Positions 1-64,000 of a DNA stretch of 64,000 bases are shown piece after piece (position 1 is the first letter of the stretch; each line of letters opens with the position of its first letter). The notes beneath the pieces are model-generated. The model saw nothing but the letters and a program-made list of their open reading frames with translations, did not search any database and was not told the origin of the DNA. The stretch is taken from positions 1 to 64,000 of the forward strand of contig JAHHIK010000038.1 in assembly GCA_019358935.1 (NCBI GenBank), read 5' to 3'. This DNA is from Tolypothrix carrinoi HA7290-LM1 (GTDB taxonomy: Bacteria; Cyanobacteriota; Cyanobacteriia; Cyanobacteriales; Nostocaceae). Position numbers and translations under genes: made by a program.

Positions 1-121
1 AGTAAAATCTCAACTGTCTGCAAAATTGTTTTGGCTATGCCAAAAAGCATTTTGCAGACGTTTCGCTTTTACTTCGCTTACATCCCCAGGCTGTAGAGCC
101 GTGGGGAATTACGCGAGTTAG
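1..121 (-). mobile_element. Terminus (probably left end) of an IS200/IS605-family element extending beyond the window
   Basis: Subterminal hairpin CCCCAGGCT-GTAG-AGCCGTGGGG (84-106) in a CGCTTACATCCCC...GGGGAATTACGCG context typical of IS605 ends. A long stem pairs 16-26 with 49-59. The junction lies next to TTAA at 122-125. Confidence 0.55.
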
Positions 122-178
122 TTAAATTTAGAAGAGTGGAGTAATGAAGACACTGAACCAGAAGAACAAGCAGATTAA
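122..178 (+). pseudogene. C-terminal fragment of a probable HicA toxin gene (LNLEEWSNEDTEPEEQAD*), cut off by the IS end
   Basis: Open frame overlapping the hicB start, as in hicAB operons. It begins exactly at the IS junction. Confidence 0.45.
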
Positions 179-524
179 AAAGCCGTCCTTAGAATATTAT
201 TTGAACCTTCAGTATCCAGTAACACTGTACCCCGATCCAGAAGGGGGATATGTAGCTCAAATTAAAGATTTGCCTGGATGTCTCACTCAAGGTGAAACTT
301 TAGAAGAGACAGTGGCAAATATAAATGAGGCACGGGAATTGTGGATTGAGACGGCTTACGAAGCTGGCGACGATATTCCTAACCCGTGTAACGATGATAG
401 CTACAGTGGTAAGCTACTGGTACGAATGCCCAAATCTTTACATCGTCGTTTGGCTGAGACTGCTGAAAATGAAGGTGTAAGCCTTAATCAGTATATTGTG
501 TCTTTATTGAGTGCGTCGGTGTAA
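144..524 (+). CDS. hicB: HicB-family antitoxin (HicB domain + C-terminal RHH)
   Basis: Motifs DLPGCLTQGETLEE and SGKLLVRMPKSLHRRLA...GVSLNQYI. Confidence 0.9.
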   Translation: MKTLNQKNKQIKKPSLEYYLNLQYPVTLYPDPEGGYVAQIKDLPGCLTQGETLEETVANINEARELWIETAYEAGDDIPNPCNDDSYSGKLLVRMPKSLHRRLAETAENEGVSLNQYIVSLLSASV

Positions 525-614
525 GTGATGTTGAGAGATGGCGATCGCATTTTTTAATTGTGGCAAAAAGTGCGATCGCATTGTTAGTGGTTGTTAAAAA
601 TAGCAAATATCTGC

Positions 615-878
615 CTAAATCTTGTCTTTCAACAGATGAATCACATCTGTACTCCACTTCAGTTGAAAGCCAGAATGATTGTTGTTGCCAGTGTAGGGCA
701 GAATTACGGTTAAGTCCTTGGCTAATATAGTGGGTTCCCAAACATTACCAACCTTATGCTGTAATTGCATCGCTTGCAGTAGCTTGTTAATTTTGGTTCC
801 ACTTATTTTTTTACCTGTTAGTTTTTCTAATTCTTTACCGATCTCTGTTGGATTTAAGAATTGAGTTTGTAGGGTCAT
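615..878 (-). CDS. Small phage antirepressor (KilAC/ANT-like) DNA-binding protein
   Basis: Pattern PTEIGKEL...SGTKINKLL...LQ..W.PT...QLKW resembles antirepressor C-terminal domains. Confidence 0.55.
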   Translation of the reverse strand: MTLQTQFLNPTEIGKELEKLTGKKISGTKINKLLQAMQLQHKVGNVWEPTILAKDLTVILPYTGNNNHSGFQLKWSTDVIHLLKDKI

Positions 879-914
879 GAACTTAACCTCAGTAACAATA
901 GTTAGAGGTTAGAT

Positions 915-1021
915 TTTGGGAACTTCCTAATGGAACAAGCGGCTAGGCAGAAGCTAAAAGTCTTTTATAATATGGATTAGGCAGTTTGGGAACTTATTCG
1001 AGTTCGGGGCGTTCCCAAACT
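915..1021. promoter_or_regulatory. Divergent promoter with an 11-bp inverted repeat (AGTTTGGGAAC / GTTCCCAAACT) and an extra half-site
   Basis: Inverted repeat at 983-993 and 1011-1021. Further copies at 915-925 and 734-743. Confidence 0.45.
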
Positions 1022-1048
1022 TTTTTGAAAAATTCTTATACTTTACAT

Positions 1049-1423
1049 ATGCCAAAAATTAGCTGGAGTATTGATGTTCAACAACGGGTGAGACGTTTGT
1101 TGGAAGAATTGTTGTCATACGTCTTGGATTACCGCAATGACCTCCAGTTGAAATACAGGTGGGAAGATGAGGATACTAATAGACCTAAGTTAATAGTTGA
1201 AACACAGCGGAGATTCCTTGAAGCACTAGCCCAGTTTGAGAAGCAACATGACTTTTACGAAGCTATCAACCGTCTTAAAGACTTGAATATTTATGAAGAC
1301 AGACGCTTCCATACAAGAGGAAAAGACTACTGGCACTTTGCTTTGACACTTTGGGGCAAAGATAAACAAAAAAATCTTAAGGAGTTTGATAGAAAGTGGG
1401 AATGCCGAAAACCTGATAAATAA
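1049..1423 (+). CDS. Hypothetical protein; probably the N-terminal domain of a fusion with the downstream ATPase
   Basis: ATG at 1049. Same frame as the 1430 ORF and separated from it only by TAA AAA AAA. Confidence 0.55.
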   Translation: MPKISWSIDVQQRVRRLLEELLSYVLDYRNDLQLKYRWEDEDTNRPKLIVETQRRFLEALAQFEKQHDFYEAINRLKDLNIYEDRRFHTRGKDYWHFALTLWGKDKQKNLKEFDRKWECRKPDK

Positions 1424-1429
1424 AAAAAA

Positions 1430-2677
1430 ATGTCTGATAAAAAGAAGCCTACGCTTGAAAAATCAGATGTCAGCAAACATCATTTTCAGCCTGTGTTTGA
1501 AATACAAGATAATTCCTACCAACGTAGTTTTGTGATTGGGACGCACATTGATACGAATAAGATAATTTCCTTGGATTTTGCTCGCCTTCTAGAAAGTAGT
1601 GTTGGAGTGTTTGGCAATCCAGGAACAGGTAAGACATTCCTAACTCGATTGCTACTGTCTGGTCTGATTAGCCAGCAGGCAGCCGTTAATTTAATTTTCG
1701 ATCTTCACTCGGAGTACGGATGGGAAGTTGTTAGTCGAGGTCAACCAAGCATAGTCAAAGGCTTGTGGCATCTGTTTCCCAAAAGCGTAGAAATTTACAC
1801 CCTCGACTCTGAATCTACACGTCGCCAGGGTATTCATGCACACGAACTTTATCTTAGTTACGACCAAATTGATGTTGAAGATATCAAGTTAGTTAGTCAA
1901 GATTTAGGACTGTCGGAAGATAGCATCGATAACGCCAACATACTGCATAGCGAGTTTGGTAAGCGTTGGATTGTCCAGTTACTGAATATGACAAATGAGG
2001 AAATCCAGATTTTCTGTAACGAGAAGCGGGGGCAGAAAGATTTGATTATGGCATTACAGCACAAGTTGCAGCGCCTAGATGGTCTGAAAAATATGCGAGC
2101 TAGTCTCCCGCAGAATTATATCCATCAACTTTTGCAATCCCTGGCAGATGGTAAGAATGTTGTAGTGATGTTTGGTTCTGAGTTTGATATGCTTTCTTAT
2201 AAGTTAATAACAAATATGATTGCGCGGCGGATTTACCTACATTATGTCCGCAAAACAGAGAAATTTTTACAAACAAAGAATCCGAAGGACCGTCCCTGCC
2301 AATTAGTAATTACAATTGAAGATGCCCATCACTTGTTAAACTCCAACACAGTTCGCCACAACATTTTTAACAATATTATTCGGCAATCATGGAAATCTTG
2401 CATAACTTTACTGGCAGTAGAACGATATCCCTCCAGAATTGATAAAGAAGTGATGTCTGAACTTGGTACTCGCATTACTGGTTTGCTTAATGATGAAGAT
2501 ATTGATGCGATTTCTACTGGAATTCCTAGTTATCATTGCCTACGCTCTATGCTGTCCAAACTAGATTCTACGCAACAAGCTGTTATCTTTGGTCATGTCG
2601 TAACTGCACCAGTGGCGGTGCGGACTCGACCTTATGATGAACAGTTTTATGATGAAATACGAGATGTTGCTCGGTGA
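1430..2677 (+). CDS. HerA/FtsK-family (DUF87) ATPase paralog with degenerate motifs and no HAS barrel
   Basis: Walker A GNPGTGKT, motif IFDLHSEYGW, Walker B-like ITIEDAHH, and C-terminal VRTRPYDEQFY resembling cyanobacterial HerA. Confidence 0.8.
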   Translation: MSDKKKPTLEKSDVSKHHFQPVFEIQDNSYQRSFVIGTHIDTNKIISLDFARLLESSVGVFGNPGTGKTFLTRLLLSGLISQQAAVNLIFDLHSEYGWEVVSRGQPSIVKGLWHLFPKSVEIYTLDSESTRRQGIHAHELYLSYDQIDVEDIKLVSQDLGLSEDSIDNANILHSEFGKRWIVQLLNMTNEEIQIFCNEKRGQKDLIMALQHKLQRLDGLKNMRASLPQNYIHQLLQSLADGKNVVVMFGSEFDMLSYKLITNMIARRIYLHYVRKTEKFLQTKNPKDRPCQLVITIEDAHHLLNSNTVRHNIFNNIIRQSWKSCITLLAVERYPSRIDKEVMSELGTRITGLLNDEDIDAISTGIPSYHCLRSMLSKLDSTQQAVIFGHVVTAPVAVRTRPYDEQFYDEIRDVAR

Positions 2678-2749
2678 TAAATTTATGCAAGTTATCATAC
2701 CCCTCTTCCCACAAAAAAGCGATCGCCCCAAATCATCGTGATTCTTTTT

Positions 2750-2810
2750 AGTCCGCGACGGCGGACTTTGTTTGTGTGCCCGTAAACTCTGCGACTTCCA
2801 GTCGCTAGGT
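2750..2810. repeat. Small dispersed palindromic repeat (AGTCCGC..GCGGACT / GCGACT..AGTCGC)
   Basis: Two short hairpins typical of Nostocales intergenic repeats. Confidence 0.5.
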
Positions 2811-2825
2811 ACAATCTTTGCTCTT

Positions 2826-3065
2826 GTTGTCTCACCCAAGGTGAAACCCTAGATGAGACAATGGCAAATATAATTCAAGCGCGGGAATTGACCGATTTCG
2901 ACAGCGCCCAAGTCAAAAAGCGATAATATTCCTTTACCTTGTAACGATGATACCAAAGCGTGGTAAGCTACTGGTTAGGATGGCAAAATTTCTGCATTGT
3001 CGTTTAGCAGTCTTTGCCGATCGCAAAAATGTCAGTCTCAATCAGTACCGAAGTGTCTTTGTTCG
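2826..3065 (+). pseudogene. hicB: Decayed second copy of hicB
   Basis: Aligns by eye with 278-510 (TGTCTCACxCAAGGTGAAAC, TGTAACGATGATA, TGGTAAGCTACTGGT, AATCAGTA). Frameshifted and lacks the 5' end. Confidence 0.8.
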
Positions 3066-3101
3066 CATAAAGCAACAAATCAACCAGTTATGTGCGTCCC
3101 G

Positions 3102-4388
3102 CTATACAGCTGCGTTTCGCGTTCTTTTCTGGTTGTTTTTCAGCAAGCAAAGCACAATAGTTAGTAGCAAAATAGCACTTACTGCTGATGGCTCTGGTAC
3201 TTTCTTAATTTCCGGTCCCGGAAGTATCGGGTTAGAACAAGAACCATTGACACTGTGATTATTAGCAACACCATTGCCACCAGACATAGTAGGGCATACG
3301 CTAGGGCTAGGGCTAGGGGGAGGGGGAGGAGTGACACCAGTTTCTCCACCGCTGGAAATAAGAGTCCCTCTTGATCCGGAACTATCTCCACTGTCTCCAT
3401 TCAACAATAGAAATAAAAGCAGTCCTGCCAGAGGAATTCCTATTAACCAAGTAGGAAAGCGATTACCGGAACCGTCTGGAGTCAAGGCATATCCTTCTGA
3501 GAAAGAAGGAACATCAACGCTTATCGCTTCTGGCTCCAACGTGACTACAGGACCACCCAAAAAGGCATTTCCTTCTAAACCTTGCCCGTATAGCGAATCA
3601 AACTCATTCGGAATTCCCGCAAAGGGACGCCCAAGTTCTCCTCCTTCAGGTGAGAAGGGAACCGAAAGTATGTGTAAAATGCTGTCTTTGAGTAAGTTCT
3701 CATTTCCTGCATTCAACGCTTGGAAACCTCTAGAGAAGTTACCCAAGTAATACTGCGTCACCTCTTTTGGCAAACCTAAAGATTGAATCTGCTGCTCAAG
3801 GTTGGGAATTTTGGAAACCTCTTCTAAAAGCAGACGCCCATAAGAGTATTTCAAGTCCAGCAATCCACTTCGGAGACTGAGTGAGTTATTGTCTCCGGAT
3901 AATGGCGACCAGTAGAAGTTCTTGGTTATCAGTCCCAGATTTTCAACCGGAGTCCGACCAAGCTGTTGCCCCAGAACATACTGATAGCCATCCATAATGT
4001 TTGTGGCATCGTTTTTCCAGAACGAGGAATATGGAACTTCAGGCAGACGGGGGTTGTTACCGTAGAAGTTAGAAAAATTACGGAAGTTTTGCTCTCCACC
4101 GGCTGCACGTATCAAAAGGTTGGAGTAGCTAGTTTTGTTATTTTGTTCAACTAATTGTTGGAGTACCTCTCCAGTCTTGTTGCAACCAAGTCCAAATCCT
4201 GTAAGACACCCAGGAATAACTCGCATCTGACTGAGACTTTTGCCCGATAGTTGGTACTGGAGATAATTTTGCTCCAATCCTGGTTGAACACCATAAAGTC
4301 CTATATTCAGTTGAGCCGAAGCAGGCTGAATAACTGCCATTACTGCGAACAATGACAACGCAACCCTGTTTACGACTGACTTCAACAC
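3102..4388 (-). CDS. PEP-CTERM sorting-domain surface protein
   Basis: Signal peptide (AVIQPASA). C-terminal VPEP + hydrophobic helix + basic tail. Additional internal TM helix and a Pro/Ser linker. Confidence 0.8.
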   Translation of the reverse strand: MLKSVVNRVALSLFAVMAVIQPASAQLNIGLYGVQPGLEQNYLQYQLSGKSLSQMRVIPGCLTGFGLGCNKTGEVLQQLVEQNNKTSYSNLLIRAAGGEQNFRNFSNFYGNNPRLPEVPYSSFWKNDATNIMDGYQYVLGQQLGRTPVENLGLITKNFYWSPLSGDNNSLSLRSGLLDLKYSYGRLLLEEVSKIPNLEQQIQSLGLPKEVTQYYLGNFSRGFQALNAGNENLLKDSILHILSVPFSPEGGELGRPFAGIPNEFDSLYGQGLEGNAFLGGPVVTLEPEAISVDVPSFSEGYALTPDGSGNRFPTWLIGIPLAGLLLFLLLNGDSGDSSGSRGTLISSGGETGVTPPPPPSPSPSVCPTMSGGNGVANNHSVNGSCSNPILPGPEIKKVPEPSAVSAILLLTIVLCLLKNNQKRTRNAAV

Positions 4389-4421
4389 AATTAACCTCCA
4401 CCAAATAAAATTGGACTTAAC

Positions 4422-5054
4422 CTAACGGACTTGGCTAGAACCCAAGTTAGACGGCGAGTTGATGTTTATGGTTATCCCCGTACCTTTGAGTTCTCCTGCA
4501 TTCAGCGGGTGGTACATTACAAAACTACGGCTGGGTTGGTCAAACAGATAACCACGGCGTGAAGCCTGTATCTTCCCGGAGCGTACTAGCGATATAAATG
4601 TCTGCAAATACTTACGTATACTTTCACGGTTGTTCCGGGTTGTATTTGTATAGTTATCAACAAGTGTCATGAAGAAATCTAAGCTGCGGTTCTCTTGTCC
4701 CTCAATCAAACTGCCCTGTTCGAGGAAAGAACTTGCCACCAGCTTTCCATCTATCTGTTGAACCTTTAAGAGGGTGTAATAGCGTCCTTCCTTTTTCGGG
4801 TCATTCGCATAACAAACCCACGAACCGTTACTAGTTTGTATAAAACCTTGCTGCGCCAGGTAAGAAATTGGAGAATTACTTGGCTGGCTTAATGGAGGTA
4901 ACAAATTCTCTACTGCATCACTAGAGCAAATTTTCTGTGTTACTCTCTCAGGAGAAGCAGTCGGAGCCTGCTGTGAAAAAGCAACATCAGATGCAGCAGC
5001 TACTGCATATATAGCAAAAGCCGCTGCGCCAAAAAAGCGCACAAATATATTCAT
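4422..5054 (-). CDS. Secreted hypothetical protein, co-oriented with the PEP-CTERM gene
   Basis: 210-aa ORF with an Ala-rich signal peptide, 33 bp upstream of the PEP-CTERM gene. Confidence 0.75.
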   Translation of the reverse strand: MNIFVRFFGAAAFAIYAVAAASDVAFSQQAPTASPERVTQKICSSDAVENLLPPLSQPSNSPISYLAQQGFIQTSNGSWVCYANDPKKEGRYYTLLKVQQIDGKLVASSFLEQGSLIEGQENRSLDFFMTLVDNYTNTTRNNRESIRKYLQTFISLVRSGKIQASRRGYLFDQPSRSFVMYHPLNAGELKGTGITININSPSNLGSSQVR

Positions 5055-5212
5055 TGAAAATCTCCGTTAGATAATCTGAAATAACAGGGTGTAGCAATAT
5101 AAACTGCTGGTTTTTGTCAAAAAATGCGTATCACTAACGGGGAACACACAACGTTACGCTCATGCTTTTGGGCAGCTTTATTTCTAGCCGGAAAATTATA
5201 AGTTTAAGATTC

Positions 5213-5479
5213 TAGGACTTACGCATTGGCAAAAATCTGATTGTGTCAGCATAGCCCTACCAGCGAAAGTAAACGGAAGATAAGCTTGTTTACTTTTCCT
5301 CTGTATTCTTAACTAGGTCTTTGACTCATTATTTATGCAATGCCTGGGAAAAAATGGGAAAAAATACGCGAGAAGCGATCGCCCACACACTAGACAGCTA
5401 GACTACACAACTGCACTACGAATGCACCCTGTTGTTAGTCCATATAGCTGCACTTGATGAGCAAAATGCCTAAGTCATA
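5213..5479. mobile_element. MITE-like element with TAGGACTTACGCA-type terminal inverted repeats
   Basis: TAGGACTTACGCATT (5213-5227) matches AATGCCTAAGTCATA (5465-5479) at 13/15. The same terminus occurs at 51408-51423. Confidence 0.5.
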
Positions 5480-5745
5480 CATTCCTAATTTCAGATGAAG
5501 TTAGGATGCAAAGACTTTGCAGCGGTGAGACAGCGCTCCATGCTCTGCATTCATTAGCCAATATTTACTTTCATTAATACGGGTAACGCCTCGTAAGGCT
5601 ACTTTACAAGACACGATTCTCATAAGCGTCGCATTTGTTAAATATCAAATAAACTTTTGAGATATGATTGATAATAGCGCATAATCATCAATTAATTCTT
5701 TCTTTAAATATTAAATATGGGGTTATACCCCACAACATCTAACTT

Positions 5746-6775
5746 AAGAGCAATTTTCAGGTAATTGAACCACAAACTCTGGTAAGCTAGACATGAAGTA
5801 ATTGTTTGATTCGATGCCAGTATCTTACTCGGAAGATTTGCGTCGTCGCGTGATTGCAGCGAGGGAGCGCGAAGGAAGGTTCACAACGGCAGATGGCGCA
5901 AAGATTCAAGGTCAGCTTGTCGTTTGTACGAAACCTGCTGCGTCATTATCGTGAAAGTGGACAAATTGAAGCAAAACAACGTGGGGGATACCAAAAGCCG
6001 ACAATTCAGGATGAACATCTAAGCATGATTAAGTCTTGGGTGGAAGGGAAAAATGATTTGTTGCTAACAGAGTTGTGCGATCGCTTTGCAGAAAGTACAG
6101 GGATTGAGGTAAGTATTACTACAATGCATCGCGCAGGAGAAAAATTAGGCTTACGCTGTAAAAAAAAACTCTTTACGCAAGTGAGCAGGATACACCACGA
6201 GTACAAGAATTACGGCATGAGTATCGTCGTTGGTTAGAAAAAATTGACGTGCGAAATTTGGTATTTGTCGATGAAGCCGGATTGAATTTATCAATGTCAC
6301 GCTTGTTTGCTCGAGCAGTCAACGGCGAACGAGCAGTTGGTAGTGCTCCTGGAACCAAGGGTGGGAATGTTTCTTTGATTGGTGCAATAAATATTGATGG
6401 ACTAGTTGCTGCAATGACTGTGCCAGGAAGTACAAATACTGAGGTATTTTTTACCTATGTAACTCAGGTCTTAGCACCTCAGTTATGGGAAGGAGCAATT
6501 GTCGTAATGGATAATCTTAAGGTTCATCATGCTGAACGTGTAAGAGTTGCAATTGAGTCAGTGGGCGCAAAAGTCAAGTTTTTACCTCCCTACTCTCCTG
6601 ACTTATCACCCATAGAGCTTTGTTGGTCTAAACTTAAGCAATTTCTTCGTTCCTCTGAAGCACGTACTTCTGAATCACTCAATCAAGCAATGGCTGAAGT
6701 TGTAAATTATATTACCGAGGATGATACTTTCGGTTGGTTCAATCACTGTGGTCTATTTACCTGAAAACTGCTGTA
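5746..6775 (+). mobile_element. IS630-family insertion sequence
   Basis: Imperfect TIRs AAGAGCAATTTTCAGGTAATTGAACCACA / TGTGGTCTATTTACCTGAAAACTGCTGTA, with a DDE transposase inside. Confidence 0.9.
5814..6764 (+). pseudogene. IS630 transposase: programmed -1 frameshift at an A9 run (6160-6168) plus an additional +1 frameshift near 5870
   Basis: MPVSYSEDLRRRVI start at 5814, HTH part continuing in another frame, and DDE motifs FVDEAG, VMDN, YSPDLSPIE. Confidence 0.85.
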
Positions 6776-7019
6776 ATTCAGCACCAAATATAACTTTAGT
6801 ATTTTGAACTAAAGCGAGTCCGGTAGTTTTAGAACCAGGATCGATTTTTACCTGAATGGGTTTTACTGGTGTTAGGGAAACCGTTTTAAGAATAATCGTA
6901 AACGGATAACGACGGAACACAGCAGCTTGACCATCGTTGAGTAATTTTCTAGCCGTACCAGGATGAACGGGGTTACATGGTTTTTTGTTTGTGTCAATAA
7001 CTAAAACGTAATTTGACAT
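6774..7019 (-). pseudogene. iscB: Truncated IscB RNA-guided endonuclease (PLMP/RRXRR domain + RuvC-I)
   Basis: MSNYVLVIDTNKKPCNPVHPGTARKLL...RRYPFTIIL...KIDPGSKTTGLAL...GAEL, ending at the IS630 TA junction. Confidence 0.9.
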
Positions 7020-7039
7020 ATTTGAAAAACTCCAATTCA

Positions 7040-7454
7040 ATGGGTAATGTCAGCTTCGATCTTGTTATCCTAGCTTTTTACACTTGCAACACTAAACCAT
7101 TGACCTTAGTTTTGTTTAATTGCAAATGACAGAGCAACAAACTAGCTACGCATTTGAAGGTGTCGTGACCGAAGAGGCAGAGGGGAAGGGGGCAGGGAGC
7201 AGGGGGAGCAAGCCCAACCCCAACGAAGTGGAGCGAAGCGGAACATGGGTATGAAGCCCCGTCCTTCTTTGTCCGCTTGGCTGGGGCGGAGTACAAGCTC
7301 CGTCGAGCGCCTCTCCCCCCCCCCTGCTCCCTGCTCCCTGCTCCCCTGCCTCTTTTGACAAGGATAACGGCTACCTATTCCTAGGTGATCTGGTCAGTAC
7401 GGCTTTTAGGTTTTTAAGCTAGAAGCCCCGTCATTTTAATGCGGGGTTGCTGAC
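7040..7454 (-). ncRNA. omega RNA (HEARO-type) scaffold and terminus of the IscB element, interrupted by a 186-bp insertion
   Basis: Minus strand reads GTCAGCAACCCCGC...GACGGGGCTT...TGACCAGA...CGTTATCC..GTCACGACACC...TGCGTAGCTAGT..GCTCTGTC...TTAAACA...AGTGT...ATAACA..TCGAAGCT.ACATTACC, directly upstream of iscB. Confidence 0.8.
7170..7355. mobile_element. MITE inserted in the omega RNA
   Basis: Inverted termini AAGAGGCAG / CTGCCTCTT with GGGAGCA heptamer arms. Flanked by TGAC at 7166-7169 and 7356-7359. Confidence 0.7.
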
Positions 7455-7623
7455 GCCCTTGGTTCAGTGGCTCTTCAAAACTAGTGAATTAGCTTTAAAT
7501 TACTACTAAATTAGTATTAAAGCTAACTAGATTTAATCTGCTTTTAAGCAGATTATATAAAAGCAATTAATCAGGCTTTAGTGAGATGACGGGGTGTGAG
7601 TATCAATGGATACTGTTGGCGAA

Positions 7624-7847
7624 GTCAAGAAGAGGCAGGGGGCAGGGGGAAGGGAGCAGGGGAAACCCCATCCATGAATGGAGGGGCCTAATTGAGGACG
7701 TAGTATTTCTTGCACTACGTGTCTGGAAATACATTTTTGTTGTTCTCCATCCATAAATGGAGGGGCTTGAGACCATGCAAGCAGGGGAATTCCAGAATCT
7801 TTTCCCCCTTGCCCCCAGCTCCCCGCTAAGAGTGCCTATAAAGGTCA
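7624..7847. mobile_element. Related MITE-like element with two CCATCCATRAATGGAGGGG hairpins
   Basis: Same GTCAAxAAGAGGCAGGG start as the 7170-7355 element, with a duplicated internal hairpin. Confidence 0.5.
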
Positions 7848-8330
7848 AAAAACGCCTCTATCTGGGTGGATCAGTTTAGTGATAAACCGATTTAGAGCTT
7901 TTTGGGCAGCTTTGTATCCTGGTGCTTGCTTACCTAATTTGAGGTCAAACAAAATGCGATCGCGTAACGCCTCAAGATCCACTACTTGAGGAAACTTAAT
8001 TTTTGCTTGTTCTATCAATGCAGCATTCTCTTGACTCAGATTTCGTATTTCTTCTAAAAGCATCTCTATTTCCTCCTCCTTCGGTGTATTACACGGTTGT
8101 TTGTCCATCTTCAACCTTGTATTACATGGAAAAGTATTCTCGCTTTGCCGTGTAATACAAGGTAGGGTATTGTCACGAATGATTTGCTCTAAATAGTCAG
8201 AACGTGTGAGTCCCAAGCATTCAGACGCGATGCCCAATGCTTGCCAGGTAGTGTCGGTTAATCTTAGAGATCGGACTTTACGGTAGTCTTCGTTTTTGAG
8301 CGCAAACTTGCCTTGAACATCGCGTTTCAT
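7845..8330 (-). CDS. Putative ribbon-helix-helix DNA-binding protein with coiled coil
   Basis: RSLRLTDTTWQAL...GLTRSDYLE fits an RHH pattern; C-terminal helical domain. Confidence 0.6.
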   Translation of the reverse strand: MKRDVQGKFALKNEDYRKVRSLRLTDTTWQALGIASECLGLTRSDYLEQIIRDNTLPCITRQSENTFPCNTRLKMDKQPCNTPKEEEIEMLLEEIRNLSQENAALIEQAKIKFPQVVDLEALRDRILFDLKLGKQAPGYKAAQKALNRFITKLIHPDRGVF

Positions 8331-8355
8331 AGCAGCATTACCATGTATTACACCG
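8082..8355. promoter_or_regulatory. Four copies of the 15-bp palindrome CCnTGTAwTACAnGG
   Basis: Copies at 8082, 8115 and 8148 (33-bp spacing, intragenic) and at 8341 (just upstream of the ATG). Confidence 0.55.
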
Positions 8356-8414
8356 TTATTTTAGCCGAATAGCGCACGGGCTACCATAGCCATAGCTGAA
8401 AAAGATTATCCAAA

Positions 8415-8601
8415 CAGGCAGAGGGCAGGAGGCAAGAGGCAGGAGGAAATCCTGTTTCCTGCTCTCTGCCCGCGACCGCTCGTGTGCAAGGATTTAAGCA
8501 CAAAGCCAAATTGAAATTTGGTGGCTCTCCCAACAGGAGGGGTTTGAATCCTATAACTGAATAAAACCTTCTGCCTTCTGCCTTCTGCCTCCTGCCTCCT
8601 T
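8415..8601. repeat. STRR-armed inverted element (GGCAGRA / TCTGCCT)
   Basis: Heptamer arms in inverted orientation around a unique core. Confidence 0.6.
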
Positions 8602-8785
8602 CAATCTATTTTTTCTACCTAGGCATATAATAGACAGTTGCTTTCGGTTCTAGAGACTGTAATGGTGATATTGAATGTGCGCTTTGGCGAGGACACAGAA
8701 ATTAGCCGCAGGGCGATCGCATAAACATAAAACGGCTATGAAGCAATACCTGGTTGACCTACGTGGATGTGAATACTTGCTACTC

Positions 8786-8817
8786 TTGTAGAGACGTTCC
8801 AATGGAACGTCTCTACA
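8786..8817. repeat. REP-like palindrome TTGTAGAGACGTTCCAATGGAACGTCTCTACAA, possible terminator
   Basis: Perfect hairpin just downstream of the 8830 ORF. The same family begins at about 63985. Confidence 0.6.
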
Positions 8818-8829
8818 ACTCCTAACTCG

Positions 8830-10092
8830 TTAAGGATAGGTGTAACCATTAATCTTAACTCCACCATACTGTCCTGCTGACAGGGGAGGAACTGTAAGAT
8901 TAGACTGAGATGATTGAGTTTGCGGCAAGCTGGGATAAGAATTGCCATTACCATATCCTACTTGGTTACTTGGCTGGACAGTACCTTGATTTGGAGCCTG
9001 GGGAGAGTATGGTGCAATATTATTCGGTGCAGCATAAGTTACCGGCGATACCGTTGATGTTGGTGTTACTACGCTCGGCAATGGCTGAACATTATTAAAA
9101 TTACCGTAGTAATTTTGCGGCTGATTGGTTACTATTGGATTTTGGTAATTTGTCCCAGGCTGAGTACCAGAGTTAGTGTAGTAATTTTGCGGCTGATTCG
9201 TGACTGTTGGCTGATTGTAACTTGTCCCAGGCTGAGAACCAGGGAAATTTGTGTAATTATTTTGCGGCTGATTCGTGACTGTTGGCTGAGTGTAAATTGT
9301 TGTCGAGATGGGATCGTTGGGGTTTGTATTCAACTGAGTGTTTGCAGAGAAACCGCGATTGGGTAAATCGTTGCTGGGTAGCGATCGCCCAATAGGACTT
9401 GCAAAGTTAGAAGTAGTATTATTTATTGACGGGTTCTGTGTCGAAGAGTTGATTGCTGTTTGTAAAGCGCTGATTGGGGCAGGATTTTGATTATTATTAA
9501 TTTGATTGGGCGATCCAATCCCTAAGTTAGAGGAACTTCCTGCTATACCTGGTTGATATGACGATGTATCTGTTGACTTGACACCAAATAACTGGCTACC
9601 AGTATTAGCAGTCCCGGCTTGCAATAAAGTTTCTGCTTGTGCCACAAAAGGATTTGTCACGTTTGAAGCAGGTACATTATCAACTATTCCCCCAGGATTT
9701 GACTTAGCATTTTTAGCAGCTTCCTGCTGTTTGCTAATTAAATCATCTAATAAGCTTTTGCTGTTATTGTCTTGACTTTTTTCCTTTCGCGTGCTGGGCG
9801 CTATAAGAAAATTTGATTGTTGAGCGTCATTAATCAGTACTGGTAAATTATCAATATCAGCTGCGATCGCTCTATCTTCATCTGAAAGAGATGAATCAGC
9901 AGGCTTTGGTGTAGCAGCTTGCTTATTATTTTGCAAAAACGTTAAAAAATCTGGGTTTGCCCAATATTCTCGAATGAAGAGCCCAAGCACAGATAAAAAT
10001 ATAGCTGTTCCCCAAAAAGCCGGTCGTCCTAAATTCCATAACCTGGCTTTGAGGTAACGTAAGTAAGCGGGGGGATAACGCTGAGGTGACAT
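8830..10092 (-). CDS. Hypothetical membrane-anchored protein with N/Q/P-rich low-complexity tail
   Basis: ATG at 10092 (MSPQRYPPAYL), one TM helix, and internal QPTVTNQPQN repeats. Confidence 0.75.
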   Translation of the reverse strand: MSPQRYPPAYLRYLKARLWNLGRPAFWGTAIFLSVLGLFIREYWANPDFLTFLQNNKQAATPKPADSSLSDEDRAIAADIDNLPVLINDAQQSNFLIAPSTRKEKSQDNNSKSLLDDLISKQQEAAKNAKSNPGGIVDNVPASNVTNPFVAQAETLLQAGTANTGSQLFGVKSTDTSSYQPGIAGSSSNLGIGSPNQINNNQNPAPISALQTAINSSTQNPSINNTTSNFASPIGRSLPSNDLPNRGFSANTQLNTNPNDPISTTIYTQPTVTNQPQNNYTNFPGSQPGTSYNQPTVTNQPQNYYTNSGTQPGTNYQNPIVTNQPQNYYGNFNNVQPLPSVVTPTSTVSPVTYAAPNNIAPYSPQAPNQGTVQPSNQVGYGNGNSYPSLPQTQSSQSNLTVPPLSAGQYGGVKINGYTYP

Positions 10093-10561
10093 GGGCACTC
10101 GAATCCTTGAATTTAAATTTACTGCAAAAAGCGCAAAACTTTCCAAAAATTCAAAACCGAGCTTTCAAGAGTGCATTCAGACTAAGGCGTAGCAATTTTC
10201 ATAAGTGAAAATATAATTTTTCAGCTTAGAAATCAAGTCTGAACTTAAGGAAATTTCTCACTTGAAGTTGCATTGTAATTTAATCCTAACGTTTCCACAG
10301 TCCTGCGTCATTAATAATGCAGATGCATTCGCTGAGAAACTTTACTTTTTTTTCACCTTATCAGATTCTTTCGCGAACGGTTCACTGGATGACTTGCACA
10401 GCAGAGCGATACAAAAGTCAAGTTATTTATCCTCGGTTTTGCGCCTTGGTTACTTTGGATATCATCTAAAGTTGAAAGCTGCTCTAACTTTATTGTTGTG
10501 GGCGAGAGTTGAGCAATGCGCGATCCTACCGTACCATCCTATTTAACGGGAGGCTATAGCA

Positions 10562-11200
10562 ATGATGAAAGCTGAAGATATCATGACCAAGGACGTAGTT
10601 ACCATTCGCGGTTCGGCGACTGTAGCCGAAGCTGTGGAACTGTTGAAGAAAAAAGGGCTGCGGGCGCTGGTTGTGGATCGCCGCTATGAAAATGATGCCT
10701 ATGGTATTGTTACTGAAACAGATATTGTCTACAAAATAACAGCTTACGGCAAAGACCCCAAAGCAGTGCGGGTTTACGAAATTATGAGCAAGCCTTGCAT
10801 TGTTGTCAATCCCGATTTGGGTGTGGAATTTGTAGCACGGTTGTTTGCCAATACTGGTATTCGCAGGGCACCCGTGATTCAAGGCAAGTTGTTGGGCATT
10901 ATCTCAATTACTGACATCTTGACAAAAAGCGACTTTGTGGACTCTCCCAAAGGACTTGTGCTTGAGGACAGAATTCAAAAAGCGATTGAAGATGCTCGTG
11001 CTATTTGTACAGATCGAGGTGCTTATTCTAAAGCTTGTGCTGCCGCTTGGGATGAAGTAGAAGAACTCCAAGCGGAAGCGGCTCATCAAAAAGCTGAAAG
11101 CATGGTATCAGCTAAAACTTCTTTTGAGGAATATTGTAGGGAAAATCCTGATGCTCCGGAATGTCGGAACTACGATCCTAAAAGTTCATTTTTCCAGTAA
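10562..11200 (+). CDS. CBS-pair / CP12 fusion protein
   Basis: Two CBS domains followed by the CP12 core AWDEVEEL with both Cys pairs (C..C and YCRENPDAPEC). Confidence 0.9.
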   Translation: MMKAEDIMTKDVVTIRGSATVAEAVELLKKKGLRALVVDRRYENDAYGIVTETDIVYKITAYGKDPKAVRVYEIMSKPCIVVNPDLGVEFVARLFANTGIRRAPVIQGKLLGIISITDILTKSDFVDSPKGLVLEDRIQKAIEDARAICTDRGAYSKACAAAWDEVEELQAEAAHQKAESMVSAKTSFEEYCRENPDAPECRNYDPKSSFFQ

Positions 11201-11259
11201 ATCTTAAATTTGTAAGGTGCGTTACACTGCGTTAACGCACCGTAATTCTACGATCAAGT

Positions 11260-12441
11260 TCATCGTCGGGCAGCTCGCATCAATAAGAATATACCTGTGC
11301 CTAAACCAATAAAATCTGGCAACCAAGCAGCCATAAAGGGAGAGAGAACATTTGCCTCTCCTAAGGCACTAGTAATAAAACCAAATAAGTAGTATGAAAA
11401 AATAACTATGACACTAATACCAAAACTGGTTCCTCGCCCGGTGCGCTGTGGTATGGTTCCCATCGCAGCACCTACTAAGCCAAAAACTACACATACAAAG
11501 GGCAAGGCAAATTTTTGTTGAATCCGAATTTTCAGTTTGCGAATTTTTTTATCATCACCGCCGAGGCGTTCTAGTTCGAGTTGTTCTAGCGCTTGAGCGA
11601 TATTCATTTGGTCGTAATCTTTGCTTTTTTCTGCTAGTTCAAATGCTGTGCGAGGCAATTGTAATTGTTGCTGTTCAAACCGGACAATATTGCGATAAGA
11701 ACTATCAGGAGCTACTAAATAAATCGTACCTTTGTAAATATTCCAGGTGTTTTCTGATGGATTCCATTCGCCGGAATCTGCAACGACAATTTGACTTAAA
11801 CCTTGCTGGGCTTTCTGCTCGGAACGATCTATAATTGTCAAACCTTTAAAACGCTTGCCATCAAATTGATCGGCGTAATATAAGCGTGTGAGAATTTTTT
11901 GCTTTTTACCATCGAGTTGCTTCACATCTCGCTTTTCTGCATAGAGGAAGTTATCTTGTTTGGCAATAGGTGGCTTGTCCGATTTTAATGCTTTTTCTAA
12001 GGTAATAGCTGCTTGGTAACTTGCTGCTGGTGCAATTTCCTCGTTGAAGGCAAATGTCAATCCCGTAACCAGCAAACTTAAAAACACCGCAGTTAAAACC
12101 ATGCGATAAACACTGACGCCACATCCTCGCAGAGCAATCAATTCGCTTTCGCTAGAAAGACGACTGTAAGTCATCAAAGTAGCTAGCAGCGTAGACATGG
12201 GAAAGGCTAAAACAATGAACTTTGGCAGGGTTAATAAAAAAACTTGGAGTGCAATTCCTACTGGTAGCCCGGATTCTACTATTTTTCTCACCAGTTCAAA
12301 TACAGCATCAATTGTGACACCAATTGATGAGAATGCTCCGACACCAAACAAAAATGGCGGTATTAATTCGCTGGTGAGGTAGCGATCCATGATGGAAAAA
12401 GGCAGCAGCGAATTTAGGGTATAAAAAGGCTTGTATTTCAT
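11260..12441 (-). CDS. LptF/LptG family LPS export permease
   Basis: MDRYL...PFLFG and SELIALRGCGVS motifs, YjgP/YjgQ topology, adjacent to lptB. Confidence 0.9.
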   Translation of the reverse strand: MKYKPFYTLNSLLPFSIMDRYLTSELIPPFLFGVGAFSSIGVTIDAVFELVRKIVESGLPVGIALQVFLLTLPKFIVLAFPMSTLLATLMTYSRLSSESELIALRGCGVSVYRMVLTAVFLSLLVTGLTFAFNEEIAPAASYQAAITLEKALKSDKPPIAKQDNFLYAEKRDVKQLDGKKQKILTRLYYADQFDGKRFKGLTIIDRSEQKAQQGLSQIVVADSGEWNPSENTWNIYKGTIYLVAPDSSYRNIVRFEQQQLQLPRTAFELAEKSKDYDQMNIAQALEQLELERLGGDDKKIRKLKIRIQQKFALPFVCVVFGLVGAAMGTIPQRTGRGTSFGISVIVIFSYYLFGFITSALGEANVLSPFMAAWLPDFIGLGTGIFLLMRAARR

Positions 12442-12503
12442 TATTAGTCAGTAGTTATTAGTCATTAGTCATTGGTCAAAGACAAAGGACAAATGACACA
12501 TGA

Positions 12504-13232
12504 CTAGACCTGGAAGTTATCGCCTAAGTAATATTGCCGAACTAACGGGTTATTATAAAGTTCTTCAGCAGTACCTGCGGCGAGAATTTGCCCCTCGCGC
12601 ATGATATAAGCGCGATCTGTGATGGCGAGAGTTTCGCGGACATTGTGATCTGTGATGAGGATACCCATGTTGCGATCGCGCAATTTTGCGACAATATGCT
12701 GAATTTCGGAAACGGCGATCGGATCGACTCCGGCAAATGGTTCATCTAAAAGCAAAAATTTTGGTCCCGAACGCCCAGCCGCCAAAGCTCTCGCCAATTC
12801 CGTCCGGCGTCGCTCACCCCCAGAAAGTTGAATTCCTTTACTGTTAGCTACTTTTTCCAAACGCAACTCCCGCAGTAAATTTTGTACTCTCCCTGACCAT
12901 TCTAATCGTGGCACATTGGTTTGCTCTAGTACTAAAAGAATGTTATCTCGCACACTCAAGGCGCGAAAAATACTCGCTTCCTGCGCTAAATAGCCAACAC
13001 CCATTCGCGCCCTTTTGTGCATTGGCATCCCAGTAATATTCTGGCTATCTAACCAAACGTTTCCTTGATCGGGTTTTTCTAAACCTGTGGCAATATAAAA
13101 TGTGGTTGTCTTACCGGCTCCATTCGGACCGAGTAAACCGACGATTTCCCCTTGGGCAACAGAAAGGTTAACGCGATTGACAATAACTCGCTTGCCGTAA
13201 GATTTGTGAACGTTTTCTAAAACAATTTTCAC
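12504..13232 (-). CDS. lptB: LPS export ABC transporter ATP-binding protein
   Basis: GPNGAGKTT, YLAQEASIF, LSGGERRR, DEPFAGVDP. Confidence 0.95.
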   Translation of the reverse strand: MKIVLENVHKSYGKRVIVNRVNLSVAQGEIVGLLGPNGAGKTTTFYIATGLEKPDQGNVWLDSQNITGMPMHKRARMGVGYLAQEASIFRALSVRDNILLVLEQTNVPRLEWSGRVQNLLRELRLEKVANSKGIQLSGGERRRTELARALAAGRSGPKFLLLDEPFAGVDPIAVSEIQHIVAKLRDRNMGILITDHNVRETLAITDRAYIMREGQILAAGTAEELYNNPLVRQYYLGDNFQV

Positions 13233-13262
13233 GAGTGTTGTACCCTTTCTAAGCGATTATTT

Positions 13263-13757
13263 CTAATTAGAACGCTTGAAAGGCGGTGTTTTTGGTGCGG
13301 GTGCAGCAGATGGTGCGTTAACGTTGGCATCGTTCACCAAATAGATTGATTCTACCTGGCGATTGTTTTGCGGTAATGCTACAAATCGTCCTTCGTCAAT
13401 TAGATATGTAACTTTCTCTGCTCTGATGCTATTAGCACCCTGTTGCAAAATATAAACGTTGCCACTGAAATCGATGCGGCGTTCTTTGCTAAAATATTGA
13501 GCCTGGGCAGCTGTGGCTTGAATTTGCCGAGCCGGATAAACCATTTGCACGTTACCCCGCGCTGTTACTACTTGCGTTTTGGCGTCGTATTCTTGGATAT
13601 CAGACTTAATTTGCAGCGGGCGTCCTTGTTGTCCAGAAGTTTGTGCTGTAGCGCTTTGCAGTTGGATGGGAAAGACTATAGTTCCCAACACAACTGGTAA
13701 CATTAAGGCTAATCCAAAGCGACGCATGTGTAATTGAGGCAATTGATACCAGGGCAT
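13263..13757 (-). CDS. lptA: LptA/OstA family protein
   Basis: Signal peptide, ARGNV and SGNV beta-jellyroll motifs, operon with lptB. Confidence 0.85.
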   Translation of the reverse strand: MPWYQLPQLHMRRFGLALMLPVVLGTIVFPIQLQSATAQTSGQQGRPLQIKSDIQEYDAKTQVVTARGNVQMVYPARQIQATAAQAQYFSKERRIDFSGNVYILQQGANSIRAEKVTYLIDEGRFVALPQNNRQVESIYLVNDANVNAPSAAPAPKTPPFKRSN

Positions 13758-13819
13758 GATAGTAATTTAGGATTTAAGATGAATTTGATTTTTACTTTAA
13801 TTATCTTAAGTGTTTTATT

Positions 13820-13866
13820 GTAGTAAGCACTAAAGTGCTTATATTAAGCACTGAAGTGCTTACTAC
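13820..13866. repeat. GTAG-type REP doublet (REPIN-like); relatives at 29814-29861, 42179-42213 and 54955-55000
   Basis: Nested inverted structure GTAGT.AGC.CT..AG.GCT ... AGC.CT..AG.GCT.ACTAC. Confidence 0.65.
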
Positions 13867-14189
13867 GAAATAAAAAGTAACGCAGTTTTAGTCGTGTCTG
13901 AGATAAAATACACAATCTAGACTAGTTGTGGATTAAACGCTGGCTAAAATTCTTGACGCTTTCTAAAAGCTCATTGTTTCGCCATTACACATCTTTTTGA
14001 GGAGGGGAAAAGGGAAAAGGGGACTCATGGCAAGAAAGAAGAAATATTTCTTTCTGCTCAAAAAAGCTCAAGAACAGCTCTCTCTTGTCCCCTTGTCACG
14101 CCACTTTGCACGGGCGGAGGGAACCTCCGCACCTTTCATGTGGCTCCCCTTGTCCCCTTGTCTCCTTGTCCTCCCTGTCCTCCTTGTCC

Positions 14190-14591
14190 CTAGTCCCCTG
14201 ATTCAGTAACGATTAAAATCTTGGGTAAGGTCAAGGTTTCATCTTCACCTAAGTTACCAGCGGTAATTTTGTCCGCTCCGGCTTTTTGTAATGCACTCAA
14301 CAATGCCGCACTCTGATATAATAGTTCGTCAACATCAATACCGCTGTATGTTGATGGGTAACGTCGCAGGCGATTGCTTCCTTCTCCCAATAAAATTACT
14401 GCACCTCGCCAGTTACGATTACTCAGATGATACAAGGCTACAGCAATTTGTAAAACGCCTTGATAAAAGCTTTTTTCTGGCTCTGATGCTTCGATCCACA
14501 GAGCCTCTAATGTATCGTGACAGGCGTAGAACTGTCCAGAATTGAACTGTTCTACGCCTTGCCAAAAGTCGTTGGGGATGCTTTCCATCAA
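14190..14591 (-). CDS. DUF309 domain protein
   Basis: FN.GQFYACHDTLEALW...YQGVLQIAVALYH. Confidence 0.85.
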   Translation of the reverse strand: MMESIPNDFWQGVEQFNSGQFYACHDTLEALWIEASEPEKSFYQGVLQIAVALYHLSNRNWRGAVILLGEGSNRLRRYPSTYSGIDVDELLYQSAALLSALQKAGADKITAGNLGEDETLTLPKILIVTESGD

Positions 14592-14953
14592 CCCATGCTG
14601 TCTCGCACTTGTTTGATTGTTTCTAAAGTAATTTCTTGCTTTTCACCGGCAAACTCGTTGTCTGAGGTAAGAAACAGCATACAATGGCATTCTTTGCGTT
14701 CTCGCATCGGTACACAAGGACAGTTCCAAAATGTCGCGCTTACCTCAGCTGCTTTGTCTTCGTAGTGACGACAAGGACACAAAGGCGCCCCTAAGTCGTC
14801 TTTATGCTTGGCAAGTCCTTCAATTACAACTGCGGTTACAGAGGGTTCAGAACAGAAGTAGGTTCCAGTACGCTTGGCGTATTGTTCGGAAAAATGGCGC
14901 ATTGCCTCTAAATTTTTATCACTGGATTTTGTGTTAACTTCTGGTCCGATCAT
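14588..14953 (-). CDS. ftrC: Ferredoxin-thioredoxin reductase catalytic subunit
   Basis: CPCRHY, CPCVPM and ECHCMLF Fe-S / disulfide motifs. Confidence 0.95.
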   Translation of the reverse strand: MIGPEVNTKSSDKNLEAMRHFSEQYAKRTGTYFCSEPSVTAVVIEGLAKHKDDLGAPLCPCRHYEDKAAEVSATFWNCPCVPMRERKECHCMLFLTSDNEFAGEKQEITLETIKQVRDSMG

Positions 14954-15197
14954 AGGAAGGAGCGTCTCATAATTTAAATATTTCTTTGCATTGTACCTCA
15001 GCCTCAGTGAGCTATTACTGGGGGGATTTCCCCATTCTCAGGTTTTTAAGTTTGGTTAAGTTTTTCAATAGGCTTGCTGGCATCGGCAAAATCTGCAATA
15101 TCATCGAAGTTTAACAAAGCAAGGTAGATTCATTACTTTTTAATTTACCCAGTAAAGAGTTCCCAGTAAAGAGTCCCCAGTAAAGAGTCCCCAATCC

Positions 15198-16328
15198 CTA
15201 GTACCCTGTTTGCAGCTGGGGTTGCAGTGGGCGATCGCTTTGGATAATAATTCCTGGATAATCCCAATTTACGGTTGACGTATTCTGCCACAGCACCCAA
15301 CGACTACCATTAGGAAGTCCGGCGATCGCCGGATTTGGAGTTAGCCAAATTAAAGGCTTATTAGGCGCTTTTGCGATACTATCTTCTCCTGCATGAGTTG
15401 CGGCTAAAGTTTCCAAAACCATCTTTTCCCCTTTGACTAAATCTGTAGCTGCTGTCCACAGTTGCACTTGCATTTGTTGCCTTTGTGCGTAAAAATACAG
15501 CGAGGCTGCGGCAATCACCGCTTGTTCAAAGTTATTTTCTTCCCAAGTTGCAGCACTATCTAAGGCAATAATAATATCTTGTCCGTTTGTAACTTTTTCT
15601 AATTCGCGTATCCGTAATTCTCCGTAACGGGCGCTGCTGCGCCAGTGTATGAGACGGATAGGATCGCCTGTGCGGTAGGGGCGAAGCGATCGCGTTAATC
15701 CAGCTGTGGCTGTTTGAAAAGGTTTACCACGCGGATCGCTTTTTATGCTATCATCTTGCCCGATTTCGTCTACTAAAGGACAATTGGTGAGGGGTAACAC
15801 AGTCGGGTAAACGATCGCTTTTGCCGCACATTCATGCTGACGCCGACACCAAAACAATCCTAAAGGCGCACCGGTAGCCAGTTCGACTGTCTGCCAGCGA
15901 TAAACACCCCGGCGCACAGTTGGGCGATCGTATACCCAATTGTAACTAGTTTGGCTGTGAATCGTTTCGATTGGCTGGTGTATTGGTTTGCCCAAAACAA
16001 TCGGCAAGATATCCTCGACTTGCAGCAAGTTAACAGGCTGTTTTGTGTTGTTGCGGATTTCTAATTCTACCGTAAGTTCGTCGCCTGCGGAAACGGGGTT
16101 GATGAAACGACGTTTGACAACTAAACCGACAAGCGATCGCTGCGGTAAAAAAGCCGCGACAATTAGCAGGGCAAAACTCACCCCACTAATAACATACAAC
16201 CAACCAGCCATCGTATTGATAGCAGCACCAAAAAAACAAATCGCAATTCCCGCTAGTACCCAACCGCTATATGTAGGGGCACAAGCGCGGATTTCTAGCC
16301 AGTTGGTGATGGGTTTAATAATTTTCAT
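15198..16328 (-). CDS. DUF58 domain protein
   Basis: LRPYRTGDPIRLIHWRSSAR motif and N-terminal TM helices. Confidence 0.9.
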   Translation of the reverse strand: MKIIKPITNWLEIRACAPTYSGWVLAGIAICFFGAAINTMAGWLYVISGVSFALLIVAAFLPQRSLVGLVVKRRFINPVSAGDELTVELEIRNNTKQPVNLLQVEDILPIVLGKPIHQPIETIHSQTSYNWVYDRPTVRRGVYRWQTVELATGAPLGLFWCRRQHECAAKAIVYPTVLPLTNCPLVDEIGQDDSIKSDPRGKPFQTATAGLTRSLRPYRTGDPIRLIHWRSSARYGELRIRELEKVTNGQDIIIALDSAATWEENNFEQAVIAAASLYFYAQRQQMQVQLWTAATDLVKGEKMVLETLAATHAGEDSIAKAPNKPLIWLTPNPAIAGLPNGSRWVLWQNTSTVNWDYPGIIIQSDRPLQPQLQTGY

Positions 16329-16477
16329 AGTTTCCTTTTTAACCCAACACCAGGCAAAATTCACAGTATTTGGGCATTACCCACCTTGCTTATTTGCAAC
16401 CTTATTTTGGTGGTTTGCATCTATAAATTTGTAATTGTATATGATGAAATTATGGAATGTAGGTAGAAGGTAAAAAT

Positions 16478-16921
16478 ATGACAATTACTACCAACTTAAA
16501 ACAACTCTATGAAAGCGATGAGAATTTATGGTTAGAAGAAACTATTGAATTATTAAAAGAAAAACAGTTTAACCAACTTGATTTAGAAAACTTAATTGAG
16601 AAATTAATCAGTTTGGGGAAAAGAGATTTAGCTAAAGTCAAAAGTATTTTAAGGCAAATTATTATTCATATATTATTACTTGAATATTGGCAGGTAGAAT
16701 ATGAAATAAACTATCGTCATTGGATTGGAGAAATAAAAACCTTTAGATATGACTTAAATAATCATTTAACGACGAATTTAATAAACAAGTTACAGGATGA
16801 TTTAGAGAATATTTATCAAAGTGCGGTTGATTTTGTGAAAATTAAAACAGATTTAACTATTTTTCTAGAAAAGTGTCCTTACACTCTTGTACAATTATTA
16901 GATGAAAATTATTTACCTTAA
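16478..16921 (+). CDS. DUF29 family protein
   Basis: LYESD..LWL...LDLENLIE...CPYTL.QLLD..YLP. Confidence 0.9.
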   Translation: MTITTNLKQLYESDENLWLEETIELLKEKQFNQLDLENLIEKLISLGKRDLAKVKSILRQIIIHILLLEYWQVEYEINYRHWIGEIKTFRYDLNNHLTTNLINKLQDDLENIYQSAVDFVKIKTDLTIFLEKCPYTLVQLLDENYLP

Positions 16922-17318
16922 ATATATCAGTCTTATCTGATTTTTGTGAAATGAAAGCGGTATCGAGCGATCGCACTGTAAATCTATGCTAGGGTTTGGC
17001 GATCGCTTGGTGAAATCATTGAAACCTTGGTTTTGATTTATGAGGTGATGACACCTGAAGAGATGGTGGGACGTGTCGAGTTTGTGTGAAACGAAAGCAG
17101 CTTAAGCCCCTTCATGATTTGCGGTGAAGAGCGATCGCTTCAAAGAACAATAACTTGTCAACTGCACTCTCATAAAGTGTTGGATTGCTGGCTGCGATGT
17201 CTACTTTAAGGGGCTAAAACTACGCGCTTGGCTTACGCCGTTATGGAATTGATGTCACAACAAGCGATGATGTGGAATTACGCATATGTTATGCGGTTGG
17301 CGCTTTCACTAAGTTTGA

Positions 17319-17585
17319 CTACACCTTGTGAGCTTCTGCATAAATCCGTAGTGCCGCAGCCATTTTCTTTTCATAATCCTCGCCTTGAGATTGGAACCAA
17401 GCCAGCGTGTCGGGATCTACTTGGACAAGAACATTCAGTGGTGTTACCGGCTTCCACCACCGTGACTTACTGAAAAACTCCTCAGTTAACGGAGGAATAT
17501 CAGATGTGTCGATTTCCTCCTCTGTGAGTGAGTCAACTTTGTCCCAGTTCGTCCTTGAGGAATTGTTCATAGCGTTTTCGTTCAT
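17319..17585 (-). CDS. brnA: BrnA-family antitoxin
   Basis: IDTSDIPPL and VDPDTLAWF...YEKKMAAALR. Confidence 0.85.
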   Translation of the reverse strand: MNENAMNNSSRTNWDKVDSLTEEEIDTSDIPPLTEEFFSKSRWWKPVTPLNVLVQVDPDTLAWFQSQGEDYEKKMAAALRIYAEAHKV

Positions 17586-17826
17586 AAGGCAGAGCTTTGC
17601 GAAGTGAAATAATCCGGATTGTTTGTTCGTCTGGTTCTGTAAAAACTACAACCACAACACGTCCATCAAGTATTCCCAGCCCAATCCATCGATCCTCCCC
17701 GTAGTTTTGCCGTTCATCTAGGGAAATACGGAGTGGTAGATTGAACACTCTAGGCGCATCTGCAAAATCAAGTCCATGCTTTGCAATATTTGCTTGGTTC
17801 TTTTGCTGATCCCACTCAAATTTCAT
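17533..17826 (-). CDS. brnT: BrnT-family toxin
   Basis: FEWD..KN..N..KHG.DF...RIISLRKA...ER..Y. Confidence 0.9.
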   Translation of the reverse strand: MKFEWDQQKNQANIAKHGLDFADAPRVFNLPLRISLDERQNYGEDRWIGLGILDGRVVVVVFTEPDEQTIRIISLRKALPYERKRYEQFLKDELGQS

Positions 17827-18079
17827 ACCTTAATTTTACTGTATTTTCACCATGCGCCTCAAGAACTGATGCGCTTGTGATAACTGACTTATAAAAGTGA
17901 TGACACCTGAAGAGATGATGAGACGTGTTGAGTTTTATGAAATGAAAGCAGCTTAACTTGGCTGTAGGCGATCGCAGACGGCTTACTTAACCATAGTATT
18001 TTACATCTGCGGGAGATAAGGATGGAATGCGATCGCTTCTCACTGAAAAATTGGGAAGTTAATATGGCTATACCGACAC

Positions 18080-19258
18080 TCAAGAGAGAATATACTGTAC
18101 TAGTTGCTCATAAGTGGGAACATCAGCAGGTAGAAAGGTTTTTAGGTCTATTTTTGATGGTTGGGCTAATGCTGCTAAACGGTTACATTGAATAGCCACA
18201 CAACGATCAAAGATATTTCTCACAAATCTACCATTTCCAAGTTCTCCGATTTGATGTTCAAATTGATTTACTAAATGACGCACTGCTTGGAGAGTCTTCT
18301 CTGAGAACAGATAGCCGTGCTGTTCACACCTAACTTTAAAAATCTCAGCTAACTCGGACGGACAATAGTCTTCAAAGTGAATTGATCTTGCAAATCTGGA
18401 CTTTAGACCAGGATTAGATTCAATAAATCGAGACATTTCTCCCTTATATCCTGCAACAATAACCACCAGATCCTCTCTGTGGTCTTCCATCATTTTTAAA
18501 AGAGTATTGATTGCCTCTTGTCCGTACATATCACCGCGTCCTTTTGGAACAAGAGAGTAAGCTTCATCAATAAAAAGTACACCACCTAAAGCAGATTCAA
18601 TTACTTTTGCTGTTTTAGGTGCTGTTTGTCCTAGGTATTCTGCAACTAAATCAGCCCGATCTACCTCAAGAAAATGCCCTTTTGATAGAACACCAAGATT
18701 TTTGTATATCTCACCTAGAATCCTAGCTACTGTGGTTTTACCTGTTCCGGGATTTCCTGTGAATACAAGATGCCTAGTAATTAAAGGAGCTTTTATACCT
18801 GCTTGAGCTTGCATCTGGGCTACTTTTGCAATATTCACCAACTCCTGAACAGCAGACTTTACAGTATTCAATCCAGTCAATGAATGAAGTTGCTCTAGAC
18901 ATTCCTGAAGCTTATTAGTAACTACTAATGGTTCATTAGCATCAATGTGAGGTTTCTTGCCAATCTCTTTGCAGACCTCTGCTGCCCATTCGTTGCTTAT
19001 TTGTTTAATATGAGTACCCAATAGGTTACGAGCTGTTTTGATTGCATTTTCTTTGGAAGGGGCTTCAGCAAAGAACAAGCAATCTATCTCCAACTGCTTT
19101 TCAGGCTTTTCTAGAAAATTATAAGCATCATCAATGGTACTCCAAGCAGCCCATAACCAAGAATTGCCTGAAGCACAGACACTAAAAACTATAGAATTCC
19201 ACGACATATATACACTAGACCGTAAACACAACGAATTACTCGATGTTATGTTACCCAC
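18080..19258 (-). CDS. SpoVK/CbbX-like AAA+ ATPase with an unknown N-terminal domain
   Basis: HLVFTGNPGTGKTTVAR, GGVLFIDEAYSL, NPGLKSRF, GNGRFVRN. Confidence 0.85.
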   Translation of the reverse strand: MGNITSSNSLCLRSSVYMSWNSIVFSVCASGNSWLWAAWSTIDDAYNFLEKPEKQLEIDCLFFAEAPSKENAIKTARNLLGTHIKQISNEWAAEVCKEIGKKPHIDANEPLVVTNKLQECLEQLHSLTGLNTVKSAVQELVNIAKVAQMQAQAGIKAPLITRHLVFTGNPGTGKTTVARILGEIYKNLGVLSKGHFLEVDRADLVAEYLGQTAPKTAKVIESALGGVLFIDEAYSLVPKGRGDMYGQEAINTLLKMMEDHREDLVVIVAGYKGEMSRFIESNPGLKSRFARSIHFEDYCPSELAEIFKVRCEQHGYLFSEKTLQAVRHLVNQFEHQIGELGNGRFVRNIFDRCVAIQCNRLAALAQPSKIDLKTFLPADVPTYEQLVQYILS

Positions 19259-19297
19259 TCAGATATCAGAATATTCATTTTTCTATTACCACAAACC

Positions 19298-19321
19298 AAA
19301 AAGCCCACATCAGTGGGCTTT
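19298..19321 (-). terminator. Intrinsic terminator of typA
   Basis: AAAGCCCAC-ATCA-GTGGGCTTT hairpin followed by a T-run on the minus strand. Confidence 0.7.
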
Positions 19322-19345
19322 CTAAATCAATTAAGTAACTATTAA

Positions 19346-21136
19346 TTACCGTTTCGCCATCTTCTTCGCCATCTTCCGCAAACGAATAGATTGAGGTGTG
19401 ACTTCTACCAATTCATCGGGACCGATGTACTCTAAAGCGCGTTCTAGACTCATGTCAATTGGTGCTTGCAACTGCACTAATTCGTCACCACCAGCAGCGC
19501 GGTGGTTGGTAAGTTGCTTTGTTTTGCAGATGTTCAGTTCCAAGTCTTGGGGACGATTGTGTTCTCCGACAATCATGCCTCTGTAAACTTTGGTACCGGG
19601 AACGATAAAGAATGCGCCTCTATCTTCGGCATTTTTCATGGCGTAGAAGGTAGAAACGCCTTCTTCAAAGGAAATTAAAACGCCTTTATTACGTGCCTCA
19701 ATATCGCCACTGATACCACGGTAGTCTAGGAAGCTGTGGTTCATGATGCCTTCACCACGAGTCATCCGCATGAATTCACCCCGGAAACCAATCAAACCAC
19801 GGGCAGGAATGACAAATTCTAGCTGGGTGCGGTCATTACTACCAGGTTGCATGTCTTGCATTTCACCTTTGCGTTGTCCTAAGCGTTCGATACAGCTACC
19901 AACTGCATCTACGGGAATGTCCAGTACTAGGAGTTCGTAAGGTTCGCAAGGTTGACCGTTGACTTCGCGGTAGATTACTTGTGGCTGGGATACTTGAAAT
20001 TCAAAACCTTCTCTACGCATGGTTTCGATTAAGATACCCAGGTGAAGTTCACCACGACCGGAAACTAAGAATTTATCAGGAGAATCTGTTTCTTCGACGC
20101 GCAAAGCAACGTTGGTTTCTAATTCGCGGAAAAGGCGATCGCGTACTTGTCGAGATGTCACCAACTTACCTTCTTGACCTGCAAAAGGCGAATCATTCAC
20201 CCAAAAGGTCATTTGCAAGGTTGGTTCATCCACCTTAATTAGTGGCAATGCTTGCGGATCGTTGGGATCAGTAATCGTTTCCCCAATATAAGCATCAGCG
20301 AAACCAGCCACCGCCACAATATAACCTGCGGTTGCTTCTTCCATTTCCACCCGCTTTAGCCCTTCAAAGCCCATCAACTTGCTAACTTTGCCCTTGACAA
20401 TTGTACCCTTTTCTGTTATTAAAGCGGCTTGCTGCCCCATGCGGATAGTACCGTTGTGGATTCTGCCAATGATAATCCGTCCGAGATATTCTGAATAATC
20501 TAAGGTTGTAACTTGCAGTTGCAAAGGCTTAGAAGCATCTCCTACAGGTGGTGGAACATGGCGGAGAATCGCATTAAATAAAGGTTGCATATCTACCGAT
20601 TCTGCTTCCAAGCTTTCCTTGGCGTAACCTCCCATACCAGAGGCAAACAGATAGGTAAAATCACACTGGTCTTCATCTGCCCCTAATTCCAAGAACAGAT
20701 CCAAAACTTTATCAACAGCAACGTGGGGGTCAGCTTGACCACGGTCGATTTTGTTGACAACAACGATGGGACGCAGACCTTTTTCCAAAGCTTTCTTCAG
20801 CACGAAGCGCGTTTGCGGCATGGGACCTTCGTTGGCATCGACAATCAAAAGACACCCGTCAACCATCCCAAGTACGCGTTCGACTTCGCCACCAAAGTCA
20901 GCGTGTCCGGGAGTGTCAACAATATTGATTAGCGTGTCTTTGTAGCGAACTGCTGTATTTTTAGAAAGAATAGTGATACCTCGCTCTCTTTCGAGGGCGT
21001 TAGAGTCCATAACGCAATCCGGAACGTCTTCGCCTTCGCGGAAAATGCCGGATTGTTTGAGGAGTGCATCAACGAGGGTTGTTTTGCCGTGATCTACGTG
21101 GGCAATGATGGCGACGTTACGGATTGGAAGCGTCAT
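19346..21136 (-). CDS. typA: Translational GTPase TypA/BipA
   Basis: [33 protein letters not shown] and the BipA C-terminal domain. Confidence 0.97.
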
Positions 21137-21422
21137 AAAAGAGGGCGTTCTGTGAACTATAGAGGAAATTTTCAGACTTACTTGTAATAAATACTGAGTT
21201 GATCTAACAGAATTAGGAATTGTATGCAAACTCTGTAAAGAACCTTTAACAATTCTAGCTTAAACGTCACAATTCCGGCACGTTTTCGCAACGAAACGCC
21301 ATGAAGCAATTTAAAATTTAATTTTCGGTTGAAATCGAGTTTGTGCTTTCTTTGCAGCAGTTATATAGATTCGCTGTGACTTTTGTAACACACGACAAGC
21401 GGTTGAGATGCACTCTTGCTGA

Positions 21423-21869
21423 TTATGAAACGGGCACAAGTGTTTGTTTAACTTGGAGATAATCACTCCGTAAGGACTCTATATCTGTTTGAGAAAGAGC
21501 ACTCTTTATTAAGCGCACCAATTGCCCCCAAGTGTGAAGTTGAGCGACAGAAACGGCTTGCATGAATTTATGCTGATAGAATTTAAACCAAAAGTCTGGT
21601 GCTTTCTTGCTTTCGCTTTTCTTCCAGCGCTTGCGCCAGCAAAGAAAATCTTGAGTTTTTGGCGGTTCGGCTTCTATAATTGGTGGCAGGTCGGCGTAAC
21701 TGACAAACCGAGTCTTTCCTTGGGCTATTACCAGAATTACATATCGCCACAAGCGGATATCTTTGATTTGCTCGACTTTGATGTTGAGAAGTAGAGCGAT
21801 CGCTTCTGGAGTGACAAATCTTGCTAACGGATTAACTGGCTCTGATTCCTGCTGCGGTGTTATCATCAT
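21423..21869 (-). CDS. Hypothetical protein divergent from the XRE regulators
   Basis: 148-aa ORF with no recognised motif. Confidence 0.65.
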   Translation of the reverse strand: MMITPQQESEPVNPLARFVTPEAIALLLNIKVEQIKDIRLWRYVILVIAQGKTRFVSYADLPPIIEAEPPKTQDFLCWRKRWKKSESKKAPDFWFKFYQHKFMQAVSVAQLHTWGQLVRLIKSALSQTDIESLRSDYLQVKQTLVPVS

Positions 21870-21934
21870 AGTACAACTCGAACTTAAGGTTAGTACAACT
21901 CGAACTTAGGGATAGTACAACTCGAACTTCGGGT
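21869..21934. repeat. Three tandem 22-bp repeats TAGTACAACTCGAACTT-N5
   Basis: Copies start at 21869, 21891 and 21913. Confidence 0.85.
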
Positions 21935-22051
21935 TAGGAGAACCCGTTATTGGGTTTTTCGGTTTATAGGCGATCGCTTTAGTTTGCAAGACGGGGGCGA
22001 TCGCTTTTAATATATACTAGATTAAAGCTGAGAATTAGGCGCTTGTCAAGT

Positions 22052-22264
22052 ATGGGAATGGTCAGGTTACGAATTAAAGAGTTTACAGATAAAGAAGGCT
22101 GGACGCTTAAGGAATTAGCCGATCGCTCTGGAGTCCCATACGGTACGATTAAAACCTACGCACGACTGCCAGAACGAGCAACTGTTGACCTGACTGCCTT
22201 AAAAAAGTTGGCTTCTACGTTTAATGTTTTGCTAGAAGACTTGTTTGATGTGGTTGAAAAGTAG
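22052..22264 (+). CDS. XRE-family HTH regulator (copy 1)
   Basis: LRIKE...GWTLKELADRSGVPYGTI...LASTFNV.LEDL. Confidence 0.85.
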   Translation: MGMVRLRIKEFTDKEGWTLKELADRSGVPYGTIKTYARLPERATVDLTALKKLASTFNVLLEDLFDVVEK

Positions 22265-22435
22265 TTGATGTGCTTGTAGTAATGCGGTGTTATCATGAAC
22301 GGTAGATGCTCACAATCACTGGTTATTTAGATGTTTGTGGGTTTTATGCAAGCGATCAGTTTAAGTTGTCAGATCGTCCTGGATCGCTTTTAATCTCTAA
22401 AAATATTAAAGTTGAAATGCCGGCGTTTGTCAAGT

Positions 22436-22648
22436 ATGGGATTAGTTAAGTTACGAATTCGAGAGTTTGCTGGTAAACAAGGATGGACTCTCAAGGAAGT
22501 CTCAGAACGTTCAGGAGTCCCATACGGCACGATTAAAACTTATGCGTTGTCTGATGGAATGGCAATGGCTGATGTGACTGCACTATTCAAATTAGCGCGG
22601 ACTTTCAATGTTTTGATTGAAGATTTGGTTGAGATAGTCAAAGAGTAG
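22436..22648 (+). CDS. XRE-family HTH regulator (copy 2)
   Basis: Paralog of copy 1 (GWTLKEVSERSGVPYGTIKTYA). Confidence 0.85.
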   Translation: MGLVKLRIREFAGKQGWTLKEVSERSGVPYGTIKTYALSDGMAMADVTALFKLARTFNVLIEDLVEIVKE

Positions 22649-22724
22649 TTGATGCGATCGCGCACTCATAGCCATTTTTCCAGTTTATGCCATAATTGAC
22701 ACCAGTATTTTTGGATTGTCAGTA

Positions 22725-23843
22725 ATGGCTTGGAAATCAGGGAATCAGTTGCAAAGCGGTAAATACACAATTGACAAAGAATTAGGCGAAGGTGGCTTTG
22801 GTATAACTTATCGCGCTACAGATAATAACGGGCGTTATTTTGTCATCAAGACTTTAAATGATACTGTGCAACGCCGCCCAGATTTTGCTAAATTTCAGCA
22901 AGATTTCTTGAATGAAGCGATAAAGTTAGCAAAATGTACTCATCCCCATATCGTGCGGATAGATGAAGTCATCCAAGAGGGTGCGTTGTGGTGCATGGTC
23001 ATGGAATATATTGATGGGGAAGATTTAGCAAGTTTGGTTGAGAATCAAGGTGCTTTATCTGAAGCACAAGCATTACGCTACATTCAGCAGATTGGTGAAG
23101 CGCTAATTGTAGTTCATAATAACAACTTGTTGCATAGAGATATTAAGCCACAAAATATCATGTTGCGTTCTGGTAATTTGCAAGCTGTGTTAATTGACTT
23201 TGGCATTGCTTTGGGAGTTTAGCCCAAATTTGACAAAGACGCATACGCAAATATTATCTGATGGCTTTGCACCGATTGAGCAATATGACAAAAGAGCAAA
23301 AAGAGGTGCTTATAGTGATGTTTATGCTTCTTCGGCAACTTTGTATGCCATTTTAACAGGAGAAGCACCAACAATGTCTCCAGTGAGGGCTATTGGTACG
23401 CAGTTGGTGGAACCAAAAAAGATTAATTCTAGTATTAGTGAAAAAGTGAATCAAGCAATTATTAAAGGGATGGAAATAAAAGCAAGCGATCGCCCTCAAT
23501 CAATAAAGGAGTGGTTAGCATTACTTTCTTATAATCTGGTTGGAACTTGGTATGGTGAGTTTGGTAGTGGTAAGGCTACTCTCTCAATCACTAGCCAGTC
23601 TGGGGATTATTTGATGGAACTTTAATACACGAACACTGGTGGAATGGGACAGCTAAAATTTATATCAATGGCAACGTTAACTCTAAAACAAGTGCAGTAA
23701 CAATACGAGAAATTAAAATAATATCAGGCTACTGGAGACTCGGAGAAAATCAAGGTACATTATCATCTGATGGTAAGCTAATATCTGGGCAAGGAAAAGA
23801 TAGAAAAGGTTTATACTCATGGTCATTCAAAAGGCTAAATTGA
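22725..23843 (+). pseudogene. Ser/Thr protein kinase pseudogene with two frameshifts (~23211 and ~23610)
   Basis: LGEGGFGITY, HRDIKPQN and DFG in one frame, GFAPIEQY in the next, and a C-terminal beta-domain in a third frame ending at TGA 23843. Confidence 0.85.
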
Positions 23844-23930
23844 AGTAGAAGAGTATATTTTTTTGTTGCATGATGCGATCGCCTACGGCGGGCGCTTTGC
23901 GCCATCGCACTTTGCCTGTAAAATCAATTC

Positions 23931-24275
23931 ATGGAAGCACAACCAAGAGAAATTCGACGCTACCTCACCTTAGAAGGCAAAATTCCTTTCGCTGACTGGT
24001 TAGATTCGCTGCGCGATCGCAAAGCTAAAACTATTATAGAGAAAAGACTTAACCGAGTTAGTTTAGGCAATTTGGGAGATTATCGTTCAGTCGGTGAAGG
24101 TGTATGTGAATTAAGAATAGACTACGGTTCCGGCTATCGAATATATTTTGGACAACTGGGAACAATCGCGGTGCTTCTTCTGTGTGGAGGTGATAAAAGC
24201 ACTCAAGACCAAGATATTCGCAGCGCAATAGAATACTGGATAGACTATAGGAGACGAGAAAATGCCAACCAGTGA
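23931..24275 (+). CDS. RelE/ParE-superfamily addiction-module toxin
   Basis: GNLGDYRSVGEGVCELRIDYGSGYRIYF...LLCGGDKSTQ. Confidence 0.9.
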   Translation: MEAQPREIRRYLTLEGKIPFADWLDSLRDRKAKTIIEKRLNRVSLGNLGDYRSVGEGVCELRIDYGSGYRIYFGQLGTIAVLLLCGGDKSTQDQDIRSAIEYWIDYRRRENANQ

Positions 24276-24621
24276 TAGTTATTATGATGATTTGATTTTA
24301 CGCCTCAAAGACACAAGTTACGCATCTCTCTATCTCGAAACTCATTTTGAATTGGAAGAAGGTGAAGAACCAGATCCTAAACTGCTGAAACTTGCATTAA
24401 GCCATGTAGCTGAAGCGCTTGGTGAACAAAATATGACCCCAGAACAAGCAAAACTGCATCGAGAAAAACTAGACGAATTGCTATTACAACGCGGCAGCGA
24501 GGCGATTTATAATCTGGGAACTTGGTTAAATGCTTTCGGATTAAAACTAACTGTTACTGTTACGGAAAAAGCAGATAATAGCAATACAAATGCTGCGATT
24601 AGCTCCGAATTAACTGTTTAG
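24262..24621 (+). CDS. Cognate addiction-module antitoxin
   Basis: Overlaps the toxin stop; LKD..YA..YL...LAL..VAEA...GLKL pattern. Confidence 0.7.
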   Translation: MPTSDSYYDDLILRLKDTSYASLYLETHFELEEGEEPDPKLLKLALSHVAEALGEQNMTPEQAKLHREKLDELLLQRGSEAIYNLGTWLNAFGLKLTVTVTEKADNSNTNAAISSELTV

Positions 24622-24659
24622 GAACTAGAAGATTTATAACGATTTATAACAATTTGCAC

Positions 24660-24752
24660 CCTCTCCTCTTCCTCCGCGTTCTCTCTCTTGAAAAGGTCTG
24701 ATCGGAGGAAACCTCCGCTCAGACTTTTCGCTGCTTCCTCTGCGGTTCGTTA
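24660..24752. repeat. Dispersed palindromic repeat (GAAAAGGTCTGATCGGAGGAAACCTCCGCTCAGACTTTTC); relatives at 33290-33425 and 53858-54066
   Basis: Direct sequence match between copies. Confidence 0.75.
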
Positions 24753-24768
24753 TTAAATCAACACCACT

Positions 24769-25338
24769 CTACAATAACCTTTTTAAAGGCAACGTAAATC
24801 CCGGTACAACATCTTCACCGCTTAAAATTGCCGTTGCCGGATATTGAGTAATTGAATTATCAATTCGATAAACAAAAGCTTGTTGATTATGACGGTCAAT
24901 TAACCATCCCAAACGTACACCATTGGCAATATATTCTGCCATTTTTGCCTTGAGTTTTTCCAAGCTGTCATTTTTAGAACGAATTTCAATGACAAAATCA
25001 GGTGCTAAATTGATAAATTGGTCTTCTTGCTCATCCCAACCTTTTGGTAAGCGTCCTTTAGCCACAAAAGCAGCATCAGGAGATTTTACAGCAGAATTGG
25101 GTAATCTAAAACCAGTACTTGAACTAAAAACTTCACCCAAATCTTGACTTTCTACCCAAGTTAGCAGATAAGCTATTCCTTTCGCCTCTCGATTTCCAGA
25201 AATTCCCCCAGTTGGTGGCATAGTTTCCAAACTTCCATCCGCATTACGTTCAAATCGCAGTTCTGGATTCTCTGAACTCATTTGCATCAAATCTTCATCA
25301 GAGTACCAAGACGGCAAAATCGCTTTTTCGCTTTTCAT
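24769..25338 (-). CDS. Uma2-family (DUF820) endonuclease-like protein
   Basis: SPDAAFV, APDFVIEIRS, Y..NGVRLGWLID. Confidence 0.92.
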   Translation of the reverse strand: MKSEKAILPSWYSDEDLMQMSSENPELRFERNADGSLETMPPTGGISGNREAKGIAYLLTWVESQDLGEVFSSSTGFRLPNSAVKSPDAAFVAKGRLPKGWDEQEDQFINLAPDFVIEIRSKNDSLEKLKAKMAEYIANGVRLGWLIDRHNQQAFVYRIDNSITQYPATAILSGEDVVPGFTLPLKRLL

Positions 25339-25490
25339 AACTATGCCATAGCAAGCTAGATAGATAATACAATTTTAGGCACAGATGCTCTTCGGGGCGC
25401 GTTAGGAGCGCCTAGTAAGGTTGGTTAAAATTGACACCATCACTCGTGCATTGAAAAGCATTTTCAGGTAAAGTGCTTTTCAATAATATT

Positions 25491-26087
25491 ATGCTTGATA
25501 AAATGCTTTCAGAACGCTTTACCGAAGCCCTTACCTACGCTACACAACTTCACGCCAAGCAAATTCGTAAAGGTTCGGGTGTTCCTTATATCGCTCATTT
25601 ATTAGGTGTTACCAGTATTGCCTTAGAATATGGGGCAAATGAAGATGAAGCGATCGCAGCACTATTACATGATGCCATAGAAGACCAAGGTGGAGCGGCG
25701 ACAAGAGAAGAAATTCGCCGTCGCTTTGGAGACAATGTAACAGCAATTGTCGATGGTTGCACTGACTGTGACACCATACCCAAACCACCTTGGCGACAAC
25801 GCAAAGAAGCATATATTGCTCATATTTGCACAGCATCGCCATCGGTGTTACTTGTTTCCGGAGCCGATAAACTGTATAATGCTCAATCGATTCGCAAAGA
25901 TTATCGCGTGTTGGGCGAATCACTTTGGGAACGCTTCAAAGGTGGCAAAGAAGGTACTCTTTGGTATTATCGATCACTTGTAGATACTTTCCACAAAACT
26001 GGATCGATCCCAATGATTGAAGAATTAGAAAAAGTGGTTTCAGAAATAGAAGTTTTGGCTAGTTCCGCTGATTACTCGGGTGGGTGA
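25491..26087 (+). CDS. HD-domain protein, small alarmone hydrolase (Mesh1/SpoT-hydrolase-like)
   Basis: H..Q.RKGSGVPYIAH, AALLHDAIED, ADKLYN. Confidence 0.85.
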   Translation: MLDKMLSERFTEALTYATQLHAKQIRKGSGVPYIAHLLGVTSIALEYGANEDEAIAALLHDAIEDQGGAATREEIRRRFGDNVTAIVDGCTDCDTIPKPPWRQRKEAYIAHICTASPSVLLVSGADKLYNAQSIRKDYRVLGESLWERFKGGKEGTLWYYRSLVDTFHKTGSIPMIEELEKVVSEIEVLASSADYSGG

Positions 26088-27148
26088 GGAATAGTAATAG
26101 AACCAAATTCAGTTGACTTGCTGTTTTTAATCGCATCGAAAGTACCTTTAATAGTACCTGCGATCGGCACAGCAACGAGTGTTCCCAATAACCCAGCAAT
26201 TTCAAATCCCATCAAAATAGAAACAAAAATCCAAATAGGATTAAGTCCGATAAAATCGCCGAGTAATTTCGGCGCTATCAAATTATCTTTAATCTGCTGC
26301 AACAAAATCGCTGCTATTGCGACTTGAATTGCTAACCACCAACTTTGCAGCAGTACCAAAATTGTCACCAAACCAATACCAAGAGACGCCCCAATAAAGG
26401 GAATTAGTTCGGAGATACCAATAAGTATGGCAAACAACAAAGCAAACGGTACCTTCAGAATCAAGAAAATCGGGGTGAGGGTGACTATCATAAACAGCCC
26501 CAACAAAAGTTGGCTGAGGAAGAAGTAGTGGAAATTGAGGCGCAAAGATGTAATTAAGGGGACTCGAATGTTAGCCGGTAAGAGATTAACCAAACCAGAC
26601 CAAACGCGATCGCCATACAAAAGCATGTAAAATGCCAGTACGACTATTAACACTATATTGAGTAATCCTGATAGCAGCGTTCCAGCCACACCCACAGCAC
26701 TAGAGGCTAGTTGTTGCACCACATTCTGAATACTGACATTGATTTGATTACTCACCACCCTTAAATCTAATGGTAAACGCCGCTGTCTCGCCAAAACCTC
26801 AAACTGCTTTAGGTTTTCTTGACTAGCGCTTAACAAACCAGGAATCTTATTTAAAAGTTGAAGCGTTTGGTCAACTACTATCGGCACTAAGGTGACACCC
26901 AGAATCACAAACAGCGTTAAAGCTGCCAGCAAAACTATAATTACTGCCTGAGTACGCGTAATTCGAGCGCGTTCAAAAAATTTCACTGGATAATTCAGTA
27001 AAAAAGCAAGAATCGCCGCAACGATCAAAATGGTAATTGGATGCTGAAATAACTGATAAAACTGAGATACCAGCCAAATATTCAGAGCGATAATCGGACC
27101 GCTCAGACCATAGAATAACAGACTTTTAACGGAGGCTGAACGGCGCAT
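26072..27148 (-). CDS. AI-2E family transporter
   Basis: Multi-TM protein with IPFIGA, DNLIAPKLLG and GLNPIW motifs. Confidence 0.9.
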   Translation of the reverse strand: MRRSASVKSLLFYGLSGPIIALNIWLVSQFYQLFQHPITILIVAAILAFLLNYPVKFFERARITRTQAVIIVLLAALTLFVILGVTLVPIVVDQTLQLLNKIPGLLSASQENLKQFEVLARQRRLPLDLRVVSNQINVSIQNVVQQLASSAVGVAGTLLSGLLNIVLIVVLAFYMLLYGDRVWSGLVNLLPANIRVPLITSLRLNFHYFFLSQLLLGLFMIVTLTPIFLILKVPFALLFAILIGISELIPFIGASLGIGLVTILVLLQSWWLAIQVAIAAILLQQIKDNLIAPKLLGDFIGLNPIWIFVSILMGFEIAGLLGTLVAVPIAGTIKGTFDAIKNSKSTEFGSITIPHPPE

Positions 27149-27284
27149 ATTGGCTGGGGACTCTTTACTGGGGACTGGGGAGCGATCTTGCAGGATAGGT
27201 AAGACTCAGCTGGTGCTGATGAATATGATAAATATTTTTAACAAAGATATGTAAGCGTAGCTGATAAAAAGGAAGCAAATCATC

Positions 27285-27929
27285 ATGGACAAAACTATAG
27301 CTGACCTTCGCAAAGATTATACCTTGGAAGGTCTAAGCGTCTCGGAAGTTGATTTAAATCCTTTTAAACAGTTTAAAAAATGGTTCAATCAGGCACTAGA
27401 TGCCCAACTTCCCGAACCGAATGCCATGACTATTGCCACTGCTACACCAGAGGGCAATCCGTCGGCAAGAATGGTGCTACTGAAAGATTTTGATGAGCGG
27501 GGTTTTGTTTTTTACACTAACTATAACAGTCAAAAAGGACAAGAATTAGCAGAAAATCCCCAGGCATCTCTTGTTTTTTGGTGGGCGGAACTAGAACGAC
27601 AAGTCCGTATTTCTGGACGGGTTGAGAAAGTTTCTGAATACGAGTCAAATGAGTATTTTCACAGTCGCCCGTTAAATAGTCGCCTGGGTGCGTGGGCATC
27701 TAATCAAAGCGAGGTGATAGAAAACAGAGAAGTTCTTGAGCAACGCTTGCAAGAACTTCAGGTAAAATATGAAAATCAAGATGTGCCGCGACCGCACCAC
27801 TGGGGAGGGGTGCGAGTGATCCCCACAAAAATTGAGTTTTGGCAAGGACGCCCCAGCCGCCTCCACGATCGCTTGCTTTATACTTGCTTGGATGATAAAA
27901 CTTGGAAAATAGAGCGTTTGTCACCTTAA
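27285..27929 (+). CDS. pdxH: Pyridoxamine 5'-phosphate oxidase
   Basis: [32 protein letters not shown]. Confidence 0.97.
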
Positions 27930-28090
27930 TCGTTTTCGTCTAGCCAAGGTGGTATTGCACCTATTAATTGCTTGGGTGGTTCTATTCCACGAGAACCACC
28001 CGGCTCAGTTTTGCGAGGTTTGCCGATATTTGGCGGCTTGATATCTCTTTCGGAACCACCCTTTTGTTCTTTATTTTTGTCATCGCTCAT
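27926..28090 (-). CDS. Unannotated 54-aa peptide [54 protein letters not shown]
   Basis: AAGGAG RBS upstream of ATG 28090; stop overlaps the pdxH stop; lies downstream of the 28224 ORF. Confidence 0.55.
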
Positions 28091-28107
28091 TTTATACTCT
28101 CCTTATG

Positions 28108-28235
28108 AATTGGGAATTGGGAATTGGGCAATGGGCATTGGGCATTGGGAATTGGGAATTGGGAATTGAGAATTGGTAATTGGTAATTATTTTTATTACC
28201 CATTACCCATTCCCCATTACCCATTACCCATTACC
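28108..28235. repeat. STRR heptamer tracts (ATTGGGA / TTACCCA etc.); similar tracts at 31965-32230, 34195-34230, 37258-37410, 38055-38200, 42910-43210, 47443-47535 and 52480-52790
   Basis: Tandem 6-7-mer arrays, often arranged as inverted pairs. Confidence 0.9.
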
Positions 28236-29783
28236 CATTACCTTGAGAATGTCCTCTGTGTGCTTGGTAAAATTTTTACCTATTAAGCTGGGAAGTTCGG
28301 GTACTTCATTCAATTTCTTCAACATAATGAATTTCAATTCCGCATAATCTTCACAAATGCCTTGTAAATCTGGATCTTTACCTGCCCATTCCCATAAGGT
28401 GCGTTGGTAATCTCTCACTAAAGCGTAAACTAAATAACGGCGTGCTAGTGAAAGCGCAGTTTTTACCCCGGCATTAATTCGGTGAGCGATCGCATACCAA
28501 GCCGCTAGATTATATAAAAACCGAGTATTTAACTCTGATGTCTCATCCCAATTTTTCTTCAGCTTGTCTATTTCTGCGATCGCTTCCTGAATCAAATTGA
28601 CATCACCTGTCATTAGCCCAGCCATCGCTTTGCCAATTATAATTCGCCGCTTGACAGATTCATCAAGACATGCATTAAGTGCGCGATCGTATTGCAGTAG
28701 TGCTTGACGTTGCCAATTGAGACATTCTTTGTCTGAAGTTTCTCGTCCAAAGCTGCTGTATGTGTCAGCTAAATTTTCGTAAGGTTGAAACCACTCAGGA
28801 TACAAAAGTATTGCTTGCTGTAAATCTTCAATTGCCAATTCGTAGAACAATTTGCCCTGAGTCGCAGCGCTAGCTAAGTTAAGAGCGCCAAAAAAGTTAT
28901 AAATCTTAGCTTGATAGCGATCGCGTTTTCGTCCCAAGTGATACCAGGGCACAGCAGCCACCATTTCGCGCCGACTGAGTTCTAACGCCAACCAGCGAAT
29001 AGCCGAGCCGAGTAGCTTTCTGTAGCGGTCTTTCAATGCTTGTTCGGATACTGCCTCAACTGATTCCCAGACCGTATACAACTTAGAAGAAAGACGACCT
29101 TCGATGTTAGTGATTTCAAAAGTAATTCCCAGGCGATCGTATTCTTTACCTTGGCTTTGCAAAATGCTAGTTACTTTCGTGCCATAAGTTGGAAATATCA
29201 CCTTTAATATGTTCACCGCTGGATGCATTTGCTCTGGTGTGAACTCGCTAAGTGAAGTTACCAACTCACCAAGTCGTTGGTCTGGGGTTGTTTGCGGTAA
29301 CGGTAACTTATCGGGAGGGTGATAGGTTTCGGGTCCTTGGTTGATGATATGCTCTTTCACCCGTTGACGGACACCTTTCATTTCCCCCACAAGTCTTTCT
29401 CGCGCTAATTGCGAAAGACCTGGTAAGACGTTGTTCATTTCCTCAGCATCAGAAGCATTGATGAAATTGTCTACAATCAACTGAGATGAGCGGCGAAAAA
29501 TCATGAAAATGAGGCGATAGACGATTAAAAGACTTAGTAAAGCTGCCACGACCTTTACCAAAATCATGGAAATTCTGGTGACGTTTTTCTCCGCCACTTC
29601 CAGGTCGTCTGTCAACTTAGTGACAGAGATTCTTGTTTTATCAGATTGACTCGGTGTTAATGTTGCAGTCGGTGTTGGTGTGGCAATAATCTGTTGACTA
29701 TATATGGATGGTCGCCGATATGCCGACAATCCATAACTAAAGACAAATAAGACACAGAATACTAACAACAGTCGTACTTTCAC
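28224..29783 (-). CDS. Membrane protein with C-terminal TPR-like helices
   Basis: Two N-terminal hydrophobic segments; AIEDLQQAILLYP...YENLADTY is TPR-like. Confidence 0.7.
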   Translation of the reverse strand: MKVRLLLVFCVLFVFSYGLSAYRRPSIYSQQIIATPTPTATLTPSQSDKTRISVTKLTDDLEVAEKNVTRISMILVKVVAALLSLLIVYRLIFMIFRRSSQLIVDNFINASDAEEMNNVLPGLSQLARERLVGEMKGVRQRVKEHIINQGPETYHPPDKLPLPQTTPDQRLGELVTSLSEFTPEQMHPAVNILKVIFPTYGTKVTSILQSQGKEYDRLGITFEITNIEGRLSSKLYTVWESVEAVSEQALKDRYRKLLGSAIRWLALELSRREMVAAVPWYHLGRKRDRYQAKIYNFFGALNLASAATQGKLFYELAIEDLQQAILLYPEWFQPYENLADTYSSFGRETSDKECLNWQRQALLQYDRALNACLDESVKRRIIIGKAMAGLMTGDVNLIQEAIAEIDKLKKNWDETSELNTRFLYNLAAWYAIAHRINAGVKTALSLARRYLVYALVRDYQRTLWEWAGKDPDLQGICEDYAELKFIMLKKLNEVPELPSLIGKNFTKHTEDILKVMGNG

Positions 29784-29862
29784 AACTTTCGGCTTGGTGA
29801 TATTATGTCCGCTGTAGTGAGCGCTTCAGCGCTCTATATTAAGCGCTGAAGCGCTCACTACG

Positions 29863-30666
29863 TTACTGTGATGAATTAGCTGAATCAGCAGTAAATTGAA
29901 TGCTGGGGTCTGGCATAAAAGTATACCTTAGATAAAGTCCACCGACAACAAACAAAATAATCAACAAACTACCAATACCGAGGGGACTGGGAAGCCAGAA
30001 AGTTGCTTCGATGTGGTTTAGTTGACCGGGGATGAGCTTCCATACCAGTTTATTTTGACTTTTTTCGGGAGCAATCGCGCTTTCGGTTTCTTGAATGATT
30101 TTTGCTCCCCAAGGAGTTTTCAAGCTAAATTCTAAATCGAGAATTGAACCGGCATTCGCCAAAACGTTACCATTGCTGGCAATTAGAGAAAGCGATCGCA
30201 AATCCACATCGTAAATCAACCGATTTCGCACTAACAGTAAAAAATTGTTTTGAAACAAAAGTAAGTTTGACTCAATTTTTGGCAATTCTGAATCAGATGT
30301 ACTTTTAACTTCAGTTTTTTGATTAATGTTGGGATTGAAAAATTCGTTAAACTTCGTTTGTAATTCCTCACCATTACTGAAGGGAATTGTGACGATAATT
30401 TCTGATTGAGAAAGTCGCCGTACTTTGCCTTCTTCTTTGCGGGCGCGGCGTTCGATGCTATTTAACCATTCGTGTACTGAGTCACCGCTAAAACTAGTCA
30501 GGCGTTCTGCTAACTTAATATGCTGCACCAGTTCGCCGCGATTGGAGTTTTCAAAGTTTACCCCCGCTTCATACTGTACGCAACCAGATAGCAACAGAGA
30601 TGCCAATAGTACGAAAAAGACAAATCTTAGCCGTGCAAAGCTTTTTGCTAAAGCCGATAAATTCAT
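29863..30666 (-). CDS. DUF3153-like lipoprotein
   Basis: LLLSGC lipobox, LKTPWG motif, C-terminal WLPSPLGIG TM. Confidence 0.75.
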   Translation of the reverse strand: MNLSALAKSFARLRFVFFVLLASLLLSGCVQYEAGVNFENSNRGELVQHIKLAERLTSFSGDSVHEWLNSIERRARKEEGKVRRLSQSEIIVTIPFSNGEELQTKFNEFFNPNINQKTEVKSTSDSELPKIESNLLLFQNNFLLLVRNRLIYDVDLRSLSLIASNGNVLANAGSILDLEFSLKTPWGAKIIQETESAIAPEKSQNKLVWKLIPGQLNHIEATFWLPSPLGIGSLLIILFVVGGLYLRYTFMPDPSIQFTADSANSSQ

Positions 30667-30716
30667 TACTATAAATCTCCACCAAAGTCAAGAATATTAT
30701 CTTTCTTCTCTGCGGT

Positions 30717-31238
30717 TCAAAGACTCAACCAAACCAAGCTACCCAAGATTAAACTAATGGTAATTAATGCGACCCAAATAAAGCGATTATCTTTAGTATT
30801 GACTTGGCTTAAGTCAACGTATTCTCGCTCAGTCGGCTTTTTGGGTTGGTTCGATTTTGTACTATTAGCAGCGAGACGAATTTTACTTTCATTATCAGAC
30901 AATGCGCCCAAATCGGGAATTTGAGTCATCCATTCGCTTGGTCTTTGTAGCTTCGGTGCTTTGAGAATATAAACCAAGCGTCGGGCTTGTTTGCTGGTTT
31001 CGGAAAAAGGATGGCGTTTGAGTTCTTCGCAAAGGGCGATCGCATCTTCAGTGCGTCCAGCAGCTTCATAAGCTGTTACCAGCCAGATTTGTACCTCTCC
31101 CCCGGTGCGAGAATTGCGATTCACTAGAGCGATCGCTTTTTCTAAATTTTCCACCGCTTGCCGATATTGCCCACTTTCAAAAGCAGCTTTCCCAGACTGG
31201 TAAAGATTTTTGGCAATTTCTAAACTTTCTGCACTCAC
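30717..31238 (-). CDS. TPR protein with C-terminal TM anchor
   Basis: YQSGKAAFESGQYRQAVENLEKA and a hydrophobic C-terminus. Confidence 0.8.
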   Translation of the reverse strand: MSAESLEIAKNLYQSGKAAFESGQYRQAVENLEKAIALVNRNSRTGGEVQIWLVTAYEAAGRTEDAIALCEELKRHPFSETSKQARRLVYILKAPKLQRPSEWMTQIPDLGALSDNESKIRLAANSTKSNQPKKPTEREYVDLSQVNTKDNRFIWVALITISLILGSLVWLSL

Positions 31239-31474
31239 GTTTTGCACACAAATCAGCACTTTCTTAATTGTGCCAACGCCAGGAATATTTTTAAATCTTT
31301 CTCAAGCTGGTAACGTCAAACTAGATAAAGTTTTAAAATTGTAGTAAGTATACGTAGATTACTCGAATAAACCACACCCGCCCGTTGGTGTAGGTGCATC
31401 CTTTGTTAATTACGCTATTGTCTACGTCTAAAAAGGTTAAAAATTCTAACTTATCAAATCTGGGCGGTCAAAAT

Positions 31475-31966
31475 ATGCTTAAAATCAAGCATTGGCAACT
31501 CAACTGGCTGGGATTAGTCTCTGTGGCACTAATAAGCGCGACAATTGCCCCAGCCGCAGCCGAACAAGTAATAGTGATTGATGGTGGTGGAATTTCCATC
31601 GGTGTAAATCAGCCGCGTGTACGTGGTAACTCGATTTATTACAATCAACCGCGTGTACGTGGTAACTCGATTTATTACGGTAATCCAATCAGGGTAAATC
31701 AACCACCTACCGTTGGTAATTTTATTTACGGTAGTCCGATTGCAACTCCCATACCTGTAGATCCAACAACGGGATTAACACCGAGTCGTAGCAGTGGTTA
31801 CTACTATTCCCCGTATAGGCAGAATGTGAGAAATTCTACTTTTGTCAATCCAGTGTTGGTTAATCCGACAATTCGAGAGTCAACGCTAATTAATCCAACG
31901 ATTGTCAGAGATTCATGGCGTCGTAGACCAGTCAGGCAGCGTGTTATCTACAATTATCCTTGGTAA
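31475..31966 (+). CDS. Secreted hypothetical protein with a 36-bp tandem duplication
   Basis: Signal peptide; NQPRVRGNSIYY occurs twice (31607-31678). Confidence 0.7.
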   Translation: MLKIKHWQLNWLGLVSVALISATIAPAAAEQVIVIDGGGISIGVNQPRVRGNSIYYNQPRVRGNSIYYGNPIRVNQPPTVGNFIYGSPIATPIPVDPTTGLTPSRSSGYYYSPYRQNVRNSTFVNPVLVNPTIRESTLINPTIVRDSWRRRPVRQRVIYNYPW

Positions 31967-32098
31967 TAGGGAATGGGGGGAGGGGGAGAAGGGGGAGAGG
32001 GGGGAGACAAGGGGGCAGGGGGGGCAGGGGGGGCAGGGAAAGTTAAAATTACCAATGCCCAATGCCCAATGCCCCATGCCCAATGCCCAATGCCCCAT

Positions 32099-32190
32099 GA
32101 CGCGGCTATGCTTCAAGTCGGCAGAGCCGACGGCAGGTGCTACAACGGGGGGAAAATACGCAACGCACTGCCTCCCCAACGCACTGGCTC
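32099..32190. repeat. Nested small dispersed repeat inside an STRR tract, identical to 43043-43134
   Basis: 92-bp match by eye. Confidence 0.85.
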
Positions 32191-32230
32191 CCCCATGCCC
32201 CATGCCCCATGCCCCATGCCCAATGCCCAT

Positions 32231-33127
32231 CTAAGAAGTAAATTGAGAACCGATCAACATTGTGCCGATACCGATGTCGGTGAAGATTTCTAGCAGCAGG
32301 GCGTGAGGAATGCGACCATCAATGATGTGTGCTGCACGTACTCCTTGAGCGAGCGATCGCACGCAACAATTTACTTTTGGAATCATCCCACCACTAACTA
32401 CATTAGTGGCAATCAACTCGCGGGCTTCTTGAATATCCACTTTCGGAATCAAGCTTGACGGATCTTTGTAATCTTTTAAAATACCCCGCGTATCTGTCAG
32501 CAAAATCAACTTTTCTGCCCCAAGTGCTGCGGCTATCTCTCCAGCTACTGTATCAGCATTAATGTTGTAAGCTTGTCCTGTCTCGTCTGCGGCTACGCTA
32601 GAAACTACTGGGATATAGCCATTGCTTGCGAGTGTCTCCAAAATCTTGATATTCACACCGCAAACTTCTCCCACAAAGCCAATGCCTTCTTGACCTTGGG
32701 GACGAGCTTTAATTAAGTTACCATCTTTACCGCATAATCCCACCGCCAATCCGCCAGCTTGGTTAATCAAAGCGACAATTTCTTTGTTAACTCGACCGAC
32801 TAAAACCATTTCCACCACATCCATTGTGGGGGCATCGGTGACGCGCAGACCATTTTTAAATTGTGCTTCGATTCCCAGTTTATCCAGCCAGCTGTTAATT
32901 TCTGGTCCCCCACCGTGGACTAAAATTGGTCGCAAGCCGACGCAGGATAAAAATACAACGTCGCGGATAACTTTATCTTTGAGGGTGCTATCTTTCATTG
33001 CCGCACCACCGTATTTGACAACAACGGTGCGTCCGGCAAATTGCTGGATGTAAGGTAATGCTTCGCTCAGTACTTGCACGCGAGTGGCTGCGGCTTGTCT
33101 GATATACTCAGTATCGTTGACTATCAT
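32231..33127 (-). CDS. argB: Acetylglutamate kinase
   Basis: [35 protein letters not shown]. Confidence 0.97.
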
Positions 33128-33493
33128 GGGGAACTGTTGACAGTTAAAACCGATCTAGACAGTATAAATGAGTTTGGTACTCTCAACAATCTCTCATAAG
33201 ACAGTACAAAAGCATACTGGCAGCTAGATGTTTGTTCTAGCCAGTACAATATTGATCGCACAAAGAAAGTAATGAATTAAATTCGCATTCTTCTCTGCGT
33301 CCCTCTGCGCTTACTCTGTGTTCCCACCGTTCGCGTTGGCGGAGCCTCTCGAAGAGAAGCGTCTCCGCGATTGAGAAGCTTTGATCGGAGGAAACCTCCG
33401 CTCAAACTTCTCTCTGCGTTTAAAAAGGCTACGATTTTACGAGGAGTGCTGTACTAGGGTAAGCACATCGTAAAGAAAATATAAGAATATTTA

Positions 33494-34021
33494 TTATTTC
33501 AGAACTGTGGGAATCGCCTCAAGTACTTTCCGAGCCACTTGTTCGGGTGTTTCTTCCTCACTGACGCTGATTCGCAGATCGGCTTGATTGTAAAGTGCTT
33601 GTCGTTGTTCGAGAAGCGATCGCAGTTTTTGCTTCAAGTCAACATCTTGCAGTAGCGGTCTTGTGGTATCAAGAGCTAAACGGGTGTAAAGTAACTCTAC
33701 TGGCACATCCAGCCAAACAATCAAACCGTGGCGCAGGTAACTCCAGTTTTTTTGTTGGAGAATAACCCCTCCACCAGTGGAGATAACTAATTTTGTAAAA
33801 GCGCAAATTTGTGCTAATACATCGCTTTCGATTTGACGAAAACCCGCTTCGCCTTCCAAAGCAAACAACTGATTAATACTTCGTCCGGTTGTTTGTTCAA
33901 TTACGTTATCCGCATCGACAAACCCGTAACTCAATTGTTTGGCAAGTTCGCGCCCTACAGTAGTCTTACCGGCGCCCATCATGCCAATTAAGTACAGGTT
34001 AACTCCTTTTAATATACTCAC
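33494..34021 (-). CDS. aroK: Shikimate kinase
   Basis: GMMGAGKTTVG, GEAGFRQIE, STGGG, RPLL. Confidence 0.95.
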   Translation of the reverse strand: MSILKGVNLYLIGMMGAGKTTVGRELAKQLSYGFVDADNVIEQTTGRSINQLFALEGEAGFRQIESDVLAQICAFTKLVISTGGGVILQQKNWSYLRHGLIVWLDVPVELLYTRLALDTTRPLLQDVDLKQKLRSLLEQRQALYNQADLRISVSEEETPEQVARKVLEAIPTVLK

Positions 34022-34234
34022 TGTTAATTTTCTACTCCTTTAGGGCGGGGAAACCCCATAGAAACCCCACCCCTACTACTAACCCAACGGGAGAGCCAGT
34101 TGCGTGACTGTCGGCAGAGCCTTTCGGCAGTCGCTCATGGGGGTAACGAACATGACCGCGCTGCCTCACCAACGCACTGGCTCACCACGCTCCCACTAAC
34201 TACTAACCACTAACTACTAACCACTAACTCTATT

Positions 34235-35848
34235 TTACATCTCCGCGTTGAGGCGAATTTCTCGAATGTGGTTTTTTAATTGCGCTTCAAAAATTGTCTG
34301 ACTCATCAATGAGTAACCTGATTTATCTTGATTTTTAAAATTTTCCTCAATTAATCGTTCAGCTATATATTCCATCAAAACTGGGGTTTGTGCAAAGCCG
34401 GATGCTTGTCTTTCAATTAGCGATCGCCTTTGTAATAACTCTATAGCTTCTAATATTAATCGTTGCGAAACTCGTGGTATAATCTCTTTTTGCAATTTTC
34501 GCACTGAAACCAAATTGCGATTCAGTGCTAGCCAATGCATAATTTGCTTTTCCAAATTAGATAAACGATAAAACTGCTCATCTAAAATTGCCCGAATGTC
34601 GCCAAAAACCATAGTACCTTGTTCTAAAAATTCATATATATTACCAGCAAATAATTCTTGAATAGTTGTAGCAACTAATTTAATAAATAATGGATTACCT
34701 GCATACCACTCAATTAAAACTCTGCATTCGGATTCGTCAGAATCTGTAAACCCTTTTTCTTTGAGAATTTGCCAACTTTCTGCATTACTTAATCCTGTCA
34801 ATTTCCAAGAGCGAACAGGTAATTTTTTTCCTTGTAGCGCGGCAATTTCTTGAGGTTTTTCTCTACTGGTTAACACCAAGCAACTTTGATGTTGAGAGTC
34901 TCCTAATCTTCTGATTAACTCTCCATAATTTTCATAACCTTTAAGATACCGAATTTGCTTGGTAACATAACCAGAAGGATTTTTTACGTCTGGGTTGCTA
35001 GCTGGCATAGAGAGAGGATATTCTCCGATCAAGTCGGTATCGTTGCTATTGCTTAAAATCGAGTCTACACCATCTAATACAATTAGACAGCGTGAAGAGC
35101 GCAAACACTCAATTAGTTGGGAAATGTTGCTTTCGACACTTTCTGTACTTTGTGTTTGCGCTTCGGGAGATAAAAGCGAAATTAGTTGATTTAAGATGAC
35201 TTCTAGGGGTGGGGCAAGATTTAGCGATCGCCAAATCACAAATTCAAAATTTTCCTTAATTGCTTCTGCCAGCTTTACTGACAAAGCTGTTTTACCAATT
35301 CCACCCATACCTAAGAGTACCACTAATCGACAGCGCTCTTGCACAATCCATTCAGATAAAGATGCGAGTTCGCTAGTCCGTCCGTAGAATTTACTCACAT
35401 CAATCGCTTCACCCCAATTATGTCTTTGGGCTGTTTTCATCGTACCAAAATCAGCTTTGTTTTTCTCGGTTGTGATTATTTGATTGTTAGTCACATCTAT
35501 TTGAAACCAACCTTTTTTATAACCTGCTTTCTCTAGTAACTGAGTCACCCGACTCCAGTTTTTGACCTTAATGCTGCTTCCTTCTTGGTTACTCAGCATA
35601 TCTTCTATGTATTTATATAGTCCATTAGAAAGATAAACTCTCACAGTACTACTACTGCGACTTTTATAAACTGCATTAGCAATTTCTGCCGGACTAAAAC
35701 CACAAAGTAAACCTCTCAAAAATTTCTTTTCAACAGGTGTCAGAGCTTTTCCCTTTGCCGATGCCAAATCAACGTATAACTTTTCTAGCTCCCAATTATT
35801 TTTAGCCTCTAAAAAATCCTCTTCTATTTTATTTAAATTAGCTGTCAT
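34235..35848 (-). CDS. HTH + NB-ARC/STAND NTPase protein lacking a repeat sensor domain
   Basis: N-terminal HTH (SPAEIA...TVRVYLS), FYGR..EL, GMGGIGKT, LIVLD, LTSRE, GNPL. Confidence 0.85.
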   Translation of the reverse strand: MTANLNKIEEDFLEAKNNWELEKLYVDLASAKGKALTPVEKKFLRGLLCGFSPAEIANAVYKSRSSSTVRVYLSNGLYKYIEDMLSNQEGSSIKVKNWSRVTQLLEKAGYKKGWFQIDVTNNQIITTEKNKADFGTMKTAQRHNWGEAIDVSKFYGRTSELASLSEWIVQERCRLVVLLGMGGIGKTALSVKLAEAIKENFEFVIWRSLNLAPPLEVILNQLISLLSPEAQTQSTESVESNISQLIECLRSSRCLIVLDGVDSILSNSNDTDLIGEYPLSMPASNPDVKNPSGYVTKQIRYLKGYENYGELIRRLGDSQHQSCLVLTSREKPQEIAALQGKKLPVRSWKLTGLSNAESWQILKEKGFTDSDESECRVLIEWYAGNPLFIKLVATTIQELFAGNIYEFLEQGTMVFGDIRAILDEQFYRLSNLEKQIMHWLALNRNLVSVRKLQKEIIPRVSQRLILEAIELLQRRSLIERQASGFAQTPVLMEYIAERLIEENFKNQDKSGYSLMSQTIFEAQLKNHIREIRLNAEM

Positions 35849-36309
35849 TACGGTTATTTATTTAAAGTAGCGATTTGGCAATATATTAACGATTTATATA
35901 TAAAATCCGAATAAATAAACAATGAATTTATAACGAATTTAATAACATTCGTTAGGTGACTTGCCAGTTGTTGCTTCGGTATCTTTAGGCTTAACGGAAA
36001 TTTAATAAAGCTTCTTTGAAACTTTATTAAATTTGTGTCGTCAATATAAACGATCAAGACACTTTCTCACTGGGGCAGTTTTAAGTTTATACAATACTGT
36101 GTTTCTACCCTCACAGTATTAACATGAAAAAAACTTAGTCATAGCAAGCCCCACTCCAAATCAGTTAAAAATCATGGTGTAAATTATGACGTATTTTGTG
36201 ACATTGTGCAAAAAAGCTTTGCCAACTTAACGGTTGAAGAACAAAAACTACTGCATATCTTATTTGAGTGCGCCCGAATAAATAAGTGTGGTCTATTGAG
36301 GTATCAACC

Positions 36310-36504
36310 ATGACTCGAATTCGTGACGTTGTGCAAAAAGCGCTATCTACTGGCTATCTAACGGTTGAAGCCGAAAATCAACTACGACATTTACTGACAA
36401 CCCGGTATGACTTAGAAGACTTTAAAGCTTTTATGAGCTTGCAAGAAGCGGCGATGATGGGCAAAGTGAAGCAGGAGTCTCGCGAAGAAAGATGTGGCAT
36501 TTAG
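36310..36504 (+). CDS. Small conserved cyanobacterial hypothetical protein
   Basis: GAGG RBS; IRDVVQKAL.TGYLTVEAE.QLR..L...V.QESRE. Confidence 0.7.
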   Translation: MTRIRDVVQKALSTGYLTVEAENQLRHLLTTRYDLEDFKAFMSLQEAAMMGKVKQESREERCGI

Positions 36505-36526
36505 CACATAAATACCACATCCCTAC

Positions 36527-37228
36527 TCAAGAGCGCGATCGCTCATCGTCATCCACATCGTCATCATCAAAAAATCCCCAATCATCATCATCATTCTTCT
36601 GATTGGTAGTCGTCGGTGGTTGATAAGGCGGTATGATTACTCGGTAATCAGCATCGTAAACTGATTCAGTTTTTCCTACTCCAGAATTTTTTGGTTGGCG
36701 GTAGCTGTAGGAATAAACTGAACCAGATTGAGAACTAGTTTTGGGTTGTTGTTGACGTTCGTAGCTTTGATCTCTATCCTGTATGTTTTCCTCTCTTTGA
36801 GTAGACGCAACATTAGACTTCTCTTCAAAGTCCCAATCATCATCTGTACTCTTATTTGTGTCCCAATCATCCGCTACGTCGTTACTGCTTCTAGACTCTG
36901 TTGTACTAGCCGTTGGTGTAGGGTTGACAGGAGGGCGGGAAAATGTTTCTTCTCTACGGGTTTGCTTATTTTGAGGTGAAGCGGCTGGTGATTTAAGTCT
37001 TGGGCGTTGTTGTCGAGCCAAATAAGCGGACAAATTAAACAAGCTGCTGATAAATACAGATGTAACAGCACCAGCAGTTGTACTAAACAAAATCCACATC
37101 GCCAATGGCAAAGGTTGAGTCCGTATCCCCAAAAATACTAACGGTAGAACAGGCGACCAGTTTTGCGCTAACAATAGCGTTAGTCCTCCCAGTACCGCCA
37201 CTAATAAAATTAAGCGAATGATATCCAT
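36527..37228 (-). CDS. LapA-like membrane protein with acidic DDWD tail
   Basis: Two N-terminal TM helices (QN..P...L.FLG); YDADYRVI.PP. Confidence 0.7.
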   Translation of the reverse strand: MDIIRLILLVAVLGGLTLLLAQNWSPVLPLVFLGIRTQPLPLAMWILFSTTAGAVTSVFISSLFNLSAYLARQQRPRLKSPAASPQNKQTRREETFSRPPVNPTPTASTTESRSSNDVADDWDTNKSTDDDWDFEEKSNVASTQREENIQDRDQSYERQQQPKTSSQSGSVYSYSYRQPKNSGVGKTESVYDADYRVIIPPYQPPTTTNQKNDDDDWGFFDDDDVDDDERSRS

Positions 37229-37410
37229 ATAAAAAGAGGGGTAAAGGTAATTCACAGAGGGGCAATGGGCAATGGGCAATGGGCAATGGGCATTGGGAAT
37301 AGGTAATAGGTAATAGGTAATAGAAAGAAATTGTCCCCCACTCCCCCCATCTCCCCATCTCCCCATCTCCCCCTCTCCCCCATGCCCCATGCCCCATGCC
37401 CCTTCCCCTT

Positions 37411-38031
37411 CTATTTTCTCCCTTGCCAGCGTTGAAGTGGGATGCAGTCAATATCCAGTTGGTCTAAAGCACGAGCAACAACAAAATCAACTAAATCCTC
37501 AATTGTTTGCGGATTGTGATACCAAGCAGGAATGGCGGGGACAATTCTTGCCCCGACTTCTGCCAAAGCAGTTAAATTACGCAAGTGAATCAGGCTAAAA
37601 GGAGTTTCACGGGGAACGATTATCAGCTTTCGACCTTCTTTAAGCTGGACATCTGCTGCCCGTTCTAATAAGTCGGAACTCAAGCCGGCTGCTAGCTTGG
37701 CTACGGTGCTCATACTGCATGGAATCACAATCATCCCTAGGGTACGAAACGAACCACTGGCAATATTCGCTCCAACATCACCCCAAGGATGGCAATGTAG
37801 TTTGCCTGCGGCTTCAACTTTTGCTTGCTGTCGCCAAAATTGCTCTTGTTGAACAGGTTCTACAGGCATCCGAATATTCTGCTCTGATTGCCAAACCATG
37901 TAACTTGACTTCGAGGCAACTAATTCAATTTCATAGTCGGCTTCAAGCAGAAATTTAATCGCTCGAACGGCGTAAATTAAACCTGATGCACCTGATATGC
38001 CTAAGATAAGGGGTTTAGTGTTATTTGACAC
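37411..38031 (-). CDS. ubiX: Flavin prenyltransferase
   Basis: GISGASG, IASGSF, PCSMST, RAADVQLKE, RETP. Confidence 0.95.
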   Translation of the reverse strand: MSNNTKPLILGISGASGLIYAVRAIKFLLEADYEIELVASKSSYMVWQSEQNIRMPVEPVQQEQFWRQQAKVEAAGKLHCHPWGDVGANIASGSFRTLGMIVIPCSMSTVAKLAAGLSSDLLERAADVQLKEGRKLIIVPRETPFSLIHLRNLTALAEVGARIVPAIPAWYHNPQTIEDLVDFVVARALDQLDIDCIPLQRWQGRK

Positions 38032-38200
38032 GCTTTTTTAGTACGGGTTAGGGAATTGGTAGTTGGTTGTTAGTTGTTAGTTGTTAGTTGATAGTTGATA
38101 GTTGATAGTTGATAGTTGATAGTTGTTGGTTGATAGTTGATAGTTGTTACGACTAACTACTAACTACTAACCACTAACCACTAACCACTAACCACTCCCC

Positions 38201-40573
38201 TTATTCATCATCACCATATGGTTCTAGGTCTTGAGACTCCATTTCATTGGATAAGTATATATTTGCTACTTCGCCATTGGAGCCATTCATACCCCTGCCT
38301 GAGGCGATACCATCGCTGCCTACGGTGACTAAATCAATTTGCTGGCGGTAGTAATCGACACTTTTAACTTGCACGGCTACACGATCGCCTAATCTGTAAG
38401 AAGCCCGATTTTTGCGACCAAATAGCGCTTGTTGTCGAGCGCGGTACTCATACCAATCATCTTTAAGCGAGCTAACGTGTACCAATCCTTCAACTCGTAA
38501 AGGCACTCTCACATTACCGCTTTCTTTGTCCTCAACTGCTGGTACTTCAATTTCTACAAAGAAACCGTAAGATTGAACACCTGTAATTACACCGTTGAAA
38601 ACCTCACCAATGCGCTGTTTCATCAAAGAAGCTCTTTGCAACCCGGCTAAATCGGCTTCGGCTTCTTGGACTTCTTTTTCTCTGTCGTTGATTTGGACAA
38701 TTACCCTCGTTAACTCGCTTTGCAGTTCTTGTTGCAATTCTGGGGGTAAAACGTTCCAGTTAATTTCACTGTGGCTTGCAAAGTGACATAAATTAACGCG
38801 CTCTTTCACGCGAGTGTTGCGGCGATCGCGTCCATGTTCCAGTAGTGAATAATACACTCTTTGCATGAGCAAATCTGGATAACGCCGCAACGGTGCAGTA
38901 CAGTGTGTATACTCTGGTAACGCCAAACCAAAGTGAGAGCCAATAGTAGTGCTGTAAGAAGCTGGCTTAAGTGTATCTTGCAACAAGTAAGTCAGAACTT
39001 GTTCTGATGGCGATTCGGCAAAAGCCCTAGTTAATTGTTGATAATCTAAAGGTTGAATATCTACTTCTGCTTCTAGTGACAGTTCCACGCCTAAATTAAT
39101 CGCTAATTTTAGCATTTCCTGCACATCTTCCGAATCGGGTGCGCCTTGCACTCGCCAAATAGCAGGAATGCCTAAAGCGTTTAAATGATTTGCCATCAGT
39201 TGATTAACAAGTAGCACGAATTCTGTTAAGAGCGATCGCACAGGTAAATCATTGACTGCGGCACATCCTAAAATACCTTCATCGTTGTACGGATTTTGGT
39301 TGGGTGGCAGATTTAATTGCAAGCTCCCGCGATTCAGCCGCACTTGTTTGACTGCTTGCTCCAATACTTGCAGCTCTTGCAACATCTGGACTACTTCTTC
39401 CGATCCCTTATTTTTTCCCTTCGTAGATTTACTTACTTTCGCAGTCAAAATTGCTTCTGCTTGTTGTTCGCTGATGTGTTCGTCTACTTTAATGATACCC
39501 TTTTGAATTTCCCAGTCTAAGACTTCTCTTGATTGTGAATCGAAGGTAATTAAAAAAGAGATGCTTAAGCGATCGCTTCCCACAACTAAAGAACAGCGAT
39601 CTGCCACAGCTGACGGTAACATTGGCAGCACAACTTCACCGAGATATACCGACCTACCCCGCTTAATTGCTTCGCGATCGAGAGCTTCATCTGGTAAAAC
39701 GTAGTGACAAACATCGGTAATGTGAAAGCCTAATCGCGAGTGTCCCTGTGGAGTTTTCTCGAAAGTTAAGGCGTTTTCTATTACTTGGGAATCTTTTGTA
39801 CCGCCAATAGTTAGGGTAAATAAATCACGATAATCCTGACGATTTTTTAAATCAGCTTTCAGTAACTTTTTCGGCAACTTAGCGGCAGCATCGCTAACTG
39901 ACTCCGGGAAAGTCCGGGAAAGGTCGTGCTTGCAAGTGACCAAATCGATATCAGCAGCGGCTTCGGCATCACTACCGAGAATTTGCACGACTCGACCGAC
40001 AGGGGGATATTGTGCTAAAGGGTAACGCAAAACTTCGACATGGGCAAGATGGTCGATCGCTTCTTCTAATTTCATCCCACTAGCTAGCAGTTTAAGTTCA
40101 AACAGCAAGCGATCGTCCAGAGGAACGGCACGAAAACCGCTTTCTACTTGCTTAATTCGCGCTAGCAAAGTGTGATTCGAGCGTTCGAGAATTAGCTTCA
40201 CCTCTCCTTCAGGAGAACGGCGCCGACTACCTTCTTTGAGAACTCTAACTAAAACGCGATCGCCATTCCAAGCATTACTCAGATGACTTTCGCGAATATA
40301 AATATCTTCCGCACCTTCGGTATCCTGAATCGCGAAACAAAAGCCTTTACTAGAACAGCGCAGCTTTGCTTCGATGATTCCCTCTTCTGTCATGCGACGA
40401 TATTTGCCGCGTTCTTTTACCAAAAGCCCGACTTTTTCCAGAACTTCTAAAGCAATTTGAAGTTTTTGTAAACTATCTTCATCTTCACAACCAAGTTTTT
40501 TTTCCAAAACTTTCCGAGCTACCAACTTATCATCGGTAAAATTGGCAAGCAATGTAGCGATTGAAAATTCCAT
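38201..40573 (-). CDS. RNase R/II-family protein (cyanobacterial Zam-like)
   Basis: Cold-shock domains, RNB domain (HFGL..Y.H.T.P.RRYPDL), S1 domain (EGLVHVSSL). Confidence 0.9.
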   Translation of the reverse strand: MEFSIATLLANFTDDKLVARKVLEKKLGCEDEDSLQKLQIALEVLEKVGLLVKERGKYRRMTEEGIIEAKLRCSSKGFCFAIQDTEGAEDIYIRESHLSNAWNGDRVLVRVLKEGSRRRSPEGEVKLILERSNHTLLARIKQVESGFRAVPLDDRLLFELKLLASGMKLEEAIDHLAHVEVLRYPLAQYPPVGRVVQILGSDAEAAADIDLVTCKHDLSRTFPESVSDAAAKLPKKLLKADLKNRQDYRDLFTLTIGGTKDSQVIENALTFEKTPQGHSRLGFHITDVCHYVLPDEALDREAIKRGRSVYLGEVVLPMLPSAVADRCSLVVGSDRLSISFLITFDSQSREVLDWEIQKGIIKVDEHISEQQAEAILTAKVSKSTKGKNKGSEEVVQMLQELQVLEQAVKQVRLNRGSLQLNLPPNQNPYNDEGILGCAAVNDLPVRSLLTEFVLLVNQLMANHLNALGIPAIWRVQGAPDSEDVQEMLKLAINLGVELSLEAEVDIQPLDYQQLTRAFAESPSEQVLTYLLQDTLKPASYSTTIGSHFGLALPEYTHCTAPLRRYPDLLMQRVYYSLLEHGRDRRNTRVKERVNLCHFASHSEINWNVLPPELQQELQSELTRVIVQINDREKEVQEAEADLAGLQRASLMKQRIGEVFNGVITGVQSYGFFVEIEVPAVEDKESGNVRVPLRVEGLVHVSSLKDDWYEYRARQQALFGRKNRASYRLGDRVAVQVKSVDYYRQQIDLVTVGSDGIASGRGMNGSNGEVANIYLSNEMESQDLEPYGDDE

Positions 40574-41377
40574 GCAGTGAACCGACCTTTGGTCAAAACA
40601 TCATTATTAGAAGACACTTTCGTGGAGAGAGAAGCACAATGAGCCAGTACTTTGTTGGAGGTTTAGCCCTACCTCCAACACAGACAAAAAAGCGACTCTC
40701 GGACTTCTCACCCCACGACACTTTCAGAGTTCACTACGAAAAACACCTTTCACCCAGCTAATCTTAACAAAGCACGCCTGATTGAAAATTCACCCACTAG
40801 GTAATGTTTGCGACGGGTTTTTGAGAGACTTTGTTTATAAAACTCACTAATTCCAGTCTAAAAGCGCTATGCAGGGAAAACAGCAGGTGTTTGATTGTCT
40901 AGATTTCAGGTACTTTTACGGCATTAGACTCTGATTTTAACTAGGAGAAACTGCCGGCAGACCCAATTGTCCCATATGTAGAATCGGTAACAACTAGGTT
41001 AGCAGCGAAACCGCTCAGTCAGGAAGAACCATTACTTCATTATTGTAGATTTAGAGCGTACTTCTGTGAAAGTAGTTCTGCATATCGGATTGGGTAATTA
41101 GTATAGCATTGAAGGTAAGACCACGTAGAGTTAGCCGCAAGTAGTGAAAAAGTTGTTCGCAAACAGCTATTGCTACAATCGGTACAAGCGATCGAGATAT
41201 ATCAGGCTGTTTCATTTAAAAGAGTGAAAACTACTTGACTAAAGAAATATGAAGGATAAAGGATGAAAAAATAAATCCGTACAATTTCAAGCTGCACAAA
41301 ACTTCTGTGAAGTCTTAACTTCATCCTTTATCCTTTAGATGAGCGTTGTTTAATGAATTTAGATTGGTGAAAGTATT

Positions 41378-42166
41378 ATGTTGGCTCAATTCCAGAGCTT
41401 GTATCCCAACGGCAGTCTTACTTCTGAATTAGTGCAAATTTGGAGCGGAAAATATATTGTCCGGGCAAGCGTACACATTGAAGGTGTAATTCGTGCTACC
41501 GGTATGGCAGCAGCAGAAACAGTCGAAGCAGCAGAAGATCAAGCAAGAAATCGAGCGCTGATGGTTTTGGGTATGACAACCTCATCGTCGGAATCGACAG
41601 TATCTCCGAAATCAATACCGCAGGTGCAGCCCAACCCTCATCCTGCTGTAAATTCTGTAGAACAAACACAAGCGATCGCTTTTGAACAAACTCCACCACC
41701 AGTTAACGTACCCACTACACAACCAGAGGTGACTTCTTTAAGCGACACTTACAACCAAGACTATGAGCCTCGCTTTGCGATGACTAGCAACCGAGAGCCA
41801 GAATTTGATATACCGATGCAAAATTGGGCTATGCTGGACGACAGCGGCGAACCTGAAGAGAATCCGTTACCAACGCCTGCTGCTAGTAACGTTAGACAAT
41901 TTGCGCCCCGCAATTATACTCAAGAAGATGCAGGTAGTCCGAAAGCGATAGGAAAGAAAAGTAACAAGAGTGAACCTGTAGATCACTCGGATACAATCAC
42001 TAAAATCGATATTGAAATGCAGCGCTTAGGCTGGACGACAGACAAAGGACGGGAACATCTCAAACAAACCTACAACAAGCGAGCTCGTAGTTTACTCGAC
42101 CCAGAAGAATTACTGGACTTTCTCAGATACTTAGAATTGCAACCAGATCCGATAGCGGGATTTTAA
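41378..42166 (+). CDS. Conserved cyanobacterial hypothetical protein
   Basis: Folded N- and C-terminal domains (ATG.AAA..VE.AED.AR.RAL; RLGWT..GR..L..TY.KR.R) joined by a disordered linker. Confidence 0.75.
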   Translation: MLAQFQSLYPNGSLTSELVQIWSGKYIVRASVHIEGVIRATGMAAAETVEAAEDQARNRALMVLGMTTSSSESTVSPKSIPQVQPNPHPAVNSVEQTQAIAFEQTPPPVNVPTTQPEVTSLSDTYNQDYEPRFAMTSNREPEFDIPMQNWAMLDDSGEPEENPLPTPAASNVRQFAPRNYTQEDAGSPKAIGKKSNKSEPVDHSDTITKIDIEMQRLGWTTDKGREHLKQTYNKRARSLLDPEELLDFLRYLELQPDPIAGF

Positions 42167-42222
42167 TTAGTTGTTTTTGTAGTCAGCGCTGTACTCGCTG
42201 AAGCGCTGACTACACAAAAGCT

Positions 42223-42837
42223 CTAATTGCTATCGACAACAGCCATCGGACGGCTTCCAGCGGCGTGACGGTCAATCACAGAGTCAATTAAGCCATAGTT
42301 CTTGGCTTCTTCTGGCGACATGAAGAAGTCCCGTTCGGTATCTTCAGCAATACGCTCAAGCGGCTGACCTGTGTGATCGGCTAAATACTCATTTAGCTTG
42401 CGCTTGTGGTATAAAATTTCGCGTGCTTGAATTTCAATATCAGTGGCTTGTCCTTGAGCGCCACCGAGAGGTTGGTGAATCATAATCCGAGAATGGGGTA
42501 GACTCATCCGCTTACCCTTAGCACCCGCGCTGAGAAGAAAAGCACCCATACTCGCAGCTAATCCGGTACAAATTGTACAGACATCTGGGCGGATGTGCTT
42601 CATAGTATCAAATATGCCCATACCAGCTGTCACCGAACCACCCGGAGAATTAACGTACATATAAATGTCCTTCTCCGCATCTTCAGCATCTAAAAACAGC
42701 AGTTGAGCAACAATCAAGTTGGCTAGATTGCTATCAATTTGTTGTCCCAAAAAGATGATGCGCTCACGTAACAGCCGTGAGTAGATATCAAAGGCGCGTT
42801 CGCCCCGACCCGATTGTTCAATAACGATAGGAATCAT
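42223..42837 (-). CDS. clpP: ATP-dependent Clp protease proteolytic subunit
   Basis: DIYSRLL, NSPGGSV, GLAASMG, IMIHQP. Confidence 0.97.
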
Positions 42838-43232
42838 AAGCGCGTACTTGCAGCTATTTTAAATACATTTTATCGATTACAGCCGTTGATTGGTTTCGGT
42901 AATTACTCCCGGTGGGGATGGGGAGTAGGGGAGGGGGAGAGGGAGAGGGGGGGACAAGGGGGACAAGGGGGAGCAGGGAGCAGGGGAATTTTTCCCCAAT
43001 GCCCAATGCCCAATGCCCAATGCCCAATGCCCAATGCCCCATGACGCGGCTATGCTTCAAGTCGGCAGAGCCGACGGCAGGTGCTACAACGGGGGGAAAA
43101 TACGCAACGCACTGCCTCCCCAACGCACTGGCTCCCCCATGCCCCATGCCCAATGCCCGATGCCCAATGCCCAATGCCCAATGCCCAATGCCCAATGCCC
43201 AATGCCCCATTCGCCATTTCTACTAACAATCA

Positions 43233-43260
43233 TCCGGATAGATATGCCTAAAGCTGTAAA
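43233..43260 (+). promoter_or_regulatory. Candidate DIF1-type (TCCGGA) promoter
   Basis: TCCGGA-N17-GTAAA upstream of the small ORF at 43336. Confidence 0.3.
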
Positions 43261-43335
43261 TCGATAGTACGAGGTGCAATCGGGTTAATCAACTCTACTA
43301 CAATTGCCATCCACCCGAAGACACAGGAGACTACC

Positions 43336-43491
43336 ATGTTAGAAAAACTTTTGCAAGCCGCTATCATCACGTTTCTACTTCATTTGTTAGCGGGACTTAA
43401 CCAAAATACTTCTATTCATACTAAAACAGAATCATCTTTAAATACTTTGCCAGTGCCTATGGTTAGCTGGGTATTTCGCTCTCTGCCATAA
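43336..43491 (+). CDS. Unannotated 51-aa protein with hydrophobic N-terminus (MLEKLLQAAIITFLLHLLAG...)
   Basis: AGGAG RBS, ATG, signal/TM-like N-terminus. Confidence 0.55.
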   Translation: MLEKLLQAAIITFLLHLLAGLNQNTSIHTKTESSLNTLPVPMVSWVFRSLP

Positions 43492-43666
43492 ATGTATAGT
43501 ATTTGACAAATTGTCGAGGAATAAGCCGATCGCACTTTTTCACTCATTAAGTGTATCTGGAGTTTTCTAGAGGTTACACCCCAGTAGGATTATGAAATAT
43601 TTATCCGGAAAGTGAAATAGTATTAGACTGAGCAAAGAAGGTAATGTAACTACCGCTCTTTGAATC

Positions 43667-45742
43667 ATGACGAATCGTCTTGCTCAAGCCAAGAGTCTCT
43701 ACCTCCGCAAACACAGCGAAAACCCCATCGATTGGTGGAGTTGGTGTGATGAAGCGCTTTTAACTGCAAAAACGCAAAATAAGCCGATTTTTCTCTCGAT
43801 TGGCTACTCTAGCTGTCACTGGTGTACTGTGATGGAAGGTGAAGCGTTTTCAGACTTGGCGATCGCCGAATACATGAACGCTAATTTTCTCCCAATTAAA
43901 GTAGACCGCGAAGAAAGACCCGACATCGACAGCATTTATATGCAGTCTTTGCAGATGATGAGTAATGGTCAAGGAGGCTGGCCCTTAAATGTCTTTCTTT
44001 CTCCAGAAGATTTAGTACCGTTTTATGCTGGTACTTATTTCCCTGTTGAACCGCGCTTCGGTCGTCCTGGCTTTTTACAAGTTTTGCAAGCGCTGCGCCG
44101 CTATTATGATACCGAAAAAGATGATTTGCGTCAACGCAAAGCGGTAATTTTAGAGTCGCTGCTCAGTTCTGCGGTTTTGCAATTAGATGACGCAACCGCA
44201 CAAGATGATGAATTATTACGCCAAGGCTGGGAAACTAGCACGGTTATAATTACTTCGGATCAACAAGGTAATCGCTTCCCGATGATTCCCTATGCGGAAT
44301 TAGCGCTACGGGGAACTAGATTTACTTCTTCTGATGCGGGGCAACAGCAATCAAGGTACAATGGCAAGCAAGTTTGTACTCAGCGTGGACTAGATTTAGC
44401 ATTAGGCGGTATTTTCGATCATGTAGGTGGTGGCTTTCACCGTTACACGGTTGATTCTACTTGGACTGTACCGCATTTTGAAAAGATGCTTTACGACAAT
44501 GGTCAGATTGTCGAATATCTGGCATCTTTGTGGAGTATGGGGGTACAAGAGCCGGCTTTTGAAAGAGCGATCGCTTTAACTGTAAAATGGTTAAGTCGGG
44601 AAATGACTGCTCCTGAAGGTTACTTCTTTGCAGCTCAAGATGCTGACAGTTTTACAACCGCAGCTGAAGCTGAACCAGAGGAAGGCGCCTTTTACATCTG
44701 GAGTTACAAAGAATTACAGGAATTGCTGACTGCTCTTGAACTAACGGAATTACAACAGCACTTCAGTGTAACGCCTAACGGTAACTTTGAAGGTAACAAT
44801 GTGTTGCAAAGGCGTTATGCAAAAGAATTAAGTGATACCACTAAAGATGCACTCGAAAAGCTTTTTGTTGCTCGCTACGGTGCAACATCTAATGAACTTA
44901 AAACTTTTCCTCCTGCCCGCAACAACCACGAAGCAAAAACGGTAAACTGGCTTGAACGTATTCCCGCAGTCACAGATACAAAGATGATTGTCGCTTGGAA
45001 TAGCTTGATGATTTCTGGTTTGGCAGTAGCTTATAGAGTATTTCAACAACCTGATTATTTAGAATTAGCAACACGAGCGGCAAACTTTATCTTGGATAAT
45101 CAGTTTGTGGATGGACGTTTCCATCGACTAAATTACCAATTGTCTCCGAGCGTGTTAGCTCAATCTGAAGATTACGCCTTTTTTATCAAAGCGTTATTGG
45201 ATTTACAAGTTAGTTCACCCAATCAAACGTTTTGGTTAGAAAAAGCGATCACTCTCCAAGATGAATTTGACGAATTTCTTTTAAGTGTGGAATTAGGTGG
45301 GTATTATAACACATCTAAAGATGCAAGTCAAGATTTAATTGTGCGGGAACGCAGTTATGTAGATAACGCTACACCGTCAGCGAATGGAATAGCGATCGCT
45401 AATCTTGTGCGTCTGGCGCTTTTGACGGATAATTTGCATTATCTCGATTTAGCTGAACAAGGGTTAAAAGCTTTTCGAGCCGTAATGAGTCGTTCTCCTC
45501 AAGCTTGTCCGAGTTTGTTTGCGGCTTTGGATTGGTATCGTAACTCAACTTTGATTCGCACCACAAGCGAGCAGATAAATCTGCTTATTCCTAAATATTT
45601 GCCTACGGCTGTGTTTACCACTGTATCTAAATTACCAGAGCGTAGTGTAGGATTAGTTTGCCAAGGTTTGAAATGTCTGCCAGCAGCTGAAAGTATCGAG
45701 CAGTTATTGCAGCAAGTGCAGCAAAGTCAGACGCGGGGATAA
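43667..45742 (+). CDS. Thioredoxin-domain protein (YyaL/DUF255 family)
   Basis: NRL....S.YL..H..NP.DW, CHWC.VM, GGWPL, PHFEKMLYDN. Confidence 0.92.
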   Translation: MTNRLAQAKSLYLRKHSENPIDWWSWCDEALLTAKTQNKPIFLSIGYSSCHWCTVMEGEAFSDLAIAEYMNANFLPIKVDREERPDIDSIYMQSLQMMSNGQGGWPLNVFLSPEDLVPFYAGTYFPVEPRFGRPGFLQVLQALRRYYDTEKDDLRQRKAVILESLLSSAVLQLDDATAQDDELLRQGWETSTVIITSDQQGNRFPMIPYAELALRGTRFTSSDAGQQQSRYNGKQVCTQRGLDLALGGIFDHVGGGFHRYTVDSTWTVPHFEKMLYDNGQIVEYLASLWSMGVQEPAFERAIALTVKWLSREMTAPEGYFFAAQDADSFTTAAEAEPEEGAFYIWSYKELQELLTALELTELQQHFSVTPNGNFEGNNVLQRRYAKELSDTTKDALEKLFVARYGATSNELKTFPPARNNHEAKTVNWLERIPAVTDTKMIVAWNSLMISGLAVAYRVFQQPDYLELATRAANFILDNQFVDGRFHRLNYQLSPSVLAQSEDYAFFIKALLDLQVSSPNQTFWLEKAITLQDEFDEFLLSVELGGYYNTSKDASQDLIVRERSYVDNATPSANGIAIANLVRLALLTDNLHYLDLAEQGLKAFRAVMSRSPQACPSLFAALDWYRNSTLIRTTSEQINLLIPKYLPTAVFTTVSKLPERSVGLVCQGLKCLPAAESIEQLLQQVQQSQTRG

Positions 45743-45752
45743 TGTTTTAAGC

Positions 45753-46139
45753 ATGAAACAACCCATACTAGGAAAAATCAGCCCGATAATTCCTGCTGGT
45801 AGCGATATGGAAAAAGCGATCGCTTTCTACGAACAACAGCTGGGCTTTACAACAATATATCAAGAAGGCGAGCCAGTGACGATGGCGATCGTCAAACGTG
45901 ACTCTGTAGAAATTTTTCTGCAAAAGAATGATGATAAACACTTGGCAGAATGGACAACCTTTCGTATCCAAGTTGATGGTATAGAGCAACTTTATCAGGA
46001 ATTGCAAACGAATGGTGGACAAATGATTCATCCCAATGGATTTCTAGAAATAAAACCTTGGGGAACGAAGGAGTTTGCAATTCTTGATGTCGCTGGTGTG
46101 TGTATTACGTTTTATGAATCTGTAGCTAATGGTATTTGA
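45753..46139 (+). CDS. VOC/glyoxalase (bleomycin resistance) family protein
   Basis: AIAFYEQQLGF; PWGTKEF...D. Confidence 0.85.
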   Translation: MKQPILGKISPIIPAGSDMEKAIAFYEQQLGFTTIYQEGEPVTMAIVKRDSVEIFLQKNDDKHLAEWTTFRIQVDGIEQLYQELQTNGGQMIHPNGFLEIKPWGTKEFAILDVAGVCITFYESVANGI

Positions 46140-46479
46140 AAATACACCTTATAACTTTAGTTATCGTTAATTGTTACAAAGAAAGGCAGATAGCTAGTGG
46201 TGCGTTAAACTTCGTTAGAACGCACCATTAATGGTACTTGGTGCGTTAGCCTTCGGCATAACACACCCTACAATTTAAATTTATAAAGGGTAATTTGGGC
46301 AACCCGAAAAACTCATGCAATGGAAAATTAGTGATAGGAATGCTGATAACTAAGTAGAGCTTTACGTAAAATCGTAGCGACTTAAAGGAGGAAATTTAAA
46401 CGCAGAGGAGCGCGAAGGTAAGCGCAAAGTGACGCGGAGTTATTGTTACGAATTTGTGCAATTTTGTTGTATTAAACAT

Positions 46480-46731
46480 GGTTTGAAGGATTGCCGTGTA
46501 ACCCAAATCGACAAGCCAAACTTCTCCCTTGTTCGGGACTACTCATAATCAGATTCTTGCTTGTCTAACTCTAAAAAAAGTTCTTCAGCATTCCAGACTA
46601 AATCTTCATCTGATAAAGGTGGAAAGTCTAATTGAATAACACGTTTCAAAATCTCTAAGGCAATTTCCAGCCTTTGGTGATTCAGTCAGACTATCAAAGG
46701 TACTTAAAAGTTATTGTGATGAACCAGTCAT
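46480..46731 (-). pseudogene. Decayed antitoxin followed by the 5' remnant of a PemK/MazF toxin
   Basis: Antitoxin-like frame (LDFPPLSDEDLVWNAEELFLELD) with an early stop and frameshift, overlapping a frameshifted start leading to GEVWLVDLGY. Confidence 0.6.
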
Positions 46732-46818
46732 AGCTACTTTTTTCAGATACTCTTAAAGGATAATATAACGTGAGTTCAATGCTCATGATTTAACCTTCTC
46801 GGTATTCTTGGTAGACTG

Positions 46819-47403
46819 ATGACGAACCGTAGCGAATTAACTGCGATAATCTTAGCTGGCGGAAAAAGTTCTCGCATGGGTGAGGATAAGGCTTTGATTT
46901 TGATTCAAGGTGTGCCGTTATTGCAAAGAATTTATAATATCGCTGAAGATTGTGCGGATATAGTTTATGTTGTCACACCTTGGGAAGAACGCTATCAACA
47001 CATATTACCGTCTAACTGCCAGTTTATAAAAGAAGCGCCTTTATCTAATGGACCGTTAGTCGGATTTGCTCAAGGACTAGCGCAAGTACAAACAGATTGG
47101 GTATTATTGCTAGCGTGCGATTTGCCGAATTTGCGAGTTGAAGTTTTGCAAGAATGGGCTAATCAACTTGATGATGTAACAACGGATGCGATCGCCGCTT
47201 TAGCGCATCATGTTAAAGGATGGGAACCGTTATGTGGTTTTTATCGCCGCAGTTGTTTAGCAGACTTAAATGAGTATATCAATCAAGGCGGGCGATCGTT
47301 TCAGTCATGGCTCAATCAACATTCCGTGCAACTTTTACCCGTAACAGAACCGGGAATGCTATTTAACTGCAATACACCAGAGGATTTAGCTAATTTAAAT
47401 TAA
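46819..47403 (+). CDS. mobA: Molybdenum cofactor guanylyltransferase
   Basis: ILAGGKSSRMG.DKA, GPL.G, ACDLP, N.NTPED. Confidence 0.93.
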   Translation: MTNRSELTAIILAGGKSSRMGEDKALILIQGVPLLQRIYNIAEDCADIVYVVTPWEERYQHILPSNCQFIKEAPLSNGPLVGFAQGLAQVQTDWVLLLACDLPNLRVEVLQEWANQLDDVTTDAIAALAHHVKGWEPLCGFYRRSCLADLNEYINQGGRSFQSWLNQHSVQLLPVTEPGMLFNCNTPEDLANLN

Positions 47404-47541
47404 GTTCATATATAGCAGTCCTAAATGAGTTGTAAAACACCTCTCCCTTGTCTCCCTTATCTCCCTTGTCTCCCTTGTCTCCCTTGTCTCCCTATCTCCC
47501 TTATCTCCCTTGTCTCCCTTGTCTCCCTTGTCTATCCTTTT

Positions 47542-49077
47542 TCACTTACTTTGTTTTTTAACAGGATTAAGCGATCGCTCCCAGCGATTAAACGCTTGGG
47601 AAAAAAACAGCGTCAGAAATAAATAAACCAAGGCAACAGTAGCGTAAGTCTCAAAGGAACGATAGTTTTCCGCTACAATCAGCTGCCCCTTGCGGAATAA
47701 CTCTTCAAAGCCGATGATAGCAACTAAGCTAGTGTCTTTAAGCAGGCTAATGAACTGATTGCCGAGTGGTGGCAGCATCCGTCGCAGGGCTTGAGGAAAG
47801 ATTACATAGCGCATCGTTTGCACTGAACTCAAGCCCAGCGATTGGGAGGCTTCTGCTTGCCCCGGATCAATTGATTGGATACCTGCGCGGACAATTTCCG
47901 CAATGTAAGCAGCGCTATTGAGACTCAATGCAATCACCGCTGCTGCTAGACGATTTAAGTTCAAGGTGAAACCAAAATTTTGGCTAAAAGCAGGCAACCC
48001 AAAGTAAATCATAAAAATCTGCACCAGCAACGGTGTTCCCCGGAAGAAATCGACATATGCTCTGGCACAAAAACGCAAAAGTGCAATACGAGAAAGCCGA
48101 ACAATTCCAATCAGTGAACCCCCGACTATTCCCAGCAATACTGAGAGTGTTGTGAGTTCAAGAGTCACCAAAGCCCCATCTAGCAAGACGGGTAGTGACT
48201 TCAAGATAATGTTTAATGAGGTAAATAACTCAGATACGCCTTTTTTAGGAATCTCGTTTTCAATCGCCGATTTTTCTGGTAATTGTGGCGGTTGAGTACC
48301 AAACCACTTTTGGTAAATTTTAGCGTAAGTGCCATTTTTCAGCACCGTTGCCAGACCTTGGTTAATCAAGTCTAGGTTGGGCGATCCTTTAGGTGTGGGA
48401 ATGCCGTAAAATTCTTCTGTCAGCAGACTGCTGACTACTTTGAGTCGCTTCAGGTTGCCACTCTTTATGCCGTATAAGATAACAACTTGATCGTTAAGAA
48501 CGGCATCGACATTACCGTTGATTAATGCTTGAAGAGTTAAGGGTGAATCATTAAAAGTGCGAATTTCCGCTCCGGGAATATTTTTAGCTTTGAGTGCGCC
48601 GGTTGTTCCAATTTGCACACCAATAATCTTGTTTTTAAGACTATCGAAATTGGTAATATTTTGATTGTCTGTGCGGGTGGCGATCGCTACCCCAGATTTG
48701 AAGTAAGGACGCGAGAAGGAAATTATCTTCACCCGTTCGGCAGTAATCGTCATCGCTGCAACTGCCGCATCTACAGTTTGCGTCTGCAATGCGGGAATCA
48801 TACCAGCAAAAGGCATATTTTGATACTTAACTTTAAAGCCAGCTTTGTCAGCGATCGCCTGAATCAAGTCAACGTCAAAGCCTTGCAACTCACCAGTTGC
48901 AGATTGAAACTCGAAAGGGGGAAACGTTGGTTCTACTGCAACTGTAAGTGTTTTACCAGCAGTGGAACCGTTCGTGAAACTACAACCTGAAAGCAGAAAT
49001 AGACAGCTTAAGCCAAGAACTAGCCAACGGATAACAGTCAACCTTTGCATATTTTTTAGACTTTTTTTCCGTTTCAT
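47542..49077 (-). CDS. Polar amino-acid ABC transporter, fused substrate-binding + permease protein
   Basis: Lipobox LSGC, PPFEF/GFDVD SBP family-3 domain, RGTPLLVQ, AYIAEIVRAGI. Confidence 0.92.
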   Translation of the reverse strand: MKRKKSLKNMQRLTVIRWLVLGLSCLFLLSGCSFTNGSTAGKTLTVAVEPTFPPFEFQSATGELQGFDVDLIQAIADKAGFKVKYQNMPFAGMIPALQTQTVDAAVAAMTITAERVKIISFSRPYFKSGVAIATRTDNQNITNFDSLKNKIIGVQIGTTGALKAKNIPGAEIRTFNDSPLTLQALINGNVDAVLNDQVVILYGIKSGNLKRLKVVSSLLTEEFYGIPTPKGSPNLDLINQGLATVLKNGTYAKIYQKWFGTQPPQLPEKSAIENEIPKKGVSELFTSLNIILKSLPVLLDGALVTLELTTLSVLLGIVGGSLIGIVRLSRIALLRFCARAYVDFFRGTPLLVQIFMIYFGLPAFSQNFGFTLNLNRLAAAVIALSLNSAAYIAEIVRAGIQSIDPGQAEASQSLGLSSVQTMRYVIFPQALRRMLPPLGNQFISLLKDTSLVAIIGFEELFRKGQLIVAENYRSFETYATVALVYLFLTLFFSQAFNRWERSLNPVKKQSK

Positions 49078-49214
49078 TTCCAGGATAATTGCTCATCGCT
49101 TCAGGTGATGAATTTCCACAAGAACAAATCGTATAACAAATTTAGGGGCTTGAAACCTTTTAGCACTTTAATTATAAATCCCCCCCGCTAAGAGCTTTCT
49201 GCACAAGGTGCTTC

Positions 49215-49955
49215 TTAACTCACACATGAGGGAGAGGCAATAAATGTCCAACTTGCCCTGTATGTTCCAGCGAACTTACTTGAATAGTCAGTAAAGCCAT
49301 CCTGAACAAACCACTCAGGAATCACTTTTTGCTGTGCAATTTTTTTTTCCAAACCGATCTGTAGGGACAGATTCTCGTAAACAATGTTTGCCTTCGCAGT
49401 TGACAGCATTTTTTCTACTAACTTTTGTAGCCATTCCCCTCGAACAAACAGACTATGATCTGGATGGTTGCCATAACTAAATCCGACAATTATGACTAGA
49501 TATCCTTTGTCGCTTATTATCTTGTCCAGACAAAATTGAATAATTTCCTGCTCATCCTTGTGTTGTTCGCTTTCCTTATCAACGGTATGATATATCATCC
49601 CGCATAGCACCACTGCATCAAACTTTTTATTTTCTGTAGCAAGTTGACGCAGAAATACCCATAAGTCTGAGCAGACAAAGGTTCTATTAGGGTATTGCTT
49701 TAAACAGTAATTAATTGAATATTCACTGTGATCTACCCCAACGTACTCGCATTGAGAAGGTAGATATTTGAGCAAAGCCCCATTCGCACAGCCGAGATCC
49801 AACAAAGAGAATGACCTTTCTTTAAAAGCATCCTCGATAAAATCCATGAAGAGTGTATAACGGGTAGCATTTTCCGGCTGTTCCAAGTAGGAAAAATAGT
49901 CTGAGCGAAAACGTTCTTCTTCAGACATTTTGCGTTCCGGGTAATTATCTTCCAT
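49215..49955 (-). CDS. Class I SAM-dependent methyltransferase
   Basis: LLDLGCANG, YVGVD, KFDAVV. Confidence 0.85.
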   Translation of the reverse strand: MEDNYPERKMSEEERFRSDYFSYLEQPENATRYTLFMDFIEDAFKERSFSLLDLGCANGALLKYLPSQCEYVGVDHSEYSINYCLKQYPNRTFVCSDLWVFLRQLATENKKFDAVVLCGMIYHTVDKESEQHKDEQEIIQFCLDKIISDKGYLVIIVGFSYGNHPDHSLFVRGEWLQKLVEKMLSTAKANIVYENLSLQIGLEKKIAQQKVIPEWFVQDGFTDYSSKFAGTYRASWTFIASPSCVS

Positions 49956-50192
49956 ATCGGTCAGGATGTCAAATGAATGGTGTAAAGAGCAAAAACTTGT
50001 AAACTACCTTCTCGGTAAAATTCTATTGATGGGTAAAATTTTCGCCCAACCATAGGCGCATAGTCAAGGAAATTCTACCAAAATTGACCAAATTGCCTCA
50101 CCCCATTAGGAGCCACTTGGCTACCTACTGTAGATTGATGTTACTTATAGGTTGAGGATTATAACATTTACTTAGTACAGCATTTCATTAAA

Positions 50193-50381
50193 TTGCTTGT
50201 GCATCCCGATGCAATGCTTGTGCATCCCGATGCAATGCTTGTGCATCCCGATGCAATGCTTGTGCATCCCGATGCAATGCTTGTGCATCCCGATGCAATG
50301 CTTATGCATCCCGATGCAATGCTTGTGCATCCCGATGCAATGCTTGTGCATCCCGATGCAATGCTTATGCATCCCGATGCA
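50193..50381. repeat. Tandem array of nine 21-bp palindrome-containing units (TGCTTGTGCATCCCGATGCAA)
   Basis: Units nearly identical (two G>A variants), no spacers. Confidence 0.95.
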
Positions 50382-50448
50382 TTTCAAAACACGCTCGTTT
50401 TTAGGCAAAAGTGATTCTATATAAACCAAGACAACGTAAGGGGGATTT

Positions 50449-51165
50449 ATGACTGATATCAAAATCGCTGATTTGCAATCAGTATCGGGAGCAAACAAAT
50501 TATCTCATAGCCTCATCTATACTATAGAAAAAATTAATTCTATAAATGTAGATAATTTCGATAAATTCTTTAACAATCTTCCTGCCGATCCTTATTTAGA
50601 TGGCAATTATCGCTTTAGAAGATTATCTCGTTTCCAAGTCAATGGTAATTCGCTAATCAAGCTACCTCATAAATACTTCTTCCAAAGCCAACAATACAAC
50701 TCATTGCTAGGTGAGGTAAAAAGAGAATATCCAGAATTAGATGATGGAATTATAGAACTTGATGATTTTAGAAATCTTATCTTAGCATTTGTTGAGAAAA
50801 GCAAACTTAATACTACTGAAGAAATTAAAATAAACGTTCATCAGTTTAGAATTATATGTGACTCATCCAACTATGGAGAGCCAGCACCTGAAGGTATACA
50901 TAGAGATGCCGTTGATATTGTGGGTATTTTCTCAGTAAAAAGAGAAAATATCCAAGGTGGAGAAACACATCTATATAAATCAAAAAAGGGAAATCCAGTT
51001 TTATCGAAAATCTTGAATCCAGGTGAATTGTTAGTGTTCAACGATCAGAAATTTTTTCATTTTACTACTGCCATTAAACCTAGCTCAAAAGATGTAGGTA
51101 TAAGAGACGTTTTTGTTCTGACTTTTCCAGCTTGGGAAAAAGTACCAACTAAAGAAGTAGAATAA
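50449..51165 (+). CDS. 2OG-Fe(II) dioxygenase (BsmA / isoleucine-dioxygenase-like family)
   Basis: LPADPY...YRFRR, PEGIHRD (HxD), distal H in FFHFTT, RDV. Confidence 0.85.
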   Translation: MTDIKIADLQSVSGANKLSHSLIYTIEKINSINVDNFDKFFNNLPADPYLDGNYRFRRLSRFQVNGNSLIKLPHKYFFQSQQYNSLLGEVKREYPELDDGIIELDDFRNLILAFVEKSKLNTTEEIKINVHQFRIICDSSNYGEPAPEGIHRDAVDIVGIFSVKRENIQGGETHLYKSKKGNPVLSKILNPGELLVFNDQKFFHFTTAIKPSSKDVGIRDVFVLTFPAWEKVPTKEVE

Positions 51166-51279
51166 GCTCTTTATTACTTGCCGATCGCCCATTTTTTCGG
51201 AAGTGAGAAAATTATCCTCAGGGATAAAAAATTCACTTGTCAGTTGAGTGTAAATATCAATTCTGAGTATCACCCGGTC

Positions 51280-51402
51280 ATACCAATTCTATGTGAGGTT
51301 GCGCTTTATTTAGGTAGGGGCAATTCATGAATTGCCCCTACTGAGTGCGTTCATAGCGCGTGCGTAATTTCTATAGACGCATCTTCAAGCCAGAATTGGT
51401 AT
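51280..51402. mobile_element. MITE with ATACCAATTCT TIRs and an internal REP-like palindrome
   Basis: TIRs at 51280-51290 and 51392-51402; GTAGGGGCAATTCATGAATTGCCCCTAC inside. Confidence 0.6.
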
Positions 51403-51449
51403 CAGGTCAATGCGTAAGTCCTATAATGATTAGAGAAAATTATTCATAA

Positions 51450-52475
51450 ATGGGAGCATTTAAGTTGCGGCTTCCGGGACTAGGAAAAATTATTGAAAGC
51501 GATCGCCTAATCATAGCTACACTACTTCTAACTATCGCCTTGATTATAATCGTCGGCATTTCCCTATCATTTGGAGCAGTATCAATGACGACTGCTCAAA
51601 TATGGCAAGCACTGACAAAAACAGGCGATCCGTTGAATCAAACAATTATTTGGGACTTGCGTTTACCGCGCACTTTAGCAGCAGTTTTAGTGGGTGCAGC
51701 TTTGGGAATGTCTGGTTCACTGCTGCAAGGGATGTTACGTAACGGACTAGCCGACCCCTTTTTACTCGGTATTTCTGCGGGTGCGGGTTTATTTGCTATA
51801 ACCATGTTAAGCTTCGGAGTCTTTTTGAGTTGGATTCCCTTAGCAGCTTGGGTAGGCGGCTTATTGACAACAATTATTGTTTATTTTTTAGCTCGCAGTC
51901 GTGAAGGTATATCAATTGAGCGGTTAATTTTGGGTGGAGTTGCCGTCAGTTCTCTATTTGGTGCGATTCAATCTGTATTATTATTGATGGCAGAAGATGG
52001 TAGAATACAAACTGCCCTAAGTTGGTTAATTGGCAGTTTGAATGGGCGGGGATGGAATGAAGTGACGGTGGCTGGAGCTTATATTAGCGTAGCCTTGTTA
52101 TTGGGATGCTTGCTAGCGCGTGCCGTCAACTTGTTGAATTTGGGTGATGAATTAGCAGTCAGTTTGGGAGTAAACTTATTGCGCGATCGCATTTTAATCG
52201 GTGGTGTCGCTACACTTCTAGCCGCCGGTGCAGTCAGCGTTGGTGGATTAATCGGCTTCGTCGGCTTAATTGTACCTCACGGTATCCGCCTTCTCGTCGG
52301 TACAGATTACCGCGCAGTTTTGCCATTAAGCGCTATTGGTGGTGCTTTAGTTCTCACCGCAGCCGATTTGCTTTCGCGCTTGGGTGCGGTAGAATTGCCC
52401 GTTGGTGCAGTTACCGCTTTACTAGGTTCACCTTTATTTATTTGGTTGTTATACAATCGAAAATCTGGAATTTGA
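51450..52475 (+). CDS. FecCD/BtuC-family iron-chelate ABC permease
   Basis: LRLPR, RN.LADP..LG, A.SLGV, GFVGLIVPH. Confidence 0.93.
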   Translation: MGAFKLRLPGLGKIIESDRLIIATLLLTIALIIIVGISLSFGAVSMTTAQIWQALTKTGDPLNQTIIWDLRLPRTLAAVLVGAALGMSGSLLQGMLRNGLADPFLLGISAGAGLFAITMLSFGVFLSWIPLAAWVGGLLTTIIVYFLARSREGISIERLILGGVAVSSLFGAIQSVLLLMAEDGRIQTALSWLIGSLNGRGWNEVTVAGAYISVALLLGCLLARAVNLLNLGDELAVSLGVNLLRDRILIGGVATLLAAGAVSVGGLIGFVGLIVPHGIRLLVGTDYRAVLPLSAIGGALVLTAADLLSRLGAVELPVGAVTALLGSPLFIWLLYNRKSGI

Positions 52476-52793
52476 AGAGTTGGTGGATGGTGGATAGTGG
52501 TTAGTGGATAGTGGTTAGTGGTTGGTGGATAGTTGTTAGTGGTTGGTGGATAGTTGTTAGTGGTTGGTGGATAGTTGTTAGTGGTTGGTGGATAGTGGAT
52601 AGTGGATAGTGGGAATTTGAAGAGGGGAAAAGGGGAAAGGGAAAAGGGGAAAGGGGAAAAGAATTATTACCAATGCCCATTGCCCAATGCCCAATGCCCA
52701 ATGCCCAACAACTATCAACTATCAAATAACAACCAACAACCAACAACTATCAACTAACAACTAACAAATAACAACCAACAACCAACAAATAAG

Positions 52794-53570
52794 ATGCTTC
52801 TAGAAACACAAAATCTCATCGGTGGTTACACTAAACCAATTATCCATGAAATCAGCCTAACAGTAAAAACAGGAGAATGGTTGAGTTTAGTTGGTGCAAA
52901 CGGTTCCGGAAAATCGACACTATTAAAACTTATCAGTCGGTTACTCAAACCACAACAGGGAACTGTATTGTTAGATGGTAAAGCCATTCACAGTCAACCC
53001 GCGTCAATTGTGGCGCAAAAGTTAGCATTATTACCACAACAGCAAACAATTCCCAGTGGTTTGACGGTGCGGCAGTTGGTATCATTAGGACGTACACCGT
53101 ATCAACCTTGGTGGCAATACTCACTTCAGCCAGAAGATAAAGCCAAAGTAGAAATGGCATTGCAGTTAACACGGATGGATGAATATAGCGATCGCTTTGT
53201 CGAAGAATTATCAGGAGGAGAACGACAACGTGCATTTTTAGCACTTGCTTTAGCTCAAGATCCGCAAATTTTGCTCTTAGATGAACCCACAACTTATTTA
53301 GATATTCGCTATCAACTCGAATTACTCGAACTACTCAAACAACTAAATCAACAGCATTTAACCATCATTACAGTTTTGCACGATGTCAATTTAGCAGCAA
53401 GATACAGCACACGGCTTGCACTTTTATCTCAAGGAAGAATTTTTGCTATCGGAAAACCCAAAGAAATATTAACACCCGCAAATTTAGCTGATGTTTTGGG
53501 AGTAGAAGTTGTAATTCTAGAAACACCAGTAGGTTTGCAGATTTGTCCTTTAGCAGCAATGAACGATTAA
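52794..53570 (+). CDS. Iron-chelate ABC transporter ATP-binding protein
   Basis: GANGSGKST, LSGGERQR, DEPTTYLD, HDVNLA. Confidence 0.93.
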   Translation: MLLETQNLIGGYTKPIIHEISLTVKTGEWLSLVGANGSGKSTLLKLISRLLKPQQGTVLLDGKAIHSQPASIVAQKLALLPQQQTIPSGLTVRQLVSLGRTPYQPWWQYSLQPEDKAKVEMALQLTRMDEYSDRFVEELSGGERQRAFLALALAQDPQILLLDEPTTYLDIRYQLELLELLKQLNQQHLTIITVLHDVNLAARYSTRLALLSQGRIFAIGKPKEILTPANLADVLGVEVVILETPVGLQICPLAAMND

Positions 53571-53857
53571 GCTGTATAATTATTGGATGTATTAGTTTAT
53601 TTTATGTCTAATTGGACACTTCCTTGAATATGATAATATTTGCCTATATGTTATTTACAAGACAAGTGTTTTTTACAAAATAAAACTATTATGAGAGAAA
53701 GATTTTTCAATAAACCTTGTATAGAACCAGGCGAGTACCACAGTCAGATTTCCTAAGAAAATTTGACATATGTTTACTCGCCCTTTTTTATATCCATTCA
53801 TATACAATAAAACAGAAATCAAAATTATATAACAATCCTAAATAATTCCTGAAACTT

Positions 53858-54066
53858 TCTCCTTCCTCCTCCTCTGTGCTCTCTCTCTTGAAAAGGTCTG
53901 ATGCCTTCGGCAACCCCTTCGGGGAACGGAGGAAACCTCCGCTCAACGCCAGTTCGCCCAAGTCAAGCCAGTGCGTTGCGGGGGTTCCCCCCGTTGTAGC
54001 ACCTGGCGCGGGAAACCCGCCCAAGCGACTGGCTCGACTTTTCGCTGCTTCCTCTGCGGTTCGTTT
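53858..54066. repeat. Multiply nested palindromic repeat
   Basis: Equals the 24660-24752 element plus insertions at 53903-53926 and 53946-54035. Confidence 0.8.
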
Positions 54067-54072
54067 AAAAAC

Positions 54073-54951
54073 ATGTATAATCGTTGCATCTCATCAATTC
54101 TCACAATATTATTAAGCTTCCTCTTGCTTGCTTGCAGCACCGCAACCACACAGCAACCACCAGCCACAAACATAAATCAAAACACATCAGCCAAAAAAGT
54201 AGTCGCTCTCAGCTCGCTGGCAGCAGACATTATATCTCAACTTGACCAAACAAAACTTGTCGGCATTACAGGAAGCAAATTATTTAAAGATAATCCGCAA
54301 TTCCAAAAACTTCCTCGCGTCAGTGAAGGACAAAATCCGCCTAATTTAGAAAAAATAGTCGCACTCAAACCAGATTTAGTAATTGGTGCAGAAGGATTTT
54401 CTAATCAAACAACCGACAAACTCAAGCAACTGGGAATTCCAACATATCTCACCCAAGTAAAGACCTGGGAATCATTACAAGAACTTACCAAAACACTTGC
54501 GAAATCAATTGATGCCGATCCACAGCCATTATTAAACCGCTACAAAACCTTTTTACCAGAAAAGCAAAATCCGACATTATCAACTTTAGTTTTAGTCAGT
54601 CGCCAACCGATTTTAACACCAAATAAAAACAGTTGGGCTGGCGATTTACTCGCGAAATTTTCCACAAAAAATTTGGCAGCTGACTTACAAGGTAACAGTC
54701 CAATTGGGGGATATATAACGCTTTCGGCAGAGAAAGTTTTGCTTTTCAATCCAGATATAATAATTGTTGTAAATCCTCCACAACAAACGGAAGCTGCGCT
54801 TTTAGATGACTTGAAAAAAGAAGCTTTTTGGAAAGAACTAAAAGCGACTAAAAATAACCGAATTTACGTTTTTGATTATTACGGCTTAGTGAATCCTGGT
54901 AGTATAGATGCAATTGAAAAAGCTTGCAAGCAACTGAAGCAGGTTTTATAA
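54073..54951 (+). CDS. Iron-chelate ABC transporter substrate-binding lipoprotein
   Basis: Lipobox LLAC, NLEKIVALKPDLVI, ATKNNRIY. Confidence 0.9.
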   Translation: MYNRCISSILTILLSFLLLACSTATTQQPPATNINQNTSAKKVVALSSLAADIISQLDQTKLVGITGSKLFKDNPQFQKLPRVSEGQNPPNLEKIVALKPDLVIGAEGFSNQTTDKLKQLGIPTYLTQVKTWESLQELTKTLAKSIDADPQPLLNRYKTFLPEKQNPTLSTLVLVSRQPILTPNKNSWAGDLLAKFSTKNLAADLQGNSPIGGYITLSAEKVLLFNPDIIIVVNPPQQTEAALLDDLKKEAFWKELKATKNNRIYVFDYYGLVNPGSIDAIEKACKQLKQVL

Positions 54952-55421
54952 ATCGTAGTAAGCGATTCATCGCTTTTATAAGCACTTTAGTGCTTACTAC
55001 GAGTTTAAATTTATATTAAGTTTTAACAGAAAATCGCAATTAATATTTACACAACGCTCAGTTCTGTAACAATTATTTGAAAATACCGTTTCCAATGGTA
55101 TAAATTAGGACTTAGACACTTGATAAATAGCTTGGCTTGGTATCGGTAAGCCTTGCACTTGCTGTTGTTCAACCACATATTTAGAAACCCGGTTTCTCTA
55201 AGAAACCGGGTTTCTGGACACCAGGCATTATATAAAGTGCATAATTTGATGTGCTGATGCCTATTGAGAATGTATAAGCAAAGCTTTACTTTCCTAAACG
55301 CAAAAAGGTAGGTTAAAACTAAAGCGGAAGCAGAATACAGACAACTTTTAATATTGCTACAAGAAAAATGCAACCGTAGCAAAACTACGATGTCAAAAAA
55401 GTTTCATGAAGTAGGGTAAAT

Positions 55422-58400
55422 ATGGCTAACAACATCTACGCACTTTTGGTTGGTATTGACGAATACGATCCGGAATCTACACCGCAAGTTCCCTCATTAA
55501 AAGGTTGCGTTAACGACATCAAAGCTGTGGAAGCTTATCTGCGCGATCGCATCACTAAAGATGGAAAATGGCAACTAGTTGAACCGACTAACCAATCTTG
55601 GATACTCACCAATGAACAAGCTACTCGTCAAGCAGTGATCGACGGCTTTTTACAGCATCTGTGCTCTTCAGACAGTGAAGATGTAGTCTTGTTTTATTAT
55701 GCAGGTCATGGCGCTCAAGAGAAAGCACCACAAGAATTTTGGCATTTAGAGGCAGACCATTTAGATGAAAGTTTAGTTTGCTACGATAGCCGTACAGAAA
55801 ATAGTCGAGACTTAGCAGATAAAGAAATAGCCTATCTAATCTCGAAAGTTGCAGAGAATAACCCTCACGTTGTCATCATTCTCGACTGCTGTCACTCCGG
55901 TTCGGGAACCAGAGATTTATCACCAGAAATTAGAGTGCGTCGTTCTCCGGTAGACTCCAGAGAACGTCCATTAAGCAGCTTTATTTTTGCCGAAGACACA
56001 ACAGCATTGAATGAATTGTTGAATTCTTCGCGCAGCTTGGAGCAGAAAACAACTGGTGTAACATTGCCTAAAGGCAAACACGTCATGTTTTCCGCTTGTC
56101 GTGATTATGAGTTAGCAAAAGAATACAAAGGAGAAGACGGTCAACCGAGAGGAGCTTTTTCTTACTTTTTATTGCAAACTCTCCAGCGGACTAATAATAG
56201 CATTACCTATCGAGATTTAGCGAGAAATCTCAATGCGTTGGTAAGTGGTAAAGTGAAGGAACAATCACCGCAAGTCGAAGCCACAGATTCAAAAGATTTA
56301 GACCAACCTTTCTTAGGTGGTGCAATCAAAGAACGTCCCAACTACTTTACCTTGACCCGCAGCCAAAACGATAATAGCTGGGTAATTGACGCAGGTGCTA
56401 TTTCTGGTATCCCGAAACCGTCTAAGGATGGAGACACTTTATTAGCAATATTTCCCGCTGCAAGTACTCCAGAACAATTAACTAAACTGGACCAAGCTTT
56501 AGGGGAAGCGCAAGTTATGCAAGTGCTGCCACAAAAGAGTAAAGTCAAAATTCTCAGTGGTAGCGTAAGCTTATCTCCAACTGAAACTTATTGGGCGATC
56601 GTTACTAACATACCATTGCCGCCTCTAAAAATTTACATCAGAAGCGAAGACAGCGAAAAAGCAGGTTTAGAACTCGTAAAACAAGCACTACAAACATCTG
56701 CACCCAATTCCAAACCTTCCTTATACGTCAGTTTAGTAGAAGACCCAAAAGAGGCAGATTACGATTTACTAATTCGTAAAGGTCAGTATTGGATTACACA
56801 GCCTAACGATCAACGTCCGCTAATTGCTCCGATTCCCGAAAACTCGACACAAGCCGGTTATACCTCGGAAAATGCTCGTGAAGTAGTTGTTCGTTTAGAA
56901 CATATTGCCCGGTGGACAAACATTCTCGAACTTTCCACCCCTGCAACTAGTAGCGTTAAAGCCGATGATGTAGAGATGGAAATCAGCGTCCTTTCCGGAC
57001 GACAAGAAACTTCGCTTAGTGGTGATGACAAAATAGCATCAGAAATGCGGCTAGAGTATACCTATGAAAATGATGAATGGGTAAAGCCAACTATCCAAAT
57101 CAAACTCACTAATAATAGCAATAAACCACTTTATTGCAATGTATTAGACCTTGCAGAAAGTTACTCTATATCTAGCAACTTGTTAGACGAATTCCAAGCA
57201 AGCAGCTTCAAAATTCCACCCAAAGGTTCAGAAAATAGCAACACTCTCGAAAGTGGCAACCTCGAATTGGTCATCAAAGATGAATATTTAGCATTGGGAA
57301 TTACTGAGTACAAAGATATATTCAAGCTGATAGTCAGCACAAGCGAATTTGATGCGAGTTTGCTACAACAAGATGGATTAAACCCCCCTCCTCCAACTCG
57401 TTCACTTGGAAGAGGTGGCACCCTTGACCGTTTAATGGCAGGGGTAAACAGTCGTGAAGCTGTCAGAGCCGAAGGCAGCTATGATAATTGGATGACTAAG
57501 GAAGTTTCGATTACCATAGTCTGTCCGCAAGAAGCGATCGCAATTCAATCTAATAGCAGCACTGCATTACAAAATGGTGTAGTTGAGGTGCAACCACATC
57601 CGAGTTTGCAAGCAAAAGTTAATCTCACTACTGTACCGCAAGCAAGCAGAGATTTAGGCAATTTGATTTTACCTGCAATTTTGCGGCAACAACCTCGTAT
57701 TACTGAATCCTTTCAATTTACCACCAGCCGAGGTAGCGATCCCGGCTTGAGTGCTTTAGAGTTAAGTGACGTAGCAGACCACACTGTAGTTACACCAGAT
57801 GCACCACTAAAATTACTAGTTGATACTCAATTAGCCGAGAATGAACACCTTTTACCGTTTGCTTATGATGGACAATTTTTCTTACCATTAGGAAGAGGTT
57901 CGCAAGCGATAGATGGCAAAACGGAAATTACTTTAGAAAGATTGCCAAAACCAACAGTTAGTAGTCGCAGCATACACGGTTCAATTCGGATTTTCTTTGA
58001 AAAAATAGTTAGCCAAAAATTAGGAAGTCCATTTGAATATCCAATTTTAGCTATAGCCGATGTAGTTAAAGTTGACAAAAAAGACAAAGTAACCTACGAA
58101 AAAGATAAGGAGATAATTAAAGCGCAAGTAGCGCAAGCAAAAAAAATTATCCTCTACATTCATGGAATTGTTGGGGACACTGCAAGTATGGTTCCCAGTG
58201 TGAATAATGCTTTGGTGGAAGTTGATAAAAAAGAGCTTTCAATTAAAGAGCGTTATGACGTAGTTTTGGCTTTTGACTATGAAAATATCCAAACTACAAT
58301 TCAAGAAAATGCCAAGTTTTTAGGGGAAAAATTGCAAGAAATTGGCTTGGGAGCAAACCACGGTAAACAATTGCATATTGTCGCACATTCAATGGGTGGT

Positions 58401-59258
58401 TTGGTTTCTCGCTGGTTTATTGAGAGACTAGGCGGCAATCAAGTTGTGCAACACTTAGTTATGTTAGGCACACCAAATGCTGGTTCACCTTGGCCCTCTA
58501 TACAGGATTGGGTTTTTACCGCTCTTGGTATCGGGTTGAATCAACTTTCGGCAATAGTTTGGCCCACGAAAATAGTAGCAGATTTACTGAAAGTTCTGGA
58601 AAATAATGATAAATCTCTGGAGCAAATGCAGCCAGATTCACCTATTTTGAAAGAACTTGCCGAAAATCCCGATCCTGGTGTTCCTTATACAATTATTGCC
58701 GGTGACAGGTCGGTGATGGCTGCTGCCAATGCAAAACTTCAAGCAGATAAGCAAATCAATCCACTCAAAGAACTGATGCAGAGGATGTTTGATCCATCTG
58801 TAAATAAAGTTGTAGATATGGCGTTCTTTAGTCAGCCGAATGATATAGCGGTGACTTTGACTTCGATCAAGAGCGTTAATTCTAAGCGTAAGCCTCAACC
58901 AACAATATTATCACCCGACACCGCCTGCGATCACCTCACCTACTTCACCCATCCTGCCGGCTTAACTGCACTATCTAGGGCACTTTACGAATCTCCCCAT
59001 GAAAATCAACCACCAACAGCATCAGCGACAACTGCCAATGTATTAATTATTGAACCCAAAGGAAATACCACACCAAAACCTGCTGAAACTTCTTCACAAA
59101 CCCAAAATCCTCTGCTAATTAGTAGCGCAATTATTACAGGAATTGCATTATTTATAGCAGGAGTTGCTATCTCTATTTTGTCGAACCGTTCTTTGCAACC
59201 ACAGCCAACTAGTCAAACCAGAAACAGTCAGATAGCTGTTAACCAACACTCACTCTGA
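55422..59258 (+). CDS. Caspase-family (C14) protease fused to an alpha/beta-hydrolase (lipase-like) domain with a C-terminal TM anchor
   Basis: ALLVGIDEY, GCVND, FYYAGHG, ILDCCHSG; YIHG, AHSMGG, LGTPNAGS, NDIAV, CDHLTYF; TM LLISSAIITGIALFIAGVAISIL. Confidence 0.9.
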   Translation: MANNIYALLVGIDEYDPESTPQVPSLKGCVNDIKAVEAYLRDRITKDGKWQLVEPTNQSWILTNEQATRQAVIDGFLQHLCSSDSEDVVLFYYAGHGAQEKAPQEFWHLEADHLDESLVCYDSRTENSRDLADKEIAYLISKVAENNPHVVIILDCCHSGSGTRDLSPEIRVRRSPVDSRERPLSSFIFAEDTTALNELLNSSRSLEQKTTGVTLPKGKHVMFSACRDYELAKEYKGEDGQPRGAFSYFLLQTLQRTNNSITYRDLARNLNALVSGKVKEQSPQVEATDSKDLDQPFLGGAIKERPNYFTLTRSQNDNSWVIDAGAISGIPKPSKDGDTLLAIFPAASTPEQLTKLDQALGEAQVMQVLPQKSKVKILSGSVSLSPTETYWAIVTNIPLPPLKIYIRSEDSEKAGLELVKQALQTSAPNSKPSLYVSLVEDPKEADYDLLIRKGQYWITQPNDQRPLIAPIPENSTQAGYTSENAREVVVRLEHIARWTNILELSTPATSSVKADDVEMEISVLSGRQETSLSGDDKIASEMRLEYTYENDEWVKPTIQIKLTNNSNKPLYCNVLDLAESYSISSNLLDEFQASSFKIPPKGSENSNTLESGNLELVIKDEYLALGITEYKDIFKLIVSTSEFDASLLQQDGLNPPPPTRSLGRGGTLDRLMAGVNSREAVRAEGSYDNWMTKEVSITIVCPQEAIAIQSNSSTALQNGVVEVQPHPSLQAKVNLTTVPQASRDLGNLILPAILRQQPRITESFQFTTSRGSDPGLSALELSDVADHTVVTPDAPLKLLVDTQLAENEHLLPFAYDGQFFLPLGRGSQAIDGKTEITLERLPKPTVSSRSIHGSIRIFFEKIVSQKLGSPFEYPILAIADVVKVDKKDKVTYEKDKEIIKAQVAQAKKIILYIHGIVGDTASMVPSVNNALVEVDKKELSIKERYDVVLAFDYENIQTTIQENAKFLGEKLQEIGLGANHGKQLHIVAHSMGGLVSRWFIERLGGNQVVQHLVMLGTPNAGSPWPSIQDWVFTALGIGLNQLSAIVWPTKIVADLLKVLENNDKSLEQMQPDSPILKELAENPDPGVPYTIIAGDRSVMAAANAKLQADKQINPLKELMQRMFDPSVNKVVDMAFFSQPNDIAVTLTSIKSVNSKRKPQPTILSPDTACDHLTYFTHPAGLTALSRALYESPHENQPPTASATTANVLIIEPKGNTTPKPAETSSQTQNPLLISSAIITGIALFIAGVAISILSNRSLQPQPTSQTRNSQIAVNQHSL

Positions 59259-59463
59259 CTAATTTCTACCAACTCCTGATAATTCTCGTTCCCGTGCAGA
59301 GCCAGGGAACGAGAATACTTAACATTACAAACTGTTAAAAATTAATAATTATTTTACCCTTTTTAATTATGAATTATGAATTATGAATTCATAATTAAAA
59401 ATATCCATTTTTTTGTGTAGCTAAAATTAATACACAAGCTCAGAAATTATAAATATTGCATCC

Positions 59464-62400
59464 ATGCCTGATATTAAACGTAGTTTCGCAGTACTTATTG
59501 GGATTAATCAATATATTAATAATATTCCAGAATTAAAAACAGCTTGCAATGATGCCCAAAAAATCGCCGAAACTTTAGAAAAAAAATACCACTACAACGT
59601 CCTCACCTTACTGGATACAGATGCTACTCACGCACAAATTAATAATTTGTTAACAGCTCTGGAAGCGCATACATTACCTTCTTCTGATAATAGTAAAATT
59701 CAAATTCAAGAAACTGACCGAGTATTCTTCTACTTTGCCGGACACGGTATCGCCTTAGATGCATTAGATAGCGCTGATGGTCCAACAGGCTTTCTTGTTC
59801 CTCAAGATGCACGTATGGATAATGACAGCAGTTTGCTACCTATGAAGCGACTGCACGATGCTTTAATTAAACTACCATGCCGTCATATATTAATTATCCT
59901 AGATTGTTGCTTCGCAGGCGCATTTCGTTGGGCAGGTAACAGAGATGCCGTGCGTCAAAATAAAGTATATCGCGAACGTTACGATCGCTTTATCTCTAGT
60001 TGCGCCCAGCAAGTAATCACCTCCGCCGGCGATGATGAAAAAGCCGCCGATTCGTTGTATCGATTTGGAGAACGCAACGAAGATTCGGGAAACTCCCCTT
60101 TTGCAGAATTACTTTTAAACGCGCTATCAGGAAAAGCAGATTTCAGCAGCGATGGAGTCATCACAGCTACGGAAATATACGTATATATACATGGCGAATT
60201 GGGCAAGACAAGCGTCAAGCAAACTCCAGGATTCTGTCAACTCATACGTCACGACAAAGGCGAGTATATCTTTCCCGTTCCTGGGTTTGACCCGAATAAA
60301 TTAGCACCAGCACCCGCACTCGATGAAAATACCAATCCTTACAGAGGATTGAACTCGTTTGAAGAAAAAGATAGCAGCCTCTTTTTTGGCAGAAAAGCCT
60401 TAATCGAAAAATTGCAAGCATTCATCATCAACCAACCGTTAACAGTAGTGCTGGGTGCTTCCGGTTCCGGAAAATCGAGCTTGGTGAAAGCCGGATTAAT
60501 TACGCAGTTAAAGGTGGGGCATGGGGCAATGGGCAATGGGCAATGGGAAAAAACGCGTTCCCAATTACCAATTACCAATTCCCAATTCCCGATGCCCCAT
60601 GCCCCATGCCCAATGCCCATTGCCCAATTACCAATTCCCCAAGAATGGCGCATTCTCGCTCCCATTCGTCCAGGAGAGTCTCCTTTCAAAGCTTTGAATA
60701 ATGCACTTTTACAGGAAAAGCTACCAACTTTCGTCCAGCCGAAGCTGCAATTTGAAGAAGAATTACAGACTCTTTATCAAAATATAAAAGCTTGGACTGA
60801 AGCTCATAAAAATGCTAAATTACTCCTCGTCATTGACCAGTTTGAAGAATTAGTAACTCTGTGCCGAAATGAAGATGAGCGCTTAAAGTTTATGTCGGGG
60901 TTAGCAAGAGCAATATCAGCTTTTCCCGAACAGTTACGCATTGTGGTGACACTAAGAAATGACTTTGAACCGCAATTTCGCAATACACCTTTAGAAGCTT
61001 ATTGGACAGCGGCAAGATTTATCGTGCCAGCAATGTCACGCTTGGAATTGCGCGATTGCATTGTCGAACCAGCTACCGCTAGGGTAATGTTTTTTGAACC
61101 GCCAACTTTAGTAGACCAAATAATTGATGAAGTAGCACAAATGCCCGGAGCGTTGCCGCTACTTTCTTTTACTTTGAGCGAACTATATTTAAAATATATT
61201 AAAAGTGCTAGAGAGGACAAAAGAAATAATCGGGCAATTACTCAAGCCGATTATGAAGAATTAGGTGGAGTGACACGCAGTCTCACGCAACGAGCAGACT
61301 ATGAATATGATGAATTAATTAAACTTGATTCTGCTTACGCTCACACTATTAAACACGTCATGTTACGGATGGTAGCTATAGGTGTTGGTGATTTGGCACG
61401 TCGGCGAGTGTTGTTATCAGAATTGGAATATCCCAAAGCAGAAAATACGCGGGTAAAGTTACTAATTGAGCGTTTTTTGGCAGCACGTCTGCTAGTAGGA
61501 GGACAAGATACTGAAGGTAACAGTTATGTAGAACCGGCTCACGATGTCTTAGTGCGGGGATGGCAAAAACTACTGACTTGGAAAGACCAAGAATTAGGTT
61601 CGTTGCTGCTGCAACGCGAACTAACACCGACTGCGAATAAATGGACAACTCAAAGACGAGATAAACAAGCGGTTGGTTTGTTGTGGAATAACGATCCGCG
61701 TTTACCGTTGGTTAAGCAGATATCAGAGTCTGATAAAAGTTGGCTGAATTCTATAGAGTTGGAGTTTGTTCAACGCAGCATCACAAGAAGACGAAACAAT
61801 CGGCGTCGCACAGTTGGTATTGTGAGTGGAGTTATTGCCTCACTGACTGGATTAACTATTTTTGCTTTGGTTCAACTTCAGTTGTCGCTGTTGTCGCAGT
61901 TACAGGAAAAAGCAGCCATAGCAGAAAATCGCCTACCTATAGCTCCTGTAGATGGACTGGTTTTAGCGATTCAGACTGCTGGTGAAAATCGTTCATTGTT
62001 ACCGTGGCACATATCGAACCCAGTGAAATCTAGTTTACTTTATGCAGTGCAAGCCACTAAAGAGGGAAATCAGTTGACAGGTCATAGCGATCGCGTCACT
62101 TCTATAGCTTTTAGTCCCGATGGGCGCTACATCGTCAGCGGTAGCGAAGACAACACAGTGCGTTTGTGGGATATGTCCGGTAAACAAATTGGACAACCAT
62201 TTACAGGTCATGCAAAACCGATTACATCTGTAGCTTTTAGTCCCGATGGGCGCTACATCGTCAGTGGTAGCGAAGACAACACAGTGCGTTTGTGGGATAT
62301 GTCTGGTAAACCAATCGGCAAATTATTTACAGGTCATACAAAACCGATTCAATCTGTAGCTTTTAGTCCCGATGGGCGTTATATCGTCAGTGGTAGTGAA

Positions 62401-63939
62401 GACAACACGCTGCGTTTGTGGGATATATCTGGTAAACCAATCCGCAAAGCGTTTGTCGGTCATACAAAACCTGTCTGGTCTGTAGCATTTAGTCGGGATG
62501 GAAAATACATCGTCAGTGGTAGTAGGGATAAGACAGTGCGTTTGTGGGATATTTCCGGAAATCCTGTAGGGAAACCGTTTGCAGGTCATACAGATTCTGT
62601 TTGGTCTGTAGCTTTTAGTCCAGATGGACGTTACATCGTTAGTGGTAGCGATGACAGAACAATACGCTTGTGGGATATGTCTGGCAAACCAGTAGGGCAA
62701 CCATTCCCAGGTAATAGAAGTGCTGTTTTATCTGTTCGCTTCAGTCCCGATGGGCTGTATATAGTTAGTGCCGGTTTTGACAGGATAGTGCGGTTGTGGG
62801 ATCTATCCGGCAATCTGATTGGAGAACCGCTTAAAGGTCATAAAAATCCGGTTTCATCTGTAGCCTTTAGTCGGGATGGGCGATATATTGTCAGTGGTAG
62901 TGGCGATCGCACAATCCGCTTGTGGGACATTAGCAATAAAATCGGGCAACCGTTGCGAGGTCATACAACTAATGTCGCATCTGTGGCTTTTAGTCCTTCG
63001 GGGCATTATATCGTCAGTGGTAGTCTCGATAAGACACTGCGCTTGTGGGATATTTCTGGTAAGTCGATTGGGCAACCATTTTTAGGTCATAAAAATTCGG
63101 TTACATCTGTAGCTTTTAGTCCAGATGGACGTTACATCCTCAGTGGTAGCGAGGACAAGACACTGCGCTTGTGGGATATTAAAGGTAATTCGATTGGACA
63201 ACCATTTACAGGTCATACAGGTAAAGTCTATTCTGTAGCTTTTAGTCCTGATGGGCGTTACATCGTCAGTGGTAGCGAGGACAAGACACTGCGCTTGTGG
63301 GATATTAAAGGTAATTCAATTGGGCAACCATTTACAGGTCATACACAGCCTACATTTTCTGTTGCCTTCAGTCCCAATAGTAAGATGATTGTTAGTGGCG
63401 GTGACGACAGAATGGTGCGCTTATGGGATCTTTCTGGTAAAGCGATCGCCCAACCATTCCAAGGTCATGAGGGTTCGATTTCATCTGTGGCTTTTAGTGC
63501 AGATGGACGTTATATCCTCAGTGCCAGTTACGACAGGACAATGCGCTTGTGGGACATTCAGGGTAAACCAATTAGACAAGCGTTTGTCGGACATGAGTTT
63601 GGTGTGACATCTGCCGCTATCAGTCGCGATGGGCGCTACATTGTTAGTGGTAGTCAGGACAAGAATGTGCGCTTGTGGAACTTTTCTGACAGCAATATTG
63701 GGCTAAACTTTCAAGGTCATACAAATAATGTCACATCTGTTGCCATCAGTCCTGATGGACGCTACATCGTTAGTGGTAGTCGAGACAAAACACTACGCTT
63801 GTGGCAAACTCGATGGGAAGATTGGTTAGAAGTTGCTTGCAACAACTTGCAAAATCATCCTGTGTTGCAAAACCCCCAGACAGATGAGGCTAAGGGAGCG
63901 AAAGATACTTGTGAAAAATATGTTTGGCGTGAGAAATAA
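59464..63939 (+). CDS. Caspase-family protease + nSTAND1-type NTPase + TM + 14 WD40 repeats
   Basis: FYFAGHG, ILDCCFAG; NPYRGL..F, FFGR, GASGSGKSSL, LVIDQFEEL, PGALPLL; TM after RRRNNRRR; 14 GH...WD repeats. Confidence 0.92.
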   Translation: MPDIKRSFAVLIGINQYINNIPELKTACNDAQKIAETLEKKYHYNVLTLLDTDATHAQINNLLTALEAHTLPSSDNSKIQIQETDRVFFYFAGHGIALDALDSADGPTGFLVPQDARMDNDSSLLPMKRLHDALIKLPCRHILIILDCCFAGAFRWAGNRDAVRQNKVYRERYDRFISSCAQQVITSAGDDEKAADSLYRFGERNEDSGNSPFAELLLNALSGKADFSSDGVITATEIYVYIHGELGKTSVKQTPGFCQLIRHDKGEYIFPVPGFDPNKLAPAPALDENTNPYRGLNSFEEKDSSLFFGRKALIEKLQAFIINQPLTVVLGASGSGKSSLVKAGLITQLKVGHGAMGNGQWEKTRSQLPITNSQFPMPHAPCPMPIAQLPIPQEWRILAPIRPGESPFKALNNALLQEKLPTFVQPKLQFEEELQTLYQNIKAWTEAHKNAKLLLVIDQFEELVTLCRNEDERLKFMSGLARAISAFPEQLRIVVTLRNDFEPQFRNTPLEAYWTAARFIVPAMSRLELRDCIVEPATARVMFFEPPTLVDQIIDEVAQMPGALPLLSFTLSELYLKYIKSAREDKRNNRAITQADYEELGGVTRSLTQRADYEYDELIKLDSAYAHTIKHVMLRMVAIGVGDLARRRVLLSELEYPKAENTRVKLLIERFLAARLLVGGQDTEGNSYVEPAHDVLVRGWQKLLTWKDQELGSLLLQRELTPTANKWTTQRRDKQAVGLLWNNDPRLPLVKQISESDKSWLNSIELEFVQRSITRRRNNRRRTVGIVSGVIASLTGLTIFALVQLQLSLLSQLQEKAAIAENRLPIAPVDGLVLAIQTAGENRSLLPWHISNPVKSSLLYAVQATKEGNQLTGHSDRVTSIAFSPDGRYIVSGSEDNTVRLWDMSGKQIGQPFTGHAKPITSVAFSPDGRYIVSGSEDNTVRLWDMSGKPIGKLFTGHTKPIQSVAFSPDGRYIVSGSEDNTLRLWDISGKPIRKAFVGHTKPVWSVAFSRDGKYIVSGSRDKTVRLWDISGNPVGKPFAGHTDSVWSVAFSPDGRYIVSGSDDRTIRLWDMSGKPVGQPFPGNRSAVLSVRFSPDGLYIVSAGFDRIVRLWDLSGNLIGEPLKGHKNPVSSVAFSRDGRYIVSGSGDRTIRLWDISNKIGQPLRGHTTNVASVAFSPSGHYIVSGSLDKTLRLWDISGKSIGQPFLGHKNSVTSVAFSPDGRYILSGSEDKTLRLWDIKGNSIGQPFTGHTGKVYSVAFSPDGRYIVSGSEDKTLRLWDIKGNSIGQPFTGHTQPTFSVAFSPNSKMIVSGGDDRMVRLWDLSGKAIAQPFQGHEGSISSVAFSADGRYILSASYDRTMRLWDIQGKPIRQAFVGHEFGVTSAAISRDGRYIVSGSQDKNVRLWNFSDSNIGLNFQGHTNNVTSVAISPDGRYIVSGSRDKTLRLWQTRWEDWLEVACNNLQNHPVLQNPQTDEAKGAKDTCEKYVWREK
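60515..60640 (+). repeat. In-frame STRR insertion within the STAND domain
   Basis: Inverted GGGCAAT / ATTCCCA / ATGCCCC heptamer tracts encoding GHGAMGNGQW...[17 protein letters not shown]. Confidence 0.85.
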
Positions 63940-64000
63940 TATTGTGTCCGTTGAATTAACACTAATATAAAACACCGCAAACCTGGTAGAGACGTTCTGC

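Follow-up and report, generated by a model that had tools for sequence, protein, structure and literature searches.

The 64,000-nucleotide stretch of DNA analysed here (the window) raises the question of whether two neighbouring caspase genes act on each other, and to what end. Two open reading frames lie side by side on the + strand, gene 1 at 55422..59258 (1278 aa) and gene 2 at 59464..63939 (1491 aa), separated by 205 bp, just as an earlier sequence-only reading had placed them. That reading took the genes for an initiator/executioner pair in which a membrane-tethered sensor caspase proteolytically releases a membrane-bound lipase. The conserved pairing, the fusions and the candidate Arg sites described below fit such a relay, whereas tethering, lipase release and the centrality of the lipase fared less well. 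Our best reading is that gene 2, a STAND-caspase, would be an initiator whose substrate is gene 1, itself a caspase zymogen to which a lipase has been added. Cyanobacterial caspase homologs have been catalogued repeatedly; in the parts of two surveys drawn on here (PMC2853523, PMC8283722), the descriptions list their domains and name neither activators nor substrates. The gene pair offers a minimal two-gene system with named candidate cut sites.

Protein 1, the predicted executioner and effector, is laid out as caspase zymogen, beta-sandwich, alpha/beta-hydrolase and tail anchor. Pfam, AlphaFold2 and hydropathy thus bear out the earlier description of a caspase, middle domains, a lipase-type hydrolase and a C-terminal helix. 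The C14 caspase domain (55422..56321, + strand, aa 1-300) matches Peptidase_C14 at aa 6-291 (E 5e-22, 79 bits against a cut-off of 21.4), and residues 1-303 of the AlphaFold2 model (aa 1-1195, pLDDT 80.5) resemble metacaspases (Z 27.3, rmsd 2.9, 249 aligned). With a score above the curated cut-off, a His-Cys dyad and this fold, the protein falls within the C14 caspase class. Both residues of the dyad, H96/C157, are intact in all 24 diverse homologs and in 95-98 of 98 closely related sequences. An alignment with trypanosome metacaspase 2 gives D32 and D155 as acidic pocket residues and C29 as the pocket Cys. The middle region (56334..57536, +, aa 305-705), common to lipase-less caspases of ~700 aa, ends in a DUF4384-like beta-sandwich; the DUF4384 lead comes from the top ESM Atlas cluster (0.92), 17% of whose members carry that domain. 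VIA-align and Foldseek searches were filled by caspase and hydrolase matches and scarcely sampled the middle domains, and no internal duplication was found among five regions of gene 1 using hhalign.

An all-beta domain (57543..58025, +, aa 708-868), assigned from the secondary structure of the model and containing low-pLDDT loops at 740-745 and 846-852, precedes the hydrolase; we propose that it is an inhibitory pro-domain. The alpha/beta-hydrolase (58029..59000, +) is of the lipase type, with DUF7379 and lipase-type families matching aa 906-1031 and modelled residues 870-1193 resembling alpha/beta-hydrolases (Z 17.3, rmsd 4.3, 213 aligned). An oxyanion His-Gly lies at 914, and the complete S/D/H set noticed earlier is firmly conserved: S990, D1141 and H1171 are each retained by all of the 24 diverse homologs and by 95-98 of the 98 closely related sequences. 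The geometry of the triad is beyond the reach of the model because the catalytic-Asp region (aa 1126-1148) has a pLDDT <50. At the C-terminus is a hydrophobic helix (59127..59183, +, aa 1236-1254, Kyte-Doolittle mean 2.41); the transmembrane helices of both proteins were assigned by hydropathy only. The term ‘membrane-tethered’ does not apply to gene 1 in general, as the tail helix is optional in the family and found in only 43 of 112 gene 1 homologs.

Where might protein 1 be cut? Five to six motifs of the form Ser/Thr-Arg-small are kept in protein 1 across phyla, three of them within poorly ordered loops; of ten low-confidence segments in the model, three contain candidate Arg sites. The candidate sites are R164 in the caspase domain, R660 and R678 in the beta-sandwich, and R743, R770 and R849 in the all-beta domain. 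Among 24 homologs Arg or Lys is conserved at R164 (24), R849 (24), R678 (23) and R743 (23), and less strongly at R660 (21) and R770 (17); the flanking residues are mostly Thr/Ser before and Asp/Ser/Gly after. R164 lies seven residues after the catalytic Cys in a segment (aa 160-165) with a pLDDT <50. PCaspase, a zymogen discussed below, is reportedly cut at Arg153, seven residues after Cys146, which would match the spacing of C157/R164 here. We regard the motifs as candidate cut sites, whose Arg could instead be structural. The motif was defined after viewing these sequences, so any enrichment is post hoc, and in companion genes the excess over expectation is weak (5 versus 3.6, 4 versus 3.3 and 4 versus 1.2). 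Every conserved candidate site is N-terminal to the lipase, and the stretch running from residue 1190 to the tail helix is free of Arg. Consequently, a cut lipase would remain anchored, and the idea that cleavage releases it is probably backwards.

Protein 2, the predicted sensor and initiator, has the order caspase, nSTAND1, helix and 14 WD40 repeats; profiles, Walker motifs and hydropathy agree with the layout proposed earlier. Its caspase domain (59464..60303, +) retains H94/C149 in 31 of 31 sensors, acidic D30 and D147, and a conserved Arg near 160. The protein's own Pfam C14 row is masked by WD40 families, and the assignment comes from neighbour homologs (E 1e-17 to 1e-14) together with the dyad. 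Ala27 occupies the position of the pocket Cys, the loss of which lowers metacaspase activity in the part of PMC5756287 consulted. The acidic pocket Asp residues are retained in both caspases, in keeping with a predicted cutting after Arg or Lys. The nSTAND1 NTPase (60337..61665, +) has Walker A at aa 331-338 and Walker B at aa 458; PF20703 matches aa 292-734 (E 3e-97, 327 bits) and the Walker motifs are retained in 31 of 32 aligned sensors. With intact Walker A/B motifs in a domain flanked by an effector on one side and a repeat sensor on the other, protein 2 belongs to the nSTAND1-receptor class. An in-frame 7-nt tandem repeat was also seen inside this domain at 60558-60639. Following an Arg cluster, a predicted transmembrane helix (61816..61872, +, aa 785-803) has a mean hydropathy of 2.09; among 32 aligned sensors the value is >=1.9 in 17, 1.5-1.9 in 12 and <1.3 in 3. 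Because the Arg cluster precedes the helix, we infer an N-in topology with the WD40 part facing outward. The 14 highly similar WD40 repeats (62062..63822, +, by profiles; mean pairwise identity 66% over 13 pattern-caught repeats) would form two propellers. A paralog of gene 2, 68% identical, is present on another contig of the same genome.

In order to judge the pairing, we carried out the neighbourhood survey suggested with the sequence-only reading. In 20 of 24 gene 1 loci from sampled cyanobacterial genomes, a caspase-nSTAND1 gene was located just downstream or was fused to gene 1; the remaining four had CHAT-STAND instead (two) or neither (two). A separate but overlapping set of 45 loci from named genomes had a co-oriented C14-nSTAND1 gene in 19, CHAT or another nSTAND1 in seven, another C14 gene in three, and no protease or STAND neighbour in 12. 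Conversely, 7 of 29 gene-2-type loci lacked a gene-1-type neighbour within ~6 kb. The gene order is fixed and the gaps are short across cyanobacteria, Methylomonas and Betaproteobacteria, and the pairing recurs in other phyla and also in the form of single-protein fusions. We found 11 fusion proteins of >2238 aa with several domain orders. One fusion, P0122, joins the sensor caspase to the middle and lipase parts of gene 1 without gene 1's caspase, and in four fused homologs a periplasmic-binding-protein domain replaces the sensor. A FastTree of 79 gene 1 sequences, in which six fusion proteins are misplaced and just the N-terminal-type fusions are readable, puts the latter at three or more distinct positions. 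The partner protease varies (C14, CHAT-nSTAND1, CHAT-NACHT, TPR-CHAT) while gene 1 stays, which suggests that gene 1 is the substrate. Homologs of its N-terminal half, ~700 aa and lipase-less, adjoin the same kind of sensor; hence the lipase would be an add-on to a core of two caspases.

Within the phylum the pair is patchy, turning up in 15 of 401 genomes, its loci show frequent breakage and insertions, and the sensors are variable and in tandem. Promoter and terminator matches were about as many as chance would yield (22 versus 19.3 and 7 versus 7.8), giving no sign of co-transcription of the two genes. In two metatranscriptome runs, contigs of relatives, which cannot show transcription, covered gene 1 and little of gene 2. 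The surrounding window is housekeeping DNA, and no defence island was found around gene 1 loci: 16 of 197 neighbouring ORFs match PADLOC at 1e-10, mostly through generic kinase, ATPase or transposase domains. Since these loci are not defence islands, a role in phage defence is unsupported. Only six weak caspase-domain matches came from a scan of viral contigs. At sister loci there are genes for lysozyme and D,D-peptidase that include peptidoglycan-binding domains, and in some loci the neighbour is gasdermin-like or an MBL nuclease. An upstream iron-type ABC transporter flanks the pair also in a same-genus locus (L154); by inspection, without alignment, no such operon was seen in other genera, and a functional link was rejected.

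We incline, by a modest margin over even chances, to the view that the pair is an Arg-specific proteolytic switch that works in two steps and serves regulated cell death or arrest. A ligand would bind the WD40 propellers of gene 2, probably on the outer side of the membrane, with phage, a predator, a competitor or envelope damage as candidate triggers. The nSTAND1 domains would then oligomerise and cluster the cytoplasmic gene 2 caspases, and this initiator would cut gene 1 at R164, just past the catalytic Cys, activating its caspase much as SAVED-CHAT activates PCaspase. Cuts by one or both caspases in the loops at R660/R678 and R743/R770/R849 would separate the caspase and strip the beta pro-domain from the hydrolase. 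The freed caspase may degrade proteins broadly, while the hydrolase, held at the membrane where tail-anchored, would cleave lipids or esters. Put briefly, a protease built like an immune receptor probably activates a second, dormant one to which a lipid-cutting enzyme is fused. More tentative, and in our view rather doubtful as a whole, is a fuller scheme in which an extracytoplasmic WD40 sensor acts across the membrane, through a STAND oligomer and initiator caspase, on an executioner caspase that unmasks its own fused membrane lipase. The sensors would be exchangeable and in tandem, and a shared Thr/Ser-Arg-small code would, in sister loci, license lysins, a gasdermin-like protein or a nuclease as well. 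When aa 1-705 of protein 1 was modelled in complex with the caspase of protein 2 the score was 0.00, with controls not folded, a value that counts neither for nor against the relay.

The same switch could have a non-lethal output in signalling or development, such as lipid or envelope remodelling, filament breakage or a stress response. A location outside defence islands, a sensor that probably faces outward and is replaced by a periplasmic-binding-protein domain in four fused homologs, and the peptidoglycan-binding lysozyme and D,D-peptidase of sister loci are all in keeping with this; we nevertheless consider it unlikely, as patchy presence, breakage and insertions, tandem variable sensors and the gasdermin-like or MBL nuclease neighbours of some loci fit conflict systems better. 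Less probable still is the absence of any cutting relay between the two caspases, gene 2 serving as a scaffold or allosteric activator through a caspase heterodimer while gene 1 processes itself. That gene 2 lacks the pocket Cys, that 12 of 45 gene 1 loci have no protease neighbour, and that P0122 dispenses with gene 1's caspase, so that the division of labour is flexible, would suit it, but the invariance of H94 and C149 in all 31 sensors would not, and the replacement of gene 2 by unrelated CHAT proteases is better explained by cutting than by fold-specific dimerisation.

It is also conceivable, if quite improbable, that two independent modules lie together because caspase-bearing conflict genes gather. 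Each gene does occur alone, including the 68%-identical gene 2 paralog; against this stand the constant order and short gaps in cyanobacteria, Methylomonas and Betaproteobacteria, the repeated fusion and the lack of a wider island around the pair.

If the preferred switch is true, bacteria would have a receptor-driven caspase-to-caspase cascade of apoptosome-like build with no CRISPR or nucleotide messenger, and uncharacterised DUF7379 hydrolases, for which the literature search returned 0 papers, would be assigned a role. If the fuller, death-receptor-like scheme is true, cyanobacterial orthocaspases would gain a defined trigger, order and substrates. The sequence-only reading knew of no characterised system of this kind, and the combination was not found in our literature search either, in which coverage of subscription journals was thin. 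Two supplements of PMC12642450 gave no matching names, and a supplementary figure there could show this architecture. Both steps individually have experimental precedent; what is new is their wiring.

As described in the part of the preprint on the Haliangium ochraceum type III-B CRISPR system used here, SAVED-CHAT cleaves the PCaspase zymogen (catalytic Cys146), leading to broad protein degradation (bioRxiv 10.1101/2023.06.23.546230). In the proposed relay, as there, a clan CD protease with a fused sensor would form oligomers and then cleave the zymogen of a C14 caspase, and CHAT proteases partner gene 1 in some loci. In contrast to the cA3 trigger and CHAT initiator of that system, the predicted initiator here is a C14 caspase that forms part of an nSTAND1-WD40 receptor; the gene 1 executioner, unlike PCaspase, carries a hydrolase. 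SAVED-CHAT linked with type III CRISPR or CBASS was absent from the window and the host genome; 0 of 401 genomes of the order contained SAVED-CHAT in a search whose control was also blank, and one SAVED_CHAT-model match lies near a distant homolog (L085).

In the sections of PMC12642450 consulted, LcCaspase cleaves LcHydrolase behind the Arg of conserved motifs and thereby activates this alpha/beta-hydrolase zymogen, and LcCaspase-like proteases occur fused to beta-propeller and STAND sensors. Gene 1 likewise links an alpha/beta-hydrolase genetically to a caspase-like protease. However, LcHydrolase, according to those sections, is a separate 296-aa protein with two cuts inside the hydrolase fold, while the hydrolase of protein 1 is DUF7379-type, lies behind a second caspase and has its Arg sites before the hydrolase domain. 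Arg-Gly cuts of the type given there, between oxyanion motif and nucleophile, were absent by eye from protein 1, and no column reaches 60% Arg within the 76 residues between H914 and S990.

For bacterial gasdermin systems (compared through part of bioRxiv 10.1101/2021.06.07.447441), the N-terminal half of gene 1 (aa 4-617) matches PADLOC caspase model PDLC02987 (E 9e-45), numbered between bGSDM and chat, the system behind the model being read from its accession number. A gasdermin-like gene adjoins a gene 1 homolog in two Bacteroidota loci; none was found among the ORFs adjoining the pair, and gasdermin matches at a distant locus (L082) are weak (PADLOC E 1e-3; NCBIfam 24.5 bits versus a cut-off of 100).

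The consulted parts of PMC8195603 and PMC7159879 describe nSTAND1 conflict systems with an N-terminal caspase, a STAND NTPase and a C-terminal sensor, an arrangement shared by gene 2, and those of PMC12642450 describe KrAvs12 with EACC1 as a STAND-caspase receptor beside a cleavable effector. Unlike such systems, where a small effector is cut, the partner here is a second, active-site-intact caspase with a hydrolase. In addition, a predicted membrane helix separates the sensor from the STAND part of protein 2. Protein 2 gave no match to Avs models at 1e-3 (PADLOC 2.0.0, 2023 library), and matches to the EACC1-type caspase NF047832 (48 and 68 bits) were below its cut-off of 140. The animal apoptosome, in which Apaf-1 and caspase-9 act on caspase-3 in the account taken from PMC7159879, offers an analogy only. 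The pair has no CARD adaptor, its predicted specificity is for Arg and not Asp, and the STAND clade is different, but WD40 sensing, STAND oligomerisation and an initiator followed by an executioner caspase would be common to both. The gene pair is likely a self-destruct relay resembling the animal apoptosis cascade.

Gene 1 (55422-59258, + strand, 1278 aa) and gene 2 (59464-63939, + strand, 1491 aa) share one orientation and are separated by a gap of 205 bp; the contig ends 1.8 kb past gene 2. Protein 1 carries a Peptidase_C14 domain (aa 6-291) and DUF7379 (aa 906-1031), plus weak matches to lipase families. In a structure model of aa 1-1195, built from 98 sequences (pLDDT 80.5), structure comparison showed that aa 1-303 resemble metacaspases and aa 870-1193 resemble alpha/beta-hydrolases. 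The caspase dyad and lipase triad are retained in all 24 diverse homologs and in 95-98 of 98 close ones; the nearest named homologs (88-91%) come from Spirirestis, Tolypothrix and Plectonema, which places the host among the filamentous cyanobacteria. Protein 2 contains nSTAND1 (E 3e-97) with intact Walker motifs and 14 WD40 stretches; ahead of its hydrophobic helix (aa 785-803) sits an Arg cluster. ORF calls, domain search, predicted fold and conservation confirm the domain description of both genes in the sequence-only reading. A 7-nt tandem repeat of a type found throughout the Tolypothrix carrinoi HA7290-LM1 genome lies in frame within the protein 2 STAND domain (60558-60639), where the L154 ortholog has other sequence. 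Elsewhere in the window are a HerA-domain protein (1430-2677, +), an NB-ARC protein (34235-35848, -) and an intergenic array in which a 21-bp unit is repeated nine times almost perfectly (50194-50381).

A search with protein 1 across 201 genomes of the order returned 15 full-length loci outside the source genome. A phylum sample of 401 genomes contributed 10 further loci, nine of which were examined, for a total of 24. At 18 of these (two with a broken copy included) a separate caspase-nSTAND1 gene lies on the same strand within ~3 kb downstream of gene 1; at two it is fused to gene 1 in one ORF (3057 or 3238 aa), at two CHAT-STAND genes take its place, and at two neither partner was found. 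Adjacency, which the sequence-only reading had proposed to check, therefore held up, the pair being adjacent or fused in 20 of 24 sampled loci. We also surveyed 45 gene-1 loci from named genomes, which overlap the 24 and are not summed with them; they span Methylomonas, Betaproteobacteria, Planctomycetota, Deinococcota and Bacteroidota among others. Here the partner was a co-oriented caspase-nSTAND1 gene in 19, a CHAT or other nSTAND1 gene in seven, another C14 gene in three and a convergent sensor in one; three loci lay at a contig edge and 12 had none of these partner genes. Among longer proteins, 11 of 2271-3279 aa contain the gene 1 module, seven of them with nSTAND1, in at least three domain orders. 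Genes 1 and 2 are a conserved unit.

The close relatives L154 and L051 have two tandem sensor genes behind gene 1, while the sole sensor at the pair in the source genome is the ortholog (86-95% identical) of the second, so sensor genes turn over quickly. Two distant genomes have other genes downstream of the pair: a SAVED_CHAT-model match in one (L085:14268-16412) and an MBL hydrolase of the Avs1a/LmuA type in the other (L092:5162-6319).

Gene 1 is itself composite. Searching 201 genomes with a gene-2 caspase profile gave 29 matches, spread over 18 genomes. Thirteen adjoin a gene-1 type or form a fusion with it; such neighbours were used to build the profile, so this association is circular as evidence. 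The remaining 16 comprise seven beside a ~700-aa lipase-less caspase, two at contig edges and seven with neither gene type within about 6 kb. These short caspases align over all of protein 1 aa 1-705, T163-R164 included, and aa 705-1195 resemble DUF7379 proteins that occur on their own with 440-560 aa (ESM Atlas 0.95), which makes gene 1 a two-module fusion. The two caspases are the core of the system and the lipase is an add-on. The N-terminal half of protein 1 also matches a caspase model whose PADLOC number falls between those of bGSDM and chat; we take this model to be the gasdermin-associated caspase.

Several related arrangements were observed. Gasdermin-like genes lie directly upstream of Bacteroidota gene-1 homologs (L082:7087-7854, L083:2408-3193); they are mutually homologous, with weak model matches for L082 only, and that of L083 has a Ser-Arg-Gly motif close to its C-terminus. 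Four ~2950-aa proteins (P0128, P0129, P0131, P0132), one from Isosphaeraceae, combine a peptidoglycan-binding domain with the entire gene 1 module at the C-terminus. In a sister cassette, possibly a separate finding (L134-L138, L143, L144, L147, L149, L150, L160), a ~700-aa lipase-less caspase adjoins caspase-nSTAND1-WD40 or CHAT genes. Frequent companions are lysozyme and D,D-peptidase genes upstream, whose products carry peptidoglycan-binding domains, and a conserved gene of 150-170 aa that weakly matches PADLOC PDC-M35B. The source genome also has a gene-2 paralog (68%) that is truncated, a distant gene-1 paralog that is split, and a pair of short caspases of ~700 aa, of which one adjoins a TPR-CHAT gene (L049, G000:C138:1284-3893; L050, G000:C117; L145; L146). 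These genes may engage in cross-talk in trans.

No signal peptide was seen in protein 2, and its Arg cluster precedes the helix, so its caspase and STAND domains are expected in the cytoplasm and its WD40 part outside. Among 32 sensors, 17 have a strong helix and 12 a marginal one, while three lack it. Four fused homologs have a periplasmic-binding-protein domain at the sensor position, which fits a predicted outward-facing sensor. The C-terminal anchor earlier read in gene 1 is present in protein 1 but is not general in the family, the tail helix occurring in only 43 of 112 homologs (eight of 120, without the anchor motif used, were left out). The proposed release of a membrane-bound lipase is not borne out: because every candidate cut precedes the hydrolase, a cleaved protein 1 would set its caspase free but keep the hydrolase on its anchor.

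Among 24 diverse homologs of protein 1, Arg/Lys is retained at R164 and R849 in 24, R678 and R743 in 23, R660 in 21 and R770 in 17. Thr/Ser usually precedes these sites and Asp/Ser/Gly follows; in two Bacteroidota homologs several switch to Lys together. R164 is at catalytic Cys +7, and of ten model segments with pLDDT <50, three contain R164, R743 and R849. When aligned to trypanosome metacaspase 2, both caspases keep the Asp residues of its acidic pocket region, and these presumably form such a pocket. A general Arg/Lys preference is described in the available portion of PMC5756287. Protein 1 has nine Arg motifs versus 2.1 expected, first among 952 long ORFs of the genome, by a motif defined post hoc after these sequences were seen; in companion genes, which served as an out-of-sample check, the signal was weak. 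Conservation alone is no proof of cleavage, since nine other R/K columns, probably structural, are equally conserved.

The pair is most likely an arginine-specific protease relay, predicted from sequence and model, in which gene 2, a STAND receptor caspase, acts on gene 1, a caspase-hydrolase zymogen. Ligand binding would oligomerise protein 2, whose caspase would cut protein 1 at R164; additional cuts would strip the beta pro-domain, after which broad proteolysis and the hydrolysis of lipids or esters would kill or arrest the cell. We lean modestly towards this ligand-triggered course, with gene 2 cutting gene 1 and death or arrest as the outcome. That the relay runs from gene 2 to gene 1 is suggested by the sensor fused to gene 2 and by loci where unrelated CHAT proteases take the place of gene 2. 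Self-processing of gene 1 driven by a scaffold is rather improbable. Against the relay, the gene 2 caspase lacks the pocket Cys, and orphan copies of each gene exist, as they would if the genes were merely clustered; this we consider very improbable, as recurrence across phyla and repeated fusion exceed chance, though related genomes are not independent. Also against it, the window content is housekeeping and a defence-island signal is absent, with PADLOC matches in 16 of 197 neighbour ORFs, mostly to generic domains. A non-lethal, signalling or developmental output is unlikely, if less so than self-processing. The full death-receptor-like course, in which an outward WD40 sensor would drive a STAND oligomer, an initiator caspase, an executioner caspase and finally its own fused lipase, is doubtful.

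Parts of this arrangement have precedents in the available text of earlier studies. Both nSTAND1 receptors and the pairing of caspases with alpha/beta-hydrolases were predicted (PMC7159879, PMC8195603), Arg-specific executioner caspases were shown for type IV Thoeris (bioRxiv 10.1101/2024.10.24.620036), periplasmic sensors on STAND targets were noted (PMC10907252), and C14 and CHAT proteases were linked to gasdermins (bioRxiv 10.1101/2021.06.07.447441). The available main text of two cyanobacterial caspase surveys mentions no lipase or hydrolase (PMC8283722, PMC2853523), and the gene pair was not found in the literature searched, whose coverage was incomplete and omitted some supplements. In its mode of action the relay, predicted from genes and a model, would resemble the cascade from SAVED-CHAT to PCaspase (bioRxiv 10.1101/2023.06.23.546230, in the part available) and the caspase-activated zymogen LcHydrolase, whose internal Arg-Gly cuts, as described in the accessible part of PMC12642450, are absent from protein 1; this likeness does not establish membership of either system. 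Protease-effector systems are thus known as a general kind. What appears new is the predicted wiring: a receptor caspase with STAND and WD40 parts would act on another caspase that brings its own hydrolase, the tandem sensors are exchangeable, and specific cut sites can be predicted.
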